From NCBI GenBank assembly GCA_963713825.1, contig CAVQNG010000003.1, positions 576,001 through 640,000 of the forward strand: a DNA stretch of 64,000 nt, read 5' to 3'. Position numbers and translations under genes: made by a program. Source of the stretch: an uncultured Acidobacteriota bacterium. GTDB lineage: Bacteria > Acidobacteriota > Thermoanaerobaculia > Multivoradales > JAHEKO01. Shown here piece by piece: positions 1 to 64,000 of this stretch; the stretch's first letter is position 1, and every line of letters starts with the position of its first letter. The notes beneath the pieces were generated by a model. That model was not told the DNA's origin and ran no database searches. It saw only the letters and a program-made list of their open reading frames with translations.

Positions 1-627
1 GCGGGATCCGGCGTGGAGCAAGAGCATCAGCCGTCCCTCTTTCAGGGAGACGGTCTTCTCACTCAAATGCTCCTCGTGCTGGGAGACGGTTTCCTGCAGA
101 TTCTTGTAGAGGTCGTCCCTGATGCGGCGTGACCGCCGACGCAGAGCCGACAATTCCGGGCTGGCATCGTCTCGCACTACGCCTCGCTGGTTCAGTGTTT
201 TGCTGATCCTGCGGCGCAGTGGTTCGAGATCCGGCAGGCTCGCCCTCAAGTCCTCCAGGGCGGGGCACTCCGACGCGCTGACCGCGATCCGATGCCGCGC
301 CTCGTGCGTCATCTTGAGCACCTGGGCCAGTTGCACCAGTTCTCGCCCCGTGACGGCGGCATCACCCTGTTCCAGATTCTCCAGCAGTGGCAGGATCGGC
401 TCATCCTGGCTCTGCACCAGTCTGCCGTCATGCAGCAGCACTGCCACCTCCGACAGTCGCTGTCGATGGCCTTCCAGCTCCACTGACGACTCGACCGGGC
501 GTAGGGCTTCGGCGCGAAGGCGGCCCACATCTGTGACCGCCAACTCTGCCACCAGAGATAGGAGAACGGGCAACTCGAGGGCCGACTCGGAGACTGCGGA
601 GGTCACCCGCAATGGGCTCATTTCCAT
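1..627 (-). CDS. mutS2: Endonuclease MutS2, N-terminal part (truncated by window edge)
   Basis: Manual translation, not in ORF track: MEMSPLRVTSAVSESALELPVLLSLVAELAVTDVGRLRAEALRP...SKTLNQRGVVRDDASPELSALRRR...EKTVSLKEGRLMLL; the G.V.D.ASPEL..LR pattern is typical of the MutS2 N-terminus. Start could be 627 or 621. Confidence 0.8.
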   Translation of the reverse strand, partial: MEMSPLRVTSAVSESALELPVLLSLVAELAVTDVGRLRAEALRPVESSVELEGHRQRLSEVAVLLHDGRLVQSQDEPILPLLENLEQGDAAVTGRELVQLAQVLKMTHEARHRIAVSASECPALEDLRASLPDLEPLRRRISKTLNQRGVVRDDASPELSALRRRSRRIRDDLYKNLQETVSQHEEHLSEKTVSLKEGRLMLLLHAGSR

Positions 628-655
628 TCACCCAAGTCTACTATCGAGCTTTCTA

Positions 656-693
656 CAAAAAGCAAAGAGAGCGGGGATCCCTCCCCGCTCTCT
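656..693 (-). terminator. Intrinsic terminator downstream of rpsU
   Basis: 12-bp stem AGAGAGCGGGGA/TCCCCGCTCTCT (666-677/682-693) followed on the minus strand by TTGCTTTTT. Confidence 0.8.
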
Positions 694-720
694 GGATCTT
701 GCGAAGTTCGAAGAGCTTGC

Positions 721-930
721 TCAGCTCAAACCGAGCCGACGCTCTTCCGACAGTTTGCGCATCATCTTCTTGCGCGCCTGGACTTCCTTGCGCTTGCGCT
801 TGACCGAGGGCTTTTCGAAGTGTTGCCTCTTCTTGAGCTCAGTGAGAATTCCCGACTTCTCACACTTGCGCTTGAAGCGGCGCAATGCACCCTCGAAACT
901 CTCGTCCTCTCGCACTGTAACCAACGGCAC
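721..930 (-). CDS. rpsU: 30S ribosomal protein S21
   Basis: [48 protein letters not shown] is a canonical bS21; GTG start with GAGGTGA RBS. Confidence 0.97.
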
Positions 931-1075
931 TATTCAATCACCTCACCTTCTCTGCGACTCAAATTCGGCGCGGCCGCCGCCGCGAGGCGGAAGTCTCGCT
1001 GATCCGGCAGTCCTTGTCAATCGACCCGGGTATTTCGTCTCTGCTGGCCCAGGGCCTCTTCAGGCCCGGAAGGCT

Positions 1076-1891
1076 CTACTCTTCGGCGGCCTGTCCCGGC
1101 TTAACCGCCTCGAACTTCACCTGATAGACCGTCATGACGCTGGTCTTCTTGTCAGGCTGAAACCAGACCGCTGCGGCCTCTCCCGTCTCGCTAGTCGGGT
1201 AGAACCAGGCAGTGACGCCCTTGTCTTCGTACTTCCGAACGTTGTGCAGGTTGGCCTGACCGAGCAGCTGACGAATGTCGGCTTCCGTCATTCCCTTCTT
1301 CACCTGCGAGAAGCGCTCCGCTGACATGTAGCGGTTGGTCTCTGCCTCTGCCAGGGCGGCCTGCAGATTGGCGTTGTCCGGATCGAACATCAGGGCGGTG
1401 TTGTAGATCTCGATCGCTCGCTTGTAGTCGCCACCCTTCACGATCCACTCTTGAGCGAGAACGATGTCCTCGTCACTCTTCATCGCCAGCAGCGCCAATT
1501 GCCTTTCGGACGGGGGCTCGCCTTCGATCATGGGATCGGCGTTCAGAAGGCCGACCAGCCGCCCTGTGTACTCTTCCGTCAGGGCCGCTACCTCGTCCTC
1601 CAACTCTGCCAGCCGAGCCACCGGATCTTCGACAGGCTCCATTGCCTCACCCTCGACCTCTTCCGCCGCTTCCTCTTCGGCCACTTCCTGCGTCGCCGCC
1701 AGGGCCACGGCCTCTTGCAGATCGGCAAGCTCCTGCCGCTTGGCGCTGAGCTCCTGCTGTGTCTCTTGCAACCAGGTCCATTCTGCCTCGTTTGCCAACT
1801 CCTGCTCTGAAGGACCGCCGCCGCCACAACCGGTGGCTACGAGTGCGAGCAGAACTGCGGCAATCAGCAGGCCGTTACGGGTCCCAAACAT
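1076..1891 (-). CDS. Lipoprotein with coiled coil, TPR-like repeat and C-terminal SmpA/OmlA (BamE-like) domain
   Basis: ATG at 1891 with GGAGGA RBS; lipobox-like ATGC; TPR-like GDYKRAIEIYNTALMFDPDN; FSQVKKGMTEADIRQLLG matches the SmpA/OmlA pattern. Confidence 0.7.
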   Translation of the reverse strand: MFGTRNGLLIAAVLLALVATGCGGGGPSEQELANEAEWTWLQETQQELSAKRQELADLQEAVALAATQEVAEEEAAEEVEGEAMEPVEDPVARLAELEDEVAALTEEYTGRLVGLLNADPMIEGEPPSERQLALLAMKSDEDIVLAQEWIVKGGDYKRAIEIYNTALMFDPDNANLQAALAEAETNRYMSAERFSQVKKGMTEADIRQLLGQANLHNVRKYEDKGVTAWFYPTSETGEAAAVWFQPDKKTSVMTVYQVKFEAVKPGQAAEE

Positions 1892-2051
1892 GATCCGTCC
1901 TCCTATCGAGTGCACTCGAGTGCACGGAATTCGAAGGTACCACAGGCCCCTGGCTCCCACAAGCTCGAAACAGCCTGAAGCAAGCCACGCGACCACTGCG
2001 TTACGACTATCCTAAACCTCTCATCCTCAAGGAGTTTGGTGGTGTGTTACC

Positions 2052-2082
2052 TTGACACCGCCAACACGGCCAAGCATACAAT
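2052..2082 (+). promoter_or_regulatory. Candidate sigma70 promoter
   Basis: TTGACA-N19-TACAAT about 50 nt upstream of the 2135 start; spacer at the long limit. Confidence 0.45.
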
Positions 2083-2134
2083 AGGCGTCTACGAAAAAAC
2101 CGTTTTCGACTTCGAAATTTGCTGGAGGATCCGC

Positions 2135-3985
2135 ATGTCTTCGCAGGAGTCTTTTGACGAACTCGAGCCCAAGATCATGGGCCTCGTAGAAGAGGCTATC
2201 CGAGAGGTCAAAGAGGAGTACCTGCGGCGCCTGCAGGACACTCGAAACGTGATCGATGAACTCCTCGGCGAGGCGGAGGAGGCCATGGAAGCGGGCGCCG
2301 TAGCTGAGGCCGATATCGCCGCTGTCGTCGCACCCGAGCCGGTCGAGCTTCCGGAACCCCCGAAACACTACCTGCCCGACCTGCATACAGCGGTGACCAA
2401 TCTGGACCGTTGTCGGACCCAGGACGAGATTCTCTCGAGCCTGGTGGCGAGCGCCGGTTCCTTTGCGTCCCGTGCCGCCCTGTTCCTGACTCGCGAAGAC
2501 GGGCTCCAAGGTTGGAGCAGTCACGGTTTTGCAGCGGGAGACGAGGCTTTCGAGTCTCTCATCCTCGAATACGACGAAGGTTCCCCTTGGGGTCGCCTTT
2601 CCGAAGGACGCGGGGTCATCGAACTCGATGCTGACGAATGCACGGAGCTCTGTAGCCGCATCGACAACAGTAGTCCTGTCAATGGCGCCCTCGTTCCAAT
2701 CGTTCTCAGAGATCACCTTGCAGTGGCTCTCTACGCCGACCAGGACGAAGAGGACGACACGATCGGTCTCTTTGCACTGCAGCTGCTGGCCTATGTAGCA
2801 GCCCAGGCGCTGGAGACTCTGCCACTTCGCGAGCGTTCTTCCACCGCGACCCTTCGACTCGCGACTGAAGCGCCGTACGGAGAGCCTGTCCTCTCCCTGT
2901 GGCAGTTCGTCGCTCCGCAGGCGGACGTCTCGATCGTGGAAGAGATCGAGGCGGCAGCGGAACCTGCCATCGAGGAAGAGGCCGAAGATCTCTATGCCGC
3001 AGAACCGGTCGAGGAGGTCGAGGAAGCCTACGAAGAAGAAGTCGCTGAGGTCGTCGATTTCGACGCAGTCGAGGACGAGGTCGAGGTGACCGAAGAGGCG
3101 CCTGAGGAGACCGCAGAAGCTGTCGCCTTCGAAGAGGTCGAGGAAGCTTACGAGGAAGACGTCGAGGAGGCCGTCGACTTCGAAGAAGCCGCGGTGGCCG
3201 CAGAAGCACCGGAGGTGACCGCAGAGGCTGTCGCCTTCGAAGAGGTCGAGGAAGCTTACGAGGAAGAGGTCGCTGAGGAGGAGGCGGAAGCGGCTGAAGC
3301 CACTGACCTCGAAGAGGCGGAGGAGGCAGAAGCCGAGACGGCCGAGGAAGCGCTCGAAGAAGCGGTGGCCGAAGACGAAGCGGAATTGGCAGAGGCTGTC
3401 GACCTCGAAGAGGCGGAGCAAGCCTACGAAGAAGAGGTCGCTCGAGACGAGGTGGAGATTGCTACCGAAGCCGACCTACAGCCTGCCGAGGACACCGGAT
3501 TCGAAGTCGAGCCGGCGGCCGAGCAGGAATGGGACACGCCCGCAGAGCACGAAGAAGTGCCTGCCATGGAAACCGCCAGCGATGAGATCGAGGCGCCACC
3601 CATGGAACCTGAGGTCGCAACCGAACCAGCCCCGGCAGTCGCCATCGACGGGGCTGAGATCAGTCCTCCCGAAGACGCTCAGGGACCGGGCTGGGCCTTC
3701 ACCACCAACCGATTCAGCGCTGACAATGCCGGTGAGGCTGTGCATGAGGAAGCACGTCGACTGGCCCGCCTGCTAGTGACCGAGATCAAGCTCTACAACG
3801 AAGAGCAGGTGGAAGCTGGAAGGCGCAATCGCAACATCTACGAGGTCCTTCGCGAAGACATCGACCGGTCGCGTCAGATCTATGAAGAGAGAATCGACGA
3901 CACCGTCCGCACTGAAGCCGACTACTTCCACGACGAGTTGGTGAGGATTCTCGCTGCCGGCGAGTCGGAAATCCTGGGCCTGTGA
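2135..3985 (+). CDS. GAF-like domain + acidic low-complexity repeat linker + C-terminal RomX-like domain protein
   Basis: ATG 2135 with GGAGG RBS; GAF-like ALVPIVLRDHLAVALYAD; Glu/Ala-rich repeats; C-terminus HEEARRLARLLVTEIKLYNEEQVEAGRR...DIDRSRQIYEER. Confidence 0.75.
   Translation: MSSQESFDELEPKIMGLVEEAIREVKEEYLRRLQDTRNVIDELLGEAEEAMEAGAVAEADIAAVVAPEPVELPEPPKHYLPDLHTAVTNLDRCRTQDEILSSLVASAGSFASRAALFLTREDGLQGWSSHGFAAGDEAFESLILEYDEGSPWGRLSEGRGVIELDADECTELCSRIDNSSPVNGALVPIVLRDHLAVALYADQDEEDDTIGLFALQLLAYVAAQALETLPLRERSSTATLRLATEAPYGEPVLSLWQFVAPQADVSIVEEIEAAAEPAIEEEAEDLYAAEPVEEVEEAYEEEVAEVVDFDAVEDEVEVTEEAPEETAEAVAFEEVEEAYEEDVEEAVDFEEAAVAAEAPEVTAEAVAFEEVEEAYEEEVAEEEAEAAEATDLEEAEEAEAETAEEALEEAVAEDEAELAEAVDLEEAEQAYEEEVARDEVEIATEADLQPAEDTGFEVEPAAEQEWDTPAEHEEVPAMETASDEIEAPPMEPEVATEPAPAVAIDGAEISPPEDAQGPGWAFTTNRFSADNAGEAVHEEARRLARLLVTEIKLYNEEQVEAGRRNRNIYEVLREDIDRSRQIYEERIDDTVRTEADYFHDELVRILAAGESEILGL
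3004..3443 (+). repeat. Intragenic tandem repeats encoding acidic EEVEEAYEEEV units
   Basis: 51-bp blocks at 3109-3159 and 3217-3267 differ by 1 nt (108-bp period); degenerate copies near 3008 and 3400. Confidence 0.8.
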
Positions 3986-4082
3986 GGCGAGGGTCCGCCC
4001 CAGCAGCACGACCCTCGTCACTCTGCGCCTGTCTCGAACTTCACATTCTGCGCCCTGGGTGTAGGCGTACAATTCAGCTGAA

Positions 4083-6317
4083 GTGAAGCTCCGCGCTCAG
4101 CTGCGGTGGGTGCTTCTGCTCGCCGCCATCTCTGTTTCGGCCGCCCTGGTCCGGGAGTCCCCTCGCGCCTCCACCGGGACAATCAAGCCGACCCCTCCCA
4201 AGCGGCTGGAGCTTCGCATCGACCCCCTCTCTCCAGCTTATGAAGCAGCGGCGGAAGCGCATCGACAGCAAGACTTCAACGCTGCTAGTCAGATCCTCTC
4301 GCCCCTCCTCGAGGGCCAATCTTCCACCAAGCTCGCCAGTCTCGTTCTCGGTTTCTATGCCTATACCAGCGATGAGATACAACTGGCGCGTCAGTACCTC
4401 GACACCGCCAGAGACCCTGATGGGATCTTCGAGGATTGGCGCCTTCTCGTCGTGGCGGACACGGCGCTGGCCAATGAAGACTGGTCTGTGGCGGATACGG
4501 CGCTCGAAACGCTACTGAGCCGGCATCCAGCCTCGCCCATCCGAGCTCACGCCGCCGTTCGGTGGGTCGAACTGGCTCGAGCGCAAGAGGAATGGACAAC
4601 CGCGCTCGAGCGCATCGAGCTTCTTCGTCGGCAAACCCTCCCTCCCAGCGCACTGCGAGAGATCGAGATCGCAGCCTGGGAGATCGGCGAGACTGCCGGA
4701 CAAACCAAGCTGCGTTCGAGCGCGGCGCGCCGACTTCTCGTCGCCTTTCCCATCGACGCCTCCAAGCTCGAAGTCATTGAAGTCTTCCGCTATCCGAACG
4801 GCGACCTCCACTGGGAGGAGATCCTCTCCGACAACGAGCTCATGCAGCGGGCCAGGAACCTGCTGGCTGTCCGCTTGGAGGAGTCGGCGCTAGAGATGAT
4901 CAACCAGGTCTCCGAGGAGGGTCGAACCGACGCCTGGACCCTGCTCCGAGCGGAAGCTCTCACCGCGAATCACCAGGGAGTCGAGGCGCTCTCCGCGCTC
5001 AAAGAGCTGAACCCGGCGGAGGCGGCATTCAAAGCCGAAGTCGCTTGGCAAAGGGCACTCGCCGCCCTGGATGGCGCCGCCGCCAGGCGCGGCAGAACCA
5101 ACTTGCCCCAGTCGCAGCGGCAGCAGCTGCACAGTCTGGCTCTCGGCTACCTCGAGCTGGTCGTCGAGTTGGACCACGACCGCGACCAGGCCGTGGCGGC
5201 CCTCAACCGGATCTTCCGAGAGCTGGCGGATGAAGAAGAGAACTTCGACGAAACACTCCTGACCCTCCGGCGCCTGCGCCAGATGGTACCGACCGACACC
5301 TCTGGTGCCAAGCATCTCTGGCAACTTGGTTGGAGAGACTTCGAAGACAGGAACTACAGCGGTGCCATCGGCCTGTGGGGCGAGCTTGCCGGCCTCTATC
5401 CGGAGAGCCGCTACTCTCGAAGCGGGCACTACTGGTCCGGCCGCTCCTATGAAGCTCTCGGGCAGGCTCAACGCGCCACCTCCATTTATCAGCAGATCAC
5501 CGCTGCGGCCAGTACCGACTACTATCGGCAGCATGCTCTGGCCCGGCTGGAGAAGACCGGCTACGAGCCCGATCCAGCTCCTGCGCTGCCGATCTCGGCC
5601 TGGCCCCAGGATCCGATCCTGGCCAGGGCCGGCTGGCTTCACGAACTCGGCCTCGACGACTTTGCACTCCTGGAGCTCGAAGGGCTGGAAGGCAAGGCCG
5701 AAAGACGAGCGCACTGTGGTCTCGAAGCCAAAGTCCTGGCTGGCCTGGGTCGCCGACGAGACAGCATCCAATCGCTCGCCTGCGCGTTTCCTGCCCTCGG
5801 TAAGTCCCACCAGTCGTCGGTACCCGAAGATGCTCTTCGGCTCTACTATCCGCTGGATTTCAGTGAGGTGATCACGCGGCGGGCACAAGAGCGGGATCTT
5901 GCTCCCCACCTGGTGTTCGCCATGATTCGACAGGAAAGCGCCTTCGACATGTCTGCCAGGAGCTGGGCGGGAGCCCGCGGTCTGATGCAAATGATGCCGG
6001 CCACCGGCCGCGAGCTGGCTGGCCGCCTGGGCCTGAGTTACTCGAGTGACCGACTCTCCGACCCGGACTACAACATCCGCCTCGGGACCCTCTACATCCG
6101 CCAGGTCCTGGATATGTTCGACGGCAACGTGGAGCTGGCACTGGCCGGATACAACGGCGGTCCATATCGCATCAAGCGCCTGTGGCGCCAGGCTGGCACC
6201 AACCCGGAGCTCGACCGCTTCGTGGAGGGTCTCTCACTCGAGGAAACCAAGACCTACGTCAAGCGAATCGTGCTGTTCAGCAACAGCTACCGACATCTCT
6301 ACCATCAGCCTGGTTGA
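4083..6317 (+). CDS. Soluble lytic transglycosylase (Slt70-like, TPR superhelix + SLT domain)
   Basis: AMIRQESAF, GARGLMQMMPAT, NIRLGTLY, ALAGYNGGP, ETKTYVKRI motifs; N-terminal signal. Confidence 0.92.
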   Translation: MKLRAQLRWVLLLAAISVSAALVRESPRASTGTIKPTPPKRLELRIDPLSPAYEAAAEAHRQQDFNAASQILSPLLEGQSSTKLASLVLGFYAYTSDEIQLARQYLDTARDPDGIFEDWRLLVVADTALANEDWSVADTALETLLSRHPASPIRAHAAVRWVELARAQEEWTTALERIELLRRQTLPPSALREIEIAAWEIGETAGQTKLRSSAARRLLVAFPIDASKLEVIEVFRYPNGDLHWEEILSDNELMQRARNLLAVRLEESALEMINQVSEEGRTDAWTLLRAEALTANHQGVEALSALKELNPAEAAFKAEVAWQRALAALDGAAARRGRTNLPQSQRQQLHSLALGYLELVVELDHDRDQAVAALNRIFRELADEEENFDETLLTLRRLRQMVPTDTSGAKHLWQLGWRDFEDRNYSGAIGLWGELAGLYPESRYSRSGHYWSGRSYEALGQAQRATSIYQQITAAASTDYYRQHALARLEKTGYEPDPAPALPISAWPQDPILARAGWLHELGLDDFALLELEGLEGKAERRAHCGLEAKVLAGLGRRRDSIQSLACAFPALGKSHQSSVPEDALRLYYPLDFSEVITRRAQERDLAPHLVFAMIRQESAFDMSARSWAGARGLMQMMPATGRELAGRLGLSYSSDRLSDPDYNIRLGTLYIRQVLDMFDGNVELALAGYNGGPYRIKRLWRQAGTNPELDRFVEGLSLEETKTYVKRIVLFSNSYRHLYHQPG

Positions 6318-6386
6318 GCCCTCCGTTCAGGCGAGATTCTCGCCTCCACAGCCCCTCCTACGACTCGGTTCTAGCCCCGGCAGGAG

Positions 6387-6395
6387 TGCTATACT
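6387..6395 (+). promoter_or_regulatory. Extended -10 promoter for the tRNA
   Basis: TGCTATACT (TGn + TATACT) ending 27 nt before the tRNA 5' end. Confidence 0.55.
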
Positions 6396-6422
6396 TTTCC
6401 TCCCCAGCTTCTGGGGAAATGG

Positions 6423-6495
6423 GGGTCCATAGCTCAGCGGTTAGAGCATCCGGCTCATAACCGGCAGGTCCCTGGTTCGAATCCAGGTGGGCCCA
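6423..6495 (+). tRNA. tRNA with CAT anticodon, most likely tRNA-Ile2 (lysidine); CCA not encoded
   Basis: GGGTCCA/TGGGCCC acceptor stem, D-arm GCTC..GAGC, anticodon loop CTCATAA, T-arm CCTGG-TTCGAAT-CCAGG, discriminator A. Paired 1-72 and no GGG/CCC anticodon stem exclude fMet; the overall pattern resembles Ile2. U27-C43 mismatch. Confidence 0.9.
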
Positions 6496-6496
6496 T

Positions 6497-6604
6497 GAAG
6501 TGTGGAAACCGAGGTTTCATTGCAGGGAGATCAACAGCTGACGCGGTGCCGTAGCGACCGCTTGCCCACCGCCAGACGATCTTCAATGCCATCAGGCATG
6601 CGCA
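6497..6604 (+). ncRNA. Candidate structured RNA co-transcribed with the tRNA
   Basis: Hairpin GAAAC-CGAG-GTTTC; long stem CATTG/CAATG + GAGATC/GATCTT; inner GCGGT/ACCGC; hairpin ATGCC-ATCA-GGCAT; no convincing ORF. Confidence 0.35.
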
Positions 6605-6605
6605 G

Positions 6606-6637
6606 GGGGTGTCCTTCGGAGGGACACCCCTTTTCTT
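6606..6637 (+). terminator. Intrinsic terminator
   Basis: GGGGTGTCCTT-CGG-AGGGACACCCC followed by TTTTCTT. Confidence 0.85.
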
Positions 6638-6724
6638 ATCTTCCACCCGAACGGCCCCGAAAGGTCTGCGCCGACTGGGCGGTGGAAGAGTCTCTTTTCG
6701 AATTCGTGGGGGAAACAAGGGTCC

Positions 6725-7459
6725 ATGGGTGACGAGCTCAAGATCATCGTCGAGCTGCAAGGTGCGATCGACGAACTGAAGGCGGCGGAAGACCTCCTCG
6801 CCGGCATCCCGGACTGGATGCAGGAGTTGCACGAGGAGCACAGTCGGCAGCAGGCCGAAATGGACGGACTCCGGGCTGCACTGGAGGAGGCCGAGCAGGC
6901 CAAACGGCTAGCCGACACAGAGATCAGTGACCTGCAGACCAAGGTCAAGCATTTCCAAGAGCAGATCGGCATGGTCCGTAACCAGCGTGAGTACGGTGCC
7001 CTGCTGCAGGAAATCGACACTGCCAAGGAACAGATCAGCGGCACTGAGGAGCGGGACCTGGCGGCTATGGAGCAGGGCGACGAAGCCCAACGGTTGCTGG
7101 ACGAGCGCAAAGACGCATTTCAGGAGCTCGATGATCGCTACCAGCAGGAGCTCCAGAAATGGGAGGGGCAAAAGCCCGAGGTGGCCCGCAGAGCGGAAGA
7201 GCTCCGCCAGCAAGTGGCAGAGCTCGAGGGGAAGGTGCCGAAGGCAATCCTCGCCGTCTTCGAGCGCACTCGCCTGCGCTTTGGCGGCAACGCGATGGCC
7301 CTGGTCATGGAAGTGGAACGTAAGGGACCCCGCATCTGGCACTGCGGCGCCTGCAACTACCGTGTCCGCCCCCAGACCGTCGTCTCGATCCAGGCTGAGA
7401 ACATCGAGACCTGTGACAGCTGCAGACGCATTCTCCACATCGAAGGTGATGTCGGTTGA
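6725..7459 (+). CDS. Coiled-coil + C4-type zinc ribbon protein (DUF164/HP0958/CdsZ family)
   Basis: Long coiled coil with RNQREYGALLQEID; CGAC...CDSCRRIL. Confidence 0.9.
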   Translation: MGDELKIIVELQGAIDELKAAEDLLAGIPDWMQELHEEHSRQQAEMDGLRAALEEAEQAKRLADTEISDLQTKVKHFQEQIGMVRNQREYGALLQEIDTAKEQISGTEERDLAAMEQGDEAQRLLDERKDAFQELDDRYQQELQKWEGQKPEVARRAEELRQQVAELEGKVPKAILAVFERTRLRFGGNAMALVMEVERKGPRIWHCGACNYRVRPQTVVSIQAENIETCDSCRRILHIEGDVG

Positions 7460-7908
7460 CCTCTCCTGCAACGCCGAGTGGCCGTGCCTGGATCGATGGC
7501 GCGTCCCGGGGGAATCCTGGCGACGCCGGATTCGGAGTCTTCCTCGAGACGGATCGAACGCCTGAGGAGATCGTTGGATATCTAGGCAAAGCCACGAACA
7601 ATGTGGCCGAGTATGCGGCGCTGATCGCCGTCCTCACACTGGCCGCTGATCGGGGGATGAAGAAGCTCGTCGTCTACAGCGATAGCCAACTTCTCGTGCG
7701 GCAGGTCAGCGGTGCCTATCGAGTCAAGGCACCTCACCTGGTGCCCATTTTTCTGCAGGCGCTGAAGCTTCGACAGACGATCCCCGATTTCACCATCGAG
7801 CACGTGGCCCGCGAAGAAAACAAAGAGGCCGACCGCTTGGCCAATCAGGCGATCGATCAGCGAGCCGAGCTGCCTTCCTGGTTGGAGTTTGAAGTTCCGA
7901 TCCAATGA
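7456..7908 (+). CDS. rnhA: Ribonuclease HI family protein
   Basis: IDGASRGNPG, TNNVAEY, YSDSQL, HVAREENKEADRLAN catalytic motifs; TTGA overlap with upstream stop. Confidence 0.92.
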   Translation: MTSPATPSGRAWIDGASRGNPGDAGFGVFLETDRTPEEIVGYLGKATNNVAEYAALIAVLTLAADRGMKKLVVYSDSQLLVRQVSGAYRVKAPHLVPIFLQALKLRQTIPDFTIEHVAREENKEADRLANQAIDQRAELPSWLEFEVPIQ

Positions 7909-8612
7909 CAACTGTACCCACCGTCGCCGACCGTGTCCGTGGCATTCGCCAGCGCATCGCTGCAGCCTGCGATCGCTGTGGCCGAGACCCCGCGGAAGTG
8001 ACTCTGCTGGGCGCCAGCAAGAGCCAGCCTCTAGAACGCATGCAAGAGGCCTGGGCCGCGGGAGTCGAGGTCTTTGGAGAGAACCGGGTCCAGGAGGCCC
8101 TGGCCAAGATGCCCAGTCTCCCAGCCGGAATCGATTGGCATCTGATCGGACCGCTGCAGACCAACAAGGTCAAGAAAGTCGTGCCGCGATTCTCGACTGT
8201 CCACGCCATCGACCGGATCAAGCTGGCCCATGCCCTCGACAAGGAGGCCCAAAGGTCAGAGCGCACCATCGACGGTTTCCTCGAAGTGAATCTCGGTGGT
8301 GAAGAGACCAAGCACGGCTTTCAGCCCGACGATGTGGTGAACGCAGCCGAGCAACTCGCCGCCTTGCAGTCCGTGCGCCTGGTCGGTCTCATGGCAATTC
8401 CGCCAGTCGAGAGCGAAGAAGCGGCGATTCGCGGCTGGTTTCGACAATTGCGAAGTCTTCGCGACGCTCTGCGCCCAGGGCTCGGCTGGCAGGAATCGGA
8501 CGGCTACCTCTCCATGGGCATGAGTCAGGACTTCGAGGTCGCCATCGAAGAAGGTGCGACCCATGTGAGAATCGGCACGGCCCTGTTCGGTCCTCGCGAG
8601 ATGCGACCGTAG
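7905..8612 (+). CDS. yggS: PLP homeostasis protein (YggS/PLPBP)
   Basis: LLGASK, FGENRVQE, WHLIGPLQTNK, GLMAIP, LSMGMSQDFEVAIEEGATHVRIGTALFG. Confidence 0.96.
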   Translation: MTTVPTVADRVRGIRQRIAAACDRCGRDPAEVTLLGASKSQPLERMQEAWAAGVEVFGENRVQEALAKMPSLPAGIDWHLIGPLQTNKVKKVVPRFSTVHAIDRIKLAHALDKEAQRSERTIDGFLEVNLGGEETKHGFQPDDVVNAAEQLAALQSVRLVGLMAIPPVESEEAAIRGWFRQLRSLRDALRPGLGWQESDGYLSMGMSQDFEVAIEEGATHVRIGTALFGPREMRP

Positions 8613-8654
8613 CCGCCCGCAGATCCCCGGAGTTCATCGACCCCTCTGGACCTC

Positions 8655-8957
8655 ATGCCGAAGTCAGTTCCGCTCGCTGCAACGACCCGCAGACTCCTGG
8701 CGCACTACAGCGAGAGCAGCGTAGAGCTCCCACAACACCAGGCCTTCTTGATCGGCCGTCTCTTCGAGGAAGGCGATACTCCAGATCTCCGTTGGCTGAC
8801 AGACAACGTCAGCGAAGAGGAGCTCTCGGGCTGGCTTCGGACGTACGGAGGTCGCTCCCTCTCGCAACGCTCGCTGGCCTTCTGGGCGACCCTGCTGAGA
8901 GATCCACAAGCCATCGCCGACCGGCCCGCAGCCAATGAGGACCTATGGCCCCTTTGA
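8655..8957 (+). CDS. DUF6922-like small protein (putative AbiEii partner/antitoxin)
   Basis: FLIGRLFEEGDTPDLRWL and LSQRSLAFW resemble the small proteins found upstream of AbiEii nucleotidyltransferases. Confidence 0.65.
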   Translation: MPKSVPLAATTRRLLAHYSESSVELPQHQAFLIGRLFEEGDTPDLRWLTDNVSEEELSGWLRTYGGRSLSQRSLAFWATLLRDPQAIADRPAANEDLWPL

Positions 8958-9622
8958 CAATTCGCCATCCCGAGAGCCTGTCACCCAAGAGCACGGCTCT
9001 TCTTTCTGAACTGGCAAGTCTCGAGTGGGCCACGGAGACTTATCTGGCAGGCTCGGCAGCCCTCGCTCTCTACTTGGGACATCGTCCCGTTCGCGACCTC
9101 GATCTCATGAGCCCTGTGCTGCGGCTGCGCGCCGTCGACCGGCGCGACATCCTGCAGGACCTGCTGAGTGTGGATCAAGCCTGCCGAGTGGAAACGGCTC
9201 GCGATGGGTTCCTCTACGCCCGGATGAGCGGAGAAGTCGCCCTCAGGCTCTTCTACTACCCCTACCCACAAGTCGACGCCGTAACCGAGCACCAGGGACT
9301 CACGGTGGCTTCACCCATCGATCTCGGACTCATGAAGCTGGGGGCCATCATCAGTCGCGGCACTTGTCGGGATTTCGTCGACCTTTATCTACTCTGCCAG
9401 AACCTTCCCTTGGCAGAGCTGCTGGAGGCGTCGGTCCACAAATTCGGACATGTGAGGGATTTCCCCATCCAGGCCCTCAAAGGACTCAGTGACCTCTCGC
9501 AGACGACAGGTGAGCCCATGCCTATCCTGTCCAGGCCTGTTGATTGGGAGGATGTGGTTGCCTGGACGAGAGAGCAAGTCGAGACCCTGGGCCGCGAACG
9601 CATAGGATTGGAACTGCCATGA
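8945..9622 (+). CDS. AbiEii/AbiGii-family nucleotidyltransferase
   Basis: YLAGSAALALYLGHRPVRDLDL, DLGLMKLGAIISRG..RDFVDLY; overlaps both neighbours. Confidence 0.85.
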   Translation: MAPLTIRHPESLSPKSTALLSELASLEWATETYLAGSAALALYLGHRPVRDLDLMSPVLRLRAVDRRDILQDLLSVDQACRVETARDGFLYARMSGEVALRLFYYPYPQVDAVTEHQGLTVASPIDLGLMKLGAIISRGTCRDFVDLYLLCQNLPLAELLEASVHKFGHVRDFPIQALKGLSDLSQTTGEPMPILSRPVDWEDVVAWTREQVETLGRERIGLELP

Positions 9623-10890
9623 GCGAACTGTTGATCACCAACCTGTCCGAAATCGCCACACCGATTGGTAACGAGGCTCTGACCGGAGTCGATCAAGGCA
9701 AGGTTCGTCGCTTGTCAGGGGTCGAAGTCTTGTGCCGAGACGAAGAGATCGCAGGCGTCGGGACGAGGGACGAGATCGAGCGCCAAATGGGCTCCCTGGA
9801 GGCGGTCGAGCGACTCGATGCCGATGGCGGCACCCTGGTGCCGGGGTTCGTGGACCCGCACACCCACCTGCCCTGGGCGGGCAGTCGCGAGGCAGAGTTC
9901 GCTCAGCGCCTGGCGGGTAAGACCTACATGGAGATCGCCGCCGAGGGCGGGGGAATACTGTCCACCGTGCGCGCCACGCGTGAGGCTTCGGAACCGGACC
10001 TCGCCGAGAGAGTCCTGGATCGCCTCGACCTGATGCTCACCCATGGCACGACTACCGCCGAGGCCAAGAGTGGCTACGGTCTGACCCTCGACGACGAGTT
10101 GAAGCAACTGCGGGCAATCCGCCACGCCTCCGAGGAGCATCCGGTCGACCTGATACCGACGCTTCTCGCGGCTCATGAGACTCCGCCCGAGTATCGCCAA
10201 CAGAGGGACCGCTATCTCGACATCGTCTGCCAGGAGATCATCCCCGCCACCTCCGAGGCTGGGCTCGCCCAGTTCTGCGATGTCTTCTGTGAGGAGGGCG
10301 TCTTCACGGCCGAGGAATCCCACCGCGTGCTGACAGCCGGTGCAGAGAATGGCCTGGCCCCGAGACTTCACGCCGACGAGTTTGTCGACTCAGGCGGCGC
10401 CGAGTTGGCGGCCGAGCTCAAGGCCCTGTCGGCCGATCACCTCACCGCAGTCTCTCCGGCCGGCGTCGAGGCGATGGCAGCCACCGGCGTTACGGCGGTT
10501 CTGCTGCCGGGAACCAGCTTCTTCCTCATGAAGCACAAATACGCACCGGCTCGTAGACTCCTCGAGGCGGGCGTGCCGATTGCCCTGGCCACCGACTGTA
10601 ATCCGGGATCCTCCTTCACCGAGTCGGTGCCGATGGTCTTCGTACTGGCGGTTTACGAGTTGGGGCTATCGATCGAAGAGGCCTTGACCGCGGCGACACT
10701 GAATGCCGCCTGCTGCCTGGACCTCGGTGAGCGCATCGGATCGATCGAAGTCGGCAAGCAGGCCGACCTGGTAGTTCTCGCCGCACCGAACCTGCTGCAC
10801 CTCGCCTACCACTACGGCATCAACCTGGTGAGCGCCGTCGTCAAGAGCGGCAAAGTCGTGCATCAGGCCAGCAACTACAAGCACCTATAA
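9619..10890 (+). CDS. hutI: Imidazolonepropionase
   Basis: PGFVDPHTH, GGGILSTVRATR, EAKSGYGL, DVFCEEG, HADE, SADHL, ATDCNPGSS; ATGA overlap at 9619. Confidence 0.95.
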   Translation: MSELLITNLSEIATPIGNEALTGVDQGKVRRLSGVEVLCRDEEIAGVGTRDEIERQMGSLEAVERLDADGGTLVPGFVDPHTHLPWAGSREAEFAQRLAGKTYMEIAAEGGGILSTVRATREASEPDLAERVLDRLDLMLTHGTTTAEAKSGYGLTLDDELKQLRAIRHASEEHPVDLIPTLLAAHETPPEYRQQRDRYLDIVCQEIIPATSEAGLAQFCDVFCEEGVFTAEESHRVLTAGAENGLAPRLHADEFVDSGGAELAAELKALSADHLTAVSPAGVEAMAATGVTAVLLPGTSFFLMKHKYAPARRLLEAGVPIALATDCNPGSSFTESVPMVFVLAVYELGLSIEEALTAATLNAACCLDLGERIGSIEVGKQADLVVLAAPNLLHLAYHYGINLVSAVVKSGKVVHQASNYKHL

Positions 10891-11042
10891 AGAGGGGGCA
10901 TAGGGGCGTAGGGGCTTAAGGGCTTAGGGGCGCGGGAGGGGGGGGGGCCACTGCCCTAAAGGTCAGCCGGAGCGAGCGACGGCTGCCTCAACCCCCAAGC
11001 CCTCGAGGATCGGCCGGAGGTACGACCGGCCGCCTCAACTCT
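10891..11042. repeat. Composite repeat: G-rich octamer array + two C-rich/hairpin units
   Basis: TAGGGGCG TAGGGGCT TAAGGGCT TAGGGGCG, then hairpins CAGCCG..CGGCTG and CGGCCGG..CCGGCCG separated by CCTCAACCCCCAAGCCCTCGAGGA. Confidence 0.85.
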
Positions 11043-12716
11043 CTAGGCCTGCGGATAGCTCGGGCGAATGTCCACCGGCACGTCGTCCAGGCGTCCGATC
11101 GCTTCCAGTAGCGGCGCCGATGCCTGGCCGTAGGTCTCGAGGAACTTCGCGGTTCCCTCGTAGTCGCCAGTCGCCTGCAACATCAGCATCTCGTTCAGCA
11201 GGACCTCGATCGCGGCGGGGAACTTCTCCGACACCGCGTGGAATCGCCCTTCGGCATCGACTTCCAGAGCACCCTTTTCCAGCAGATAATTGAACTGCGA
11301 GACCACGCCTTGCCCGTGCGCCTCGTGGACACCGAAGCGCGCTGCCCGGAACAACCCCGCCACATACGTCGCTTCCAGGGTCTCGCGCAGCTCCTTCGGC
11401 ATCACACCCTTGTCGACCAAGGCGAGGATGTTATAGACGCCCATGACGTCGGCCTTGGCCTCCTCCATCGTGGAGTAGAGCTCCTTGAGCTCCAGTCGAA
11501 CCTCGGTGTCGCGTCCGTCGAGTTGGATGAGACCCGGCCCCAAGCCGTGGCTCAACTCGTGATGCAGACTCTCGCTGAAGAACGCATCGAAGGAGACGCG
11601 GGACAGATCTTCCGGCGCCAGGACACGCTCGGCGATCGGCATCAGGATCTTGTCGAACTTGGCTCGCAGAATGTTGCGCAGCATCACCTTCTTCGATCCC
11701 TTCGCCTCGCGCACCCGCTCGTCGTTGGGAAGATTGAAGGCCAGGGTCTGGACTCCGGCCTTGGTGTCTCCACCAGCGAACAGCACATCGACGACTCGGA
11801 TCGGGCTTTCCGTGCCGCGGTCCAGGTTCTTGTGCTCCTCCGGAATGGGCAGGTTCATCTCCAACCACGGCAATTCCTGTTTGAAGCCATCAAGGGCCGC
11901 CGACTCCGCGGGCAAAGCCACGGTGACGAAGGCCTCGTAGGCAGCTTTGTAGCCGAAGAGGCTGTCCTCGTAGGTCTCATAGGGACCGATCGTCACCTCG
12001 ACGGGCGAGTCCAGATCCATCCAAGCCACGTCACTGTCGTAGTAATCGTCGGTCTCGAAAGCGTCAGCCCGTAGGGATAGAAAGCTCTGAAGTGAGGCGT
12101 TGTCGGTTGCCGCGGCCGCCTCCCGCAGGTTGGCGATCGCCGGCTCCAGCCACTGGTGGTACTCCTGAGCGTAGGGCACTGCGACCAGTCCGCCGTCCTG
12201 CCGGCGAATCACCGTGAACTCAGAGGTAAAGGCCTCTTCATCCTCTGGGTGCTCGGCGAGCCAGGTCTCGAACTCACTCTGCGTCATATCTTCTGGGTAG
12301 TAGCCGGCCCCTGGTGGGTGCGGCTTGGCCCCGATAAAAGGCGCCATCTCTTCCAGGCGGTCCCACGGACCGAAGTTGACGCTGAAGTAGGCGCGGCCTG
12401 CATCCATCTCGGCACCCTGGGCGTCCTCGAGCTCCGCTTGCAGCGCCGGGTTACCCTGCCAAACCTGACGCAGAAAGATTTCGTCCATCGAGCGGGCCGC
12501 CTGGACCAGGATCTCCAGGACTCGAAGCTCGTCCTCGGACAAGCTCGAAACGTCGGCGACCAACTCGGTCGGCTCGAAACGGGCCAGCCTTTCGGCGACG
12601 TTGGCAGCCACCTCCAGGCCCTCTCCGGCTGCAGGACCAGGCCCCTGCTCGGCCTTCGGGGCGCACCCAGCGAGAACCGCGACGATCAAGACTCCACTGA
12701 TTAGCCTCATGTTCAT
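11043..12716 (-). CDS. Peptidase M49 (dipeptidyl peptidase III-like) lipoprotein
   Basis: Lipobox LAGC; IGPYETYED, AFNLPNDE, HHELSHGLG, EEAKAD motifs. Confidence 0.9.
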   Translation of the reverse strand: MNMRLISGVLIVAVLAGCAPKAEQGPGPAAGEGLEVAANVAERLARFEPTELVADVSSLSEDELRVLEILVQAARSMDEIFLRQVWQGNPALQAELEDAQGAEMDAGRAYFSVNFGPWDRLEEMAPFIGAKPHPPGAGYYPEDMTQSEFETWLAEHPEDEEAFTSEFTVIRRQDGGLVAVPYAQEYHQWLEPAIANLREAAAATDNASLQSFLSLRADAFETDDYYDSDVAWMDLDSPVEVTIGPYETYEDSLFGYKAAYEAFVTVALPAESAALDGFKQELPWLEMNLPIPEEHKNLDRGTESPIRVVDVLFAGGDTKAGVQTLAFNLPNDERVREAKGSKKVMLRNILRAKFDKILMPIAERVLAPEDLSRVSFDAFFSESLHHELSHGLGPGLIQLDGRDTEVRLELKELYSTMEEAKADVMGVYNILALVDKGVMPKELRETLEATYVAGLFRAARFGVHEAHGQGVVSQFNYLLEKGALEVDAEGRFHAVSEKFPAAIEVLLNEMLMLQATGDYEGTAKFLETYGQASAPLLEAIGRLDDVPVDIRPSYPQA

Positions 12717-12940
12717 CCTCCTGTTCAGACCTGTTTCACCGCAGCAGAGAACCCGACTCGAAACATCTCGGGCTGTATATCTTCCTCACTCCAGAGGCTA
12801 TGCCTGTTGAGCTCTCCCGGCAAGGGTTTGGGCCTGTAAACCAGGTCATCACGCTCCTCGGACACGCTGAGCTACAATCCGCCCCGTATCTGGCCCCGGC
12901 CTCATTCGAGTCCGATCGTGGCCAGCCAAGGAGAACGGTC

Positions 12941-13432
12941 ATGAACAAACTCAGATGGTGCGGATTGATCACGGGTCTCCTGCTTCTGGTCTCTTCCTCT
13001 CCCTCGATGGCGGAGCTGGGCTACCAGACCTGGGGTCTCCGCGGTGGCGTCGGTGTCGATCCCGATCAGGGAATCATCGGAGTCCAGTGGAACCTGGGCA
13101 ACTTCACCCGCAGAATCCGGCTGCAGCCCAACTTCGAGCTCGGCTTTGGCGACAACGCCGTCATCGGCAACCTGGGGATTCCGATTCACTATCGGTTCGG
13201 GAACAGTCCAAACTACACCCCTTTCGTAGGGGGCGGAGTGTTGCTCGGCTACATCAACTATGACGAGAAAAAGTCCGGCAGCAGCAGCGACTGGTTCATC
13301 GAGCCCCTGGCCTTGGTGGGTATCGAGTGGCCCCTGAGTGGAGGCGGCCAGCTCTTCGTCGAGCTAGACCTGTCCTTCGGAGACGCCCATGACGCCAAGT
13401 TACTCCTCGGCTGGATGCGGCGAATTCGCTAG
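12941..13432 (+). CDS. Small outer-membrane beta-barrel protein
   Basis: ATG 12941 after AAGGAG; signal peptide; amphipathic strands with PFVGGG and terminal LLLGW. Confidence 0.7.
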   Translation: MNKLRWCGLITGLLLLVSSSPSMAELGYQTWGLRGGVGVDPDQGIIGVQWNLGNFTRRIRLQPNFELGFGDNAVIGNLGIPIHYRFGNSPNYTPFVGGGVLLGYINYDEKKSGSSSDWFIEPLALVGIEWPLSGGGQLFVELDLSFGDAHDAKLLLGWMRRIR

Positions 13433-13479
13433 GCGCTATCGCACAGTCTGTGGGTTCTAGAACCTCGTGTGGCACGAGC

Positions 13480-14115
13480 TCACTCGTCCACTACAGCTGA
13501 ACGGCTTGCCAGATCGAGAAGGCCCTCTCCTTCCATGATCTGCGATCGTCGCCGATCCGTCCGGAAGGTGAGAGTCAGCGCCAACGGATCGTCGCCACCC
13601 TTGGCTTTCGCCAACCAGGCTCGAAGCACCGACGCCGGCAGATCCTCGCGGCGATAGCCCCAGACTTCGACACTCAGGCGCTCGGTCGTGACCCGTTGCT
13701 CGTTCGGGTTCTGTGTTTCCCAGGCTAGTGCCGGACGGGTGGAGATACTCAGATGCGTCGGTGAGCCCAGCAAGATCAGCGCCCGGCCGCGAGCCGTCAA
13801 ACTGCCGCGGATACCCTCCTCTGCGTACAGCACATCCGCCGCCGCAACACGCTGCTCGTAGGCCTCATGGTAGGGATTGCCGGGCTCCTCTGGGCGAGGA
13901 TCTCGCCGCGACCAGAAAGCCTCGATGAAGGTGGCAGCCTCCTCCGGGTCCTGAATCTGACGGATCTCCCTTCGCTCGCTCGGCAGGAGGAGCCATCGGA
14001 CGGGACCCTCTGCCCAGGCGCTCGGATCCTCCGGCCCCGCAGCCCAGGCGCGAGCCGGTGGCCAGCCAACACCAAGAACCACAATCACGGTCAAGCCGAG
14101 AGCCAGGTTCCGCAT
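13480..14115 (-). CDS. GWxTD domain protein (variant motif GSLTA)
   Basis: WAEGPVRWLL, FIEAFWSRRDP, RVAAADVLY, TARGRALILLGSP; signal peptide. Confidence 0.8.
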   Translation of the reverse strand: MRNLALGLTVIVVLGVGWPPARAWAAGPEDPSAWAEGPVRWLLLPSERREIRQIQDPEEAATFIEAFWSRRDPRPEEPGNPYHEAYEQRVAAADVLYAEEGIRGSLTARGRALILLGSPTHLSISTRPALAWETQNPNEQRVTTERLSVEVWGYRREDLPASVLRAWLAKAKGGDDPLALTLTFRTDRRRSQIMEGEGLLDLASRSAVVDE

Positions 14116-14143
14116 GATCAGACCTGCCCCGAGGACGCCAAGG

Positions 14144-15511
14144 TTAGTCCTGATCGTCCTCGTGTGAAGGCAGCTTCCAGTGCACGGCCTCATCGAACTC
14201 CCAACGGTAACGCGGGAAATAGACTCCCACTCCGCGCTCCGCGGAAATCATCGAGAAGCTCAAGAAACGGCGGTGATAGTCATAGGGGTACCCATCTCGG
14301 GCATGGACAGCGACATCGAGCAGATACTCGCCGGGGGCCAGACGAAACGCTGGGCAAACGAGTCGCACAAGGGTCCGACCCTCGACTCCTTCCGAGGCGT
14401 ATCCGGAGAGGCCCGTGTTGGTGCCCCAGACCTCGACATCCCGAGGCGTGAAGACGCCGATCCCGAAGACGAAGTCCGTCAACTCCTGATGCGCTTCGAC
14501 TTCGATCTCGAAGCACACTTCCTCACCGCTCTCCAGGTTGTATTTCTCCTGACCGTTGGCGTCGAGTAACCGGACACCCAGGATCTCTGCCTCTCCCGAG
14601 CCCCATCGCCGCGGCTCCTCCGCGCCCTCGACACCAGCTTCCCCGTGTGATTGACTCCCCTGCTGACCATCGGCGTCGACGGCCTTGGTCGAATCTATAT
14701 CCGAAGCCTCTACGAGCTCTCTCTGGCGCGCCTCCTTGGCAGCCAGATGCGCCTCACCCTCTCGTTCGGCCACCGCCAATCGATAGGCATCCGCCACCCG
14801 CCGCGGTGAGCCGAGCAGTCGGTTGCGCCCCTTCTCGAGCCACAGCACCTCATCCGAAAACCGCTCGATGGTGTCCAGCGAGTGGCTGACCAGCAAGAGG
14901 GTGTTGCCCTTGGCGAGGAACTCCTCGATACGTCTTAGACAACGATGCTGAAAAGCCTCGTCTCCCACGGCCAGCACCTCGTCCACCAGCAGGATCTCGG
15001 GGTCCGTATGGATCGCCACCGAGAATCCGAGTCTGACGTACATGCCCGAAGAGTAGTTCTTGACCGGCTCCTCGATGAAATCCGCCAACCCAGAGAACTC
15101 CACGATGTCGTCGTATCGGCGATCGATCTCCTTGCGGCTCAAACCCAGAACCGCACCGTTGATGTAGACGTTCTCGCGACCCGAGATCTCGGGATGGAAG
15201 CCGGCTCCCAACTCGATCAGTGCGGCCACCCGGCCCGTCACGTCGACGCTCCCCTCGGTCGGCTGCAACATGCCCGCGAGGATCTTGAGCAGGGTCGACT
15301 TGCCGGACCCATTGCTGCCGATGACGCCGAACGCGGTTCCTTTCTTGACCGTGAAGGAGACGTCTTCCAGCGCCAGAATGGTGTCTTCCTCACGATGACC
15401 TCCAACCAGGCTGCGTTGGAGCAGCGCACTCTTGAGCGTCCTCAACCGGAAGCCAGGCGCCATCCGCAGATAGGACTTGTGCAGGTTCTCGACCTGGATG
15501 GCGACGCTCAT
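14144..15511 (-). CDS. wzt: Polysaccharide ABC exporter ATPase (Wzt-like) with C-terminal carbohydrate-binding domain
   Basis: GSNGSGKST, YSSGMYVRLGFS, LLVDE; C-terminal RWGSGEAEI...LAPGEY; ATG 15511 after GGAGG. Confidence 0.9.
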   Translation of the reverse strand: MSVAIQVENLHKSYLRMAPGFRLRTLKSALLQRSLVGGHREEDTILALEDVSFTVKKGTAFGVIGSNGSGKSTLLKILAGMLQPTEGSVDVTGRVAALIELGAGFHPEISGRENVYINGAVLGLSRKEIDRRYDDIVEFSGLADFIEEPVKNYSSGMYVRLGFSVAIHTDPEILLVDEVLAVGDEAFQHRCLRRIEEFLAKGNTLLLVSHSLDTIERFSDEVLWLEKGRNRLLGSPRRVADAYRLAVAEREGEAHLAAKEARQRELVEASDIDSTKAVDADGQQGSQSHGEAGVEGAEEPRRWGSGEAEILGVRLLDANGQEKYNLESGEEVCFEIEVEAHQELTDFVFGIGVFTPRDVEVWGTNTGLSGYASEGVEGRTLVRLVCPAFRLAPGEYLLDVAVHARDGYPYDYHRRFLSFSMISAERGVGVYFPRYRWEFDEAVHWKLPSHEDDQD

Positions 15512-16314
15512 ACCGCCTCCACCAGGCTGTCGCTGAGTCGGCCGAAGAGCCAGCAGCCCGCGACCCACAGAAGGGCACCCCAACCGACCATTTGAATCCA
15601 GATCTGCAATGACGGCACCACGCCCTGGAACAGAACAGCTTGGTAGGCCCGAGCGTACGGGGTGAAGGGATTGAGCCACTCGATCGCCCATATCAGAGGA
15701 GGGTAGGCCTTGAGAAAATCGAGAGGGTAGATGATCGGCGTCAAGTAGAAAAGAAGCGCCAGCAGATTGCCGACAATGTCCTTGACGTCCTTGAAGTGGA
15801 CATTGAGAGCCGACAGGCCCAGAGTCAAGCCGCCCAGAGCCGGTAGCTGTAGCGCCACGACGATTGGAAACAACACCACCGTCCATCCGCCGATGGGATC
15901 GCCGAGGATCCGACCGATGATCAATCCGGCTACCAGAATCGGTATCGCGAAGACGAAGTGAACCAGGTTTGAGAGCACCGAGACCATGGGCAAGACCTCG
16001 GCGGGAAAGACAGCCTTGCGGATCAGCCCGGAGTTGGCCGTCAACGACTGGGTGCCCTCCATCAAGGAGGTGGCAACCCAGGTCCATGGAAACAGACCGG
16101 TCATCAAGAAAAGTACGTACGGGTCCGTGCCTTCGAAGCGAGGCTTGAAGACCACGCTGAAGACGAAGGTGTAGACCCCAAGCAGCAACAGCGGAGTGAC
16201 GAGTGACCAGAAGAACCCGAGCACGGAGCCCCGGTAGCGCGCCTTGAGCTCCCTCGACACCAGGGTGGCCAGCAGGCCGCGGAATCGGAACAGTCTGTCC
16301 GCAACTTTGGTCAT
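15508..16314 (-). CDS. wzm: Polysaccharide ABC exporter permease (Wzm-like)
   Basis: RELKARYRGSVLGFFW, LIRKAVFP, FYLTPIIYP, LNPFT. Confidence 0.9.
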   Translation of the reverse strand: MTKVADRLFRFRGLLATLVSRELKARYRGSVLGFFWSLVTPLLLLGVYTFVFSVVFKPRFEGTDPYVLFLMTGLFPWTWVATSLMEGTQSLTANSGLIRKAVFPAEVLPMVSVLSNLVHFVFAIPILVAGLIIGRILGDPIGGWTVVLFPIVVALQLPALGGLTLGLSALNVHFKDVKDIVGNLLALLFYLTPIIYPLDFLKAYPPLIWAIEWLNPFTPYARAYQAVLFQGVVPSLQIWIQMVGWGALLWVAGCWLFGRLSDSLVEAV

Positions 16315-16511
16315 TCTGAGAATCGGACTTTCACTCGGTCGCCCTGACGAGCCGGCATCGCCAACCCTGCCAAAGGCCTGTCCCGCTTGGCGCCAACGCA
16401 AAGAGTACAGCAACGCGACGCAACCATGGTGAACTCAAGCGGAGGCGATGAGAAACACCCCTCCAGATTAGCGCGAAAGGCTGCTATTCAGGTGACGTGC
16501 CGAGGACTGGA

Positions 16512-17699
16512 TCAACCACCCGTCTCGGCGCGGGTCCGCCGCTGATCTTCTTCCAGCCGTCGCAGGCGATCGAGCAGCTCCTGACGACGATGCTCCACCT
16601 CCGCCTCGTAGTCGATCAGCTTGCCGTTGTTGACGACATAGACCCGAGGATATTTCTGGACGTCGCCCCTCTCGTCGAACTGGATGGTACCGGCGGCACC
16701 CGTGAAGTCACGCAGCGATCGCACGGCGCTCCAGAATTCGTTTGGTATCGCACCGGATCGGCGCAGCGCCTCGGCCAGAACCATCATGGCGTCGAAGCCG
16801 TGCACGGCGTAGAGATTGGGGTCACTGTTGTACTTGGCTCGGTAGCTCTCCACGAAAGCCTTCGTCTCGGGCTCTTCTGAGTCGAGATCGAAGGCCGCCT
16901 GGGTCAGAAAAACGCCCTCTGCTGGCCGCCCCACCTTGGCAATGATCTCTGGCGCAGCAAAGGCCGAGGTCGTGAAGATGGTCTCCTTGTAACCCTGGTC
17001 GCGCAGATAGCCGATCATCTGGGCCAGGTCGTCGGCATAGGCCGCCAGATAGACCGCGTCCGGCTGTAGGGTCATCACCCTCTCGATGACGCCGGACAGA
17101 TCCGAGGACAGGGATGGAAACTCGATGGTCTCGACCACCTCTCCTCCGTGGCGCTCGAACTCCTTCCGAAAGACCTCCTGAATCCCCATGGCGTACTCAC
17201 TTTGCTTGGCCAGGACCACGACCCTTTCGGCATTCATCTTCTGGGTCGCGAAGTTGCCCATCGTGGCACCCTCGCGGGCATCCGAAGGAAAAACCCGATA
17301 GAAATTCTTCGAGATTCCGGTGAGCTGGGGCGTCGAGGCCGACGGCGACATCAGCACTCGATCGTTCTCGTCAGCCACTGCCACCATCGACAGAGCTTCG
17401 GGCGTCGTGACGCCGCCGATCACGGCCAATGCATCCTGTTCATAGAGATCCGCCAGGAGCTGCTTGGCTTTCTCTGGATCGCTCTCGGAATCGACCACGA
17501 CCAGCTCGAGCTCGTAGGGAAAGTCACCCAGCGTCTGGAGCTGCTCGATGGCCAGCTCCACGCCCTTGCGGATCGGCTCTCCGTAGACCGCAGCCTCCCC
17601 AGTCAAAGGCAGCACGGCCCCGAATTTGACCGGCTTGTCCTTTTGGCAGGCGACAACTGTCGAGAGCAGAACGAGCAGGAGAATGCTTTTCTTCGTCAT
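16512..17699 (-). CDS. LivJ/LivK-type periplasmic substrate-binding lipoprotein
   Basis: Lipobox VVAC; GAVLPLTG, SPSASTPQL, GAAGTIQFDERGD. Confidence 0.88.
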   Translation of the reverse strand: MTKKSILLLVLLSTVVACQKDKPVKFGAVLPLTGEAAVYGEPIRKGVELAIEQLQTLGDFPYELELVVVDSESDPEKAKQLLADLYEQDALAVIGGVTTPEALSMVAVADENDRVLMSPSASTPQLTGISKNFYRVFPSDAREGATMGNFATQKMNAERVVVLAKQSEYAMGIQEVFRKEFERHGGEVVETIEFPSLSSDLSGVIERVMTLQPDAVYLAAYADDLAQMIGYLRDQGYKETIFTTSAFAAPEIIAKVGRPAEGVFLTQAAFDLDSEEPETKAFVESYRAKYNSDPNLYAVHGFDAMMVLAEALRRSGAIPNEFWSAVRSLRDFTGAAGTIQFDERGDVQKYPRVYVVNNGKLIDYEAEVEHRRQELLDRLRRLEEDQRRTRAETGG

Positions 17700-17863
17700 G
17701 GTCGATTCACCGGCTTTCCGTTGATTGAACCAAGAACCTTTCTAACCCACGACCTACACACTATCAAGCCATCGCAACCCTACCTCGAAAGATTGCCACA
17801 GATCGACCTCATACCGCTAGTCGAGGCACCACAAATGTAGAAGAGCTAGAATAGACACCCGCC

Positions 17864-18172
17864 ATGACAAAGACACGGTCTCTCACCATTCGCTGCCCCG
17901 ATTGCGACGCCCACCTGGTCATCGATGCTGCCACGGGTGAGATTCTCGCCCACCGCGCCGCCAAGCAACCCTTGGCCGGTGGCAAGGACTTCGAAACCCT
18001 CCTCGAGGACCTCGATCGAGACAAGGACGCGGCCGAGGAGGTCTTCGCTCAAGAGATGGCCGCGATGAAAGACCGGGACCGGCTCCTCGAGGAGAAGTTC
18101 AAGCAAGCCATGGAGCGGGCCAAAGAAGAGCCTGACGACGTACCTCCCCCGCGGCCCTTCGATCTCGACTGA
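17864..18172 (+). CDS. Small hypothetical protein with CxxC and coiled coil
   Basis: IRCPDCDAHLVID...PPRPFDLD; coding-like composition. Confidence 0.7.
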   Translation: MTKTRSLTIRCPDCDAHLVIDAATGEILAHRAAKQPLAGGKDFETLLEDLDRDKDAAEEVFAQEMAAMKDRDRLLEEKFKQAMERAKEEPDDVPPPRPFDLD

Positions 18173-18199
18173 TCCCCGCAGGTTTTCTGCCCAGGCCCC

Positions 18200-18592
18200 C
18201 TACTGAACTAGGAAGTCCTCGCTTCTGAGGATCGAGATGGCTCGTTGCAGGCTCGCCTCTTTGACGAGTAGGTAGTCCGTGTCGAAGGTGGAGATCGCGA
18301 ACACGCTGACTCCCGCCGTCGCCAGCGGTCTCGTCAGTGAAGCCAGGATTCCCACCTCCGTGAACGCCAGCGGACCCTCGACCATGAGGCAGCGCCAACC
18401 TGTTTCGGCCTCAATCTCGGCGGGAACATTGCCCGCCTCGCAGACGATGGATAGCTCCAGCAGGGTCCGGGTCACCGACGAGAACGTGCCGCGTTGCGCC
18501 CAGTCCGGTACGGCCTCGCAAGCGGACAGGCGACAGACGGCAAAGCTCGGCTCCAGCAGAACCAGGTCGACCGCAGTTCCAGCCATCACCAA
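18200..18592 (-). CDS. ACT-domain protein (CASTOR/ACT_7-like)
   Basis: SVTRT..ELSIVC, GILASL..PLA.AGVSVFAISTFDTDYLLV. Confidence 0.9.
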   Translation of the reverse strand: MVMAGTAVDLVLLEPSFAVCRLSACEAVPDWAQRGTFSSVTRTLLELSIVCEAGNVPAEIEAETGWRCLMVEGPLAFTEVGILASLTRPLATAGVSVFAISTFDTDYLLVKEASLQRAISILRSEDFLVQ

Positions 18593-18599
18593 GGGCCCT

Positions 18600-18971
18600 T
18601 CAAGCTTCGTCCGGCTCCGCCGGGGAATCTCCTTCGGCCAGCGGTCGCAGCAGCTCTTCGGCTTCCCGGGCGCGCCCTTTCTCGACCCGTATGGTGGCGG
18701 CCAAGCCGCGGCCCGACTGGCTGATTCCGGCCCCCCAGCGACCCACCGGTAGAACGCTCAGCGCCTCCTCGCCCTGCACGACACAGGGGATCTCGGCGGA
18801 GGCCAGGAGTGACTTGACCACCGGCAACAGCGAGACATCAGCGGTCTCGAAAACCGGTACCAGATCCGCATCAGGATCCTCGGGGGGCAAAACTGCAACC
18901 AATTGGACTTCGCAGTCCGGACAGGACTCGATCTCATCTCGATACTCGGCTCGGCAGTCGGGACAATACAT
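18600..18971 (-). CDS. Zinc-ribbon + DUF2007-like protein
   Basis: YCPDCRAEY...CPDC; VVKSLLASAEIP. Confidence 0.8.
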   Translation of the reverse strand: MYCPDCRAEYRDEIESCPDCEVQLVAVLPPEDPDADLVPVFETADVSLLPVVKSLLASAEIPCVVQGEEALSVLPVGRWGAGISQSGRGLAATIRVEKGRAREAEELLRPLAEGDSPAEPDEA

Positions 18972-19184
18972 TCGATTCCTCCATGGCCCACCTGTGACAA
19001 TTCTCGAAACCGGTGGTTCTCCGGGTGGGCGTTCCTACTCCCGAGACGATATCCCAGATGAGCTCTGCGATATCATTTCAGAGTCCTTGGCAACGCGATC
19101 CGATACCGCTCGAAGAAGTCCACGACGCCGTTCCAGCATCGGAGTCGGGCCCACTGTCAATGCTCGACTCTCGAGGAGCCACCC

Positions 19185-19781
19185 ATGACACGCCCCCATT
19201 TCAACAAGAGCCTGCCGATCCTGCTTCTCGTCCTCGGAGCCCCTTGGGTAGCTCTCGGTCTTCCTTCTGCACAAGAAGTGCCGTCGGAGGGCGAGACCAC
19301 CGAACTCTCGGGCCCTGGCGATCCACAGAGCCATTTGGCGGCCACGGTCGGAGAGTGGGACATGACCATCCACGTTTGGACCAGTCCCAACAGTGAGCCG
19401 GTGGAGACCCGCGGCTCCGCCACCAGTCGCTGGATCCTGGGCGAGAATTTCGTCGAGACCCGGCTCGAGGGTGAGGTGCTGGACAGTGCTTTCGAAGGAC
19501 TGAGGGTCGAGGGCTACGATGTCGCTATCGGCGAGTTCGTCAGCACTTGGCGAGACAGCCGAGGAACCTACACGTTGGTCTTCCAGGGCAAGTGCGATGC
19601 CAATTGTGCCATTCGCACCATGACTGCCGACTTCACCGATCCGGTCTCCAAGACCGCGCTCACCATCAAGAGCGTCACCACCATCGTCGACGACGACAGC
19701 TATCGGTACGAGTCCTACATCGTCACCCCGAGCGGCACCGAGATCAAGAACATGGAGCTCGTGGCGGCCCGCAAACCCTGA
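19185..19781 (+). CDS. DUF1579-like exported protein
   Basis: Signal peptide; VGEWD, WILGENF, FEG....GYD, FVSTWRDS. Confidence 0.8.
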   Translation: MTRPHFNKSLPILLLVLGAPWVALGLPSAQEVPSEGETTELSGPGDPQSHLAATVGEWDMTIHVWTSPNSEPVETRGSATSRWILGENFVETRLEGEVLDSAFEGLRVEGYDVAIGEFVSTWRDSRGTYTLVFQGKCDANCAIRTMTADFTDPVSKTALTIKSVTTIVDDDSYRYESYIVTPSGTEIKNMELVAARKP

Positions 19782-19839
19782 ACGCGCGCCGGCAAGCGAA
19801 TCGAGCCAGCTGGACTTCAAGGCAATCGACGAGGAGCGA

Positions 19840-21132
19840 GTGAAAGAAACAACTCTCACCGCCGCCGACCATTCCTGGCTTCGCCTGCAAGAGGCTGCCA
19901 ATCCGATGGCTTCGCTGGCGGTCCTATTCTTCGCCGATGTGCTACCCATCGACGCCCTGAAGGCCCTGGTCGAAGATCGACTGATGTCCTACGAGCGTTT
20001 CCGCCAGAGCATTCAGCCCTCCAGGCTGCCTCGGGCCCGACCCCGGTGGCACGAGGGAGACGACTTCGCTCTCGATCACCATCTGTACCGCGCCACCCTG
20101 TCACCGCAGGGCACGGAGCGAGACCTGGAGACATTTATCGGCCGGCTCCTTTCCGAACCGATGCCAGAGGACCAACCCCTCTGGCAACTTCATCTGGTCG
20201 AGGAAGTCGCTGGCGGATCGGTGCTGGTGGTAAAGATCCATCAGAGTGTGGCCGACGGCACCTCAGCTTCCAGGATCGTGCTCGGACTGGGCGATGTGGA
20301 GTCGAGCGAAGGCGCTCCAGAGATCGTCGACCAGGGGCTGGGGAACCACATCGAGACCGAAGAGATCGTCGAGGCCGCCAACCAACCGGGCTCCACGGTT
20401 CGCTCTCTATGCCGTCTGATCGCTCAGCGTTCGGACACCGATTCCCCACTGATGGGCAAGCCGACAAACCCGCGACAGGTGGCCTGGTCGCAGGGTTTTC
20501 CCATACTCAGGCTCAAGAGCTTCGCAACCCGACTGGAGGCCACCGAAACCGAGCTCCTCATCGTCGCGGTTGCAGCGAGCCTTCGGCAGGAGCTCACGCG
20601 ACTCAACCTGCTGCCAGAATCGGCGCTCTTGCGCGCGGTTGTACCGTGCAACCTTCGCAGTCCGGATCAGGAACTTCTCGGCAGCCGGTTCAGCCTGGCA
20701 ATGCTGCCTCTGCCCGTCGGCAGAACCACCGTCCACTCCCGCCTCCGGAAGCTCCGCCAAGATCTCGAGGAGCTCGGATCCGCACCAGGGTCGCTGGCCA
20801 CCTTCCAAGACCCAGGAGATCCCGGATTCCGGATGTCGGAGGTTGAAGATCAGATCACGCGGCAACTCGCCAAGAAGACCACCCTTCTTCTCTCCTTTGC
20901 GCCTCAACCGACGGAGCCACTCTATTTCTGTGGGCAGAGGCTCGAGCATTGGCTCTTCTGGCCCGCCCAGGCCGGCCCGCAGAGACTTTGTTTCGGGCTG
21001 TCGGCGACCTCCGACCAACTCCGTCTCGGAGTCACCGTCGATGCAGGATCAGCCGCCGATCCTCGTCGCCTGACCCAGGCCTTCGACCAGGCTCTGGCCG
21101 AAATCGCCGCAGCTTCCGGCGAGACAACTTGA
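19840..21132 (+). CDS. Wax ester synthase/DGAT-family protein with altered catalytic motif
   Basis: ADHSWL, FALDHH, PLWQLHLV, KIHQSVADG (canonical HHxxxDG). Confidence 0.8.
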   Translation: MKETTLTAADHSWLRLQEAANPMASLAVLFFADVLPIDALKALVEDRLMSYERFRQSIQPSRLPRARPRWHEGDDFALDHHLYRATLSPQGTERDLETFIGRLLSEPMPEDQPLWQLHLVEEVAGGSVLVVKIHQSVADGTSASRIVLGLGDVESSEGAPEIVDQGLGNHIETEEIVEAANQPGSTVRSLCRLIAQRSDTDSPLMGKPTNPRQVAWSQGFPILRLKSFATRLEATETELLIVAVAASLRQELTRLNLLPESALLRAVVPCNLRSPDQELLGSRFSLAMLPLPVGRTTVHSRLRKLRQDLEELGSAPGSLATFQDPGDPGFRMSEVEDQITRQLAKKTTLLLSFAPQPTEPLYFCGQRLEHWLFWPAQAGPQRLCFGLSATSDQLRLGVTVDAGSAADPRRLTQAFDQALAEIAAASGETT

Positions 21133-21873
21133 TCAATCGAACGGGTTGGCTTCCCAGGAGCCGTAGCTCGGATTCGGAAAGATGAAGAATCGGGAGCCGT
21201 AGTCACCAAAAGCCTCTGGAGAAGAGAGTCTCGATTCCTGGCTCATTTCGGGGAAGTCGTTGATGTTGTCACCGAGCCACATGACGATCTCGACCGGCGG
21301 CACGCCAGGTGATGCCGTGCCCCCCTCGATCTTCTCCCAGCGTGGCTCCTTTTCGCGGTCATCAGTGCGGCAGAGCAGAACGTCGAACGGTATGTCGGAG
21401 GCTTCCAGGTTGGCTCGGGTGTCGGGGCAATCACGATCCCTCCTGTTGGTCACAACGGCGATGTGCCCACCCAACTCCTGAATGAGACCCAGAAATTCCA
21501 GGGCCCCCGGCAAGGGCTCTGCGGCTTGCTTGGCCACCCAGGCCACCCACAGCTCGTCCGTGGAATCCTGACCGAGTTCTACCAGTTCCTTCTCGTAGTC
21601 CAGATTGCTGATCAGGGTCTCGTCGGCGTCCAGTGCGACCGCCCAGGTCCCTGGCTTCTTCCCCTCCACGCTCTTCCTGAGCTCCTGCCCAGCGAGAGAG
21701 TACGTCTGCAGAACGATGGCCTGGAATTCTGCAGAGTTCCGCATCCAATGTACGGCGCGCTTCAGGTCCGAATTGGTCGGGCTGGTGGATTGCGCGGGCT
21801 GTGGCGGAGCGGTCCCGCCTGATGAGCAGGCAACTACAAAAACGCAGCAGGCGAGAGAGGCGAAATGCTTCAT
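21133..21873 (-). CDS. Class C acid phosphatase / 5'-nucleotidase lipoprotein (e(P4) family, HAD)
   Basis: Lipobox VVAC; DADET, VTNR, LGDNINDF, PNPSYGSWE. Confidence 0.9.
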   Translation of the reverse strand: MKHFASLACCVFVVACSSGGTAPPQPAQSTSPTNSDLKRAVHWMRNSAEFQAIVLQTYSLAGQELRKSVEGKKPGTWAVALDADETLISNLDYEKELVELGQDSTDELWVAWVAKQAAEPLPGALEFLGLIQELGGHIAVVTNRRDRDCPDTRANLEASDIPFDVLLCRTDDREKEPRWEKIEGGTASPGVPPVEIVMWLGDNINDFPEMSQESRLSSPEAFGDYGSRFFIFPNPSYGSWEANPFD

Positions 21874-21967
21874 TGGGGAGACCCTCCGTTCGAATCGAAA
21901 CGCCGATTCTACTAGCTCGGGCGATCCTACGCTCGACCGACGAACTCACGGTACACTGACGACCATC

Positions 21968-22183
21968 ATGAAGACTTGGCTACTCGAGATCCCGTGGTCA
22001 CTGCTCATCCTCGCTTGCCTGACCCTCGGCCTGGCACCCTTTGCTCCTCCCCATATCGTGGAGAAGCTGCGCATGCTCTTTCGCGGCACACTGGTGCGGC
22101 CCATCGACTGGCTCGATCTGGTGTTCCACGGAATTCCCTGGCTGCTCCTCATCCTCAAAGCCTGGGCCACCGCCACGAAATAG
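21968..22183 (+). CDS. Small membrane protein
   Basis: MKTWLLEIPWSLLILACLTLGLAPFAPPHIVEKLRMLFRGTLVRPIDWLDLVFHGIPWLLLILK resembles a conserved small hypothetical family; tail of ORF 21605..22183. Confidence 0.75.
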   Translation: MKTWLLEIPWSLLILACLTLGLAPFAPPHIVEKLRMLFRGTLVRPIDWLDLVFHGIPWLLLILKAWATATK

Positions 22184-22189
22184 AGGACA

Positions 22190-22360
22190 GGGCGTAGGGG
22201 CGTAGGGGCGTAGGGGCGTAGGGGCGTAGAAGACAATACCCAATAGCTCAAGACCTCAGTGCCCCTCAAGCCCCCAAAGGCAGGCCGTAGGAACGCCGGC
22301 CTCCTCAACCCCCAAGCCCTCAAAGAACGTCGGGCGGTGAGCCGGACGCCTCAACCCTCA
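22190..22360. repeat. Composite repeat: (CGTAGGGG)x4 array + two C-rich/hairpin units
   Basis: Perfect octamers at 22193-22224; CCTCAACCCCCAAGCCCTCAAAGA between two hairpins; abuts the ATPase stop codon. Confidence 0.9.
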
Positions 22361-24301
22361 AGGTTCCGAGTCCTCGAGGGGCCGCAAGAGCCTGAGCCCG
22401 TTGAGGACGACCAGAATCGTGCTGCCTTCATGGCCGATGACACCAACGGGTAGCGCCAGGCCGTGGATCAGGTTTACCACCACGAGAATGGCAATGACGG
22501 CACAGGCGAATGCCAGATTCTGGCGCACGATTCGCTGCGACTTGCGGGCCAATCGAACGGCATAGGGAAGCAGCTTCAGCTCGTCGCGAACCAGCACCAA
22601 ATCGGCCGTCTCCAGAGCGGCATCGGTACCGGAGACGCCCATGGCCACACCGACCGTCGCGGCAGCCAAGGCTGGCGCATCGTTGACCCCGTCGCCCACC
22701 ATGGCAACCCGCTGCCCTTCTGCCATCATGGCGCGGACGATCGCCACCTTTTCTTCGGGCATCACCTCGGCGTTCCAGTCGTCCACCCCCACGGCCTCGG
22801 CCACCCTTCGGGCCACAACGGGGTTATCGCCGGTCATCATCACCGTTCGATGGGTGCCCAGCCGCTTCAGCTGCTCGATTGCCGACCGCGCTTCTGGCCG
22901 GACCTGATCTTCGATCGCCAGAGCGCCTGAGACCCCATCGCCGGAGAGAAAGACCACGGTTCGGGCTTGCGCCTGCAGAAGCTCGACCTGCTTCATCTCC
23001 TGAGCATCTGGCGCCTGCCCACCCATCTCGATGATGAAGTCCAGGCGGCCAACGGCGATCTCTCGACCCGAGACCTCGGCCACCGCGCCTCGACCCCGAT
23101 GATTCACCAGACCGTGAGCCAAGGGTACCGAGAGGTTCCTCGCCTCCGCTGATTCGACGATTGCACGCCCCAGATGATGTTCCGAAAGGCGCTCCACCGC
23201 AGCCGCCCACCTCAGAACGTCGTCAGCTGCTGACTTCCCGAATGGCACAACAGAGGTCACCACGGGGTGACCTCCGGTGAGGGTGCCCGTCTTGTCGAAG
23301 GCAAAGCTGTCGATAGAGGCTAACTCCTCCAGGGGCGATCCGCCTTTGAAGAGTAGCCCCTTGCGAGCGGCATGTCCGAGGGCCGCCAGAATCGTGGCCG
23401 GGGTCGAGATGACCACGGCACAAGGTGACGCCACGACCAGGAGTGTCATGGCACGATAGAACGCCGGCCGAAACGCCTCACCGAGGGCAACCGGCAAGAC
23501 CACCGCAACAGCCGCCGCGAAGATCACCGTCGCTGCATAACCCTGCTCGAATCGATCGATGAACCTCTGGGTCGGAGCTTTGGCCTCGCGCGCTTCCTCC
23601 ACCAACTCGATGATGCGGGCCAACGTCGACTCCGAAGCTCGCCGCTCGACCGAGACTTCGGCCGTCCCACCCACGTTGATGGAGCCGGCAAAGACCCGAT
23701 CTCCTGGCCCCTTGGGCTCCGGTGTGGACTCCCCCGTGATGGCGGCCTGGTCCGCTGCCGTATGGCCCGAGACGACCTGGCCATCGACCGGAATGCGCTC
23801 GCCCGGCCGAATTCTGACGATCTGTCCAGGCTCGAGCTCCTCTGCCGCCACCTTTTTCTCGCTACCGTCCGGTGCCAGCAGCATGGCCTCGTCCGGCCGC
23901 AACTCCATGAGCGACTCGATCGCGCGCGTGGTGCGCCGCAAGGCTCGCGTCTCTAGTGCGTTGGAGAGCGAGAAGAGAAAGAGCAGCGCCGCTCCCTCGG
24001 CGTACTCACCGATGCTTGCTGCACCGAGCGCGGAAAGCAGCATCAGCAGGTCGATGTCGAGGCGCCTGTCCTTCAAGCTCTGAATCGAGCGCCCGAGGCT
24101 GAAGGCACCACCCGCAGCATAGGCTGCCGCAAAAGCCAACATCTCGGCCCACCGGGGCCACCCAAACAGGTCCGGGCCGAGCCATCCAACGAGCGCCAAC
24201 GCGCCGCAGACCACCGGTGTCCAGATGGGTTCTTTGCCGTCCGCCAGGGCCTGAACCCAGGCGGGAAGAGCCTCCTGTTGACCTTGTCTTGGAGTGCTCA
24301 T
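22358..24301 (-). CDS. Heavy-metal P-type ATPase, P1B-4 subclass (Co/Zn/Fe)
   Basis: TGES, SPC, DKTGT, GDGVND, HEGST; no N-terminal metal-binding domain. Confidence 0.93.
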   Translation of the reverse strand: MSTPRQGQQEALPAWVQALADGKEPIWTPVVCGALALVGWLGPDLFGWPRWAEMLAFAAAYAAGGAFSLGRSIQSLKDRRLDIDLLMLLSALGAASIGEYAEGAALLFLFSLSNALETRALRRTTRAIESLMELRPDEAMLLAPDGSEKKVAAEELEPGQIVRIRPGERIPVDGQVVSGHTAADQAAITGESTPEPKGPGDRVFAGSINVGGTAEVSVERRASESTLARIIELVEEAREAKAPTQRFIDRFEQGYAATVIFAAAVAVVLPVALGEAFRPAFYRAMTLLVVASPCAVVISTPATILAALGHAARKGLLFKGGSPLEELASIDSFAFDKTGTLTGGHPVVTSVVPFGKSAADDVLRWAAAVERLSEHHLGRAIVESAEARNLSVPLAHGLVNHRGRGAVAEVSGREIAVGRLDFIIEMGGQAPDAQEMKQVELLQAQARTVVFLSGDGVSGALAIEDQVRPEARSAIEQLKRLGTHRTVMMTGDNPVVARRVAEAVGVDDWNAEVMPEEKVAIVRAMMAEGQRVAMVGDGVNDAPALAAATVGVAMGVSGTDAALETADLVLVRDELKLLPYAVRLARKSQRIVRQNLAFACAVIAILVVVNLIHGLALPVGVIGHEGSTILVVLNGLRLLRPLEDSEP

Positions 24302-24423
24302 GAATCGAGAAGGGACGCGCCAGCTTGCCATTCTAGCTCGCAGGCTCCGATCTGCAGGTCGAACCGACGCCGACTCGACCCGGGGCCCCGAGTCTGATTA
24401 ACTCCCATCACGAACTCTCGAGC

Positions 24424-25299
24424 ATGACGACCTACCTCATCGATGCGAGTCCGTACATCTTTCGGGCTCACTTCTCCATGCCTTCGTCCCTTGTGGACCC
24501 GGAAGGCCGGCCGGCGGGTGCCACCTACGGATTCGCCTCCTTCCTTCTCAAGCTCCTCGCCGAAGAGCAACCCAGCCATCTGGCCGTGGCTTTCGATGGC
24601 AGCCTGACCACGAGTTTTCGCAACGAGCTCTACCCGGAGTACAAGGCCAAAAGGGAGACTCCACCAAAAGAGCTGGTGAGCCAACTGGAAGCCTGCCGCC
24701 GTGTGGCGGAGTGCTTGGGGATGGCGACCTTTATTGACCAGTCCTACGAGGCCGACGATCTGATCGGTACCCTGGTGGATCGGGTAACCGGCAGCGACCA
24801 GGCGGCTGTCATCGTGACCTCTGACAAGGACCTGGCGCAGCTCGTCTCCGAGGATGTCACCCTTTTGGACTTCGCTCGGGATGCCCGCTATTCGATCCCA
24901 GCGGTGCAGGAGAAGTTCGGTGTGCGACCCGATCAGATTGTCGATCTTCTGGCCCTGGCCGGCGACGCCGTGGACAACATCCCGGGTGTGCGGGGAATCG
25001 GTGGCAAGACCGCGGTTGCCCTGCTGCAATCGTTCGGCGATTTGGAGACTCTGTACGAGCGCCTGGACGAAGTCGAGGAGCTCCCCATTCGCGGCGCCGC
25101 TTCGGTGCGCGCCAAGCTCGAGGTCGGTCGCAACATGGCCTTTCTCTCGCAGGAGCTCGCCACCGTCGACTGTCGGATCGCCCTCGAAGTGAGACTCGAA
25201 GACCTGGCCTATGTCGGTGCCGACCGAGATTGTATCGAGACGCTATTCCGGGAGCTCGGCTTCGAACGCATCCGCCAGCGAATCAAGATATGGGCTTGA
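24424..25299 (+). CDS. Stand-alone 5'-3' exonuclease / flap endonuclease (PolI N-terminal-like)
   Basis: LIDASPYIFRA, FRNELYPEYKAKR, YEADDLIGT, SDKDLAQ, GDAVDNIPGVRGIGGKTA. Confidence 0.93.
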   Translation: MTTYLIDASPYIFRAHFSMPSSLVDPEGRPAGATYGFASFLLKLLAEEQPSHLAVAFDGSLTTSFRNELYPEYKAKRETPPKELVSQLEACRRVAECLGMATFIDQSYEADDLIGTLVDRVTGSDQAAVIVTSDKDLAQLVSEDVTLLDFARDARYSIPAVQEKFGVRPDQIVDLLALAGDAVDNIPGVRGIGGKTAVALLQSFGDLETLYERLDEVEELPIRGAASVRAKLEVGRNMAFLSQELATVDCRIALEVRLEDLAYVGADRDCIETLFRELGFERIRQRIKIWA

Positions 25300-25513
25300 G
25301 ATCACTGCGGCTAGAGCCAAGGGCTCTTGTGCACAGGCTCCTGAGGTAGACTTTCCACCTCTTGTCGAAGAAGCGAGACCGATCCTGCCTCGACAAGGTC
25401 GGAGCACCTTCTCGAGGGTTGGCAGCGCTGACCGGTGGCGGGTTTCTCTCTCGTTTTCGTAAAGGATGAGTAGAACACCAAGTATCCAGGCCCTCGAAGG
25501 AGAAACAACAGAA

Positions 25514-26422
25514 ATGAGAAACCTCCGAAGATCCGTGTCTCTGTCGACTCTGGCCCTAGTAGTAGCCCTGGTCTTCCCAGGCCTCGCCACGGCGGGTCAC
25601 TACTACGAGGCCGTCACCACCAGCGATACCGGCCAAAAGAAGAAGCAGCAGGATGTGATGCAAGTGCGAGCCTGGGTGGACGGTGAGGCCGCCAAGGTGG
25701 AATTCGTGACCGGCGAGAAAGAGGGGCCCTTCTCTGCGGGCTCCTACCTGGTCACCAAGGACGGTGGTGAAACGGTCTACCTCGTCAACCCGAAAGACGA
25801 GACCTACGGCTCCTTCGATATGGAAGCGATGATGGCCGCCGCTGGTCAGGCCATGAACGCTCTGAGCCAAACAGGCGGCATGGTGAAGATGGAGTTCACC
25901 AACGTCTCCAGCGAAATGCTCTCCGAGGAGGCCGGCGGCAACGTGCTCGGCCATGACACAACCCACTACCGCTGGCAGAGCGGCTACACCATGCGCATGA
26001 AGATGATGGGCTTCAAACAGGAGAACCGGGTCGACACGATCCAGGATGTCTGGAGCACCGATGCTCTGGATGCCAGAGGTTTCGGCGTCTGGATGCGGCC
26101 GGACCGAGCCTTGAGAACCGGCAATGAGGAGTTCGACAAGCTCATCAGCTCCCAGGTCGCAACGGTCAAGGGCTTCCCGCTGAAGACGGTCAACGTCTCG
26201 ACCACGACCGGCAAAAAGGGCAAGTCGATGCAGACCACCTCGACCACCGAGGTGACCACACTGCGTGAGGAGTCCATCCCGGGCTCGACTTTCGGCTGGC
26301 CCGACCACTACACCGAGGTCGAGATCCTCCCCCAGATGCCCCAGGGCTCCGATCAGCAGGGCGAGACCCAGGACGATGGCAAGAAGAAAGGACTCAAGGG
26401 CCTCTTCAAGCCGGGTGGTTGA
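25514..26422 (+). CDS. Exported DUF4412-like protein
   Basis: Signal peptide; YLVNPKDETY, VLGHDTTHY, GFPLK patterns; lysine-rich tail. Confidence 0.65.
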   Translation: MRNLRRSVSLSTLALVVALVFPGLATAGHYYEAVTTSDTGQKKKQQDVMQVRAWVDGEAAKVEFVTGEKEGPFSAGSYLVTKDGGETVYLVNPKDETYGSFDMEAMMAAAGQAMNALSQTGGMVKMEFTNVSSEMLSEEAGGNVLGHDTTHYRWQSGYTMRMKMMGFKQENRVDTIQDVWSTDALDARGFGVWMRPDRALRTGNEEFDKLISSQVATVKGFPLKTVNVSTTTGKKGKSMQTTSTTEVTTLREESIPGSTFGWPDHYTEVEILPQMPQGSDQQGETQDDGKKKGLKGLFKPGG

Positions 26423-26572
26423 TCGGAAAGGAACCACCTCATGATTCGACGAACTCTGGCCTGTGAGCTCTGCCCCCAGTTCGCCGACGTCATCCTGCAA
26501 GAGTCAGGGCCGGCTCCGGCTCCAGTGGTAGAGTCTCCGGGCATCTCACGAACTCGAGACAGGAACGAGCCC

Positions 26573-27730
26573 ATGAAGCCGCCGCGCTCCATCACTCTGC
26601 TTGTCGTTGCCGTGCTTTTCGGCGCGGTGTCGGCCCAGGCCCAGTTCAACCTCAACAAGCTGAAGAAAGCTGCCGAAACAGCGCTCGACGTGGCTGATAC
26701 GGTGGACGACTTCACCTTTTCCGAAGCTGAGGAAGTCGAACTGGGACTGGCTATCAGTAACCGGATTCGAGCTCGATATGGTGTGGCCCAGGACCCCGAG
26801 GTGACGCGCTACATGAGCCTGGTTGGCGCCACGGTAGCGCAGAAGAGTGGACGGCCCTCCATTCCCTGGCAGTGGATCGTCCTCAATTCCAACATCGTCA
26901 ACGCCTTCGCTGCTCCGGGCGGCTATGTCCACGTCACCCGCGGTGCGTTGGCGGTGATCGAGAGCGAAGCGGAGCTCGCCGGGGTACTGGCCCACGAGGC
27001 GGCTCATGTCACCCGCAAGCACACGCTGAAAGCCCTGCAGAAGTCCATGGGAATGGATCTGGCCCAGAATCAGGCCTCGTTCACCGTGGGCTCGGCTCTG
27101 TTCGAAGCGGCCGCGGACCAGGCAGCCAAGGCGGTGCTGGCTGGCTTCGGCCAGGCCGAGGAGTTGGAGGCTGACCAGGTAGGCATCGAGATCGCCGCCC
27201 GGGTCGGATATCAGGCAGCTGGCTTGAGCAACTTCCTGGGCTCCTTGAATACGCTAACCTCTGGATCTTCTTCGAGCTCTGCGCTCTTCCGCTCCCATCC
27301 CGAAACCGACGAGCGGATCAAGAAGCTCGACAAGACGATCCGGCAGGATCACCTTGACGGTGGGGTTTGGCTGGCGGAGCGCTACGCTGCCGAGGTGACC
27401 TACGAGGTGGCGACAGCAAGCACAGGCGGACCCGGAGTCGCGGGGGGAAGGGGCGTAGCCGGCGCGAGCGAAGGCGATGCACCCGCAGAGGACGAGGTTG
27501 CAGAAGAGGAAGAAGAGGATAAGGCTGGGTTCTCGCTCGCCAAGCTCGCCAATCCCTTCGCCATGGGTGAGGAAGAGAGCTCTGCAGAGGTAACGGGTGC
27601 CGGAGCGGGACGGGCCGTGGGTGAAGAAGCTGGAGAGGCAGAAGGCGGTGTCAAGAACACCGAGATCGTCGAGATCCAGCTGACACCCGAGGAGCTCGCG
27701 ACCTTCCAGAAAGAGGGCGGCCTGAAGTAG
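26573..27730 (+). CDS. M48-family zinc metalloprotease (exported)
   Basis: VNAFAAPGG, ELAGVLAHEAAH, ELEADQ, SHPETDERI. Confidence 0.9.
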   Translation: MKPPRSITLLVVAVLFGAVSAQAQFNLNKLKKAAETALDVADTVDDFTFSEAEEVELGLAISNRIRARYGVAQDPEVTRYMSLVGATVAQKSGRPSIPWQWIVLNSNIVNAFAAPGGYVHVTRGALAVIESEAELAGVLAHEAAHVTRKHTLKALQKSMGMDLAQNQASFTVGSALFEAAADQAAKAVLAGFGQAEELEADQVGIEIAARVGYQAAGLSNFLGSLNTLTSGSSSSSALFRSHPETDERIKKLDKTIRQDHLDGGVWLAERYAAEVTYEVATASTGGPGVAGGRGVAGASEGDAPAEDEVAEEEEEDKAGFSLAKLANPFAMGEEESSAEVTGAGAGRAVGEEAGEAEGGVKNTEIVEIQLTPEELATFQKEGGLK

Positions 27731-27739
27731 GGTCCCTCT

Positions 27740-29665
27740 GTGAAGAGGCCATCCAAGCGGTCCGCTCTCGTAGCTCTCGCACTGACCTGTGCCCTGCTTG
27801 GCCTACTTGCGAGCCAGACCACCTTTCTCCGCACACTGGAGCTCAAGACTCTCGACCTGCGGTTCCGCCTTTTGGGCGATCAGGGCGTGGCTTCGATCGA
27901 TATCGTCCTCGTCGCCATTGACGACGCCAGTCTCAAGACTCTCGAGCCGGCGGTGGGTCGGTGGCCATGGCCAAGGGAGGCTCACTCCGTCCTGCTGAGC
28001 TACCTGAATCGTGCAGGCGCTCGCCTGGTGGTCTTCGACCTTCTTTTCCTCGAACGCGATCTGCAGAACCCCGGGAGCGATGAAGCCTTCGGTGAGGCAA
28101 CCACACTGTCAGGCAATGTTGTCCATTCCATCCACCTCGGCAATCAACAGACTTCTGAAGCCCCACCAGACCTGTTGACCAGCACTTCGATCCCCTCTGT
28201 CGGCAGCTTCGACCAATTCGCTGGCGCCGACTTTCCTCTGCAGCCGATCGCGCGGGGAGCCCAAGGCCTGGGTCACGTTGCGATGACCTTGGACCAGGAC
28301 GGCCCCTGGCGACGTTACCTGCTGCTCGCGGCTCACAACGGTCGGCTGCTGCCATCCCTCGGACTGAGCAGCGCTCTTGCCAGCGAGGGAACCGAGCTCG
28401 GGTCACTCGCTTTCGATGAGCGTCAGGTCCGCGTCGGCGATGCCGAGATTCCTCTCGACAGAGACTGGCGCCTGCCCATTTGGTTCAACGGCGGTCCCGG
28501 TACCTATGCAAAGTACCCTTACGGCCAGCTCTTCTACTCTGAGCTGCAGCTGCGCGAAGATCAGGAACCAGGCCTCGATCCGTCTCTCTTCGCCGACAAG
28601 ATCGTCATTGTCGGGCTCTCCGCAGCGGGCCTGCACGACATCTTCACAACTCCCTACAGCGGAGGCAAAGGTGAGCCGGGCGAGGGTCTCGGGAAGATGA
28701 ACGGCTTCGAGATCCACGCCAATGTGATCGACGATCTTCTGCACCAGCGCTTCCTGCGACAGTCCCCTCCTTGGCAACGATTGGGACTGGTCCTATTGGT
28801 GGCCCTGGTGACCGTCGGCCTGACCCTGTACACCGGTCTGGCGCCCGCACTGGCCGGCGCGGTACTGGTGCCCCTGGCCTATCTGGCCTTCGTGCAGTGG
28901 GACTTCGGCTACCGAAACCAGTTGCCAGTGGTGAGCGTGATGCTCTCCTGGGCCCTGGCGCTGACCGCGGGGCTCGTCTACCAGTACTGGGTGGAGTCGG
29001 CCGAGAAGCGCAAGGTCAAGCGGATCTTCTCCCGCTACGTCTCACCCGATGTCTACCGGGAGTTGTTGGACAATCCCGACGCTGCCTCACTCGGTGGGAC
29101 TCGGCGCGAAATGAGCGTTCTCTTTTCCGACCTTCGAGGCTTCACCACGTTCTCCGAAGGACGCACACCCGAAGAGGTCATCGACCAGCTCAATGAGTAT
29201 TTCGCCGCCATGGTGGAGGTGGTCTTCGCGCATCGCGGCACGGTGGACAAGTTCGTGGGCGACATGATCATGGCTCTCTTTGGGGCTCCCCTGGAGGATG
29301 CCGAGCACGCCGACAATGCCGTGCTCTGTGCGCTGGCAATGCAACAGCGTCTGCGGGACCTCAACTTGATCTGGAGGAAAGAAGGTCGCCCCGAGCTTGC
29401 CAGCGGCATCGGTATCAATAGCGGCGAGATGGTCGCCGGCAACCTCGGTTCCGAGAGAATCCAGAGCTACACCGTGATTGGCGACAACGTGAACCTCGGA
29501 GCCCGCATCGAGTCACTGTGCAAGGAGTTCCAGGCCGAGATCCTCACCAGCGAGTACACCGAGACCCGGCTCACCGCTGACTACGCCCTCGAGGAGCTTG
29601 GCGAAGTCACCGTCAAGGGCAAGACCCGGCCGGTACGGATCTTCCGCGTGCCACTTTCTATCTGA
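27740..29665 (+). CDS. CHASE2-domain class III adenylate cyclase
   Basis: GRWPWPR, FDLLF, GFEIHAN (CHASE2); 3 TM helices; LFSDLRGFT, DKFVGD, YTVIGDNVNLGARIE. Confidence 0.93.
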   Translation: MKRPSKRSALVALALTCALLGLLASQTTFLRTLELKTLDLRFRLLGDQGVASIDIVLVAIDDASLKTLEPAVGRWPWPREAHSVLLSYLNRAGARLVVFDLLFLERDLQNPGSDEAFGEATTLSGNVVHSIHLGNQQTSEAPPDLLTSTSIPSVGSFDQFAGADFPLQPIARGAQGLGHVAMTLDQDGPWRRYLLLAAHNGRLLPSLGLSSALASEGTELGSLAFDERQVRVGDAEIPLDRDWRLPIWFNGGPGTYAKYPYGQLFYSELQLREDQEPGLDPSLFADKIVIVGLSAAGLHDIFTTPYSGGKGEPGEGLGKMNGFEIHANVIDDLLHQRFLRQSPPWQRLGLVLLVALVTVGLTLYTGLAPALAGAVLVPLAYLAFVQWDFGYRNQLPVVSVMLSWALALTAGLVYQYWVESAEKRKVKRIFSRYVSPDVYRELLDNPDAASLGGTRREMSVLFSDLRGFTTFSEGRTPEEVIDQLNEYFAAMVEVVFAHRGTVDKFVGDMIMALFGAPLEDAEHADNAVLCALAMQQRLRDLNLIWRKEGRPELASGIGINSGEMVAGNLGSERIQSYTVIGDNVNLGARIESLCKEFQAEILTSEYTETRLTADYALEELGEVTVKGKTRPVRIFRVPLSI

Positions 29666-29689
29666 GCCCTACATAGCCACCAACGAGCG

Positions 29690-29853
29690 GAGGTCCGTCC
29701 GGGTGGTTCGCAGGCGGACGGCGTCGGCTACTCAGACTGCAACGGGCGGGCCGCCACCTTGTCACGTCATCGCGCCTCATCTCTTGTGTTCTGCGATGGT
29801 CCTTGCGCTGCGCTCGACGTGGCACCCCCTGTCGAACCACCCGGACGAACCTC
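29690..29853. mobile_element. MITE-like element, 164 bp with 21-bp terminal inverted repeats
   Basis: GAGGTCCGTCCGGGTGGTTCG ... CGAACCACCCGGACGAACCTC (1 mismatch); homologous inverted copy at 41045-41208. Confidence 0.75.
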
Positions 29854-29869
29854 TGGCACCGGTGGTCGC

Positions 29870-30030
29870 ATTGAGGCAGTGGGGCACTGAAGGCGTAGGG
29901 GCTTAGGGGACAGAAGACTCGTAGGTACAGAAGTACAAGGCCGTGCCCAGGGTTCGGCGTGGGGACCTCCAGGGGGTTCTTGCAGCGGAAGGGAGGATAG
30001 CCCCCTGGGGGCCCCACGGTGAACGCCTCC
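29870..30030. repeat. G-rich octamer remnants and long imperfect hairpin between convergent genes
   Basis: GGCGTAGGGGCTTAGGGG; CGTGGGGACCTCCAGGGGG ... CCCCCTGGGGGCCCCACG. Confidence 0.6.
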
Positions 30031-30084
30031 TTGGAAGAACGGTTTGGGTTGACGCACAAAAGGGCCGCAGAGGCGCCGGTCGAA

Positions 30085-31602
30085 TCAGGAAAGCGAGAAG
30101 AAGGATTGGATCTTCCGCAGAAAGGTCTTCTCATCTTCCACGGAGACTTCGGCTGCCGCTCGACTGCGGCGATCTTCCAGCGTCTCGAGGGTGTCAATGC
30201 GGCGGGCTGCCAGAGCTCGACTCAGGAGCTCGGCAATACGGGGGTCGGCTTCCAGGGTCAGGGCCAGTGCCTGCTTGGTGAGGACCAGAACACCGCACGC
30301 ATCTCTGGCGATGATCGTTGCGCTACGCGGCTCGCCAGTCAGCAGCGACATCTCGCCGAAGAAGGCTCCCTCTTCCAAGATCGCCAGGTCGACGTGCCTG
30401 CCCTCTGCCTCGGGATCCGACTTCGTCACCCGAACGGCACCCTTCTCGACCACGAACAGGGAGTCGCCATCCTCGTCCTCTCGTACGAGGACCTCGCCCG
30501 CATCGAAGAGCTTGCGCAGTGAAGATGCGGCGAGCTGCCGTACGATCTCGTCGTCGAGCTCTCGGAAGATATCGACCCTCGAGAACAGCTCGGATGCCTT
30601 GCGCAGTGCTTTGCTTTGCCGATGCTCCTCCATGTCGGGCGCTTCGTGCATGTGGATCGTGCGGATGGGGAAGGGAATCTCGATGCCGTGCCGCTTGAGC
30701 TGATACCAGATGCGCGAGTTGACACCATCCTTGAAGCGAGAGATGTTCGCCGCTCGCCGCGTCCATACCCGCATGAAGTACGTAATCGCGTGGTCGTCGA
30801 AGCTCTCGAGATGTACCCGCACCGGAGGGCGATCGAGTGCTCCTGGCGCAGACAGCGCCGCCTCCTGTAGGACTTCCTTGATCTCGGCTGGCGGAACTCC
30901 ATAGGGAAGACCTATGCGCAGCTCGACTGCGAACGGTCTCTCTCCGGAGCCGTAATTAATCAGCCGAGACACCGAGAGATTGGCGTTCGGCTCATAGACG
31001 TCGAGGCCCTCCTTGGTGCGCAGGTGAGTACTGCGCCAGGACATGTCCACCACCTGGGCCCGGACGCCCCCTTCGATCACCAACCAGTCACCCGGACGAA
31101 AGGGCTTCTCCAGATCGAGCGCCATGCCCGAGAAGACGTTCTTCAGCGTGTCCTGCAAAGCGAGGCCGATCACGGCGGACAGCACGGTCGAGGAGACCAG
31201 CACCGGCCCGATCGGCTGGTGCAGGATCTCGGTAACCGCGAAGAATCCGACGGCGATCAGGAGGCCCAGTCGTAAGACGTCGCGCGCCAGCTTCGGCACC
31301 AATGGTCCCTGGTCTCTGCCCCAGGGTCGTTGAAGAACCAAGGCATCCATGAAGGCATAGAGAACCAGGGTGGAGAACAACAGTGCAACGGTAGTAGCAA
31401 TGCCACCGAAGGCGGATCCGAGCAGGTCGATCCCCAGGGATCGCAGAATTGCCAGCACCGCTAAGCTCAAAGCCCAGAGGTGATAGACGACATTGAGGCT
31501 GAACCTGGGGACTTTCTTCCTCAACAGGAAGTACAGCGCCTCCAAGAACAGAAAGACTCCCGCACCAACTGCCAACGCCATCACCCACTGTCTCCAGGCC
31601 AT
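30085..31602 (-). CDS. MscS-family channel with C-terminal cyclic-nucleotide-binding domain
   Basis: GLALQDTLKNVFSG, KPFRPGDW, GIEIPFP; cNMP domain FFGEMSLLTGEPRSATI. Confidence 0.92.
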   Translation of the reverse strand: MAWRQWVMALAVGAGVFLFLEALYFLLRKKVPRFSLNVVYHLWALSLAVLAILRSLGIDLLGSAFGGIATTVALLFSTLVLYAFMDALVLQRPWGRDQGPLVPKLARDVLRLGLLIAVGFFAVTEILHQPIGPVLVSSTVLSAVIGLALQDTLKNVFSGMALDLEKPFRPGDWLVIEGGVRAQVVDMSWRSTHLRTKEGLDVYEPNANLSVSRLINYGSGERPFAVELRIGLPYGVPPAEIKEVLQEAALSAPGALDRPPVRVHLESFDDHAITYFMRVWTRRAANISRFKDGVNSRIWYQLKRHGIEIPFPIRTIHMHEAPDMEEHRQSKALRKASELFSRVDIFRELDDEIVRQLAASSLRKLFDAGEVLVREDEDGDSLFVVEKGAVRVTKSDPEAEGRHVDLAILEEGAFFGEMSLLTGEPRSATIIARDACGVLVLTKQALALTLEADPRIAELLSRALAARRIDTLETLEDRRSRAAAEVSVEDEKTFLRKIQSFFSLS

Positions 31603-31732
31603 CGTGGTCTGAGCTTACTAGAAAGGCCGACTCTCACCCGAGAGATGAAAGGCTCTGATCCGGCTGTTCAGAGATAGACTTCCCATTCAAGAGTTGAACG
31701 ACCGATCGACCGGATCGAGGAGAGAAAAGCTC

Positions 31733-32137
31733 ATGAGAATCAAGCAGCCTTGGCTGGTGATTGTTCTAGCCGTCGCCCTGTTCAGCCTGACCATCGCCTG
31801 CTCATCTACCAAGACGGTCAAGGAACGGCCCTACAAAGGCCAGGCGGGACGCACTTTCATCAACGAGGAGTCAGGGCCCGCCTACGGTCTCGTGGTGGAG
31901 CTCTCCGGGAGCGCGATCGTCGTCACGGATCCCCAGACCGGCATGGCGGGACCATTCAAGAACGTCCAGGGTAATGGCACCACGCGCCTCACCTTGAGCA
32001 ATTCCTCGGCGCCTATCGCCGTCGGGGGTGAAGGGTTCAAGCTCATCTTCCGGTCTTACCCTTCCGGCCTCAAGATTCGCAGCTGGTGGTGGATCAACCA
32101 AAAAGGCAAGCGGCTCGGTAAAAAGAAGTCTGGGTAG
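31733..32137 (+). CDS. Basic hypothetical lipoprotein
   Basis: ATG after GAGGAG; lipobox TIAC; Lys-rich C-terminus. Confidence 0.65.
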   Translation: MRIKQPWLVIVLAVALFSLTIACSSTKTVKERPYKGQAGRTFINEESGPAYGLVVELSGSAIVVTDPQTGMAGPFKNVQGNGTTRLTLSNSSAPIAVGGEGFKLIFRSYPSGLKIRSWWWINQKGKRLGKKKSG

Positions 32138-32148
32138 ATCATTCCGTG

Positions 32149-32298
32149 ATGTCCGTGGTGCGAGATGAGCTCGCCCGCTGGGTGGGGGCTGCGACTGCTG
32201 TTGTCTTTCTTCTCTTCGGCAAGGGCTTGACCGACCTCGGTCGAGTGACCTGGTACGGCCTTCTGTGGGCAGCCCCTGTTGTCCTGATCTTCGCGTGA
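32149..32298 (+). CDS. 49-aa hydrophobic ORF, possibly a remnant of a cation antiporter N-terminus
   Basis: MSVVRDELARWVGAATAVVFLLFGKGLTDLGRVTWYGLLWAAPVVLIFA; below the ORF-track cutoff; no clear RBS. Confidence 0.3.
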   Translation: MSVVRDELARWVGAATAVVFLLFGKGLTDLGRVTWYGLLWAAPVVLIFA

Positions 32299-32311
32299 GA
32301 ACACAGGCACC

Positions 32312-34123
32312 ATGAACGAAGTCTTCCTCATCCTGCTGGGCGCAGCGATCCTCTTCGCCAGCAACCGGGTGCGGCCCGATGTCGTGGCGCTGCTGACGGT
32401 GCTGGCGCTCATGCTGACCGAAGTCTTGACCCCGCGCGAGGCCTTGGCCGGATTCGGTGACCCCGTGATCATCGTGATCGCCGGGCTTCTCGTGGTCGGA
32501 GAGGCTCTGACCCGCACCGGAGTCGCACAGGCCATCAGTCGGTGGATCATGCGGTTTGCCGGCAGCAACGAAACTCGGATTCTCATCCTGCTGATGGCTT
32601 CCGCGGGGCTTCTCGGGGCCGTGATGAGCTCGACAGCCGTCGTCGCGATCTTCATTCCGGTCGCTTTGGCGATTGGGCGCAAGAGCGGTGTCGCACCCTC
32701 TCGGCTGCTCATCCCGCTGAGCTATGCGTCTCTGATCAGCGGCATGCTCACGCTAATTGCCACGACACCCAATCTCGTGGCCAGCTCCGAGCTCGACAAG
32801 GCCGGATTCGAACCCTTCAACTTCTTCGATTTCACCCCGCTTGGCCTGACGGTCTTGGTATTGGGCATCGCCTATATTGTTCTGTTCGGCAGACGCTTCC
32901 TGCCGGGTCAAGAGAGAACCCCGGTCGAGACTGTGAGGCAGGGAATGCGAGAGCTCCTCGCCGAATTCGACATTCCGGGCCAGGCCGACCGACTGCGGAT
33001 CTCTCCTCTATCGCCGCTCGTCGGCCGGACCCTCGTCGACTCGGAGATCGGGACCCGCTACGACGCCTGGATCGTCCTGCTCGAGCGAGAGGAGCGCCTG
33101 GGACGGGTCACCAAGGCTTCGCCCAGCGGTGATCTGACGCTGCGGGCCGGAGATGTGCTGGTCGTCGGTGGAGCGCAAGAGAGCATCGACCAACTCGTCA
33201 ACGAGACCGAGCTCGAGCGACTGCCCCTGGAGGATCGACATCGGCGGCGCTGGCTGCGGGATGTTGGACTGGCCATCGTTCTCGTTCACCCTGAATCCCG
33301 GATGTTGGGCAAGTCCCTGAAGAAAGGCCGGTTCCGTTCGCGATACTCACTGAATGTGCTGGCCGTCCGTCGAAAAGGCAAGATCTTGGACTCGTTCCTC
33401 GATAAGTCACTCCAAGTCGGCGACGAGCTGTTGCTGCTGGGCTCATGGGATCTCATTGGAAGACTGCAGCGATTCGGTCATGACTTCGTGCTTCTGGCCC
33501 TGCCTGCGGAGCTTCAGGAGATGGCACCAGCGAGACGCCTGGCCCCGGTTGCTCTGCTGATCCTGATCGGAATGGTTCTGCTCACCGCCCTCGAGATCGT
33601 GCCAATCGTCGTGGCGGTGATGTTGGCCGCCCTGGCCGTGGTCGCAACTCGCACACTGACGATGGAAGACGCCTACAGATCCATCCACCTGAGCAGTCTG
33701 GTTCTGGTCGCAGGCATGCTGCCGGTGGCAGATGCCCTACAGAAGACAGGCGGCGTGGATTTGGTCGTTGGTGGTCTGGTTTCGGGCCTCGGTGACTCAG
33801 GCCCCTACCTGATGCTGTCAGCGCTGTTCTGGATGACGGCTGGTCTGGGGGTGTTTCTCTCCAACACCGCTACGGCTGTGCTCATGGCTCCAATCGCCAT
33901 CGGAGCAGCCCAAGCGGTGGGGGTTTCACCCTACGCCTTCGTCATGACCATCGCGATCGCCGCATCAGCGGTCTTCATGAGCCCGTTTTCCACGCCCGTA
34001 GTGACCCTGGTCGTGGCTCCAGGGGGCTACCGCTTCTCTGATTTTCTCAAGGTGGGGACACCATTGGTAATCCTGACGTGGCTGGTCGCCTTACTGCTGA
34101 TTCCGCTGCTCTTCCCCTTCTAG
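32312..34123 (+). CDS. SLC13/CitMHS-type permease with two TrkA-C domains
   Basis: RPDVVAL, LIPLSYASLISGMLTLIATTPNL, SNTATAVL, PGGYRFSDFLKVG. Confidence 0.92.
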   Translation: MNEVFLILLGAAILFASNRVRPDVVALLTVLALMLTEVLTPREALAGFGDPVIIVIAGLLVVGEALTRTGVAQAISRWIMRFAGSNETRILILLMASAGLLGAVMSSTAVVAIFIPVALAIGRKSGVAPSRLLIPLSYASLISGMLTLIATTPNLVASSELDKAGFEPFNFFDFTPLGLTVLVLGIAYIVLFGRRFLPGQERTPVETVRQGMRELLAEFDIPGQADRLRISPLSPLVGRTLVDSEIGTRYDAWIVLLEREERLGRVTKASPSGDLTLRAGDVLVVGGAQESIDQLVNETELERLPLEDRHRRRWLRDVGLAIVLVHPESRMLGKSLKKGRFRSRYSLNVLAVRRKGKILDSFLDKSLQVGDELLLLGSWDLIGRLQRFGHDFVLLALPAELQEMAPARRLAPVALLILIGMVLLTALEIVPIVVAVMLAALAVVATRTLTMEDAYRSIHLSSLVLVAGMLPVADALQKTGGVDLVVGGLVSGLGDSGPYLMLSALFWMTAGLGVFLSNTATAVLMAPIAIGAAQAVGVSPYAFVMTIAIAASAVFMSPFSTPVVTLVVAPGGYRFSDFLKVGTPLVILTWLVALLLIPLLFPF

Positions 34124-34154
34124 CTAGCAACTTCTCGGCGGCCGACTGGGGGGT

Positions 34155-34340
34155 TCAGGCGGGGTCGGTTGGATTCGAGGAGTCAGCACCGGGCTCGGCC
34201 TCGGTGTCGTTTGGACTACATTCCTTCCGGCGACCTGCCGGATTGGGCACCCCTCACGTAGGCACCCCCAGGCGCGGCAGTACCACGTACTGCAGCAGGA
34301 TCCAGCCCACGATGATGCCGATGAAAAGGAGATTATCCAT
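34155..34340 (-). CDS. Putative small membrane selenoprotein (61 aa, Sec at codon 29)
   Basis: MDNLLFIGIIVGWILLQYVVLPRLGVPT-UGA(34254-34256)-GVPNPAGRRKECSPNDTEAEPGADSSNPTDPA; TM helix followed by in-frame UGA and a SECIS-like hairpin. Confidence 0.7.
34226..34242 (-). promoter_or_regulatory. Bacterial SECIS-like hairpin
   Basis: UCCGGC-AGGUC-GCCGGA, 17 nt, exactly 11 nt after the UGA; apical GCAGGUC as in the E. coli fdhF SECIS. Confidence 0.7.
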
Positions 34341-34528
34341 AGTTCTCGCTCTCGTCCTTCACCTTAACAGGCTGGACGCCTGTTTCATTCCAGATACGGT
34401 CCTGGGGTCGTGAGGTCTTGGAGTCCTGCAACATGCGGGAGTAGGGACCTAGGTGAGCAGGGGGGCGAATGAGACCGCGGGTTGCTTTGGGGCAATGGAC
34501 CGTGAGGGAGGGGGTCCCACTGCTCAAG

Positions 34529-34646
34529 GAAGCGGCCGGCAGAGGCGCCGGCCGCTTCTGTCCTCAAAGATCAGCCGAGGCACGCCGGCTGCCTCAACCC
34601 CAAGCCCTCAGAGAACGCCCGGCGGTGAGCCGGGCGCCTCGACCCT
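34529..34646. repeat. Composite repeat: 12-bp perfect hairpin + two C-rich/hairpin units
   Basis: GAAGCGGCCGGC-AGAGGC-GCCGGCCGCTTC; then CCTCAAAGA-hairpin-CCTCAACCCCAAGCCCTCAGAGA-hairpin-CCTCGACCC. Confidence 0.8.
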
Positions 34647-34738
34647 GACGACCCGAGCCGATAGCAATCGCTAGCGGTGAAATCGAATACACTTGCGCCG
34701 ACTCGAAGCAGGGGCATAGCCCTCGAGGGAGGCTGACA

Positions 34739-35604
34739 ATGCAAGAGATGTTCTCGAAGCGATGGTTCCGAATCCTCATTGGCGTTCTGGCCGTGTTGGC
34801 GTCGGTGTTCATGGGCCGCTATCAGCGCCAGACAGGGCCTACGTATCCGGTTCCCGTGAGTGAAGAGCTCGCCGGTTCGAGCATCTCCGGCAAACTGATA
34901 CGCACCCACGGCGGGGCAGGAGATGCCCATGTCACGTTGAGCGTCGCGTCCTCCACAGCCGAGGGTGAGGTTCTCTGGCGACGCTATCCCACCAACGAGG
35001 ATTGGGGCCGGCTCCCCATGCAGCGCGAGGGGGGGAGCTCGCGGCAGACCTGCCTCATCAGATCCCAGCAGCGAAGCTCGAATACTCCGTGCGACTGACC
35101 GACAGTGGGCAGGAGGTAGTCCTCCCGCACGGCGAGACGGCAGTCATCCGCTTCCGTGATGACGTACCGGCCTGGGTTCTCATACCTCACATCATTTTCA
35201 TGTTCGTATCCCTGGCCATCGTCTTCAGGGCAGCGTTTGGTGCTTTGCTGGGGGAGGACAACGTACGCCGCTTCATTCCCTGGGCTCTCGGATTCCTGCT
35301 GCCGGGGGGATTCCTGCTGGGGCCCCTCGTTCAGAAGTTTGCCTTCGACGCTTACTGGACGGGCTGGCCCTTTGGTGGCGACTGGACCGACAACAAGACA
35401 CTCGCCGCACTGGTAGCCTGGTTGATCGCCTGGTACATCTGCCGGCAATGGCCTCGCTTCGAACGACTCGCCATCCTCTTTGCCTCCGTCGTCATGCTGG
35501 GGGTCTATCTGATTCCCCACAGCATTCACGGCAGCGAGCTGGATTGGTCCCAAATGGAAGCGGTAGCAACCGAGCCAGCCCCCGAGGCGGCCGACGGAGG
35601 CTAG
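34739..35604 (+). pseudogene. Hypothetical membrane protein, frameshifted at a G7 run
   Basis: ORF 34739.. (YQRQTGPTYP...PMQREG) joins ORF ..35604 (GELAADLPHQ...VQKFAFDAYWTGWPFGGDWTDNKTL) if G7 at 35029-35035 becomes G8; span is 3n+2. Confidence 0.8.
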
Positions 35605-35640
35605 ACACAGATTCGCTGTTGCAAGGCGTCAGGATCTCGA

Positions 35641-35746
35641 GACCCCTACGCCCTGAAGCCCCTGAGCCTCTATTGCCCAGGACCCAAGCCCTCAAGGACC
35701 GGCCGAGACAAAGTCCGGCCGCCTCAACCCCCAAGCCCTCATTGCC
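35641..35746. repeat. Composite repeat (C-rich octamers + hairpin unit)
   Basis: CCCCTACG CCCTGAAG CCCCTGAG; CCCAAGCCCTCAAGGA-CGGCCG..CGGCCG-CCTCAACCCCCAAGCCCTC. Confidence 0.8.
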
Positions 35747-37294
35747 TCAGTGCTTGTGCACGTCCTTGTGCATCAGGCGCCGGCTGGCCTTCAGGCGCTC
35801 ACCGGCGGGTAGAGCCTTCAATCGGGCATTGAGCCCTTCATCGGACTCACCTTCGAGCTTGCCGATCACGAGATCGATGAGGCGAGGCGACAAACCCCGT
35901 GCCTCGAAGAACTCCCGATTCTCGCCAAGGCTACGAGCGGCGGCCACGGCGCTTGCCGGTAGCTGGTCCAGAGAGTCTCCTGCTTCCGGTGTCTCAGCCC
36001 TGCCGTCGCTGACTTCGAGCTGGCGAGCCAGATCCTCCGACTCGGCCGATGAAAGTCCCTCTTCGACACAGAGAGTCACGGCAGCCAAAAGGAGCTGCGA
36101 GAAAGCACTTCCATCTGGGCTTCGATACTCCACCGTCGTCCGCGCCAGGCTCTCGGGGTAAGAACCGGTTTCTGCCGAGTTCGTGACCTGATCCAAGCGA
36201 CCCTCGGTGGCGAAATCGAGGGGAACTCGGATGAGACTCGTGCGATTCCGCTCTCCCCAGCAGACGTTGGTCGGCGCTTCCTGTCCCGGTACCAGTCGCA
36301 GATAGCTCGCCGCCACGGTGTTACCGAAGGCCGTCAGCGGTGCCGCTCTCTCGAGCAAGCCGCCGATCATGCGGAGAGATTCTCCTGAGAGCTCGCCACC
36401 AGCATCGCGCATGACGCTCTCACCAGACCGCTGTAAGGCCAGGTGAAGGTGCAGACCGCTGCCAGCCATGCCCTGATCCAGTTTCGGCACGTAGGTCACC
36501 GACGCATCGTGGCGATCGGCGATCACCCTGACCAACCAACGCGTGACGGCCAGCCAGCAGGCCAGGTCCTCGACCGGCATGAGGTCGAACTCCAACTCGT
36601 ACTGCTCTACTCTGCGGCCATCGAGCTCGGCCTCCTCGGACTCCAAACGATCGATGTAGCCCACCTCGCTGTGGCAGTACTTGACCTTGCCGGAAACAGC
36701 CGACGCCACACGCAGGATCTCGTCGGCCACGGTATGACCATGCAAGTAGGGCGCACTCTGGTGATAGTTGCGCTGCGATTTGCCGGTGAACCTGTCGTCG
36801 GATCGCTCGAGGACCAGGTAGAACTCCAGCTCGGCCAGGGCCTCCAATTCGAGGCCGGTCCTGTTGCGTAGGCGCTCGGCCGCGGTCACCACGACATTGT
36901 CAGGTGTGCTGACACAGGGTTGCCCCCGATGGTCGACGAAGCGACAGACGATGTCCAGCTCATCGTCGGCGAAGGGGTTCAAGAAGGCCCAGCGATAGAC
37001 CGGCACGGCGTAAAGATCACTCTCCCCAGTGGGGAAGAGCCCGGGGAAGAGACTCGACCCATCGACGCGCTCACCACCCGCCAGGATCCGCTCGAGGTAT
37101 GCACGGTTGTTCACCGGCAACCTCAACTCCCTCAGCTTGCCGTCGAACGAGGTGTAGCGGAAGTTCACCACCTGAATGCCATCGGCCAGGCAGAGCTCCA
37201 GCAGATCGGAGCGCTGCCATTGCTCCGGAGGCTTACCCAGCCGGCGTACCAGAGGCCGGATATCCCACGTCAGATCCCCTGATTTCGATTCCAT
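35747..37294 (-). CDS. Glutamine synthetase family protein
   Basis: DGSS, ELEFY, HSEVG..QYE, GSGLHLH, SYLRLVPGQEAP, NRTSLIRVP, EYRSPD; ATG 37294 after GGAG. Confidence 0.9.
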   Translation of the reverse strand: MESKSGDLTWDIRPLVRRLGKPPEQWQRSDLLELCLADGIQVVNFRYTSFDGKLRELRLPVNNRAYLERILAGGERVDGSSLFPGLFPTGESDLYAVPVYRWAFLNPFADDELDIVCRFVDHRGQPCVSTPDNVVVTAAERLRNRTGLELEALAELEFYLVLERSDDRFTGKSQRNYHQSAPYLHGHTVADEILRVASAVSGKVKYCHSEVGYIDRLESEEAELDGRRVEQYELEFDLMPVEDLACWLAVTRWLVRVIADRHDASVTYVPKLDQGMAGSGLHLHLALQRSGESVMRDAGGELSGESLRMIGGLLERAAPLTAFGNTVAASYLRLVPGQEAPTNVCWGERNRTSLIRVPLDFATEGRLDQVTNSAETGSYPESLARTTVEYRSPDGSAFSQLLLAAVTLCVEEGLSSAESEDLARQLEVSDGRAETPEAGDSLDQLPASAVAAARSLGENREFFEARGLSPRLIDLVIGKLEGESDEGLNARLKALPAGERLKASRRLMHKDVHKH

Positions 37295-37624
37295 TTTTGT
37301 CTCCACCCGAGCGAGCTTAGCAGGGTGGTTCATATTTCTGCAGCGCGGCATCCCACATTCTTGAATCTGCACCAGCCCATGAAAGTCACCACCATAAGTT
37401 GCTTCTTTACAGCTATTTACACTCCCATCTCTCGATGGGCCGGCGACAGGGTCCGTCACTTCGGAGGAGAAATTCTTCAAGATTCTGCACCTGCACTAGG
37501 AAGTTCCAGTCACCTGAATCCCTGGGTACACGCTTCACGAAATTGAATCCGTGTCCCGAATCGTCAATGTTCCTCTTGCTCCTCAGCCAGATGCGGCCAG
37601 TCGTTCGCTCGAGCTTTCGGCGTT

Positions 37625-37640
37625 TGGCACCCTCCTTGCT
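37625..37640 (+). promoter_or_regulatory. Sigma54 (-24/-12) promoter
   Basis: TGGCACCCTCCTTGCT: GG-N10-GC matching TGGCAC-N5-TTGCW, about 110 nt upstream of the receptor start. Confidence 0.75.
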
Positions 37641-37748
37641 CTAGGCCCACCTGACGAGAGCGATTCACAGCGCGCAGATCCACGTGGAGTTCCGTTCTCG
37701 CGAGCAGCACGCAGCCACATCGATCCAACTACCCAAGGAGGATCACCC

Positions 37749-40700
37749 ATGAGAACAAACAGATGGTTATGGCCGCTAGCGTTGGCATTTGCACTACTGC
37801 TGAGCACAGCGGCAATCACAAATGCACAAGAGGAGACCGGGAACATTTACGTCCAGGTCACCGACACCGCAGGACAAACTCTGCCAGGCGCCAGTGTTGA
37901 AATGGTGGGTGGCGGAGCGCCCAGACTCGGGATCACCAGCGCGCAGGGTGAAACGCGTTTCCTCGGTCTGGCCCCAGGCAATTACAGCCTGAAGGCCACC
38001 CTGGACGGTTTCTCCACCGTTGAGTACCCGAACGTCAACGTCAGGGTCGGCCGTAACACCACGATCCAGGTGCAGCTCAGTGCTGCCATTGGTGAGGTGA
38101 TCACGGTGACTTCTGAGAGCCCACTGTTGGATGAGCGCCGGCTCACCGCCGGTACCACGATCAGTCAGGTCGAGCTCGAGAGCATTCCGAGCGCGCGTGA
38201 CCCGTGGGCCATCGTGCAGCAGGCTCCCGGAGTCATGACCGACCGCATCAACGTCGGTGGTAACGAGAGCGGCCAGCAGGCCGTCTTCCGTGGCCAGGCC
38301 AACAACGGCGACGAGAACGACTTTCTTGTCGACGGTGTCCAGATCACGGACATGTCCGCCATCGGCTCCTCACCGACCTACTACGACTTCGACCAGTTCT
38401 CCGAGATTCAGCTGGCAACCGGTGGTCCCGATGTAAGCAAGGGCGCAGCCGGTGTCTCGGTCAATATGGTCACCAAGCGTGGTACCAACGAGTTCCGCGG
38501 CACGGCACGCTTTCTGCTGACGGATGCCGCTGGTTACTTCGGCGCGCTCGAAGCCGCGGATCCGGGTTACTCGGACAGCGACCTCGGACCGGGCCAGGAC
38601 AACTACTCCGGTGACACGGTCGATCGGATTCAGGAATTCGGCTTCGAGGCCGGTGGTCCGGCGTGGCGGGATCGCGTCTGGCTGTGGGCTTCGTGGGGTC
38701 AGAACGACATCAATCGGATCGTCGGTAGTGGCCAGTCCGACCGCACGATCCTCGAGGGCACCGCGGTCAAGTTGAACGCCCAGTTCACCGCGGCCAACTC
38801 CTTCGTTGCCTCCTTCAACAACGGCGACAAGGTCAAGTTCGGCCGTGGTGCGTCGCCGGACAACGATCCGTCGTCGACCCGTAACCAGCGTGGTCCGACG
38901 GGGATCACCAAACTCGAGGACACGCACGTCTTCGGCTCGAACCTGTTCCTGACCGGTCAGTACTCCTTCGTCGATGGCGGTTTCTCGCTGACGGCGCTGG
39001 GCGGCTCAGGCCCAGACCTTCCCGCGATTCCGTTCCCTGGCGGCGAAAAGTACACCAACGGCGACGGTTTCGTGACCAACAACTCTACCGGCGGCAACAG
39101 CCGTCCGACCGAGGAGTTCAAGATCGACGGTTCCTACTTCTTCACCACCTCGAGCTTGAACCACGAGATCAAGTTTGGTGGTCGAACGCGCGAAGCCTCG
39201 ACCGAGAGCGCCTGGTCGTATCCTGGCCGCAACATCTTCCACTACGACGGCACCTATGCCGGCGTGGCGGGCGACAGGGAACTCGGTGCCTCGCTCGGAC
39301 TGCCTGTGGCCCGTGCGGACGACTACGCTGCGGTCTACGCCTACCGTCAGGGTCCCGTACCTGTCATCACGAACTACGATTCGTTGTGGGTGCAGGACAC
39401 GATGACGATGGGCTCCTGGACCTTCAACGTCGGCTTCCGTTGGGACGATCAGTCGGGTGAGAACACGGCTGGCGTCGTGGATGCCAACCTCGGCTTCCCG
39501 AATGAAATGCCGGCCCTCGACTTCGCGGGCAACAACGCCGACGGCCTCAACTGGTCGAGTATCACTCCTCGCCTGGGTGTCACTTACGCCCTCGGTGAGG
39601 AGCGCAAGACACTCATCCGCGGTAGCTTCTCGCAGTTCCCGGATGTCATGTCGTTGACCAACATCAGCCGCGTGAACCCCTTGTCCGGACAGTTGGCGTA
39701 CATCGTCTTCGTCGACGATCCGGCTGGTTTCCCGGGCTTTTACGATGACGGCGAACAGTACGCAGTGGCAGCCGGCTACTGGGGCTACAACCCGAACGAC
39801 CCGGCGGCTCTGTCGTCCTCGAACAAGAACGATCCGGGCATGGATGCTCCGCTCACCAACGAGTTGATCCTTGGTGCCGAGCATGCCTTCCTGCCTGAGT
39901 TCGTGGTCAGCGGTACCCTCACCTGGCGTAAGGTCACGGATGTACAGGACTTCCAGCGGTTGTTCACGCCGCTCGGCAACGACAACGCGACACCGCAGAC
40001 GATTCCGGCCAGCGAGTACATCACGGACCCGACACCACTCGTGATCACGATCCCGGGTATTGGCGGCCCTGCTGCAACCGAGTCGTATACCACCTACTCG
40101 GCGGATCCGTCGAAATGGAACTACACAGGTGGTCAGCTGTTCACCAACGGTGATCGTGAGATCGACTACCTCGGTGCAACCATCGGCTTCACGAAGCGAC
40201 TGGCGAACCAGTGGATGATGCGTGGCTACGTCCAGTACAACTTCGACGAGTCCTGGAGCGTGCCGGGTAGCTACTTCAACAACAACGATCCCAACCGAGT
40301 GCTGCCTGGTGTGGCGTCCGGTGCTGTCATCGATGGCTCGACCTACGTCATCCAGTCGACCGGTTCCGGCCGCGACGAGTCCTGGCTGCAATCGGAATGG
40401 GGTTGGAACTTGAACGGCATGTACCAGGTGGCGCCCGACAGGCCCTGGGGCTTCAACGTCGCCGCCAACATGACCGGCCGTCAGGGCTATCCGATTCCGT
40501 ACTACCGGAACAGAACCGGTCTGGACGGAATTTCACGGTCGATTCAGGCTGCACAGAACATCGACGACTATCGCATGGACGATCTGTTCTCGATGGATAT
40601 GCGGCTCGAGAAAGAGTTCAGGACGGCGGGCAACCTCGGCCTGACCTTCTCGATCGACGCCTTCAATATCTTCAACAACGGCGTCGTGCTGGACCGCAAC

Positions 40701-40790
40701 CGCAACACCACCTCCGGCAACGTGGGGTGGATCAGTACCTCGCTGGCACCGCGGGTCTTCCGACTCGGTGTCCGCTTGAACTGGCGGTAA
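37749..40790 (+). CDS. Oar-like TonB-dependent receptor with N-terminal carboxypeptidase-regulatory-like domain
   Basis: AAGGAGG RBS; signal peptide; LPGASV, NMVTKRGTNEFRG, TPRLGVTYAL, C-terminal PRVFRLGVRLNW. Confidence 0.92.
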   Translation: MRTNRWLWPLALAFALLLSTAAITNAQEETGNIYVQVTDTAGQTLPGASVEMVGGGAPRLGITSAQGETRFLGLAPGNYSLKATLDGFSTVEYPNVNVRVGRNTTIQVQLSAAIGEVITVTSESPLLDERRLTAGTTISQVELESIPSARDPWAIVQQAPGVMTDRINVGGNESGQQAVFRGQANNGDENDFLVDGVQITDMSAIGSSPTYYDFDQFSEIQLATGGPDVSKGAAGVSVNMVTKRGTNEFRGTARFLLTDAAGYFGALEAADPGYSDSDLGPGQDNYSGDTVDRIQEFGFEAGGPAWRDRVWLWASWGQNDINRIVGSGQSDRTILEGTAVKLNAQFTAANSFVASFNNGDKVKFGRGASPDNDPSSTRNQRGPTGITKLEDTHVFGSNLFLTGQYSFVDGGFSLTALGGSGPDLPAIPFPGGEKYTNGDGFVTNNSTGGNSRPTEEFKIDGSYFFTTSSLNHEIKFGGRTREASTESAWSYPGRNIFHYDGTYAGVAGDRELGASLGLPVARADDYAAVYAYRQGPVPVITNYDSLWVQDTMTMGSWTFNVGFRWDDQSGENTAGVVDANLGFPNEMPALDFAGNNADGLNWSSITPRLGVTYALGEERKTLIRGSFSQFPDVMSLTNISRVNPLSGQLAYIVFVDDPAGFPGFYDDGEQYAVAAGYWGYNPNDPAALSSSNKNDPGMDAPLTNELILGAEHAFLPEFVVSGTLTWRKVTDVQDFQRLFTPLGNDNATPQTIPASEYITDPTPLVITIPGIGGPAATESYTTYSADPSKWNYTGGQLFTNGDREIDYLGATIGFTKRLANQWMMRGYVQYNFDESWSVPGSYFNNNDPNRVLPGVASGAVIDGSTYVIQSTGSGRDESWLQSEWGWNLNGMYQVAPDRPWGFNVAANMTGRQGYPIPYYRNRTGLDGISRSIQAAQNIDDYRMDDLFSMDMRLEKEFRTAGNLGLTFSIDAFNIFNNGVVLDRNRNTTSGNVGWISTSLAPRVFRLGVRLNWR

Positions 40791-40822
40791 GTCGTCCATT
40801 CAAACCAGGCCACACGCTTCAC

Positions 40823-40852
40823 CGCCGGGGGGGCAACTCCCCGGCGCTTTTT
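40823..40852 (+). terminator. Intrinsic terminator
   Basis: CGCCGGGGGG-GCAA-CTCCCCGGCG followed by CTTTTT. Confidence 0.88.
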
Positions 40853-40883
40853 GTTCCCGCCTAGCCGATGGCTAGGCAGTCAA

Positions 40884-41035
40884 GGGTTGAGGCGTCCGGT
40901 CGTTCCTTCCGGACGATCTATGAGGGCTTGGGGGTTGAACCGGCCGCACTCCGTGTCGGCCGGCCTTTGGGGCTTGGGGGAACAGCCGACAAACAACCCT
41001 CGCGCCCCTACTGTCCTATGCCCTTACGCCCCCCT
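40884..41035. repeat. Composite repeat (reverse orientation), two hairpin units + octamer remnants
   Basis: 40884-40983 is the reverse complement of 44978-45077 with 5 mismatches in 100 bp. Confidence 0.88.
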
Positions 41036-41044
41036 TGGTGCCAA

Positions 41045-41208
41045 AGGTTCGTCCGGGTGGTTCGGCAGGGGGGGCTCGACAAGCGCAGCGCAAGAGCCGT
41101 CGAAGTTCACGGCCCATCCGGCGCGCCGGAGAGCGCAGGTGGCGGCCAAACCCGTCAAAGCCTGAGTAGCCGACGCCGTCCCCCGGCGAACCACCTGGGC
41201 GCGGACCC
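41045..41208. mobile_element. MITE-like element, second copy (inverted relative to 29690)
   Basis: AGGTTCGTCCGGGTGGTTCG...AGCGCAGCGCAAG...AGGTGGCGGCC...CTGAGTAGCCGACGCCGTCC...CGAACCACC; all blocks shared with copy 1. Confidence 0.75.
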
Positions 41209-41299
41209 CCACTACCAGTTTCTCGATAGGATCAAGTGGACCGATCAGCGTCCCAACAGACGCTTTCAGCTCACCAGCATCTGATCGAGGAGTCACCCC

Positions 41300-42418
41300 A
41301 TGTCCGACCCCCGTCACACCAAGCTGTCCGAGATCCTGGTCCACTACTCCTGCGAACTGAAGGAGGGAGACAAGGTCCTCATCGAGGCCGTCGACATCCC
41401 GCACGCCTTCACCACCGAGCTCATCCGTGCCGCTAGCGAGGCCGGAGCCCAGCCCTTCGTGACGCTCAAGAACCAGTCGGTCTGGCGAGCGTTGCAGCTG
41501 GCTGGCAGCGAGCCGCAGATGCAGCTCATCGCCGAGATCGAAGCCAAACGCATGGCGGAAATGGATGCCTACATCGGTGTGCGGGGCACCGACAATGTCT
41601 CCGAGTGGTCCGACATCCCGACTGACAAGATGGGTCTCTATGAGTCCAACGTCTGGAAGAAGGTCCACATCGACATCCGCGTACCCGACACCCGGTGGGT
41701 CGTGCTGCGTTGGCCCAGCCCTTCGATGGCGCAGCTGGCTCAGATGTCGACGGAGAGCTTCGAGAACTTCTACTTCGACGTCTGCAACATCGACTACGCC
41801 CGCATGTCGAAGGCCATGCAGCCGCTCAAGGAGCTCATGGATGCGACTGACAAGGTCCGCCTGGTAGCGCCGGGCACAGATCTGAGCTTTAGCCTGAAAG
41901 ACATCCCGGCAGTCTGCTGCGACGGGCACCGCAATGTGCCGGACGGCGAGGTCTTCACCGCCCCGGTTCGGGACAGCATCAACGGCACCATCCAGTACAA
42001 CACCCCGACTCTCTACCAGGGAGTGACCCACGAGGACATTCGCTTCGAGTTCAAGGATGGCAAGATCGTCGCCGCCTCGAGCAACCAGACCGAGCACCTC
42101 GAGAAGGTCCTCGATACCGACGACGGCTCACGCTACGTCGGCGAGTTCGCCATCGGCTTCCACCCCAGAATCGTCCGGCCCATGAAAGACATCCTGTTCG
42201 ACGAGAAGATCGCCGGCTCGATCCACTTGACTCCGGGGCAGGCCTACAAGGAGGCCTGGAACGGCAACTCCAGTCAGATCCACTGGGACCTGGTGCTGCT
42301 GATGGATCCGGAAGCAGGCGGCGGCGAGATCTGGTTCGACGACAAACTGATCCGCCAAGACGGCGAGTTCGTAACGCCTGAGCTCGAGGGCCTCAACCCA
42401 GATCAGCTGGGTGCCTGA
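41300..42418 (+). CDS. Aminopeptidase, M29 (AmpS/AmpT) family
   Basis: NVPDGEVFTAP, GEFAIG, ILFDEKIAGSIH, SQIHWDLV. Confidence 0.93.
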   Translation: MSDPRHTKLSEILVHYSCELKEGDKVLIEAVDIPHAFTTELIRAASEAGAQPFVTLKNQSVWRALQLAGSEPQMQLIAEIEAKRMAEMDAYIGVRGTDNVSEWSDIPTDKMGLYESNVWKKVHIDIRVPDTRWVVLRWPSPSMAQLAQMSTESFENFYFDVCNIDYARMSKAMQPLKELMDATDKVRLVAPGTDLSFSLKDIPAVCCDGHRNVPDGEVFTAPVRDSINGTIQYNTPTLYQGVTHEDIRFEFKDGKIVAASSNQTEHLEKVLDTDDGSRYVGEFAIGFHPRIVRPMKDILFDEKIAGSIHLTPGQAYKEAWNGNSSQIHWDLVLLMDPEAGGGEIWFDDKLIRQDGEFVTPELEGLNPDQLGA

Positions 42419-42496
42419 TCACTCGACAACTCGTCCTTGAAGTCCAGCAGGCCTTGCCACTTCTCGGATAAAATGCCCGCGTCCTAGGGGGGATTC

Positions 42497-44248
<1,752 letters not shown>

Positions 44249-44269
44249 GAATCAGAAGAAGCTCGAGCC

Positions 44270-44815
44270 ATGAAACGCATCGCCTACTTCCTCATCACCG
44301 TCAGCTTTCTGGCGGCGGCCTATTTCTCGGTGATCGACCCCGATCTGGTGCCCTGGCCGCAGGTGATCCCCGCTCTGCTCGTCGGACTGGCGGGTGTCGC
44401 CATGATCCAGCTCAGCGCTCGCAGCAAAGAGAGAGCTGTAGACACCGTGCGGTCCAATATCGGCAAGCTCGAGGAGAGCCTGTCGAATATCGTCGCCAAC
44501 GCGATTCAACTCGACGAGGCCAAGGATGGCATCGATCCCTACGAGATCCGGCACCGCATCGACGATCTGTTTATGGACGACCTGGACACCTTCGTTCAGA
44601 ACCGCGAGAGCATCAGCCACGCATTCGGCCTGCAGGCCTACGCCAACGTCATGACGAGCTTCGCCACCGGCGAGCGTTACCTCAATCGTTGCTGGTCCGC
44701 TTCGACCGACGGCTACATCGACGAAGTCCACACCTATCTGACCCGCGCCAAGATCCAGTTCGAGGAAGCTCTCGAACTGCTGCGCACCCACACCGGCACC
44801 GCATCTGAGGGTTGA
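44270..44815 (+). CDS. Hypothetical membrane-anchored helical protein
   Basis: Two N-terminal TM helices; FATGERYLNRCWSASTDGY; stop codon lies inside the repeat. Confidence 0.75.
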   Translation: MKRIAYFLITVSFLAAAYFSVIDPDLVPWPQVIPALLVGLAGVAMIQLSARSKERAVDTVRSNIGKLEESLSNIVANAIQLDEAKDGIDPYEIRHRIDDLFMDDLDTFVQNRESISHAFGLQAYANVMTSFATGERYLNRCWSASTDGYIDEVHTYLTRAKIQFEEALELLRTHTGTASEG

Positions 44816-45078
44816 GGCATCCGGTGCGCTGCACCGACTGACCCTTGAGGGCTTGGGTCCTGGGCCCTGAACAGATGACCTTCTTCTCGTAGAGGTCCGG
44901 CCGGGTGGTCCGCAGAAGGCAATAGGGGCGTAGGGGCTTAAGGGCGTAAGGGACGATCCCAAGGACACAGGCCATCAGTTCCCCCAAGCCCCAAAGGCCG
45001 GCCGACACGGAGTGTGGCCGGTTCAACCCCTAAGCCCTCAAAGATCCTCCGGAAGGTACGACCGGACGCCTCAACCCC
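44807..45078. repeat. Composite repeat: reverse unit, truncated MITE end, octamer array, two forward units
   Basis: GAGGGTTGAGGC..TTGAGGGCTTGGG; GAGGTCCGGCCGGGTGGTCCGCAG; TAGGGGCGTAGGGGCTTAAGGGCGTAAGGG; CAAGCCC units. Confidence 0.88.
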
Positions 45079-45084
45079 AGGCCA

Positions 45085-45116
45085 GAGGGCCTCCGCCTGA
45101 GGCCCTCGGCTAAAAT
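45085..45116 (+). promoter_or_regulatory. Palindrome plus -10 box of a probable leaderless transcript
   Basis: GAGGGCCTC-CGCCT-GAGGCCCTC, then TAAAAT 6 nt before ATG 45123; no SD sequence. Confidence 0.5.
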
Positions 45117-45122
45117 GCCCCC

Positions 45123-46184
45123 ATGAATTACGACCTACAAGCTCTGATGGAACGATGGGACGGCCTCTCAGTCGTTTGCCGATTTGACCACCCGACCCAA
45201 ACATGGGTCTTCATCTGCATGCACGACAACACCCTCGGGCCCTGCATGGGGGGTACCCGCATCAAGGTCTACTCCAAACCCGGAGAGGGCCTTTTGGACG
45301 CCATGCGGCTGGCGGAGGGAATGACGAACAAATGGGCCGCGATCGATGTCGCAGCAGGAGGCGGCAAGGCAGTTCTGGCAGTGGAGAGGCCTTTGGAAGG
45401 TGAAGAACGGCGAGGGCTCCTACTGCGCTACGGAAGGCTCATTCAATCGCTAGGCGGTGGGTTCCGAACCGGCGAAGATATGGGCACCTCGTCCGAAGAC
45501 ATGCAGGTGATTGCCGAAGAGGCCGACTACGTGCATGGCTTCCACCCCGAGGACGGCACCAAGGTAGACCCCAGCCCCTATACTGCCCGGGCGGTATTTG
45601 CCGGAATCCGCAGTGCTGTGGCGCAGGTCTTCGAGGGAGAAACGCTACGAGGTCGAACGGTTTTGATCCAGGGAGTAGGTAGCGTTGGCGCCAATCTGGG
45701 ACTCTTTCTGAAGGAGGCCGGCGCAGAGCTGCTGGTCAGCGATATCGATGCGCCACGCTGTCAGCGCGTCGCCGATCAACTCGAGGCACAGTTCGTACCC
45801 AACAGTGAGGTCTACGCAACACCCTGCGATGTCTACGCTCCCTGCGCCGTGGGCGCAACTCTCAACCCAGAGACCGTTCCTCAGTTGCAGTGTCGCATCG
45901 TCGCCGGCTCGGCCAACAACCAACTCGCGACCCCCGCCGACGCAATGCGATTGTTGGAACGAGGCATCGTCTACGTTCCCGACTACATCATCAATGCCGG
46001 GGGTGCTTTGGCCTTCTCATTTCTCGACAAGAAGTTTGGCAACACCGACGCTCTGCTCGAGAAGATGGACGTGGTCGGTGTCTCCGTCACCGAGATCCTG
46101 CAGGAAGCTGCTTCCAAGAACGAGTCGCCGGTCGTTGCAGCGCAGCATCGCGTCGACCGCACCCTCGCCAAGGCACGCACCTAG
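45123..46184 (+). CDS. Leu/Val/Phe dehydrogenase
   Basis: GPCMGGTR, GMTNK, GGGKAV, GEDMGT, IQGVGSVG, GSANNQL, PDYIINAGG. Confidence 0.93.
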   Translation: MNYDLQALMERWDGLSVVCRFDHPTQTWVFICMHDNTLGPCMGGTRIKVYSKPGEGLLDAMRLAEGMTNKWAAIDVAAGGGKAVLAVERPLEGEERRGLLLRYGRLIQSLGGGFRTGEDMGTSSEDMQVIAEEADYVHGFHPEDGTKVDPSPYTARAVFAGIRSAVAQVFEGETLRGRTVLIQGVGSVGANLGLFLKEAGAELLVSDIDAPRCQRVADQLEAQFVPNSEVYATPCDVYAPCAVGATLNPETVPQLQCRIVAGSANNQLATPADAMRLLERGIVYVPDYIINAGGALAFSFLDKKFGNTDALLEKMDVVGVSVTEILQEAASKNESPVVAAQHRVDRTLAKART

Positions 46185-46203
46185 ATCTGACCAACCACCT
46201 GCA

Positions 46204-46364
46204 GAGACCCGTCCGGATGGCCCGCAAAGGGACGGCGTCGGCCGCTTCAAGACCTCAGGACCCGGGTCCCAAGCCCTCGAAGACAGGCCGGAGGTACGAA
46301 CGGCTACCTCAACCCCCAAGCCCTCAAAGAATGCCCGGCGGTGAGCCGGGCGCCTCAACCCTCA
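46204..46364. repeat. Composite repeat: degenerate MITE end + two C-rich/hairpin units
   Basis: CCGTCCGGATGG..GGACGGCGTCGGC; CCCAAGCCCTCGAAGA-hairpin-CCTCAACCCCCAAGCCCTCAAAGA-hairpin-CCTCAACCCTC. Confidence 0.85.
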
Positions 46365-47791
46365 GGGAGGGTGGGAGGGAGTCTGTCGCCCCAGACTTCT
46401 GTGTCGGGGTAGAAGCCGTACCAGCCGAACCAGAACGCGACGTGCCCCGGCAGGCGCTTCAGTGGCGCCACCGATCCGCCGCCGTTCGTCAACGTCAGCG
46501 CTTCCTCGGTCAGACTCCATATCCTACCTTTGTCGTCTGCCAACTGGTCGTCTTCATTCCAGCGGAAGCTCCTCTCGCCCCTCTCGTATGCCCTGATCGA
46601 GCCGCTCCTGGAGTCGGCCACCAGCACAACAGGCAAATCGCCGACCACCTCGTTGACGACTTCCGCCGCGAGCGCGGCCTCCACCACGAAGGCCTTGGCG
46701 CGCCCACCGAAACGAAGGACGTAGACCTCGGTGTTGCGTTCCAACCGATTGCTCTTCTTCCACACGGGAAAGGAGACACCGGTCCGCGCCTCATCGGCAG
46801 CCCCGGGCTGGTAGTCGAACGGATAGTAGAAAGCGAGCGGTTCCAGATCCAACACCGTCGTCGTCGGATGGCGCCATCGCCACTCACCCCAGGTGGTCAG
46901 AGTCAGTGGCAGGACTTCGAGCCCGACCGGATCCTCCGCCAGTTTGCCGACAACCGGCTCGCCAGTCAGGTTGCTCCAGAGGGACTCCGTCTCGTGGTCG
47001 AACATGAGCTTGTTGCTGCGATAGAGCAGGCCAGAGGTGCCGAAGACGATTCGCCCTCCATCGGCCCGCCGCGTGCGAAACAGCACTCCTGACCGGCAGA
47101 GGGTGCAGTAGGACAGCGCTACAGGCTCCCCTCCAATCTCGTCGTTGAGCAGCTCGTGCCAATCCATGATCCGCAGAGGGTAGGCGCGGTACTCACCCTC
47201 GACTGAGGCTCCGAAGACGAGCTCCCCGTCACCGAGATACTCGGCTTCACCGGCGGGGATCGTGTCGGGGTTCATGAGCGTCGGGATCTCGTCGACCCTG
47301 ACGCCGCCCCAGACGACCTCAGTCAGCCGGACTCGCGCTGGAGCGTCTTCGTAGAGGATCTCCGTGTAGCGGGGATCGATGCGCGACAGCAGCTTCGCCT
47401 TGAACTGGGCGTAGCCGTCAAGGGGCTCGATCTCCGGATGCGCACCCACCCATTCCACCCAGTCGAAGTAGCGCACTCCGAGATTGGCGCCCGTGAGGGC
47501 CTCGAGCACCTCGAGCGCCTCGGCACGCTGCTGCCGCGGAATGAAGAACAGGCTGTCCACCAGACCGGGTACGAGGGCAGGATCGCCAGCCTCGATAAGA
47601 GCCTTCTGGGCCTTCTTGCGCTGTTTCCTCTTCTCGGACTGGAGTTCTTGGACCGTGTCATAGCCCACAGCCTCCAAGTCTGCGGCAACAACCGCACCCA
47701 CCGGTACCAGCAGCAGGACCGCACCAAGAGCGGCGGACCAGCCCATGGTGCGGAAAGTCAGAGCCTGATCCATAGAGAGCCCCACCTTCAC
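46355..47791 (-). CDS. DUF3179 protein with N-terminal helical domain
   Basis: WGGVRVDEIP, RAYPLRIMDWHE, YCTLC, FGTSGLLYRSNKLMFD, FWFGW; start uncertain (47791, 47773 or 47746). Confidence 0.88.
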   Translation of the reverse strand: MKVGLSMDQALTFRTMGWSAALGAVLLLVPVGAVVAADLEAVGYDTVQELQSEKRKQRKKAQKALIEAGDPALVPGLVDSLFFIPRQQRAEALEVLEALTGANLGVRYFDWVEWVGAHPEIEPLDGYAQFKAKLLSRIDPRYTEILYEDAPARVRLTEVVWGGVRVDEIPTLMNPDTIPAGEAEYLGDGELVFGASVEGEYRAYPLRIMDWHELLNDEIGGEPVALSYCTLCRSGVLFRTRRADGGRIVFGTSGLLYRSNKLMFDHETESLWSNLTGEPVVGKLAEDPVGLEVLPLTLTTWGEWRWRHPTTTVLDLEPLAFYYPFDYQPGAADEARTGVSFPVWKKSNRLERNTEVYVLRFGGRAKAFVVEAALAAEVVNEVVGDLPVVLVADSRSGSIRAYERGERSFRWNEDDQLADDKGRIWSLTEEALTLTNGGGSVAPLKRLPGHVAFWFGWYGFYPDTEVWGDRLPPTLPEG

Positions 47792-47797
47792 CAGCCC

Positions 47798-48316
47798 CTA
47801 GAACCAGGGCCTCGTCGGCTCCTCGAGGATCTCCAGCAATTCCACGAAGTCGATCTTCCAGTCGCCTTCCTGCTCCACCCAATCGATTCTGAACCGGTAG
47901 GCCTCCCTGCCTGTGATGTCTCGGGCCTTGGTCACAAAGTCCGCGATCAGGTAGGTGGAGGCTCGTCGATGTTCCTCGTCGACCGTCAACTCCTTGTCCC
48001 GAACCCGCATGGCGATGGCCTGGCTGAAGGAGCGGTACTGATGGACTCCAGCCGCCAGCCGCTGTCGATCGCGGGTGTAGAAGTCGAATCCCTCGGCGCG
48101 AAACTCGAAACTGTCAGCGAACATCTCGCTAATGTTGCGTGCCTTGCCCAACCCCACGAGATCACTCTCACCCGGGGCCTTGGACACGATCTTCTGCATC
48201 CTCTTGATGCTCTTACCGATCTGGCGCTCGGGACTCACCCACCAGCGCACCGTCATCCAGCCAGCGATCACCAGCAAAGCCAGTGCCACCGTCGCCTGCA
48301 GTCTCTTGCGGCTCAA
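47798..48316 (-). CDS. Membrane-anchored NTF2/SnoaL-like protein
   Basis: N-terminal TM helix; C-terminal WVEQEGDWKI typical of NTF2-like folds. Confidence 0.6.
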   Translation of the reverse strand: MSRKRLQATVALALLVIAGWMTVRWWVSPERQIGKSIKRMQKIVSKAPGESDLVGLGKARNISEMFADSFEFRAEGFDFYTRDRQRLAAGVHQYRSFSQAIAMRVRDKELTVDEEHRRASTYLIADFVTKARDITGREAYRFRIDWVEQEGDWKIDFVELLEILEEPTRPWF

Positions 48317-48366
48317 AATGACGTCTTCCCTTCTTCGGGCTTCACCGGGCCACGCCCGGTATCAGA

Positions 48367-50136
48367 TCAGCCCGCCACTCCCTGGTTTTCGATCAGAGCG
48401 TCGATCTGGTCCTCCAGCACCGTCAGGGGAACCGGACCGTTCATGAGAATGACCTCGTGGAACTCGCGAATGTCGAAGTTCTCCCCGAGCGCCTCCTCGG
48501 CACGCTGCCGGAGCTCGCGGATCTTGATCTCCCCCATCTTGTAGGCCAGGGCCTGCCCTGGCCAGGAGATATAGCGATCGGTTTCGGTCGTGATCTCGTG
48601 CAATGACAGCGCGGTGTTCTCCGCCAAAAAGTCCAAGCCCTGTTGCCGACTCCAGCCGAGGTAGTGCATCCCTGTATCGACGACCAGGCGGGCGGCTCGC
48701 CACATTTCGTAGGTCAGACGACCGAAGTGCTCGTAGGGGGTGTTGTACATCCCGGCTTCGACACCGAGCTTCTCGCAATAGAGGCCCCAGCCTTCACCAT
48801 AGGCGTTGATGCCAGAGAAACGACGGAAGTTCGGCAGATCCTCCAGCTCCTGGCGCAAGGCGTTCTGCAGGTGATGCCCCGGAACGGCTTCATGGAGCGT
48901 CAGTGCCGGTAGCGCCCACAGCGGGCGGCTTTCGAGGGCATAGGTGTTGACCCAGTAGTAGCCCGGCTGAGTGCTGCCGAGGGGGGCCCCAACGTAGCGA
49001 CCTGCCGTGTACTTCGGTGCGATGTGCTCCGGCACCGGCGCCACACCATAAGGCAGCCGTGGCAGGGTCTTGAAGTAGGTGGGCAGCTTGCCATCCATGG
49101 TCTTGGCGATGAAGGAGGCCTCCTTCAGCAACTCCTCGGGCGTATCGACGAAGAACTGCGGGTCGGTGCGAAGGAAGTCGAGGAACTCTGCGAAGGTCCC
49201 CTCGAATCCGACCTCTTCGATGATCGCTTCCATTTCGGCACGGATTCGAGCCACCTCTGCCAAACCGGTGTCGTGGACCTCCTGGGGTGTGATGTCCAGC
49301 GTCGTGTGATGCCGAACCAGAAACTCGTAGTACTCGCGCCCGTTGGGTAGCTCGGAGGCACCGATGATCGGGCTGGCGCTGGGCACGTACTCGTCGAGAA
49401 TGAACCGATACCAGGCCCTATAGGCCGGAATTACGTCGTCGAGAATCGCCTCCTGCCCCGCTTGGCGCAGTCGCTCGTGCTCGGCTTCGGGCACCGAGTT
49501 GGGAAAGCTCTCGAACGGCTTCCAGAACACACTTTGACTCGTCTCCTCGACCAGATGGGGTTCGATGGTGCTCTCGTAGCCCTCCAGCACGACTCGCGGC
49601 AGCACATAGCCGTTCGCAATCCCCTCCCGCATGATGTCGATGTGCTGCTCGGTGTAGAGCGGATAGGCGCGCAGGCGCGCAATGTAGTTCTCGTAGTCCT
49701 GAACCGTACGCAGGGGAACGCGCTCCGGAAGCCGGGCGAATCCCGTGTGGAAGCCCGATTCCGCGGTGATGGGTATCAGGTACTCCTTGAACTCGAACCC
49801 GGTGAGCCAATCGCTCAGCCGACGCTCGAACATGTCGTAGTTGATCTTCTCGGCGGCGTCGAGCCCCTCTCGATCGATGGCGTGAAGCCGGTCGAGCACA
49901 CCCTGGTAGTACTCGGCTCGCCGCTCCTCGTCCTCGATCGACAGCGAGGGCAATTGGTCGTCGTAGTCGTGGAGCCCGACGGCCGTCGCCCACAAGGGGT
50001 TCTCCCGCATCTGGAAATCCCACGCCTCGTCGAACAGGGCATGCAACTCGTCGACCGAGGTTTCCTCCGGAGGCGCCGCGCACGCGACAACCATGACGGT
50101 GGTGCAGATCAAGCCTGCGAAAAGAAGCTGTTTCAT
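48367..50136 (-). CDS. DUF885 family lipoprotein (putative metallopeptidase)
   Basis: Lipobox VVAC; LHEAVPGHH, EGWGLYCE, RAARLVVDTGMH, PGQALAYKMG. Confidence 0.93.
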   Translation of the reverse strand: MKQLLFAGLICTTVMVVACAAPPEETSVDELHALFDEAWDFQMRENPLWATAVGLHDYDDQLPSLSIEDEERRAEYYQGVLDRLHAIDREGLDAAEKINYDMFERRLSDWLTGFEFKEYLIPITAESGFHTGFARLPERVPLRTVQDYENYIARLRAYPLYTEQHIDIMREGIANGYVLPRVVLEGYESTIEPHLVEETSQSVFWKPFESFPNSVPEAEHERLRQAGQEAILDDVIPAYRAWYRFILDEYVPSASPIIGASELPNGREYYEFLVRHHTTLDITPQEVHDTGLAEVARIRAEMEAIIEEVGFEGTFAEFLDFLRTDPQFFVDTPEELLKEASFIAKTMDGKLPTYFKTLPRLPYGVAPVPEHIAPKYTAGRYVGAPLGSTQPGYYWVNTYALESRPLWALPALTLHEAVPGHHLQNALRQELEDLPNFRRFSGINAYGEGWGLYCEKLGVEAGMYNTPYEHFGRLTYEMWRAARLVVDTGMHYLGWSRQQGLDFLAENTALSLHEITTETDRYISWPGQALAYKMGEIKIRELRQRAEEALGENFDIREFHEVILMNGPVPLTVLEDQIDALIENQGVAG

Positions 50137-50273
50137 CGGACTCCCCCCAAGAGTGACGGCCCGATTGGGCCAGTATGAACCGCGTTGACTCGAGGATCCT
50201 ACAACAGAGCCGGCCAGTCGCTAACGCTATACTGCGAGGCTCGAAAGCAACCGCTGAAGCGAAGGAGAAGCGC

Positions 50274-51242
50274 ATGATCTACGACAACATCCTGCAGGTC
50301 GTCGGCAACACGCCGGTCGTCAAGCTACACCGTGTCGGAGCCGAAAGCCCTGCCGAGCTCTACGCGAAGTGTGAATTCCTCAATCCCGGAGGTTCCATCA
50401 AAGATCGCATCGCGGTCCGCATGGTCGAAGGACTCGAGGAATCCGGCCGATTGGGGCCCGGCACAACGCTCATCGAGCCCACTAGCGGAAATACCGGCGC
50501 CGGACTCGCAATGACGGCGGCAGTCAAGGGCTATCCACTGATCATCACCATGCCTGAAAAGATGAGTCAGGAAAAGCAGGTGGTCATGGAGGCTCTCGGG
50601 GCGGAGATCATCCGAACCCCCACGGAGGCGGCACATGACGACCCGGAGAGCCTCCTGGGCGTGGCGAAGCGCCTCAACGACGAGATCGCAGATTCGGTCA
50701 TCCCCGATCAGTACGAGAATCCGGACAATCCCGACGCGCACTACTATGGAACCGGGGCCGAGATCTGGGAGGATTTCGGCGCATCCCTCGATATGGTGGT
50801 CATCACCGCCGGTACCGGAGGGACCATCACTGGAGTGGCGCGTTACTTGAAAGAGAAGAACCCCGAGATTCTCGTTGTGGGTGTCGACCCGGAGGGCTCG
50901 ATCCTGGGCGGTAGAGAGGATGTCTTCACCTACCAAGTCGAGGGCATCGGCTACGACTTCATTCCTGGAGTGCTGGATAGGGACCTTGTCGATCGCTGGA
51001 TCTACGTCAGCGATCAGGACAGCTTCCGGATGGCCCGACGCCTCATTCAGGAGGAAGGTCTATTGGTCGGGGGAAGCTCCGGTTCCGCCATCTGGGCGAC
51101 CCTGGAAGCCGTCAAACTCTACCCGGAAGCAAAGAAGGTGCTGACGCTCCTACCCGATTCGATCCGCAACTACCTGACCAAATTCGTCAGTGACGACTGG
51201 ATGCAGCAGCAGGGATTTCTGGAGTCGGACTCCGAGACCTGA
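50274..51242 (+). CDS. Cystathionine beta-synthase (catalytic core only) / cysteine synthase family
   Basis: KCEFLNPGGSIKDRIA, EPTSGNTG, MPEKMSQEK, YQVEGIGYDFIP, LPDSIRNYLTKF; AAGGAG RBS. Confidence 0.88.
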   Translation: MIYDNILQVVGNTPVVKLHRVGAESPAELYAKCEFLNPGGSIKDRIAVRMVEGLEESGRLGPGTTLIEPTSGNTGAGLAMTAAVKGYPLIITMPEKMSQEKQVVMEALGAEIIRTPTEAAHDDPESLLGVAKRLNDEIADSVIPDQYENPDNPDAHYYGTGAEIWEDFGASLDMVVITAGTGGTITGVARYLKEKNPEILVVGVDPEGSILGGREDVFTYQVEGIGYDFIPGVLDRDLVDRWIYVSDQDSFRMARRLIQEEGLLVGGSSGSAIWATLEAVKLYPEAKKVLTLLPDSIRNYLTKFVSDDWMQQQGFLESDSET

Positions 51243-51257
51243 TTCTCGGGCGTCGCT

Positions 51258-52172
51258 CTACTCCGAGATCGGCAGACAGGGGTCCCCCACCTGCCCATCG
51301 AGCTTTTCGAGCGCTCGATCGACCAGAGCCTCGTTCATGCCGCTGGCAGAGTAGGGCCTGCCCTTCCAGCCAGTACCGCCGGAGACCTTCTTCTTCCAGG
51401 CCAGGACCCCCTCCGGCGTGTAACACTCGACAAGGACCTTGGCAAGACTCTCGAAATTCGACGTGACAAGAAGCAGACTGTTGGCGCCTTCCTCTTCGAC
51501 GTGCCGCAGCAGCGCTGGAATCACCATCGTGGACTTCTCGACCACCGGCACTCCCTTGGTGGCGGACTCGGCTGCAACTCCTCGTGACTGCAGATGCTCG
51601 ATAACGACCTCTGCCGCCCTTTGAGCACCGTCGTAGGGCTTGCCGCGCCCCGCAACCAGGACGAGGTTCGCACGTGCGGGTTGCTGTTCGGGGGCGACGG
51701 GCGCTGCTGGCTCCGCTTCCTCCACGGGTTGGGAAGCGACCGCCTCGGTCGACACTTCAACCGGCGTCGTTGCCGGAGCAGGGGCTGTCGTTTCGGCCTC
51801 GATTGGAGCTCTGACCTTTTCGGGTTCTGGCACCGTCGATCGTGCCTCGTTCAGGTCCGTGGCCAGCGATCGTTTGGTTCTGGCCTCTGCCGCTTCCGGT
51901 GAATCCGGGAAATCGCTGATCAGCCTGTCCCACACAGCAGCCGCCAGCTCCAAATCACCTTTGTCGACCGCGATCATCCCAACGAGATCCAGCGCCTGAG
52001 CCCTGACCGCACCATCCGTTTCCAGGGCCAGAATCTCGATGAGGACCTCCCGAGCCGCGAGCTCGTCACCCTTTTGATAGAGCTGGCGAGCCTCTTCCAC
52101 AGAGGTCGCCTGGACCAGGGCAGCAGCCGCCCAGAAAAGGGCCAGGATCACGAGAATCTTGCTTCTGGGCAT
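51258..52172 (-). CDS. Exported TPR-like protein with Pro/Ala linker
   Basis: Signal peptide; LISDFPDSPEA pattern; ATG after GAGGAG. Confidence 0.7.
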   Translation of the reverse strand: MPRSKILVILALFWAAAALVQATSVEEARQLYQKGDELAAREVLIEILALETDGAVRAQALDLVGMIAVDKGDLELAAAVWDRLISDFPDSPEAAEARTKRSLATDLNEARSTVPEPEKVRAPIEAETTAPAPATTPVEVSTEAVASQPVEEAEPAAPVAPEQQPARANLVLVAGRGKPYDGAQRAAEVVIEHLQSRGVAAESATKGVPVVEKSTMVIPALLRHVEEEGANSLLLVTSNFESLAKVLVECYTPEGVLAWKKKVSGGTGWKGRPYSASGMNEALVDRALEKLDGQVGDPCLPISE

Positions 52173-52247
52173 ACAGTGTCTCCTCTGTCGCCCTGAGTAT
52201 ACGCGCGCCAGCAAGGCGGAGACCGCTTCTGCTGTCCGGCAGCTGGA

Positions 52248-52634
52248 CTAGGAAAACGACACGTTCTGGGTAGCGGCCGTTACCACGAAGACCTTCTCGT
52301 TGTTGCTGTCTGGGTCGGAGGGAAAGACGAAAAAGCCAGCCCGGTCTGGCGAATAGCCCGACGTGTAGCCGATCAACTCCTCGCCGTCTTTGAACTTGAC
52401 CTGAATCCGCTTGCCGAGTCCTGCCCTTTCTAGGTCCTTGCGCTCATGATGAGCCGGATTACCCTCGAAGGTCTTGACGAAGAAGATGCCTTTGAGGTCG
52501 GAAACCTCAATCTCGCGGGTCTCGCTCGAGGTCTTCTCGGCCAGGTGAAACGACGGTTTGTTGGGGAAGAAATCAGTCGCAAAGCCCTTCACGAGCCTGC
52601 CGTCAACAAAGTGGACGACGACCTGAAATTGCAT
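52248..52634 (-). CDS. DUF6982-like protein
   Basis: VVHFVDGRLVKG..DF, LKGIFFVKTFEG, VKFKDGEELIG, GFFVFPSD. Confidence 0.8.
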   Translation of the reverse strand: MQFQVVVHFVDGRLVKGFATDFFPNKPSFHLAEKTSSETREIEVSDLKGIFFVKTFEGNPAHHERKDLERAGLGKRIQVKFKDGEELIGYTSGYSPDRAGFFVFPSDPDSNNEKVFVVTAATQNVSFS

Positions 52635-52722
52635 ATCGGACCTCCTTTCGAAACGCCTCGACTCTCTCGATTATGGACCTCGGCCGCTGTCGGGACTGTG
52701 ACCTGCACCACCGGGGCCGCGA

Positions 52723-52757
52723 GGAGGTTCGTCTGGGTGGTCCGCAGGGGGACGGCG
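52723..52757. mobile_element. Isolated end of the MITE-like element
   Basis: GAGGTTCGTCTGGGTGGTCCGCAGGGGGACGGCG matches the TIR and adjacent bases of the 29690 copy. Confidence 0.55.
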
Positions 52758-52777
52758 AGATGAGAGACTGTCTCTCG

Positions 52778-53824
52778 ATGTACGAACCGCCTACTGGTCC
52801 CCGCGGTCGTGGAGCCGCGACCAATCCGCAGAGTCGCTTCGAGAAGCTCGAGGTGGTCGCCGAGGGCGCGCCTCCAGATCGCGTGCCGACGCTGTTCCTG
52901 AGAGACGACAGTCGCTCGATCATCGCTCGCAACGAGAGTCCGGACGTTCCCTTCAATGCCTCCATCAACCCCTATCGTGGCTGTGAGCACGGCTGTATCT
53001 ACTGCTATGCCCGCAACTACCACGAATACCTGGGCTTCTCGGCCGGTCTCGACTTCGAGACCCGAATTCTGGTCAAACAGCAGGCTCCAGAGTTGCTCCG
53101 ACGCGAGCTCGGCTCCGACCGCTGGCGGCCCCAGGTGCTGGGCATCAGTGGAGCTACCGACCCCTATCAACCCATCGAGCGCAAGCTGGAGCTCACCCGC
53201 CGCTGCCTGGAAGTTCTGGTCGATTACCGCAATCCGGCTTCCATCGTCACCAAGAACGCCCTGGTCACGCGCGACGGTGACCTGCTCGGTGACCTGGCTC
53301 GCTACGATGCGGTCTCGGTCGCCTTGTCGATCCCTACTCTCGATGCGGAGTTGGTCAGGGTCATGGAGCCCCGGACGTCCCACCCCCGTGAACGGCTCAA
53401 AGCGATCCGTCGACTGACCGCTCGAGGCATTCCCTGCGGCGTCATGGTCGCACCGGTCATCCCTGGGCTGACCGATCACGAGATCCCAGCTGTCATCGAG
53501 GCAGCGTCCGAAGCTGGCGCCAGCTTCGCGATCTGGTTGATGCTCAAGCTACCAGGGGCTGTCAGTGAGCTCTTTCAGAATTGGTTGGAGGTCCACTATC
53601 CCGACCGCCGAGACAAGGTCCTCAACCGAATCCGCTCTCTGCGTGGCGGCCGCCTGAGCGACAGTCGCTTCGGCAAGCGAATGAGAGGAGAGGGAGCCTT
53701 CACTGAGCAGGTTGCCGCCCTCTTCGACTCGGCCTGCAGACAACACGGCGTGAGCGGCCCTGGCCCGACATTGTCGGTATCCGACTTCCGCCAGGCCGGC
53801 GTCCATCAACTTCCACTTTGGTGA
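52778..53824 (+). CDS. PA0069-family radical SAM protein (SplB-related)
   Basis: RGRGA..NP, SINPYRGCEHGCIYCYAR, TDPYQPIE, EPRT; start 52760 or 52778. Confidence 0.92.
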   Translation: MYEPPTGPRGRGAATNPQSRFEKLEVVAEGAPPDRVPTLFLRDDSRSIIARNESPDVPFNASINPYRGCEHGCIYCYARNYHEYLGFSAGLDFETRILVKQQAPELLRRELGSDRWRPQVLGISGATDPYQPIERKLELTRRCLEVLVDYRNPASIVTKNALVTRDGDLLGDLARYDAVSVALSIPTLDAELVRVMEPRTSHPRERLKAIRRLTARGIPCGVMVAPVIPGLTDHEIPAVIEAASEAGASFAIWLMLKLPGAVSELFQNWLEVHYPDRRDKVLNRIRSLRGGRLSDSRFGKRMRGEGAFTEQVAALFDSACRQHGVSGPGPTLSVSDFRQAGVHQLPLW

Positions 53825-53877
53825 CAGGATACGCACTTGAGAAGAACCCGGAACCCCATGGAGAAAGAGGAGCTACG

Positions 53878-55041
53878 ATGACCACCTCACGCAGAGATTT
53901 CGTGCAGCTGTCCCTCCTGGCGGGCGGCGCAGTCGGCCTCGGTCTTGCCGGGCGGGCCCGAGCCGCTCAGAACGAAACAGAGAAAGCCACCACCCCCCTG
54001 AAGATCCTCGTTCTCGGAGGCACCGGGCTGATTGGCCCACCGATGGTCGAGCGCGCGATCGCTCGAGGCCACGAGGTCACGCTCTTCAATCGGGGCAAGA
54101 CCAATACCCACCTCTTCCCAGACCTCGAGAAGCTCAAGGGTGATCGCAATGACGATCTCTCCTCGCTCCAGGCCGAGGTCGATTCCGGCCGCCTCTGGGA
54201 TGCCGTCGTCGACAATACCGCTTCGATCCCTCGCTGGGTCACCGAGTCTGCCGGGCTGCTCGCCAATGCAGCCGACTTCTATCTCTACACCTCTTCCATC
54301 TCCGCCTATGCCGACAGTTCGACTCCTGGCGCCGACGAGACAGCCCCCGTTGGCCAGATCTCACCCGAGGACGAGGCCAAGGTCCTCACAACCAAAGACA
54401 TTACCGGCGAGAACTATGGGCCGCTCAAGGCGCGGTGCGAGGAAGAGGCCCGCAAGGCTTTTCCTGATCGGTGGTGCGTAGTTCGCCCTGGCCTCATCGT
54501 CGGCCCCGGAGACTACTCCGACCGATTCACCTACTGGCCTGTCCGGATTCACGAAGGCGGAGAGGTCATGGCGCCCGGCAACCCATCCGACCCGGTGCAG
54601 TTCGTCGACTGCCGGGATCTAGGCGAGTGGTATGTCCGGCTGGTCGAGACTGGCACGACCGGCGACTTCAACGGCGTCGGACCGCGCTCGCCGATGAGTA
54701 TCGCCGGCATGCTCTACGGTATTCGCGCCACGGTCGACAACGAGATCTCCTTCACCTGGGTCGATGCCGACTTCCTCGAGGCCAACGAGGTCCAGGCGTG
54801 GATGCATATGACAGTGTGGGTGCCTCCCATCGGTGAGTATGCCGGCTTCAGCTCGTCGAACATCGACCGGGCACTGGCAGCGGGGCTCACGTTTCGGCCC
54901 CTGGCCGACACCGCCGCAGCCACCGTCGAATTTTGGAACTCTCTTCCCGAGGACCGACGAGCCAATCCCAAGGCCGGCTGCCCTCCGGAGCTCGAAGCCA
55001 AGGTGCTAGAAGCCTGGCACGCGAGGGAATCGTTGGGCTGA
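53878..55041 (+). CDS. Tat-exported NAD-dependent epimerase/dehydratase (SDR)
   Basis: SRRDFV twin-arginine signal; LGGTGLIG; YGPLK; RPGLIVGP. Confidence 0.9.
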   Translation: MTTSRRDFVQLSLLAGGAVGLGLAGRARAAQNETEKATTPLKILVLGGTGLIGPPMVERAIARGHEVTLFNRGKTNTHLFPDLEKLKGDRNDDLSSLQAEVDSGRLWDAVVDNTASIPRWVTESAGLLANAADFYLYTSSISAYADSSTPGADETAPVGQISPEDEAKVLTTKDITGENYGPLKARCEEEARKAFPDRWCVVRPGLIVGPGDYSDRFTYWPVRIHEGGEVMAPGNPSDPVQFVDCRDLGEWYVRLVETGTTGDFNGVGPRSPMSIAGMLYGIRATVDNEISFTWVDADFLEANEVQAWMHMTVWVPPIGEYAGFSSSNIDRALAAGLTFRPLADTAAATVEFWNSLPEDRRANPKAGCPPELEAKVLEAWHARESLG

Positions 55042-55098
55042 CTACCCGCAGGTAACGGGGAATTCGCCGCGTCGAGTCACTCGCGGTCCAGGATATCC

Positions 55099-56406
55099 AT
55101 GGGCTTTCTGAATCGGATTGTCGCCGTCGAAGACAAAGAGGTCCGGCCCATGCTCTGGGCCACCCTCTACTACTTCCTCGTGTTGGCGGCCTACTTCGTC
55201 ATCCGTCCCATCCGGGACGAAGCCGGCGTTGCCGGTGGTGTGCGCAATCTGCCCTGGCTTTTTCTGGGCACACTGCTCGGCATGCTGCTCATCCATCCTC
55301 TGTTCGCGGCGCTTGTCTCGCGGCTGCCGCGGAATCGGTTCATTCCCCTCACTTACGCCTTCTTCGCTCTCAACCTCGTCGTCTTCTGGGTCTTCTTCCA
55401 ATCGTTGACGCAAGAGGAGGGAATCTGGGTCGGCCGCATCTTCTGGGTCTGGACCAGTGTCTTCAACCTCTTCGTGGTGTCGATCTTCTGGTCGTTGATG
55501 GCTGATCTCTTTCGGCCCGCTCAGGCCTCCCGGCTGTTCGGCTTCGTCGCGGTCGGTGGCACCATCGGAGCCGCCGTCGGCTCGACTACAACCGCCTTTC
55601 TAGCCAGCCGTATCACACCAACTCACCTCCTTCTCGTCTCGGCGGTGTTGCTGGTTCTTGCCATGCTGGCAGCTCGCCAGCTCGCCAGTTCGGCCTCCGG
55701 AGCGGAGGAGCAAGAGCCCATCGGTTCCGATTCGGCCGCTAATGAGCCCGTCGGCGGCGGCCTGCTCGATGGAATCCGTCTCGTCCTCTCGTCGAAGTAC
55801 CTTCTCGGGATCGTCGGCTACATGTTGCTCTACACGATCACCGCGACGTTCCTCTACTTCCAGCAGGCCGAGGTCGTCGAGGTGAGCTTCACCGACCGGG
55901 CCGCTCGCACCGTCTTCTTCGCCCGCATCGATGTGGTGGTCAACAGCCTCACCGCACTGATCCAGATCTTTTTCTCTGGCCGCATCATTCGGCAGCTGGG
56001 CATCGCACTCTCCCTTGCGGCCCTTCCCCTGGTCTGCGTTCTCGGTTTCGCCGCCGTCGGGATTGCTCCGACCCTGGTAGCCATCGCGGTCTTCCAGATT
56101 CTGCGACGAACCAGCAACTACGCGATCGCCCGCCCCTGTCGCGAGATGCTGTATACCGTGCTGCCGCGGAACGCGAAGTACAAGGCGAAGAACTTCATCG
56201 ACACGTTTGTCTATCGGGCCGGCGACCAGGTGGGAGCCTGGTCCTACGCGGGATTGGGCGCTCTGGGATTCGGGGCCGCAGCCATCTCTCTCGTCGCGTT
56301 ACCTCTCGCCGCTGTCTGGCTCGGCATCGGGCTGTGGCTTGGCCGGCGGCAGACGTCTCTCGCCAACACTGAAAAGTCGAGTATTCTCGCTTCGAAATCA
56401 CCATAG
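55099..56406 (+). CDS. MFS transporter, NTP/NDP-exchanger (TLC/AAA)-like
   Basis: IRPIRD, FNLFVVSIFW, RLFGFVAVGGTIG, REMLYT, KYKAKNFIDTFVYRAGD. Confidence 0.85.
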   Translation: MGFLNRIVAVEDKEVRPMLWATLYYFLVLAAYFVIRPIRDEAGVAGGVRNLPWLFLGTLLGMLLIHPLFAALVSRLPRNRFIPLTYAFFALNLVVFWVFFQSLTQEEGIWVGRIFWVWTSVFNLFVVSIFWSLMADLFRPAQASRLFGFVAVGGTIGAAVGSTTTAFLASRITPTHLLLVSAVLLVLAMLAARQLASSASGAEEQEPIGSDSAANEPVGGGLLDGIRLVLSSKYLLGIVGYMLLYTITATFLYFQQAEVVEVSFTDRAARTVFFARIDVVVNSLTALIQIFFSGRIIRQLGIALSLAALPLVCVLGFAAVGIAPTLVAIAVFQILRRTSNYAIARPCREMLYTVLPRNAKYKAKNFIDTFVYRAGDQVGAWSYAGLGALGFGAAAISLVALPLAAVWLGIGLWLGRRQTSLANTEKSSILASKSP

Positions 56407-56416
56407 GAGAGCTCAG

Positions 56417-56887
56417 ATGGCCATCCAAGAAGGCAAGGCAGCACCGGCATTCACACTGGTGAATCAAGACGGCGAGAAGATCTCGCTCAAGGAGCTTCGC
56501 GGCCAGAATGTCATCGTCTACTTCTATCCAAGAGATGACACTCCCGGTTGCACCAAAGAGGCCTGCGGCTTCCGCGACTTCAACAAGGAGATCCAGGCAC
56601 TCGACACAGTGATCCTAGGCGTCTCGCCAGACAGCCCGGAGAGTCACCAGAAGTTCATCGACAAGTACTCACTCAACTTCGACCTGCTCTCCGACCCCGA
56701 CCGCAAGGTCATGGGCCGTTACGAGGCCTTCGGTGAGAAGAAGATGTACGGCAAGACCGTACAGGGGGTGATTCGATCCACTGTCTGGATCGGTCCCGAC
56801 GGCAAGGTGAAGAAGCATTGGCGACGGGTCCCCAAAGCGGCGGACCACCCTGAGAAGGTTCTGCAGGCCCTTCAGGCCGCGACCTAA
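56417..56887 (+). CDS. bcp: Thioredoxin-dependent thiol peroxidase
   Basis: YFYPRDDTPGCTKEAC; GGAG RBS. Confidence 0.95.
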   Translation: MAIQEGKAAPAFTLVNQDGEKISLKELRGQNVIVYFYPRDDTPGCTKEACGFRDFNKEIQALDTVILGVSPDSPESHQKFIDKYSLNFDLLSDPDRKVMGRYEAFGEKKMYGKTVQGVIRSTVWIGPDGKVKKHWRRVPKAADHPEKVLQALQAAT

Positions 56888-57969
56888 CCGGCGGGCGAGC
56901 CCGCAACATCGGCCCCGGAGGCGATGCTCACCGCCTGCCCTGGCCGCAGGCGTTCGCCGCCACGCACCACAATCTTGTCGCCCGAACCCAGGTCTCCACG
57001 CACTTCGATGAGGGAGTCGTGACCCATGCCTGTCAACACCGTCACCTTCTCGGCTGTGCCGTCATCCGTGACCTTGTAGACATAGATCCCCTCGCTGCGG
57101 AGGATCAAGGCATCCCGGGGGACAGCGAGAACTCGCCGCGATTCGTCGGTCGGCAAAGCAACCCGCACCGCAGTACCGATGATGGAAGGCTCCGTGTCCA
57201 CAGCCACCCGAATCTCGAACATGCGCGAGCGCTGATCTCCAACGGAGATAATCCGCCGCAGCTTGCCCTGCACTTCGCGACCCTCCGCCTCTACCATGAC
57301 CGGCATTCCTTCGCTCAAGTGAGGAGCGACTGACAGCGGTGCCTGGGCGAGCACCTCGACCTCTGCCGTATCGACCAGGAAGACTACTTCCTCGCCCACC
57401 GAACTGTAGCTTCCAGGCTGCTGCAGGCGACGCACGACCTCACCGGCAAAGGGGGCCTTCACCTTGGTGCGATCCAACTCGTAGAGCGTTCTCTCCTGGG
57501 CGACTTTGGCTTGCACCAACTCCTGCTCGACCGCCTGATGCTGCGACTGCGCCTCCTCCAAGTCGTTGGCCGGAACGACCTGCTGCTCGGTCAACCGGAC
57601 CAGACGCTCCAACTGCTGCTCGAGATAGTTCAGCTGTGCTTCCAGCCGCTTGATGGTGGCGGCATCGTTTCTCAGCTGGAGCTGCAGAGAAGCGTCGTCG
57701 ATGCGCGCCACCGCCTGGCCCCTCTCGAGTCGATCTCCGACATCGGCAACCCAGGTCAGCTGACCTGCGACCTGGGTGGCAATGGGAGCGACATTGCGGC
57801 TGACTACGGTGCCCGGTACCCACAGGTAGGGAGCCATGTCCTGCTCCAGCGCGTAGCCCACATGCACCGGCGCGGGAGGTGGACCTTCCTGTCCCAGGAT
57901 GGGTCCTGTTGCGAGAAGAATCAACGCCAAGGTGCAGAGGAATCCGGCGATTTGTCTCTTGATCGACAT
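56884..57969 (-). CDS. RND efflux periplasmic adaptor subunit
   Basis: Signal peptide; lipoyl-like VAGQL..VGD, KAPFAG, VPRDAL. Confidence 0.92.
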   Translation of the reverse strand: MSIKRQIAGFLCTLALILLATGPILGQEGPPPAPVHVGYALEQDMAPYLWVPGTVVSRNVAPIATQVAGQLTWVADVGDRLERGQAVARIDDASLQLQLRNDAATIKRLEAQLNYLEQQLERLVRLTEQQVVPANDLEEAQSQHQAVEQELVQAKVAQERTLYELDRTKVKAPFAGEVVRRLQQPGSYSSVGEEVVFLVDTAEVEVLAQAPLSVAPHLSEGMPVMVEAEGREVQGKLRRIISVGDQRSRMFEIRVAVDTEPSIIGTAVRVALPTDESRRVLAVPRDALILRSEGIYVYKVTDDGTAEKVTVLTGMGHDSLIEVRGDLGSGDKIVVRGGERLRPGQAVSIASGADVAGSPAG

Positions 57970-57999
57970 GGGTCTAAGCTCCAGTCTCTCGTCCTCGAG

Positions 58000-60900
58000 T
58001 CATGAGACCTGCCGCAGATCGACAGGCTCGGTCTTGTCTTCTTGTCTGGGCAACCGTGCAACACGGGCCGGTTCACCGAGCCTCAAGAGACTCGGCAGGA
58101 GTAGCAGTGTGAAAATCGTGCTGACGCTCATTCCACCGACGATCACCACGGCGAGACCGCGGTAGATGGCGCTGCCAGCGCCCGGCATGAGCAGCAACGG
58201 CAACATGCCGAAGATGCTGGTCAGCGTGCTCATGAAGATGGGCCGCATCCGGAGGCGAAGTGCCTGGGAGACCGCACCGCGACGACTGATTCCTTCGCGT
58301 TCAGCGGTCCGCGTCTGATGCACCAGCAGAATCGCGTTGTTGACCACCAGACCCAGCAGAATGATGAAGCCGATCATGGTCAACAGATCCAGCGGCTGGA
58401 AGGTCAACAGGTTCAGCAACCGGAGCGCCACGACTCCACCGACGGTTGCCAGAGGGATCGCCAGTACGACCAGCAGGCTGTCTCGCATGGACCCGAACAG
58501 GGCGCTCATCAGCAGGAAGAGAACCAACAACGCCACCAAGAAGTTCTCGGTCATGTTTCTGACGGCGTTGCGCAAGCTGTCGGCACCACCGCCATACTGA
58601 ACTACTCCGTCGGCAGGCAACAGAGCCTGAATCTCCGGCTCCACATCCTCCTGCAAGGCAGTCAGTGTTTCCTCGAGCGACAGACCTTCGGGCGGCGTGA
58701 CATTGAGGGTGACGGTTCGTCGTCGGTCGATCCGGTGCAGGCTGCTCGGGCCCACGGTGCGCTCGATGTCCACCAGCTCGCCGATTTGGACTACGCCGCC
58801 CGCCGGTGTCGCAACCGGAATGCCAGCCAGCTCTTCGGGATTGCTCCAACCGTCGGCACGCAGGATGATGTCCATTCGCTTCTCACCATCGAAGTGCTCA
58901 CCAACGAATAGGCCATCGCCCATTGCGCGCACGATGCCAGCCACTCTGGCTCGGGTCCACCCCACCTCGAGGATGCGTCGGTCATCGGGGTGGAGTCGGA
59001 GCTCGGGCTCTGCCATCTCGGTTCCGGGCCAGGCCTGCACCTGCGCTCCGGGGATCGCCTCTTGCACCCGCTCCATGCCGACCCGCGCTGTGTCCAATAG
59101 CGTCTCGACGTCGGCGGACTGCAGATGCATGGCGATGTTCCGGCCACCTCCGAAACCCCCGAAGAGGTTGCCCTGAAAGACGAAAGCCTGTGTGTCCGGA
59201 AATCCGGTCACCACCTCATCTCGGACGATGGCTTCGAGCTCTTTGACTCGACCCTGATCCTTCGCCCGTACGCCGATCGTGCCGCCACCGGGCCAGAGGA
59301 GAACGTAGTAGTTCTTGAGCGCCGGCTCCTTGTCCCCGTCCATGTAGGGGCGCAACCGCTCGACCATGACGTCGATGATCTCGGTCTCGATCGTCTCGAT
59401 GTTCGCTCCCGGTGGAAAGTTGAAATAGGCATCGACCGCGTCCCGCTTCACAGGCGGCAGGTAGTCGAGCTTGGGGATCAGCATCCAGGTCGTGATCAGC
59501 GGAATCGACATCAGCAGAACGATGAGCACCAGGCGGCGAACAGGTGGGTCCGTCAGTCGGGTAATCCCCTCGGCCAGCCGATTCCAGAAGGCAGCGTGGG
59601 TGTCCTCCAAACCCTTCTTCGGCAGCCACTTCTTGGCGGCCGCCGGCAGGATCGTCACGGCCACCAGAAGGGAAATCGACACTGCAATTGCAATGGTCAG
59701 GGCCAGGTCGGCGAAGAGCTGTCCCTCTACATCCTTGAGGAAGATCACCGGCAGAAAAATCGCTACCGTTGTGGCCGTCGAGGCCAGCAATGCTCCCCAC
59801 ACCTGACTGCTGCCCAGGGCAGCGCTCTCATGGGCGTCGTGCCCCTCTTCCCGCAGACGGACAATGTTCTCCAACACTACGATCGCCGCGTCCAGCACCA
59901 TTCCGACCGCGAAGGCGAGACCCGCCAATGAGATGACATTGAGGGTCCTGTCGGCCAGATTGAGCACCACGAATGTGCCCAACAGCGAGATGGGGATGGC
60001 CATGGCCACCAACAGGGTGGCCCGAATGCGACGCAGGAACCACCAGAGAATCCCCACGGCCAGAACAATGCCGAGCATCAAATTGCTGGTCACCAGACCG
60101 ATGGCCCGATAGATGAACACCGAAGCGTCGAAGCTCTGAGCGATGGTCAGACCCTGCTCCGCGAGTGGCCCGTCCCGGAGCTCGGCCACCACTGCCTTGA
60201 CGTTGTTCAGAGCCTCCAGGACATTGGCACCGCTTTCCCGGTCGACGCGAATCGCCATGGCCGGATTGTTGTTCTGCAGGGCATAGTTGGTGGTGTCACC
60301 GCGACGAATCTCGATGTCGGCCACATCGCCCAGCTGAACCGGGCGGCCATCCCGCCACTCGATGACCAGGGCGGCCAGCTCCTCGGGCTTGTACCGACCC
60401 GCAAACCGCAGCGTGTATTGGCGACGGCCGACATCCACGAAACCACCGGAAACGTCGTCTGCACCGCCGGCAATGGCGGCCAGCTCTGGGATCTGGACCC
60501 CCAGCTGGGCGGCCCGGTAGGGGTCGAAGCGGATCTGCAGCTCCTCTGGAGCTCCGGCCATGACCTCGACGCCCGCGACACCAGGCACGGTCTCGATGCG
60601 CGTCGCCACCACGTCATCGACGAATCGCTGGTAGCTCTCGATGGGGCGGTTGTTGCCGGGCAGCAGCTGGATGAAGAACCAACTCAAAGCCTGGTTGGCG
60701 CCGCCGCCACCACCACCGCCGAGTTGGAGCACCGGCGGATCGGCGTCTCTCGGGAGGGGAGGCAGCCGATTGAGCCGGCTGATCACCTCGATGACCGTCT
60801 CCTGCATATCGGTCTCGAGATCGAAGGTCAGGTTGATCCAACTGCCACCCGGATTGGCGTTGGCGTTCATCTCCTGCAGGCCCGGTAGACCCTCCAGAAC

Positions 60901-61107
60901 GTCCTCTTGCGGCTCGAGGAGCTCGGATTCCACCTCACTGGGCGAAGCGGCCCGCCAGCCGGTCCAGATGGAGATCTGCGGCCGCTCGATATCGGGAAAC
61001 AGTTGCACCGGCAGCTTTGCCAGACTGAACATCCCAAAAACGATGATGATGGCGACGCCGACCGCCACTCCAGACGGGTTCCTGAGAGACATCTTGGTGA
61101 GATTCAT
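58000..61107 (-). CDS. RND efflux permease (AcrB/AcrD/AcrF family)
   Basis: LPVQLFPD, NVISLAGLAFAVGMVLDAAIVVLENI, RMRPIFMSTLT. Confidence 0.93.
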   Translation of the reverse strand: MNLTKMSLRNPSGVAVGVAIIIVFGMFSLAKLPVQLFPDIERPQISIWTGWRAASPSEVESELLEPQEDVLEGLPGLQEMNANANPGGSWINLTFDLETDMQETVIEVISRLNRLPPLPRDADPPVLQLGGGGGGGANQALSWFFIQLLPGNNRPIESYQRFVDDVVATRIETVPGVAGVEVMAGAPEELQIRFDPYRAAQLGVQIPELAAIAGGADDVSGGFVDVGRRQYTLRFAGRYKPEELAALVIEWRDGRPVQLGDVADIEIRRGDTTNYALQNNNPAMAIRVDRESGANVLEALNNVKAVVAELRDGPLAEQGLTIAQSFDASVFIYRAIGLVTSNLMLGIVLAVGILWWFLRRIRATLLVAMAIPISLLGTFVVLNLADRTLNVISLAGLAFAVGMVLDAAIVVLENIVRLREEGHDAHESAALGSSQVWGALLASTATTVAIFLPVIFLKDVEGQLFADLALTIAIAVSISLLVAVTILPAAAKKWLPKKGLEDTHAAFWNRLAEGITRLTDPPVRRLVLIVLLMSIPLITTWMLIPKLDYLPPVKRDAVDAYFNFPPGANIETIETEIIDVMVERLRPYMDGDKEPALKNYYVLLWPGGGTIGVRAKDQGRVKELEAIVRDEVVTGFPDTQAFVFQGNLFGGFGGGRNIAMHLQSADVETLLDTARVGMERVQEAIPGAQVQAWPGTEMAEPELRLHPDDRRILEVGWTRARVAGIVRAMGDGLFVGEHFDGEKRMDIILRADGWSNPEELAGIPVATPAGGVVQIGELVDIERTVGPSSLHRIDRRRTVTLNVTPPEGLSLEETLTALQEDVEPEIQALLPADGVVQYGGGADSLRNAVRNMTENFLVALLVLFLLMSALFGSMRDSLLVVLAIPLATVGGVVALRLLNLLTFQPLDLLTMIGFIILLGLVVNNAILLVHQTRTAEREGISRRGAVSQALRLRMRPIFMSTLTSIFGMLPLLLMPGAGSAIYRGLAVVIVGGMSVSTIFTLLLLPSLLRLGEPARVARLPRQEDKTEPVDLRQVS

Positions 61108-61354
61108 GGAGTCAGAGCCCTCCTGGCCCGCTGGCAACAAGTGGCTAGACCGCCCATCGGCAGCTGGTTCATGACAGACAGTTACGGAGGAATCCCGCTA
61201 AAGGTTGCCTAATCTCGCGGTTGCCTGCTTCCAGCCGGGTGAGTCCTGGGCGTGGCCTGTGAGAGGATAGTCACGCACCCGAGCTCAACACCCACAACCC
61301 GACCGGGCTCGACCCCGAGTCCAAGGCCGAGACGATGAAAGGAGATGGAAAGCC

Positions 61355-62092
61355 ATGACGGAAAGCGGAGCCGGCGAGCAATTACGCTGCCCACGCTGTG
61401 GCCATCTGGCTGCGGAGGGTGACAAGTTCTGCGCCGAATGTGGCATGTTCCTGCGCGATGCGTTCACCGATCAGCGCCTTCTGCTGGCTCTGGTCCACGA
61501 CAAGGAAGGGCGCAGCAAGGAGGCACGGCACGAGCTCGAGCGACTGCTGGAGCTGGAGCCGGATCATGCTCTCGCCAATCATTTGTTGGGCAACCTCTAT
61601 TTCCACCAGGGCACCCTCGAGCTGGCCATCGAGCGCTATGAGAGGGCCCTGGCGGCGGCACCCGAATTCGTCCTCGGTCACTACGACCTGGGCGTGGCGT
61701 GGTATCACCGCGGCAATATGCCGCAGTCGATTCGAGCTTTTCGGAGCTGCCTGGAGATCGATCCCCATTACAACGCGGCCCATTACCGGCTAGCGTTGGC
61801 GCTGTTTCACGCCGGACAGCTCGATGAAGCCCTCGAACACTTCGAGCAGGCCATCACCTTGACGCCCGAGTACCTCATGGCCAACTACCATCTCGGCGTC
61901 ATTCACGAGCGTCTTGATGAGTTACCGGCCGCCGAGCGCTCCTTCCGTCGGAGTATCGACGAGGCGGTAGGCGAGGTAAGCAGCCTCTATCACCTGGCAA
62001 TGCTCTTCAAAGCCCGCGGCGACGATGCGCAGGCCGAAGATCTGCTCGAGAGCGCCCGGGAATTCGGCAGCAAATACAAGATCAACGACTAG
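61355..62092 (+). CDS. Zinc-ribbon + TPR protein
   Basis: CPRC...FCAECG followed by about 5 TPR repeats; AAGGAG RBS. Confidence 0.85.
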   Translation: MTESGAGEQLRCPRCGHLAAEGDKFCAECGMFLRDAFTDQRLLLALVHDKEGRSKEARHELERLLELEPDHALANHLLGNLYFHQGTLELAIERYERALAAAPEFVLGHYDLGVAWYHRGNMPQSIRAFRSCLEIDPHYNAAHYRLALALFHAGQLDEALEHFEQAITLTPEYLMANYHLGVIHERLDELPAAERSFRRSIDEAVGEVSSLYHLAMLFKARGDDAQAEDLLESAREFGSKYKIND

Positions 62093-62109
62093 TCAGCGAG
62101 CCGTATACC

Positions 62110-63352
62110 TTGACCCGCCCCGAAGAGACCGACCTCATCCACGACTGGGCTGCAGACGGACCCCACCGCGCAGCGTGGCCGGACCACGTGATGTTGGATG
62201 ACGAGACCCTGCGGGACGGCCTGCAGAGCCCGTCGGTCACCGATCCGGGGCTCGAGGTCAAGGTCGAGCTGCTTCATCTGATGGACTCGTTGGGTATCGA
62301 GACCGTCGATGTCGGCCTACCGGGCGCTGGGCCGCGACAAGTCGAAGCCGTGACGCGCTTGTGCCGAGAAATAGTCGACCAGAAGCTCAGCATTCGTCCC
62401 AATTGCGCCGCCAGGACCCTGATGGTCGACATCCAGCCCATCGCCGAGATCTCTCAGCGCACGGGGATCCCGATCGAGGCCTGCGTCTTCATCGGCAGCA
62501 GCCCGATCCGGCTCTATGCCGAGGAATGGGACCTGAATCACATCCTGCGCCACACCACCGAGGCGGTGAGCTTCGCAGTGAGCGAGGGCTTGCCGGTGAT
62601 GTACGTCACCGAGGACACCATCCGCGCTTCACCGGAGCACTTGCGCGTTCTATCTGACTGCCGCCGTCGATGCCGGGGCACAGCGGGTCTGCTTGTGCGA
62701 CACGGTGGGCGCGGCCGTTCCCGAAGGGGTCATGAATCTCGTCACCTGGGTTCGTGACTTGCTCGACGAGGCGGGTGGCGACATCGGGATCGACTGGCAC
62801 GGCCATCGGGATCGAGCCCTGGATGTCGCCAACACCCTGGCGGCCATCAAGGCGGGCGCCAGCCGGGTTCACGGCACGGCCTTGGGAATTGGCGAGCGGG
62901 TCGGCAACACTCCCATCGAGCAGATCCTGGTCAATCTCAAGTTGCTCGGCGTCCGCCACGACGACCTCACACACCTTTCCGAGTACCTGGAACTGGTTGC
63001 CAAGGCGACGGGAATGCCCATACCCATCGGGACGCCCATCATCGGCCGGGACGCCTTTCGAACGGCCACCGGCGTCCACGCCGCGGCGGTCATCAAAGCC
63101 CAGAGGAAGGGAGATGCCTGGCTGGCCGATCGGATCTACTCGGGGGTACCGGCGAGTTGGATCGGCCGGGAGCAGGAGATCGAAATCGGCCACATGTCGG
63201 GCATGTCCAACGTACAGCACTACCTGGAGTCTCGAGGTCTGGACAGCTCCCACGAAATAGCCCAAGCCGTCCTACAAGCTGCCAAGAAGTCAGCCCGCGT
63301 GCTTGCCGAAGAAGAGATCCTGGAGATCGTTCACTCCCACCTGAAAGAGTAG
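62110..63352 (+). pseudogene. LeuA-family (isopropylmalate/citramalate/homocitrate synthase-like) gene with +1 frameshift
   Basis: DETLRDGLQ in ORF 62110..; CDTVG, HGHRD and GERVGN in ORF ..63352; removing one base near 62653 gives LRVLLTAAVDAGAQRVCLCDTVG; span is 3n+1. Confidence 0.85.
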
Positions 63353-63614
63353 AACCTTTCGAGCCACCGGCTCGGTGCCTTATCCTGCTCAGCGCTTCCC
63401 ACCTGTTCGGGTAGGGTCACTACCCCCACGGACGGGTATTGCCGGACTTGGCCGGCTCCCCGTAGCTTCTATACAGGTCTTGACAAGTCCGTTGCGCCAC
63501 GGGACTGGCCGGTAGAGGGCCCAGGTCCCCTATCCGCCACAGCCGAAGCACTCGGCACCTCACTCAATCTGCCAGTACGGAGGCGATCCCGCTCGCACAG
63601 AGAGGAGAACCGAC

Positions 63615-64000
63615 ATGCGCAAGTTGGCTTCGCTGGCCCTACCGATCAGCCTCGCCCTTCTCGCCTTCCCCGCGCTCCCGGCTTCAGCAGCACAGCCCGA
63701 GAACGGGCTTTCGTCTCTTCCATCACCTCTCGACCCGCGCCTCGAGATTCTGAGGTCCGAGCTCGCTGTTACCGAGAGGCAGATCGAAGACTTCCAGCGA
63801 GACAGGGTCGGCCGACTCTCCTCGATGGGCACTGCTCGTCCGAGACTCTCGAACGCGGACATGTACCCCGATCGCCTCGAAAGACTGGCTGAGCGCCTGA
63901 CAGCCTTGCGATCCGACTGGAAAGCTCTACCGGAAGCGGAGGCATCCGAGCTATTCAATGCTCTCCGAGGGCAGGTGCGCCGTTTGCACCGCGATGTGTC
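63615..64000 (+). CDS. Exported hypothetical protein, N-terminal part (truncated by window edge)
   Basis: GAGGAG RBS; MRKLASLALPISLALLAFPALPASAAQ signal peptide; open to the window end. Confidence 0.75.
   Translation, partial: MRKLASLALPISLALLAFPALPASAAQPENGLSSLPSPLDPRLEILRSELAVTERQIEDFQRDRVGRLSSMGTARPRLSNADMYPDRLERLAERLTALRSDWKALPEAEASELFNALRGQVRRLHRDV

Follow-up and report, generated by a model that had tools for sequence, protein, structure and literature searches.

Decoding of UGA as selenocysteine (Sec) in bacteria relies on a SECIS element, a hairpin that lies inside the coding region just after the UGA. In the fdhF gene of E. coli, the minimal element is 17 nt long, lies 11 nt after the UGA, and has a GGUC loop and a bulged U; our literature search on this minimal element found no paper stating these values. 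The published bSECIS model requires a loop of 3-9 nt, a stem of 4-16 bp, a G in the first two loop positions, 16-37 nt from UGA to loop and an MFE of at most -7.5 kcal/mol (PMC13188914, section 5). Several short bacterial selenoproteins carry Sec near an end, including UXX-star, KCU-star and Cys-Cys-COOH SaoC. These small proteins are truncated at the UGA by annotation pipelines, are listed in a 2026 inventory of 119 prokaryotic selenoprotein families, and each have an NCBIfam model. In eukaryotes, SELENOK and SELENOS are small single-pass membrane proteins with a disordered Gly-, Pro- and charge-rich cytosolic tail that carries the Sec, which in SELENOS pairs with a nearby Cys as a selenenylsulfide. 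Two further groups are relevant: the YgaP-like transmembrane domain (PF11127, DUF2892), a small two-helix membrane domain ending in LG..(T/P)C, and a set of unnamed, uncharacterised Cys-containing small membrane proteins with the pattern W.VLNRWVLP[RKW][LF]G[VI]PTC[ML]SG.C.

To investigate whether a comparable selenoprotein is encoded in an uncultured Acidobacteriota bacterium (Thermoanaerobaculia; Multivoradales; JAHEKO01), we analysed a 64,000-nt stretch of its genome (the window; positions 576,001 to 640,000 of contig CAVQNG010000003.1, assembly GCA_963713825.1). A first-pass annotation, made from sequence alone, had described a minus-strand ATG opening a 28-residue transmembrane peptide ending LPRLGVPT, followed by a UGA, a 17-nt hairpin 11 nt further on, and an open 32-codon hydrophilic tail with one Cys. 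Every element of this description was confirmed (Table 1). The codons before the UGA encode MDNLLFIGIIVGWILLQYVVLPRLGVPT, those after it encode GVPNPAGRRKECSPNDTEAEPGADSSNPTDPA, and the string UGA-GGGGUGCCCAA-UCCGGCAGGUCGCCGGA is present. Overall, the data indicate that the locus is very probably a real, unannotated gene for a 61-residue membrane-anchored selenoprotein, belonging to a widespread bacterial family that is absent from the family libraries and papers checked.

Table 1. Features of the candidate selenoprotein gene, in window coordinates.
Feature	Position	Strand	Description
Whole gene	34155..34340	-	61 sense codons (ATG 34340 to GCC 34158, with UGA-29 read as Sec) plus the TGA stop at 34157-34155; M1 and D2 invariant in 11 relatives
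Transmembrane segment	34278..34331	-	Single hydrophobic segment, residues about 4-21 (LLFIGIIVGWILLQYVVL), with invariant W13 and Q17
Juxtamembrane motif	34254..34277	-	P-R-L-G-V-P-T-U, ending in the Sec codon UGA at 34256-34254; P22, R23, G25, V26, P27, T28 and position 29 invariant in 11 relatives
Spacer	34243..34253	-	11 nt, GGGGUGCCCAA (codons G-V-P-N); Val kept with all four GUN codons among relatives, CCC invariant
SECIS-like hairpin	34226..34242	-	17 nt, UCCGGC-AGGUC-GCCGGA; 6 bp, 5-nt loop, -10.1 kcal/mol, loop starting 17 nt after the UGA
Tail after the hairpin	34158..34225	-	Hydrophilic, probably disordered (KECSPNDTEAEPGADSSNPTDPA), including Cys41 (TGT 34220-34218)
Upstream region	34341..34391	-	Genus-conserved blocks GGAATGAAA (34391-34383) and GGACGAG (34357-34351, a possible ribosome-binding site); role unknown

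We first asked whether the genome can insert Sec, its absence having been named in advance as grounds for rejection. The genome contains selA (461 bits), selB, a selD with one in-frame TGA of its own, and tRNA-SeC. Among relatives, selA was found in 8 of 9 carrier genomes, the ninth being 70% complete. It also matched in 5 of 5 carriers from other phyla, 3 of them over the family cut-off. However, selA occurs in 39 of 41 relatives, so co-occurrence with the Sec trait has little discriminating power in this order. A second condition set beforehand was that homologues might end in UAA or UAG at this codon; they do not. The UGA is present in frame in 11 of 11 homologues from nine related genomes, with synonymous third-position variation upstream of it and conservation running past it. 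It is also TGA in 80 of 80 loci, from at least seven phylum-level groups, that were fetched with a pattern allowing TGA, TGC or TGT; at least 120 genome stretches matched this pattern. In an even sample of the phylum, 22 of 201 genomes matched: 19 alignments cross a TGA, 3 stop at residue 28, and none crosses position 29 without a TGA.

The third condition, a lack of conservation after the UGA, was likewise not borne out. Within the genus, pN/pS of the tail is 0.40 in frame, against 1.26 and 1.94 in the other frames, and variable sites by codon position number 11, 8 and 20. For codons 1-28, pN/pS is 0.09. Sequence conservation within the genus ends at the second TGA. The residues immediately after the UGA (A/G-V-P-x-P...R) overlap the hairpin, and their conservation is not assignable to protein or RNA. 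Across 88 family tails, 21 end in Cys, against 2 of 84 and 2 of 86 in the other frames; Leu is 0.9% and Val 2% of tail residues, and no tail is shorter than 14 residues. Together, these data indicate that the sequence after the UGA evolves as coding sequence.

To further investigate the hairpin, we compared it with the bSECIS model and with other members of the family. The window element meets all four published constraints, its 5-nt loop having G in the second position followed by G and U. Taken alone, the fold is not exceptional for this G+C-rich sequence: the 68-nt stretch has z = -0.24 against shuffles. By contrast, 78 of 88 distinct homologous sequences carry a hairpin meeting the constraints, against 649 of 4914 control windows (13.2%) from the same loci; the other ten fail our strict perfect-stem test. 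The loop begins 17-19 nt after the UGA in 70 of 88, against 119 of 4914 controls (2.4%). The spacer is 11 nt in 44 of 88 sequences and 10-13 nt in 75 of 88. There are 47 distinct 5' arms, and the commonest loop is GGUC, in 24 of 88. RNAalifold on the plain MAFFT alignment of 87 sequences gave no consensus structure, because loops of 3-8 nt put the 3' arms out of register. We therefore used a covariance model. On the model-fitted alignment, 93.6% of cells pair, 6 of 7 pairs change on both sides, and 24 cells are compensatory against 2.8 in shuffles (0 of 500 reach the observed value), while slid controls pair at 35-52%. An alignment fitted to the model leans towards the structure, and most stem pairs are G-C in nearly all members. 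The selD gene of the same genome also has its loop 17 nt after its UGA. As compared with the fdhF element, the window hairpin lacks the bulged U, and its stem is shorter and almost purely G-C; it has not been tested with any SelB. An Rfam scan of 33000-36000 at E up to 10 found no SECIS or other relevant family.

We then searched for relatives of the protein. A word-index search with the 61-residue read-through, which is not exhaustive, gave one hit, a 44-residue truncated call. A profile search gave 287 hits, most of them 28-29-residue peptides ending at LGVPT, as gene callers predict. The first-pass annotation had mentioned small proteins with LP..GV.TC at this position, and these exist: Cys homologues with LP[RKW][LF]G[VI]PTC were found among database proteins (P0007, P0009 and many C-x4-C forms) and at 68 metagenome loci. 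The Cys forms share the architecture of the Sec forms, with a start at M-x-D/E, one helix with W, the LP.LG[VI]PT motif and a hydrophilic tail, and align with them with Cys at the Sec column. They differ in usually having a second Cys four residues later, and need no hairpin. Database listings for ten homologues gave only "hypothetical protein" and one "uncharacterized protein HemY", and an ESM Atlas look-alike search with a Cys form returned only an unnamed 56-residue cluster at 0.87.

The protein matched no family in NCBIfam 20.0 at E up to 10, including the models of the short selenoproteins above. A Pfam-A scan at E up to 10 gave only DWORF, at 14-16.5 bits against a cut-off of 27; neither SELENOK nor SELENOS, PF11127, nor the MerT-like family of "putative mercuric transport protein" selenoproteins (PF02411) was matched. 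Ten Cys forms gave nothing above cut-off in either library. The resemblance to SELENOK and SELENOS is one of architecture only, and by analogy: here the Sec is next to the membrane and the Cys distal or C-terminal, the reverse of those proteins, and the SECIS is in the coding region, not in a 3' UTR. The YgaP-like domain, with two helices rather than one, shares only the similar C-terminal LG..TC motif and is a neighbour, not the same family. The 2026 inventory lists nothing like this protein, although the supplementary tables of the BSepDB and deep-Sep papers, which might list further candidates, were not covered. From the names in the inventory, none of the families appears to be a single-pass membrane microprotein, and the main text of the review does not contain the word "transmembrane".

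The gene neighbourhoods point to thiol, persulfide or metalloid stress. Among 91 Sec loci, DUF302 is adjacent in 35, ArsR abuts the start in 15, thioredoxin is near in 17 and a YgaP-like membrane domain is present in 22. DUF302, thioredoxin, YgaP-like domains (about 14-17 loci), zf-HC2, Usp and ArsR also flank the Cys forms, whose commonest upstream gene is a zf-HC2 anti-sigma factor (22 of 68 loci). In the window's own genus, however, the gene stands alone, without the ArsR, DUF302 or thioredoxin neighbours; the only conserved neighbour is a divergent membrane protein of unknown family. A complex prediction for a DUF302 protein with its adjacent Cys-form small protein scored 0.00 with no controls run, which is neither support for nor evidence against binding. 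RNA-library contigs cover 34114-34339 at 100% identity, with no cover on the flanks. These are assembled contigs that show neither strand nor transcript ends reliably, and the parts of 33800-35000 without cover are not evidence of silence. The upstream blocks in Table 1 come from an alignment of five genus members. A sigma-70 promoter scan found no promoter, and the two terminator-like sites detected are on the + strand, inside the end of the transporter gene.

The first-pass interpretation of the locus as a selenoprotein gene is supported, and we estimate the probability of this reading at about 85%; the estimate does not extend to function. In this reading, UGA-29 is decoded by SelB and Sec-tRNA(Sec), directed by the downstream hairpin acting as a bacterial SECIS inside the coding region, to yield a single-pass inner-membrane protein. 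The selenol would sit about seven residues after the membrane helix, probably on the cytoplasmic face; the N-out, C-in topology is inferred from charge, with D2 before the segment and R23, R37, R38 and K39 after it. A flexible hydrophilic tail follows that, in most family members, carries a Cys, often as the last residue. Our computations establish that the gene is real, that the sequence past the UGA is under protein-level selection and that a SECIS-type hairpin is conserved. The evidence is entirely comparative, selenium in the protein not having been measured, and what the protein does is inferred. Tentatively, the Sec and the tail Cys, or a Cys on a partner protein, may form a selenenylsulfide that a co-encoded thioredoxin reduces, which would make a membrane-tethered redox relay or scavenger for reactive sulfur, peroxide or electrophile stress. 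As 23 of 88 tails have no Cys, a Sec-Cys pair cannot be the universal mechanism. Metal or metalloid binding by the selenol-thiol pair is the next most likely role, though a less favoured one. The redox or metal-binding role suggested in the first-pass annotation is consistent with the gene neighbourhoods but remains an inference.

Of the alternatives, the one that survives best, though doubtful, is that the protein has no redox chemistry of its own. It would instead be an accessory or regulatory subunit of a membrane protein, in the manner of KdpF, CydX, AcrZ or sarcolipin/DWORF, or a metal or metalloid hand-off site like the cytoplasmic Cys pair of MerT. The invariant W and Q inside the helix suggest helix-helix contacts, and the sub-threshold DWORF match, the C-x4-C, CCC or CC motifs of Cys forms, the ArsR-family regulators abutting Sec loci, and a cytochrome bd subunit I-like gene next to 13 of 68 Cys loci, often downstream, are in keeping with this view. 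By contrast, no partner membrane protein is consistently adjacent across the family, and the cytochrome bd-like gene was found near none of the Sec forms.

It is much less likely that the UGA is read through without Sec, a near-cognate tRNA inserting Trp, Cys or Arg, perhaps helped by the hairpin. The coding evidence for the tail does not say which residue is inserted, and some database proteins carry W, R, G or S at this position (P0004, P0006, P0008, P0011, P0019, P0025 and P0079). The W and G records may simply be TGA translated under codes 4 or 25 by metagenome gene callers; their DNA was not examined. Against this reading, all tested carriers have Sec machinery or fragments of it, the hairpin matches the SECIS model in position and in its G-rich loop, as does the selD element of the same genome, and the natural replacement in homologues is Cys, the usual partner of Sec.

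Similarly improbable is that the product is only the 28-residue peptide, the hairpin being an RNA element with another role, such as mRNA stability, attenuation, or a ribosome-stalling or regulatory leader like TnaC or MifM. Gene callers predict this peptide, the best-conserved stretch after the UGA coincides with the hairpin, and the conserved C-terminal P-T-stop resembles arrest peptides. However, the tail beyond the hairpin shows in-frame purifying selection and a strongly non-random composition with frequent terminal Cys, and Cys homologues P0007 and P0009 read straight through the position into the same AVPxPRRSAR sequence. In addition, the hairpin has no U-tract, no terminator-like site lies on this strand, and in the window no gene lies downstream on this strand to be regulated, the next gene being convergent. 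Finally, we rejected a chance ORF, a terminator hairpin (no U-tract) and an alternative genetic code (other genes of the genome, and this gene's own stop, use TGA as a stop).

A more far-reaching possibility, speculative but not excluded, is that this is the founding member of a previously unrecognised, widespread family of bacterial membrane-anchored selenoprotein microproteins, a prokaryotic counterpart in architecture to SELENOK and SELENOS. Its juxtamembrane selenol would act as the reactive centre of a thioredoxin-linked system for sensing or detoxifying persulfide, sulfide or metalloids, together with DUF302 and YgaP-like membrane proteins. That would give DUF302 and DUF2892 their first mechanistic context.

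Gene callers miss bacterial selenoproteins because UGA reads as a stop, and peptides of about 60 residues are missed twice over. The present family is not rare, yet has no Pfam or NCBIfam model. If selenium insertion is confirmed, it would add a membrane-tethered microprotein class to the bacterial selenoproteome. It would also give a short natural SECIS, a 17-nt hairpin placed 11 nt after the UGA, that could serve as a recoding cassette. Finally, the family links several domains of unknown function, DUF302 and YgaP-like/DUF2892, to selenol and thiol chemistry under ArsR and anti-sigma control, which makes their roles testable.

To establish whether the UGA-containing ORF exists as described in the first-pass annotation, we translated the minus strand of the window and predicted the RNA fold downstream of the UGA. 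The ORF encodes MDNLLFIGIIVGWILLQYVVLPRLGVPT (28 residues), is interrupted by TGA and then remains open for a further 32 codons (GVPNPAGRRKECSPNDTEAEPGADSSNPTDPA) up to a second TGA. Eleven nucleotides after the first TGA lies the 17-nt hairpin UCCGGC-AGGUC-GCCGGA, which is predicted by RNAfold. All of the features that had been described are present. Taken alone, the fold is unremarkable for this 61% G+C sequence, with z = -0.24 against dinucleotide shuffles, and the case has to rest on comparison with other sequences. Coordinates are collected in the following table.

Positions of the small gene, its surroundings and related loci. Positions are those of the window unless a contig or locus is named.
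Feature	Position	Strand
ATG start codon of the small gene	34340	-
In-frame TGA (codon 29)	34256-34254	-
17-nt hairpin	34242-34226	-
Terminal TGA	34157-34155	-
CitMHS/TrkA-C transporter gene, convergent	32312-34123	
Divergent membrane-protein gene	34739-35604	+
Its two overlapping ORFs	34739-35098 and 35002-35604	+
Overlap of the two ORFs, site of the frame switch	35002-35098	+
Counterpart of the divergent gene in a genus relative	L017:1954-2817	
12-bp inverted repeat	about 34510-34545	both
Genus-conserved block with palindrome	about 34600-34700	
RNA-library contig X1	34117-34338	
RNA-library contig X2	34114-34339	
RNA-library contig X4	34113-34269	
RNA-library contig X3	34021-34286	
Flanks without RNA-contig cover	33800-34020 and 34340-35000	
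selD of the same genome (locus L010)	G000:C25:839157-840080	-
Second copy in genus relative G001 (L034)	G001:C112:5696-5860	
Second copy in genus relative G005 (L033)	G005:C96:4873-5019	

A lack of Sec machinery had been named in advance as grounds for rejecting the reading, and we therefore searched the 5.4-Mb, 96%-complete genome to which the window (contig C3:576001-640000) belongs. It encodes selA (461 bits, over the cut-off), selB (320 + 31 bits), selD and, according to ARAGORN, one tRNA-SeC with anticodon tca. The selD gene is itself a selenoprotein gene (...TTGG-U-AAK...) with one in-frame TGA, which is followed by its SECIS: a 9-nt spacer, the 8-bp stem GUAGGUCC and a GGG loop. That loop begins 17 nt after the UGA, the same distance as in the candidate (11 + 6 nt), and serves as an internal positive control for what the SelB of this organism should accept.

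We next asked whether homologues retain the UGA, loss of this codon to another stop having also been set out beforehand as a counter-indication. A six-frame search of 40 related genomes found clear matches in G001, G003, G004 and G005 (same genus, 70-82% identity over residues 1-61), in G008, G009 and G024 (other genera of the family) and in G032 (another family of the order). Every match has one TGA at the same place. G001 and G005 each carry a second, diverged copy (about 60% identity), also with the in-frame TGA and the hairpin. The counts from this search and from the survey of selA among the relatives include one genome flagged as unpublished (G006), which showed no convincing match to the small protein (best E 0.525) and on which no specific claim rests. 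In the alignment of eleven sequences, the invariant residues are M1, D2, W13, Q17, P22, R23, G25, V26, P27, T28, position 29, V31, P32, P34 and R38.

To extend the comparison, a degenerate DNA pattern for P-R-[LMF..]-G-V-P-T-(TGA/TGC/TGT)-[AG]-V-P was scanned over one genome per prokaryotic species. The pattern matched at least 120 stretches, of which 80 were examined, and all 80 have TGA. These are annotated as belonging to Acidobacteriota (Thermoanaerobaculia, Vicinamibacteria and Holophagae), Nitrospirae, Myxococcota/Polyangia and Anaeromyxobacter, 'delta proteobacteria', Acidimicrobiia, Eisenbacteria, Zixibacteria and a Pseudomonadota MAG. As the pattern demanded Arg in the motif, Cys forms with Lys, such as the database proteins P0007 and P0009, could not match, and the result does not mean that Cys forms are absent. 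In an even sample of the phylum, 22 of 201 genomes have a match at E <= 1e-6: 19 of these alignments cross a TGA, 3 end at residue 28, and none crosses position 29 without a TGA.

An absence of conservation past the UGA was the third outcome named in advance as contradicting the reading, and several lines of evidence indicate that this region is instead translated. Upstream of the UGA, substitutions are almost all synonymous. Directly downstream, Val is kept with all four GUN codons while CCC, CCG and CGG are invariant, a mix of protein and RNA constraint. Beyond the hairpin (codons 39-61), five genus members give pS 0.54 and pN 0.22, and thus a pN/pS of 0.40, whereas the same bases read in the other two frames give 1.26 and 1.94. 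The N-terminal 28 codons give 0.09. Across 88 distinct family sequences, the in-frame tail is 14-177 residues long (median 26), and is made of P, G, E, D, A, S, R, T and K, with Leu at 0.9% and Val at 2%. Sixty-five of the 88 tails contain Cys, and 21 of 88 end in Cys immediately before the stop, against 2 of 84 and 2 of 86 in the other frames. Within the genus, conservation ends at the second TGA. In G032 (L021 / L058), the frame after the UGA runs on with no stop into an FmdB-family zinc-ribbon sequence (...GDPTMPLYEYRCTSCGH...), and the small selenoprotein could be fused to, or translationally coupled with, the zinc ribbon. The tails of loci L052 and L057 also run on, for 131 and 177 residues.

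To evaluate the hairpin as a SECIS, we used the consensus model of a 2026 review (PMC13188914): a loop of 3-9 nt, a stem of 4-16 bp, G in one of the first two loop positions, 16-37 nt between the UGA and the loop, and an MFE <= -7.5 kcal/mol. These were implemented strictly, allowing perfect stems only. The candidate passes with loop AGGUC, 6 bp, 17 nt and -10.1 kcal/mol. All four constraints as implemented were satisfied by 78 of 88 family sequences, against 649 of 4914 random windows from the same loci (13.2%), and the loop starts 17-19 nt after the UGA in 70 of 88, against 119 of 4914 (2.4%). In this comparison the hairpin behaves as a SECIS; the ten failures have a mismatch, a bulge or a weak stem. 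The stems differ in sequence, with 47 distinct 5' arms (for example CCGGC, CCGGCC, CCGCGCC, CCGCCCC and GGUCC), and the loops are G-rich: GGUC 24, GGC 14, GUC 6, CGGGC 5, GGG 5 and AGGUC 4. As the hairpin lies in coding sequence, the peptide there changes with the stem (PAGRR, PAGGR, PRRSAR, PPRRG), which explains the otherwise odd conservation pattern after the UGA.

A covariance model built from 22 in-register sequences found the site in 79 of 87 loci at E <= 5e-4. On the resulting alignment, 93.6% of cells pair, against 84.4% in shuffles (0 of 500 shuffles reach the observed value), 6 of 7 pairs show changes on both sides, and 24 cells are compensatory, against 2.8 expected. That alignment is, however, fitted to the model, most pairs are G-C, and RNAalifold on the unfitted alignment found nothing because the 3' arms are out of register. 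Structures slid by 1-3 columns pair at only 35-52%.

We then searched a profile of the 11 sequences against 1.84 billion cluster representatives, which gave 287 hits at E <= 1e-3. Most are 28-29-residue peptides cut at the UGA, which is how gene callers see this gene. The full-length hits fall into three groups. In the first, P0007 and P0009 of the same sub-branch carry Cys at the Sec column (...LGVPTCAVPxPRRSAR...). The second is a large branch with ...LP[RKW][LF]G[VI]PTC[ML]SG[AGS]C... The third comprises some records with W, R, G or S at that column, which may be TGA read under other genetic codes, although the codons were not examined. A metagenome scan yielded 68 loci of the Cys branch, and in alignment A3 the Cys of all 19 lies under the Sec.

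The protein did not correspond to a known family in the resources searched. The Sec form gives no NCBIfam match at E <= 10, Pfam gives only a sub-threshold DWORF match, and ten Cys forms give nothing above cut-off. Database records of homologues carry no informative names, and an Atlas search returned only an unnamed cluster. Table 1 of the 2026 review, which lists 119 prokaryotic selenoprotein families and subfamilies, 117 of them with a model accession, has no entry that fits, and passages of the deep-Sep and BSepDB papers mention no membrane microprotein, although supplementary tables, which were not included, could hold unlisted candidates. Full-text literature searches on selenoproteins with DUF302, on new or transmembrane bacterial selenoprotein families and SECIS elements, on selenoproteomes of Acidobacteria, and on small membrane proteins with selenocysteine at UGA brought up nothing relevant.

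Four metatranscriptome runs from two studies hold short contigs on the gene (X1-X4). X1, X2 and X4 are identical to the window and X3 has two differences; none has cover on the flanks. The contigs span the ORF, the UGA, the tail and about 40 nt beyond the stop. As contigs from RNA libraries, they show that the stretch is present, and probably abundant relative to its neighbours, but not the strand or true transcript ends. Those from two runs of one study begin within 1-2 nt of the ATG (34338 and 34339), which may hint at a very short or absent 5' leader or may only be a contig break at a strain-variable region.

In the window, the gene is convergent with the transporter gene and divergent from the gene for a membrane protein of no known Pfam family, after which a GlnA-like gene follows. 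This arrangement is genus-specific. The divergent gene is split into two overlapping ORFs but is a single 287-residue ORF in a genus relative, the frames switching just after ...MQREGG; this is either an assembly error or a real frameshift. The intergenic region upstream of the small gene contains a perfect 12-bp inverted repeat, GAAGCGGCCGGC-GCCUCU-GCCGGCCGCUUC, which is present only in this genome; the four genus relatives lack it in the alignment. It has no U-tract and could be a small inserted repeat element. In the 5' region of the divergent gene, a block conserved across the genus, GAGTCGGCGCAAGTGTA...CGCTAGCG(A/T)TTGCTATCGGCTCGGG, contains an imperfect palindrome, TAGC-N4-GCTA, and may be an operator or leader.

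To gain insight into function, we examined gene neighbourhoods across the family. A typical order in Thermoanaerobaculia and Holophagae is usp, P-II, arsR, the small gene, (fmdB), DUF302. The Cys-form loci share several of these neighbours, and in metagenome loci L155-L222 the Cys forms occur in a recurring arrangement of a zf-HC2 anti-sigma factor, the small protein, a YgaP-like membrane domain and a cytochrome bd subunit I-like protein fused to a cytochrome c domain.

Neighbours of the small gene at 91 Sec-form loci (same strand) and 68 Cys-form loci.
Form	Neighbour	Loci	Position or note
Sec	DUF302	35	directly before or after the gene
Sec	ArsR-family regulator	15	its end abuts the start codon
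Sec	P-II-like protein	13	
Sec	Usp	22	
Sec	Thioredoxin	17	
Sec	DUF442/BLH phosphatase-like	10	
Sec	OsmC	6	
Sec	Metallo-beta-lactamase fold	5	
Sec	FmdB zinc ribbon	5	
Sec	YgaP-like membrane domain	22	found with an HMM built for this analysis
Sec	zf-HC2-like	11	found with an HMM built for this analysis
Cys	DUF302	11	directly downstream
Cys	Thioredoxin	13	
Cys	YgaP-like_TM	about 14-17	
Cys	Usp	9	
Cys	ArsR	7	
Cys	zf-HC2 anti-sigma factor	22	directly upstream
Cys	Cytochrome bd subunit I-like gene	13	

A DUF302 gene has been noted in the ArsR-controlled sulfide:quinone oxidoreductase operon of Synechocystis. In E. coli, ygaV-ygaP is an ArsR-type, sulfide-responsive pair. Whereas the gene, the coding character of its tail and the conserved hairpin rest on the sequence comparisons, its function is inferred from these facts. 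We infer a membrane-tethered selenol on the cytoplasmic face, the topology following from the positive-inside rule, with D2 before the helix and R23, R37, R38 and K39 after it. The selenol would react with persulfides, peroxides or electrophiles and be recycled by thioredoxin through the tail Cys or a partner Cys. Twenty-three of 88 tails lack Cys, such that any universal mechanism must rest on the Sec alone or on a partner protein. The main alternatives are binding of a metal or metalloid by the Sec/Cys pair and a role as an accessory subunit of a membrane complex. Termination at UGA-29 would not be expected to yield the selection, composition, Cys content and extent of conservation found in the tail.

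Overall, the gene is real, and the interpretation of the first-pass annotation, that its UGA is recoded as selenocysteine, is supported as by far the best reading (probability about 0.85). The family is new to the libraries and papers searched. The protein is another bacterial selenoprotein in its use of the standard machinery, but its architecture, a 60-residue single-pass membrane protein with a juxtamembrane Sec, fits none of the families named in the 2026 inventory. Its nearest likeness, by analogy only, is to eukaryotic SELENOK and SELENOS.
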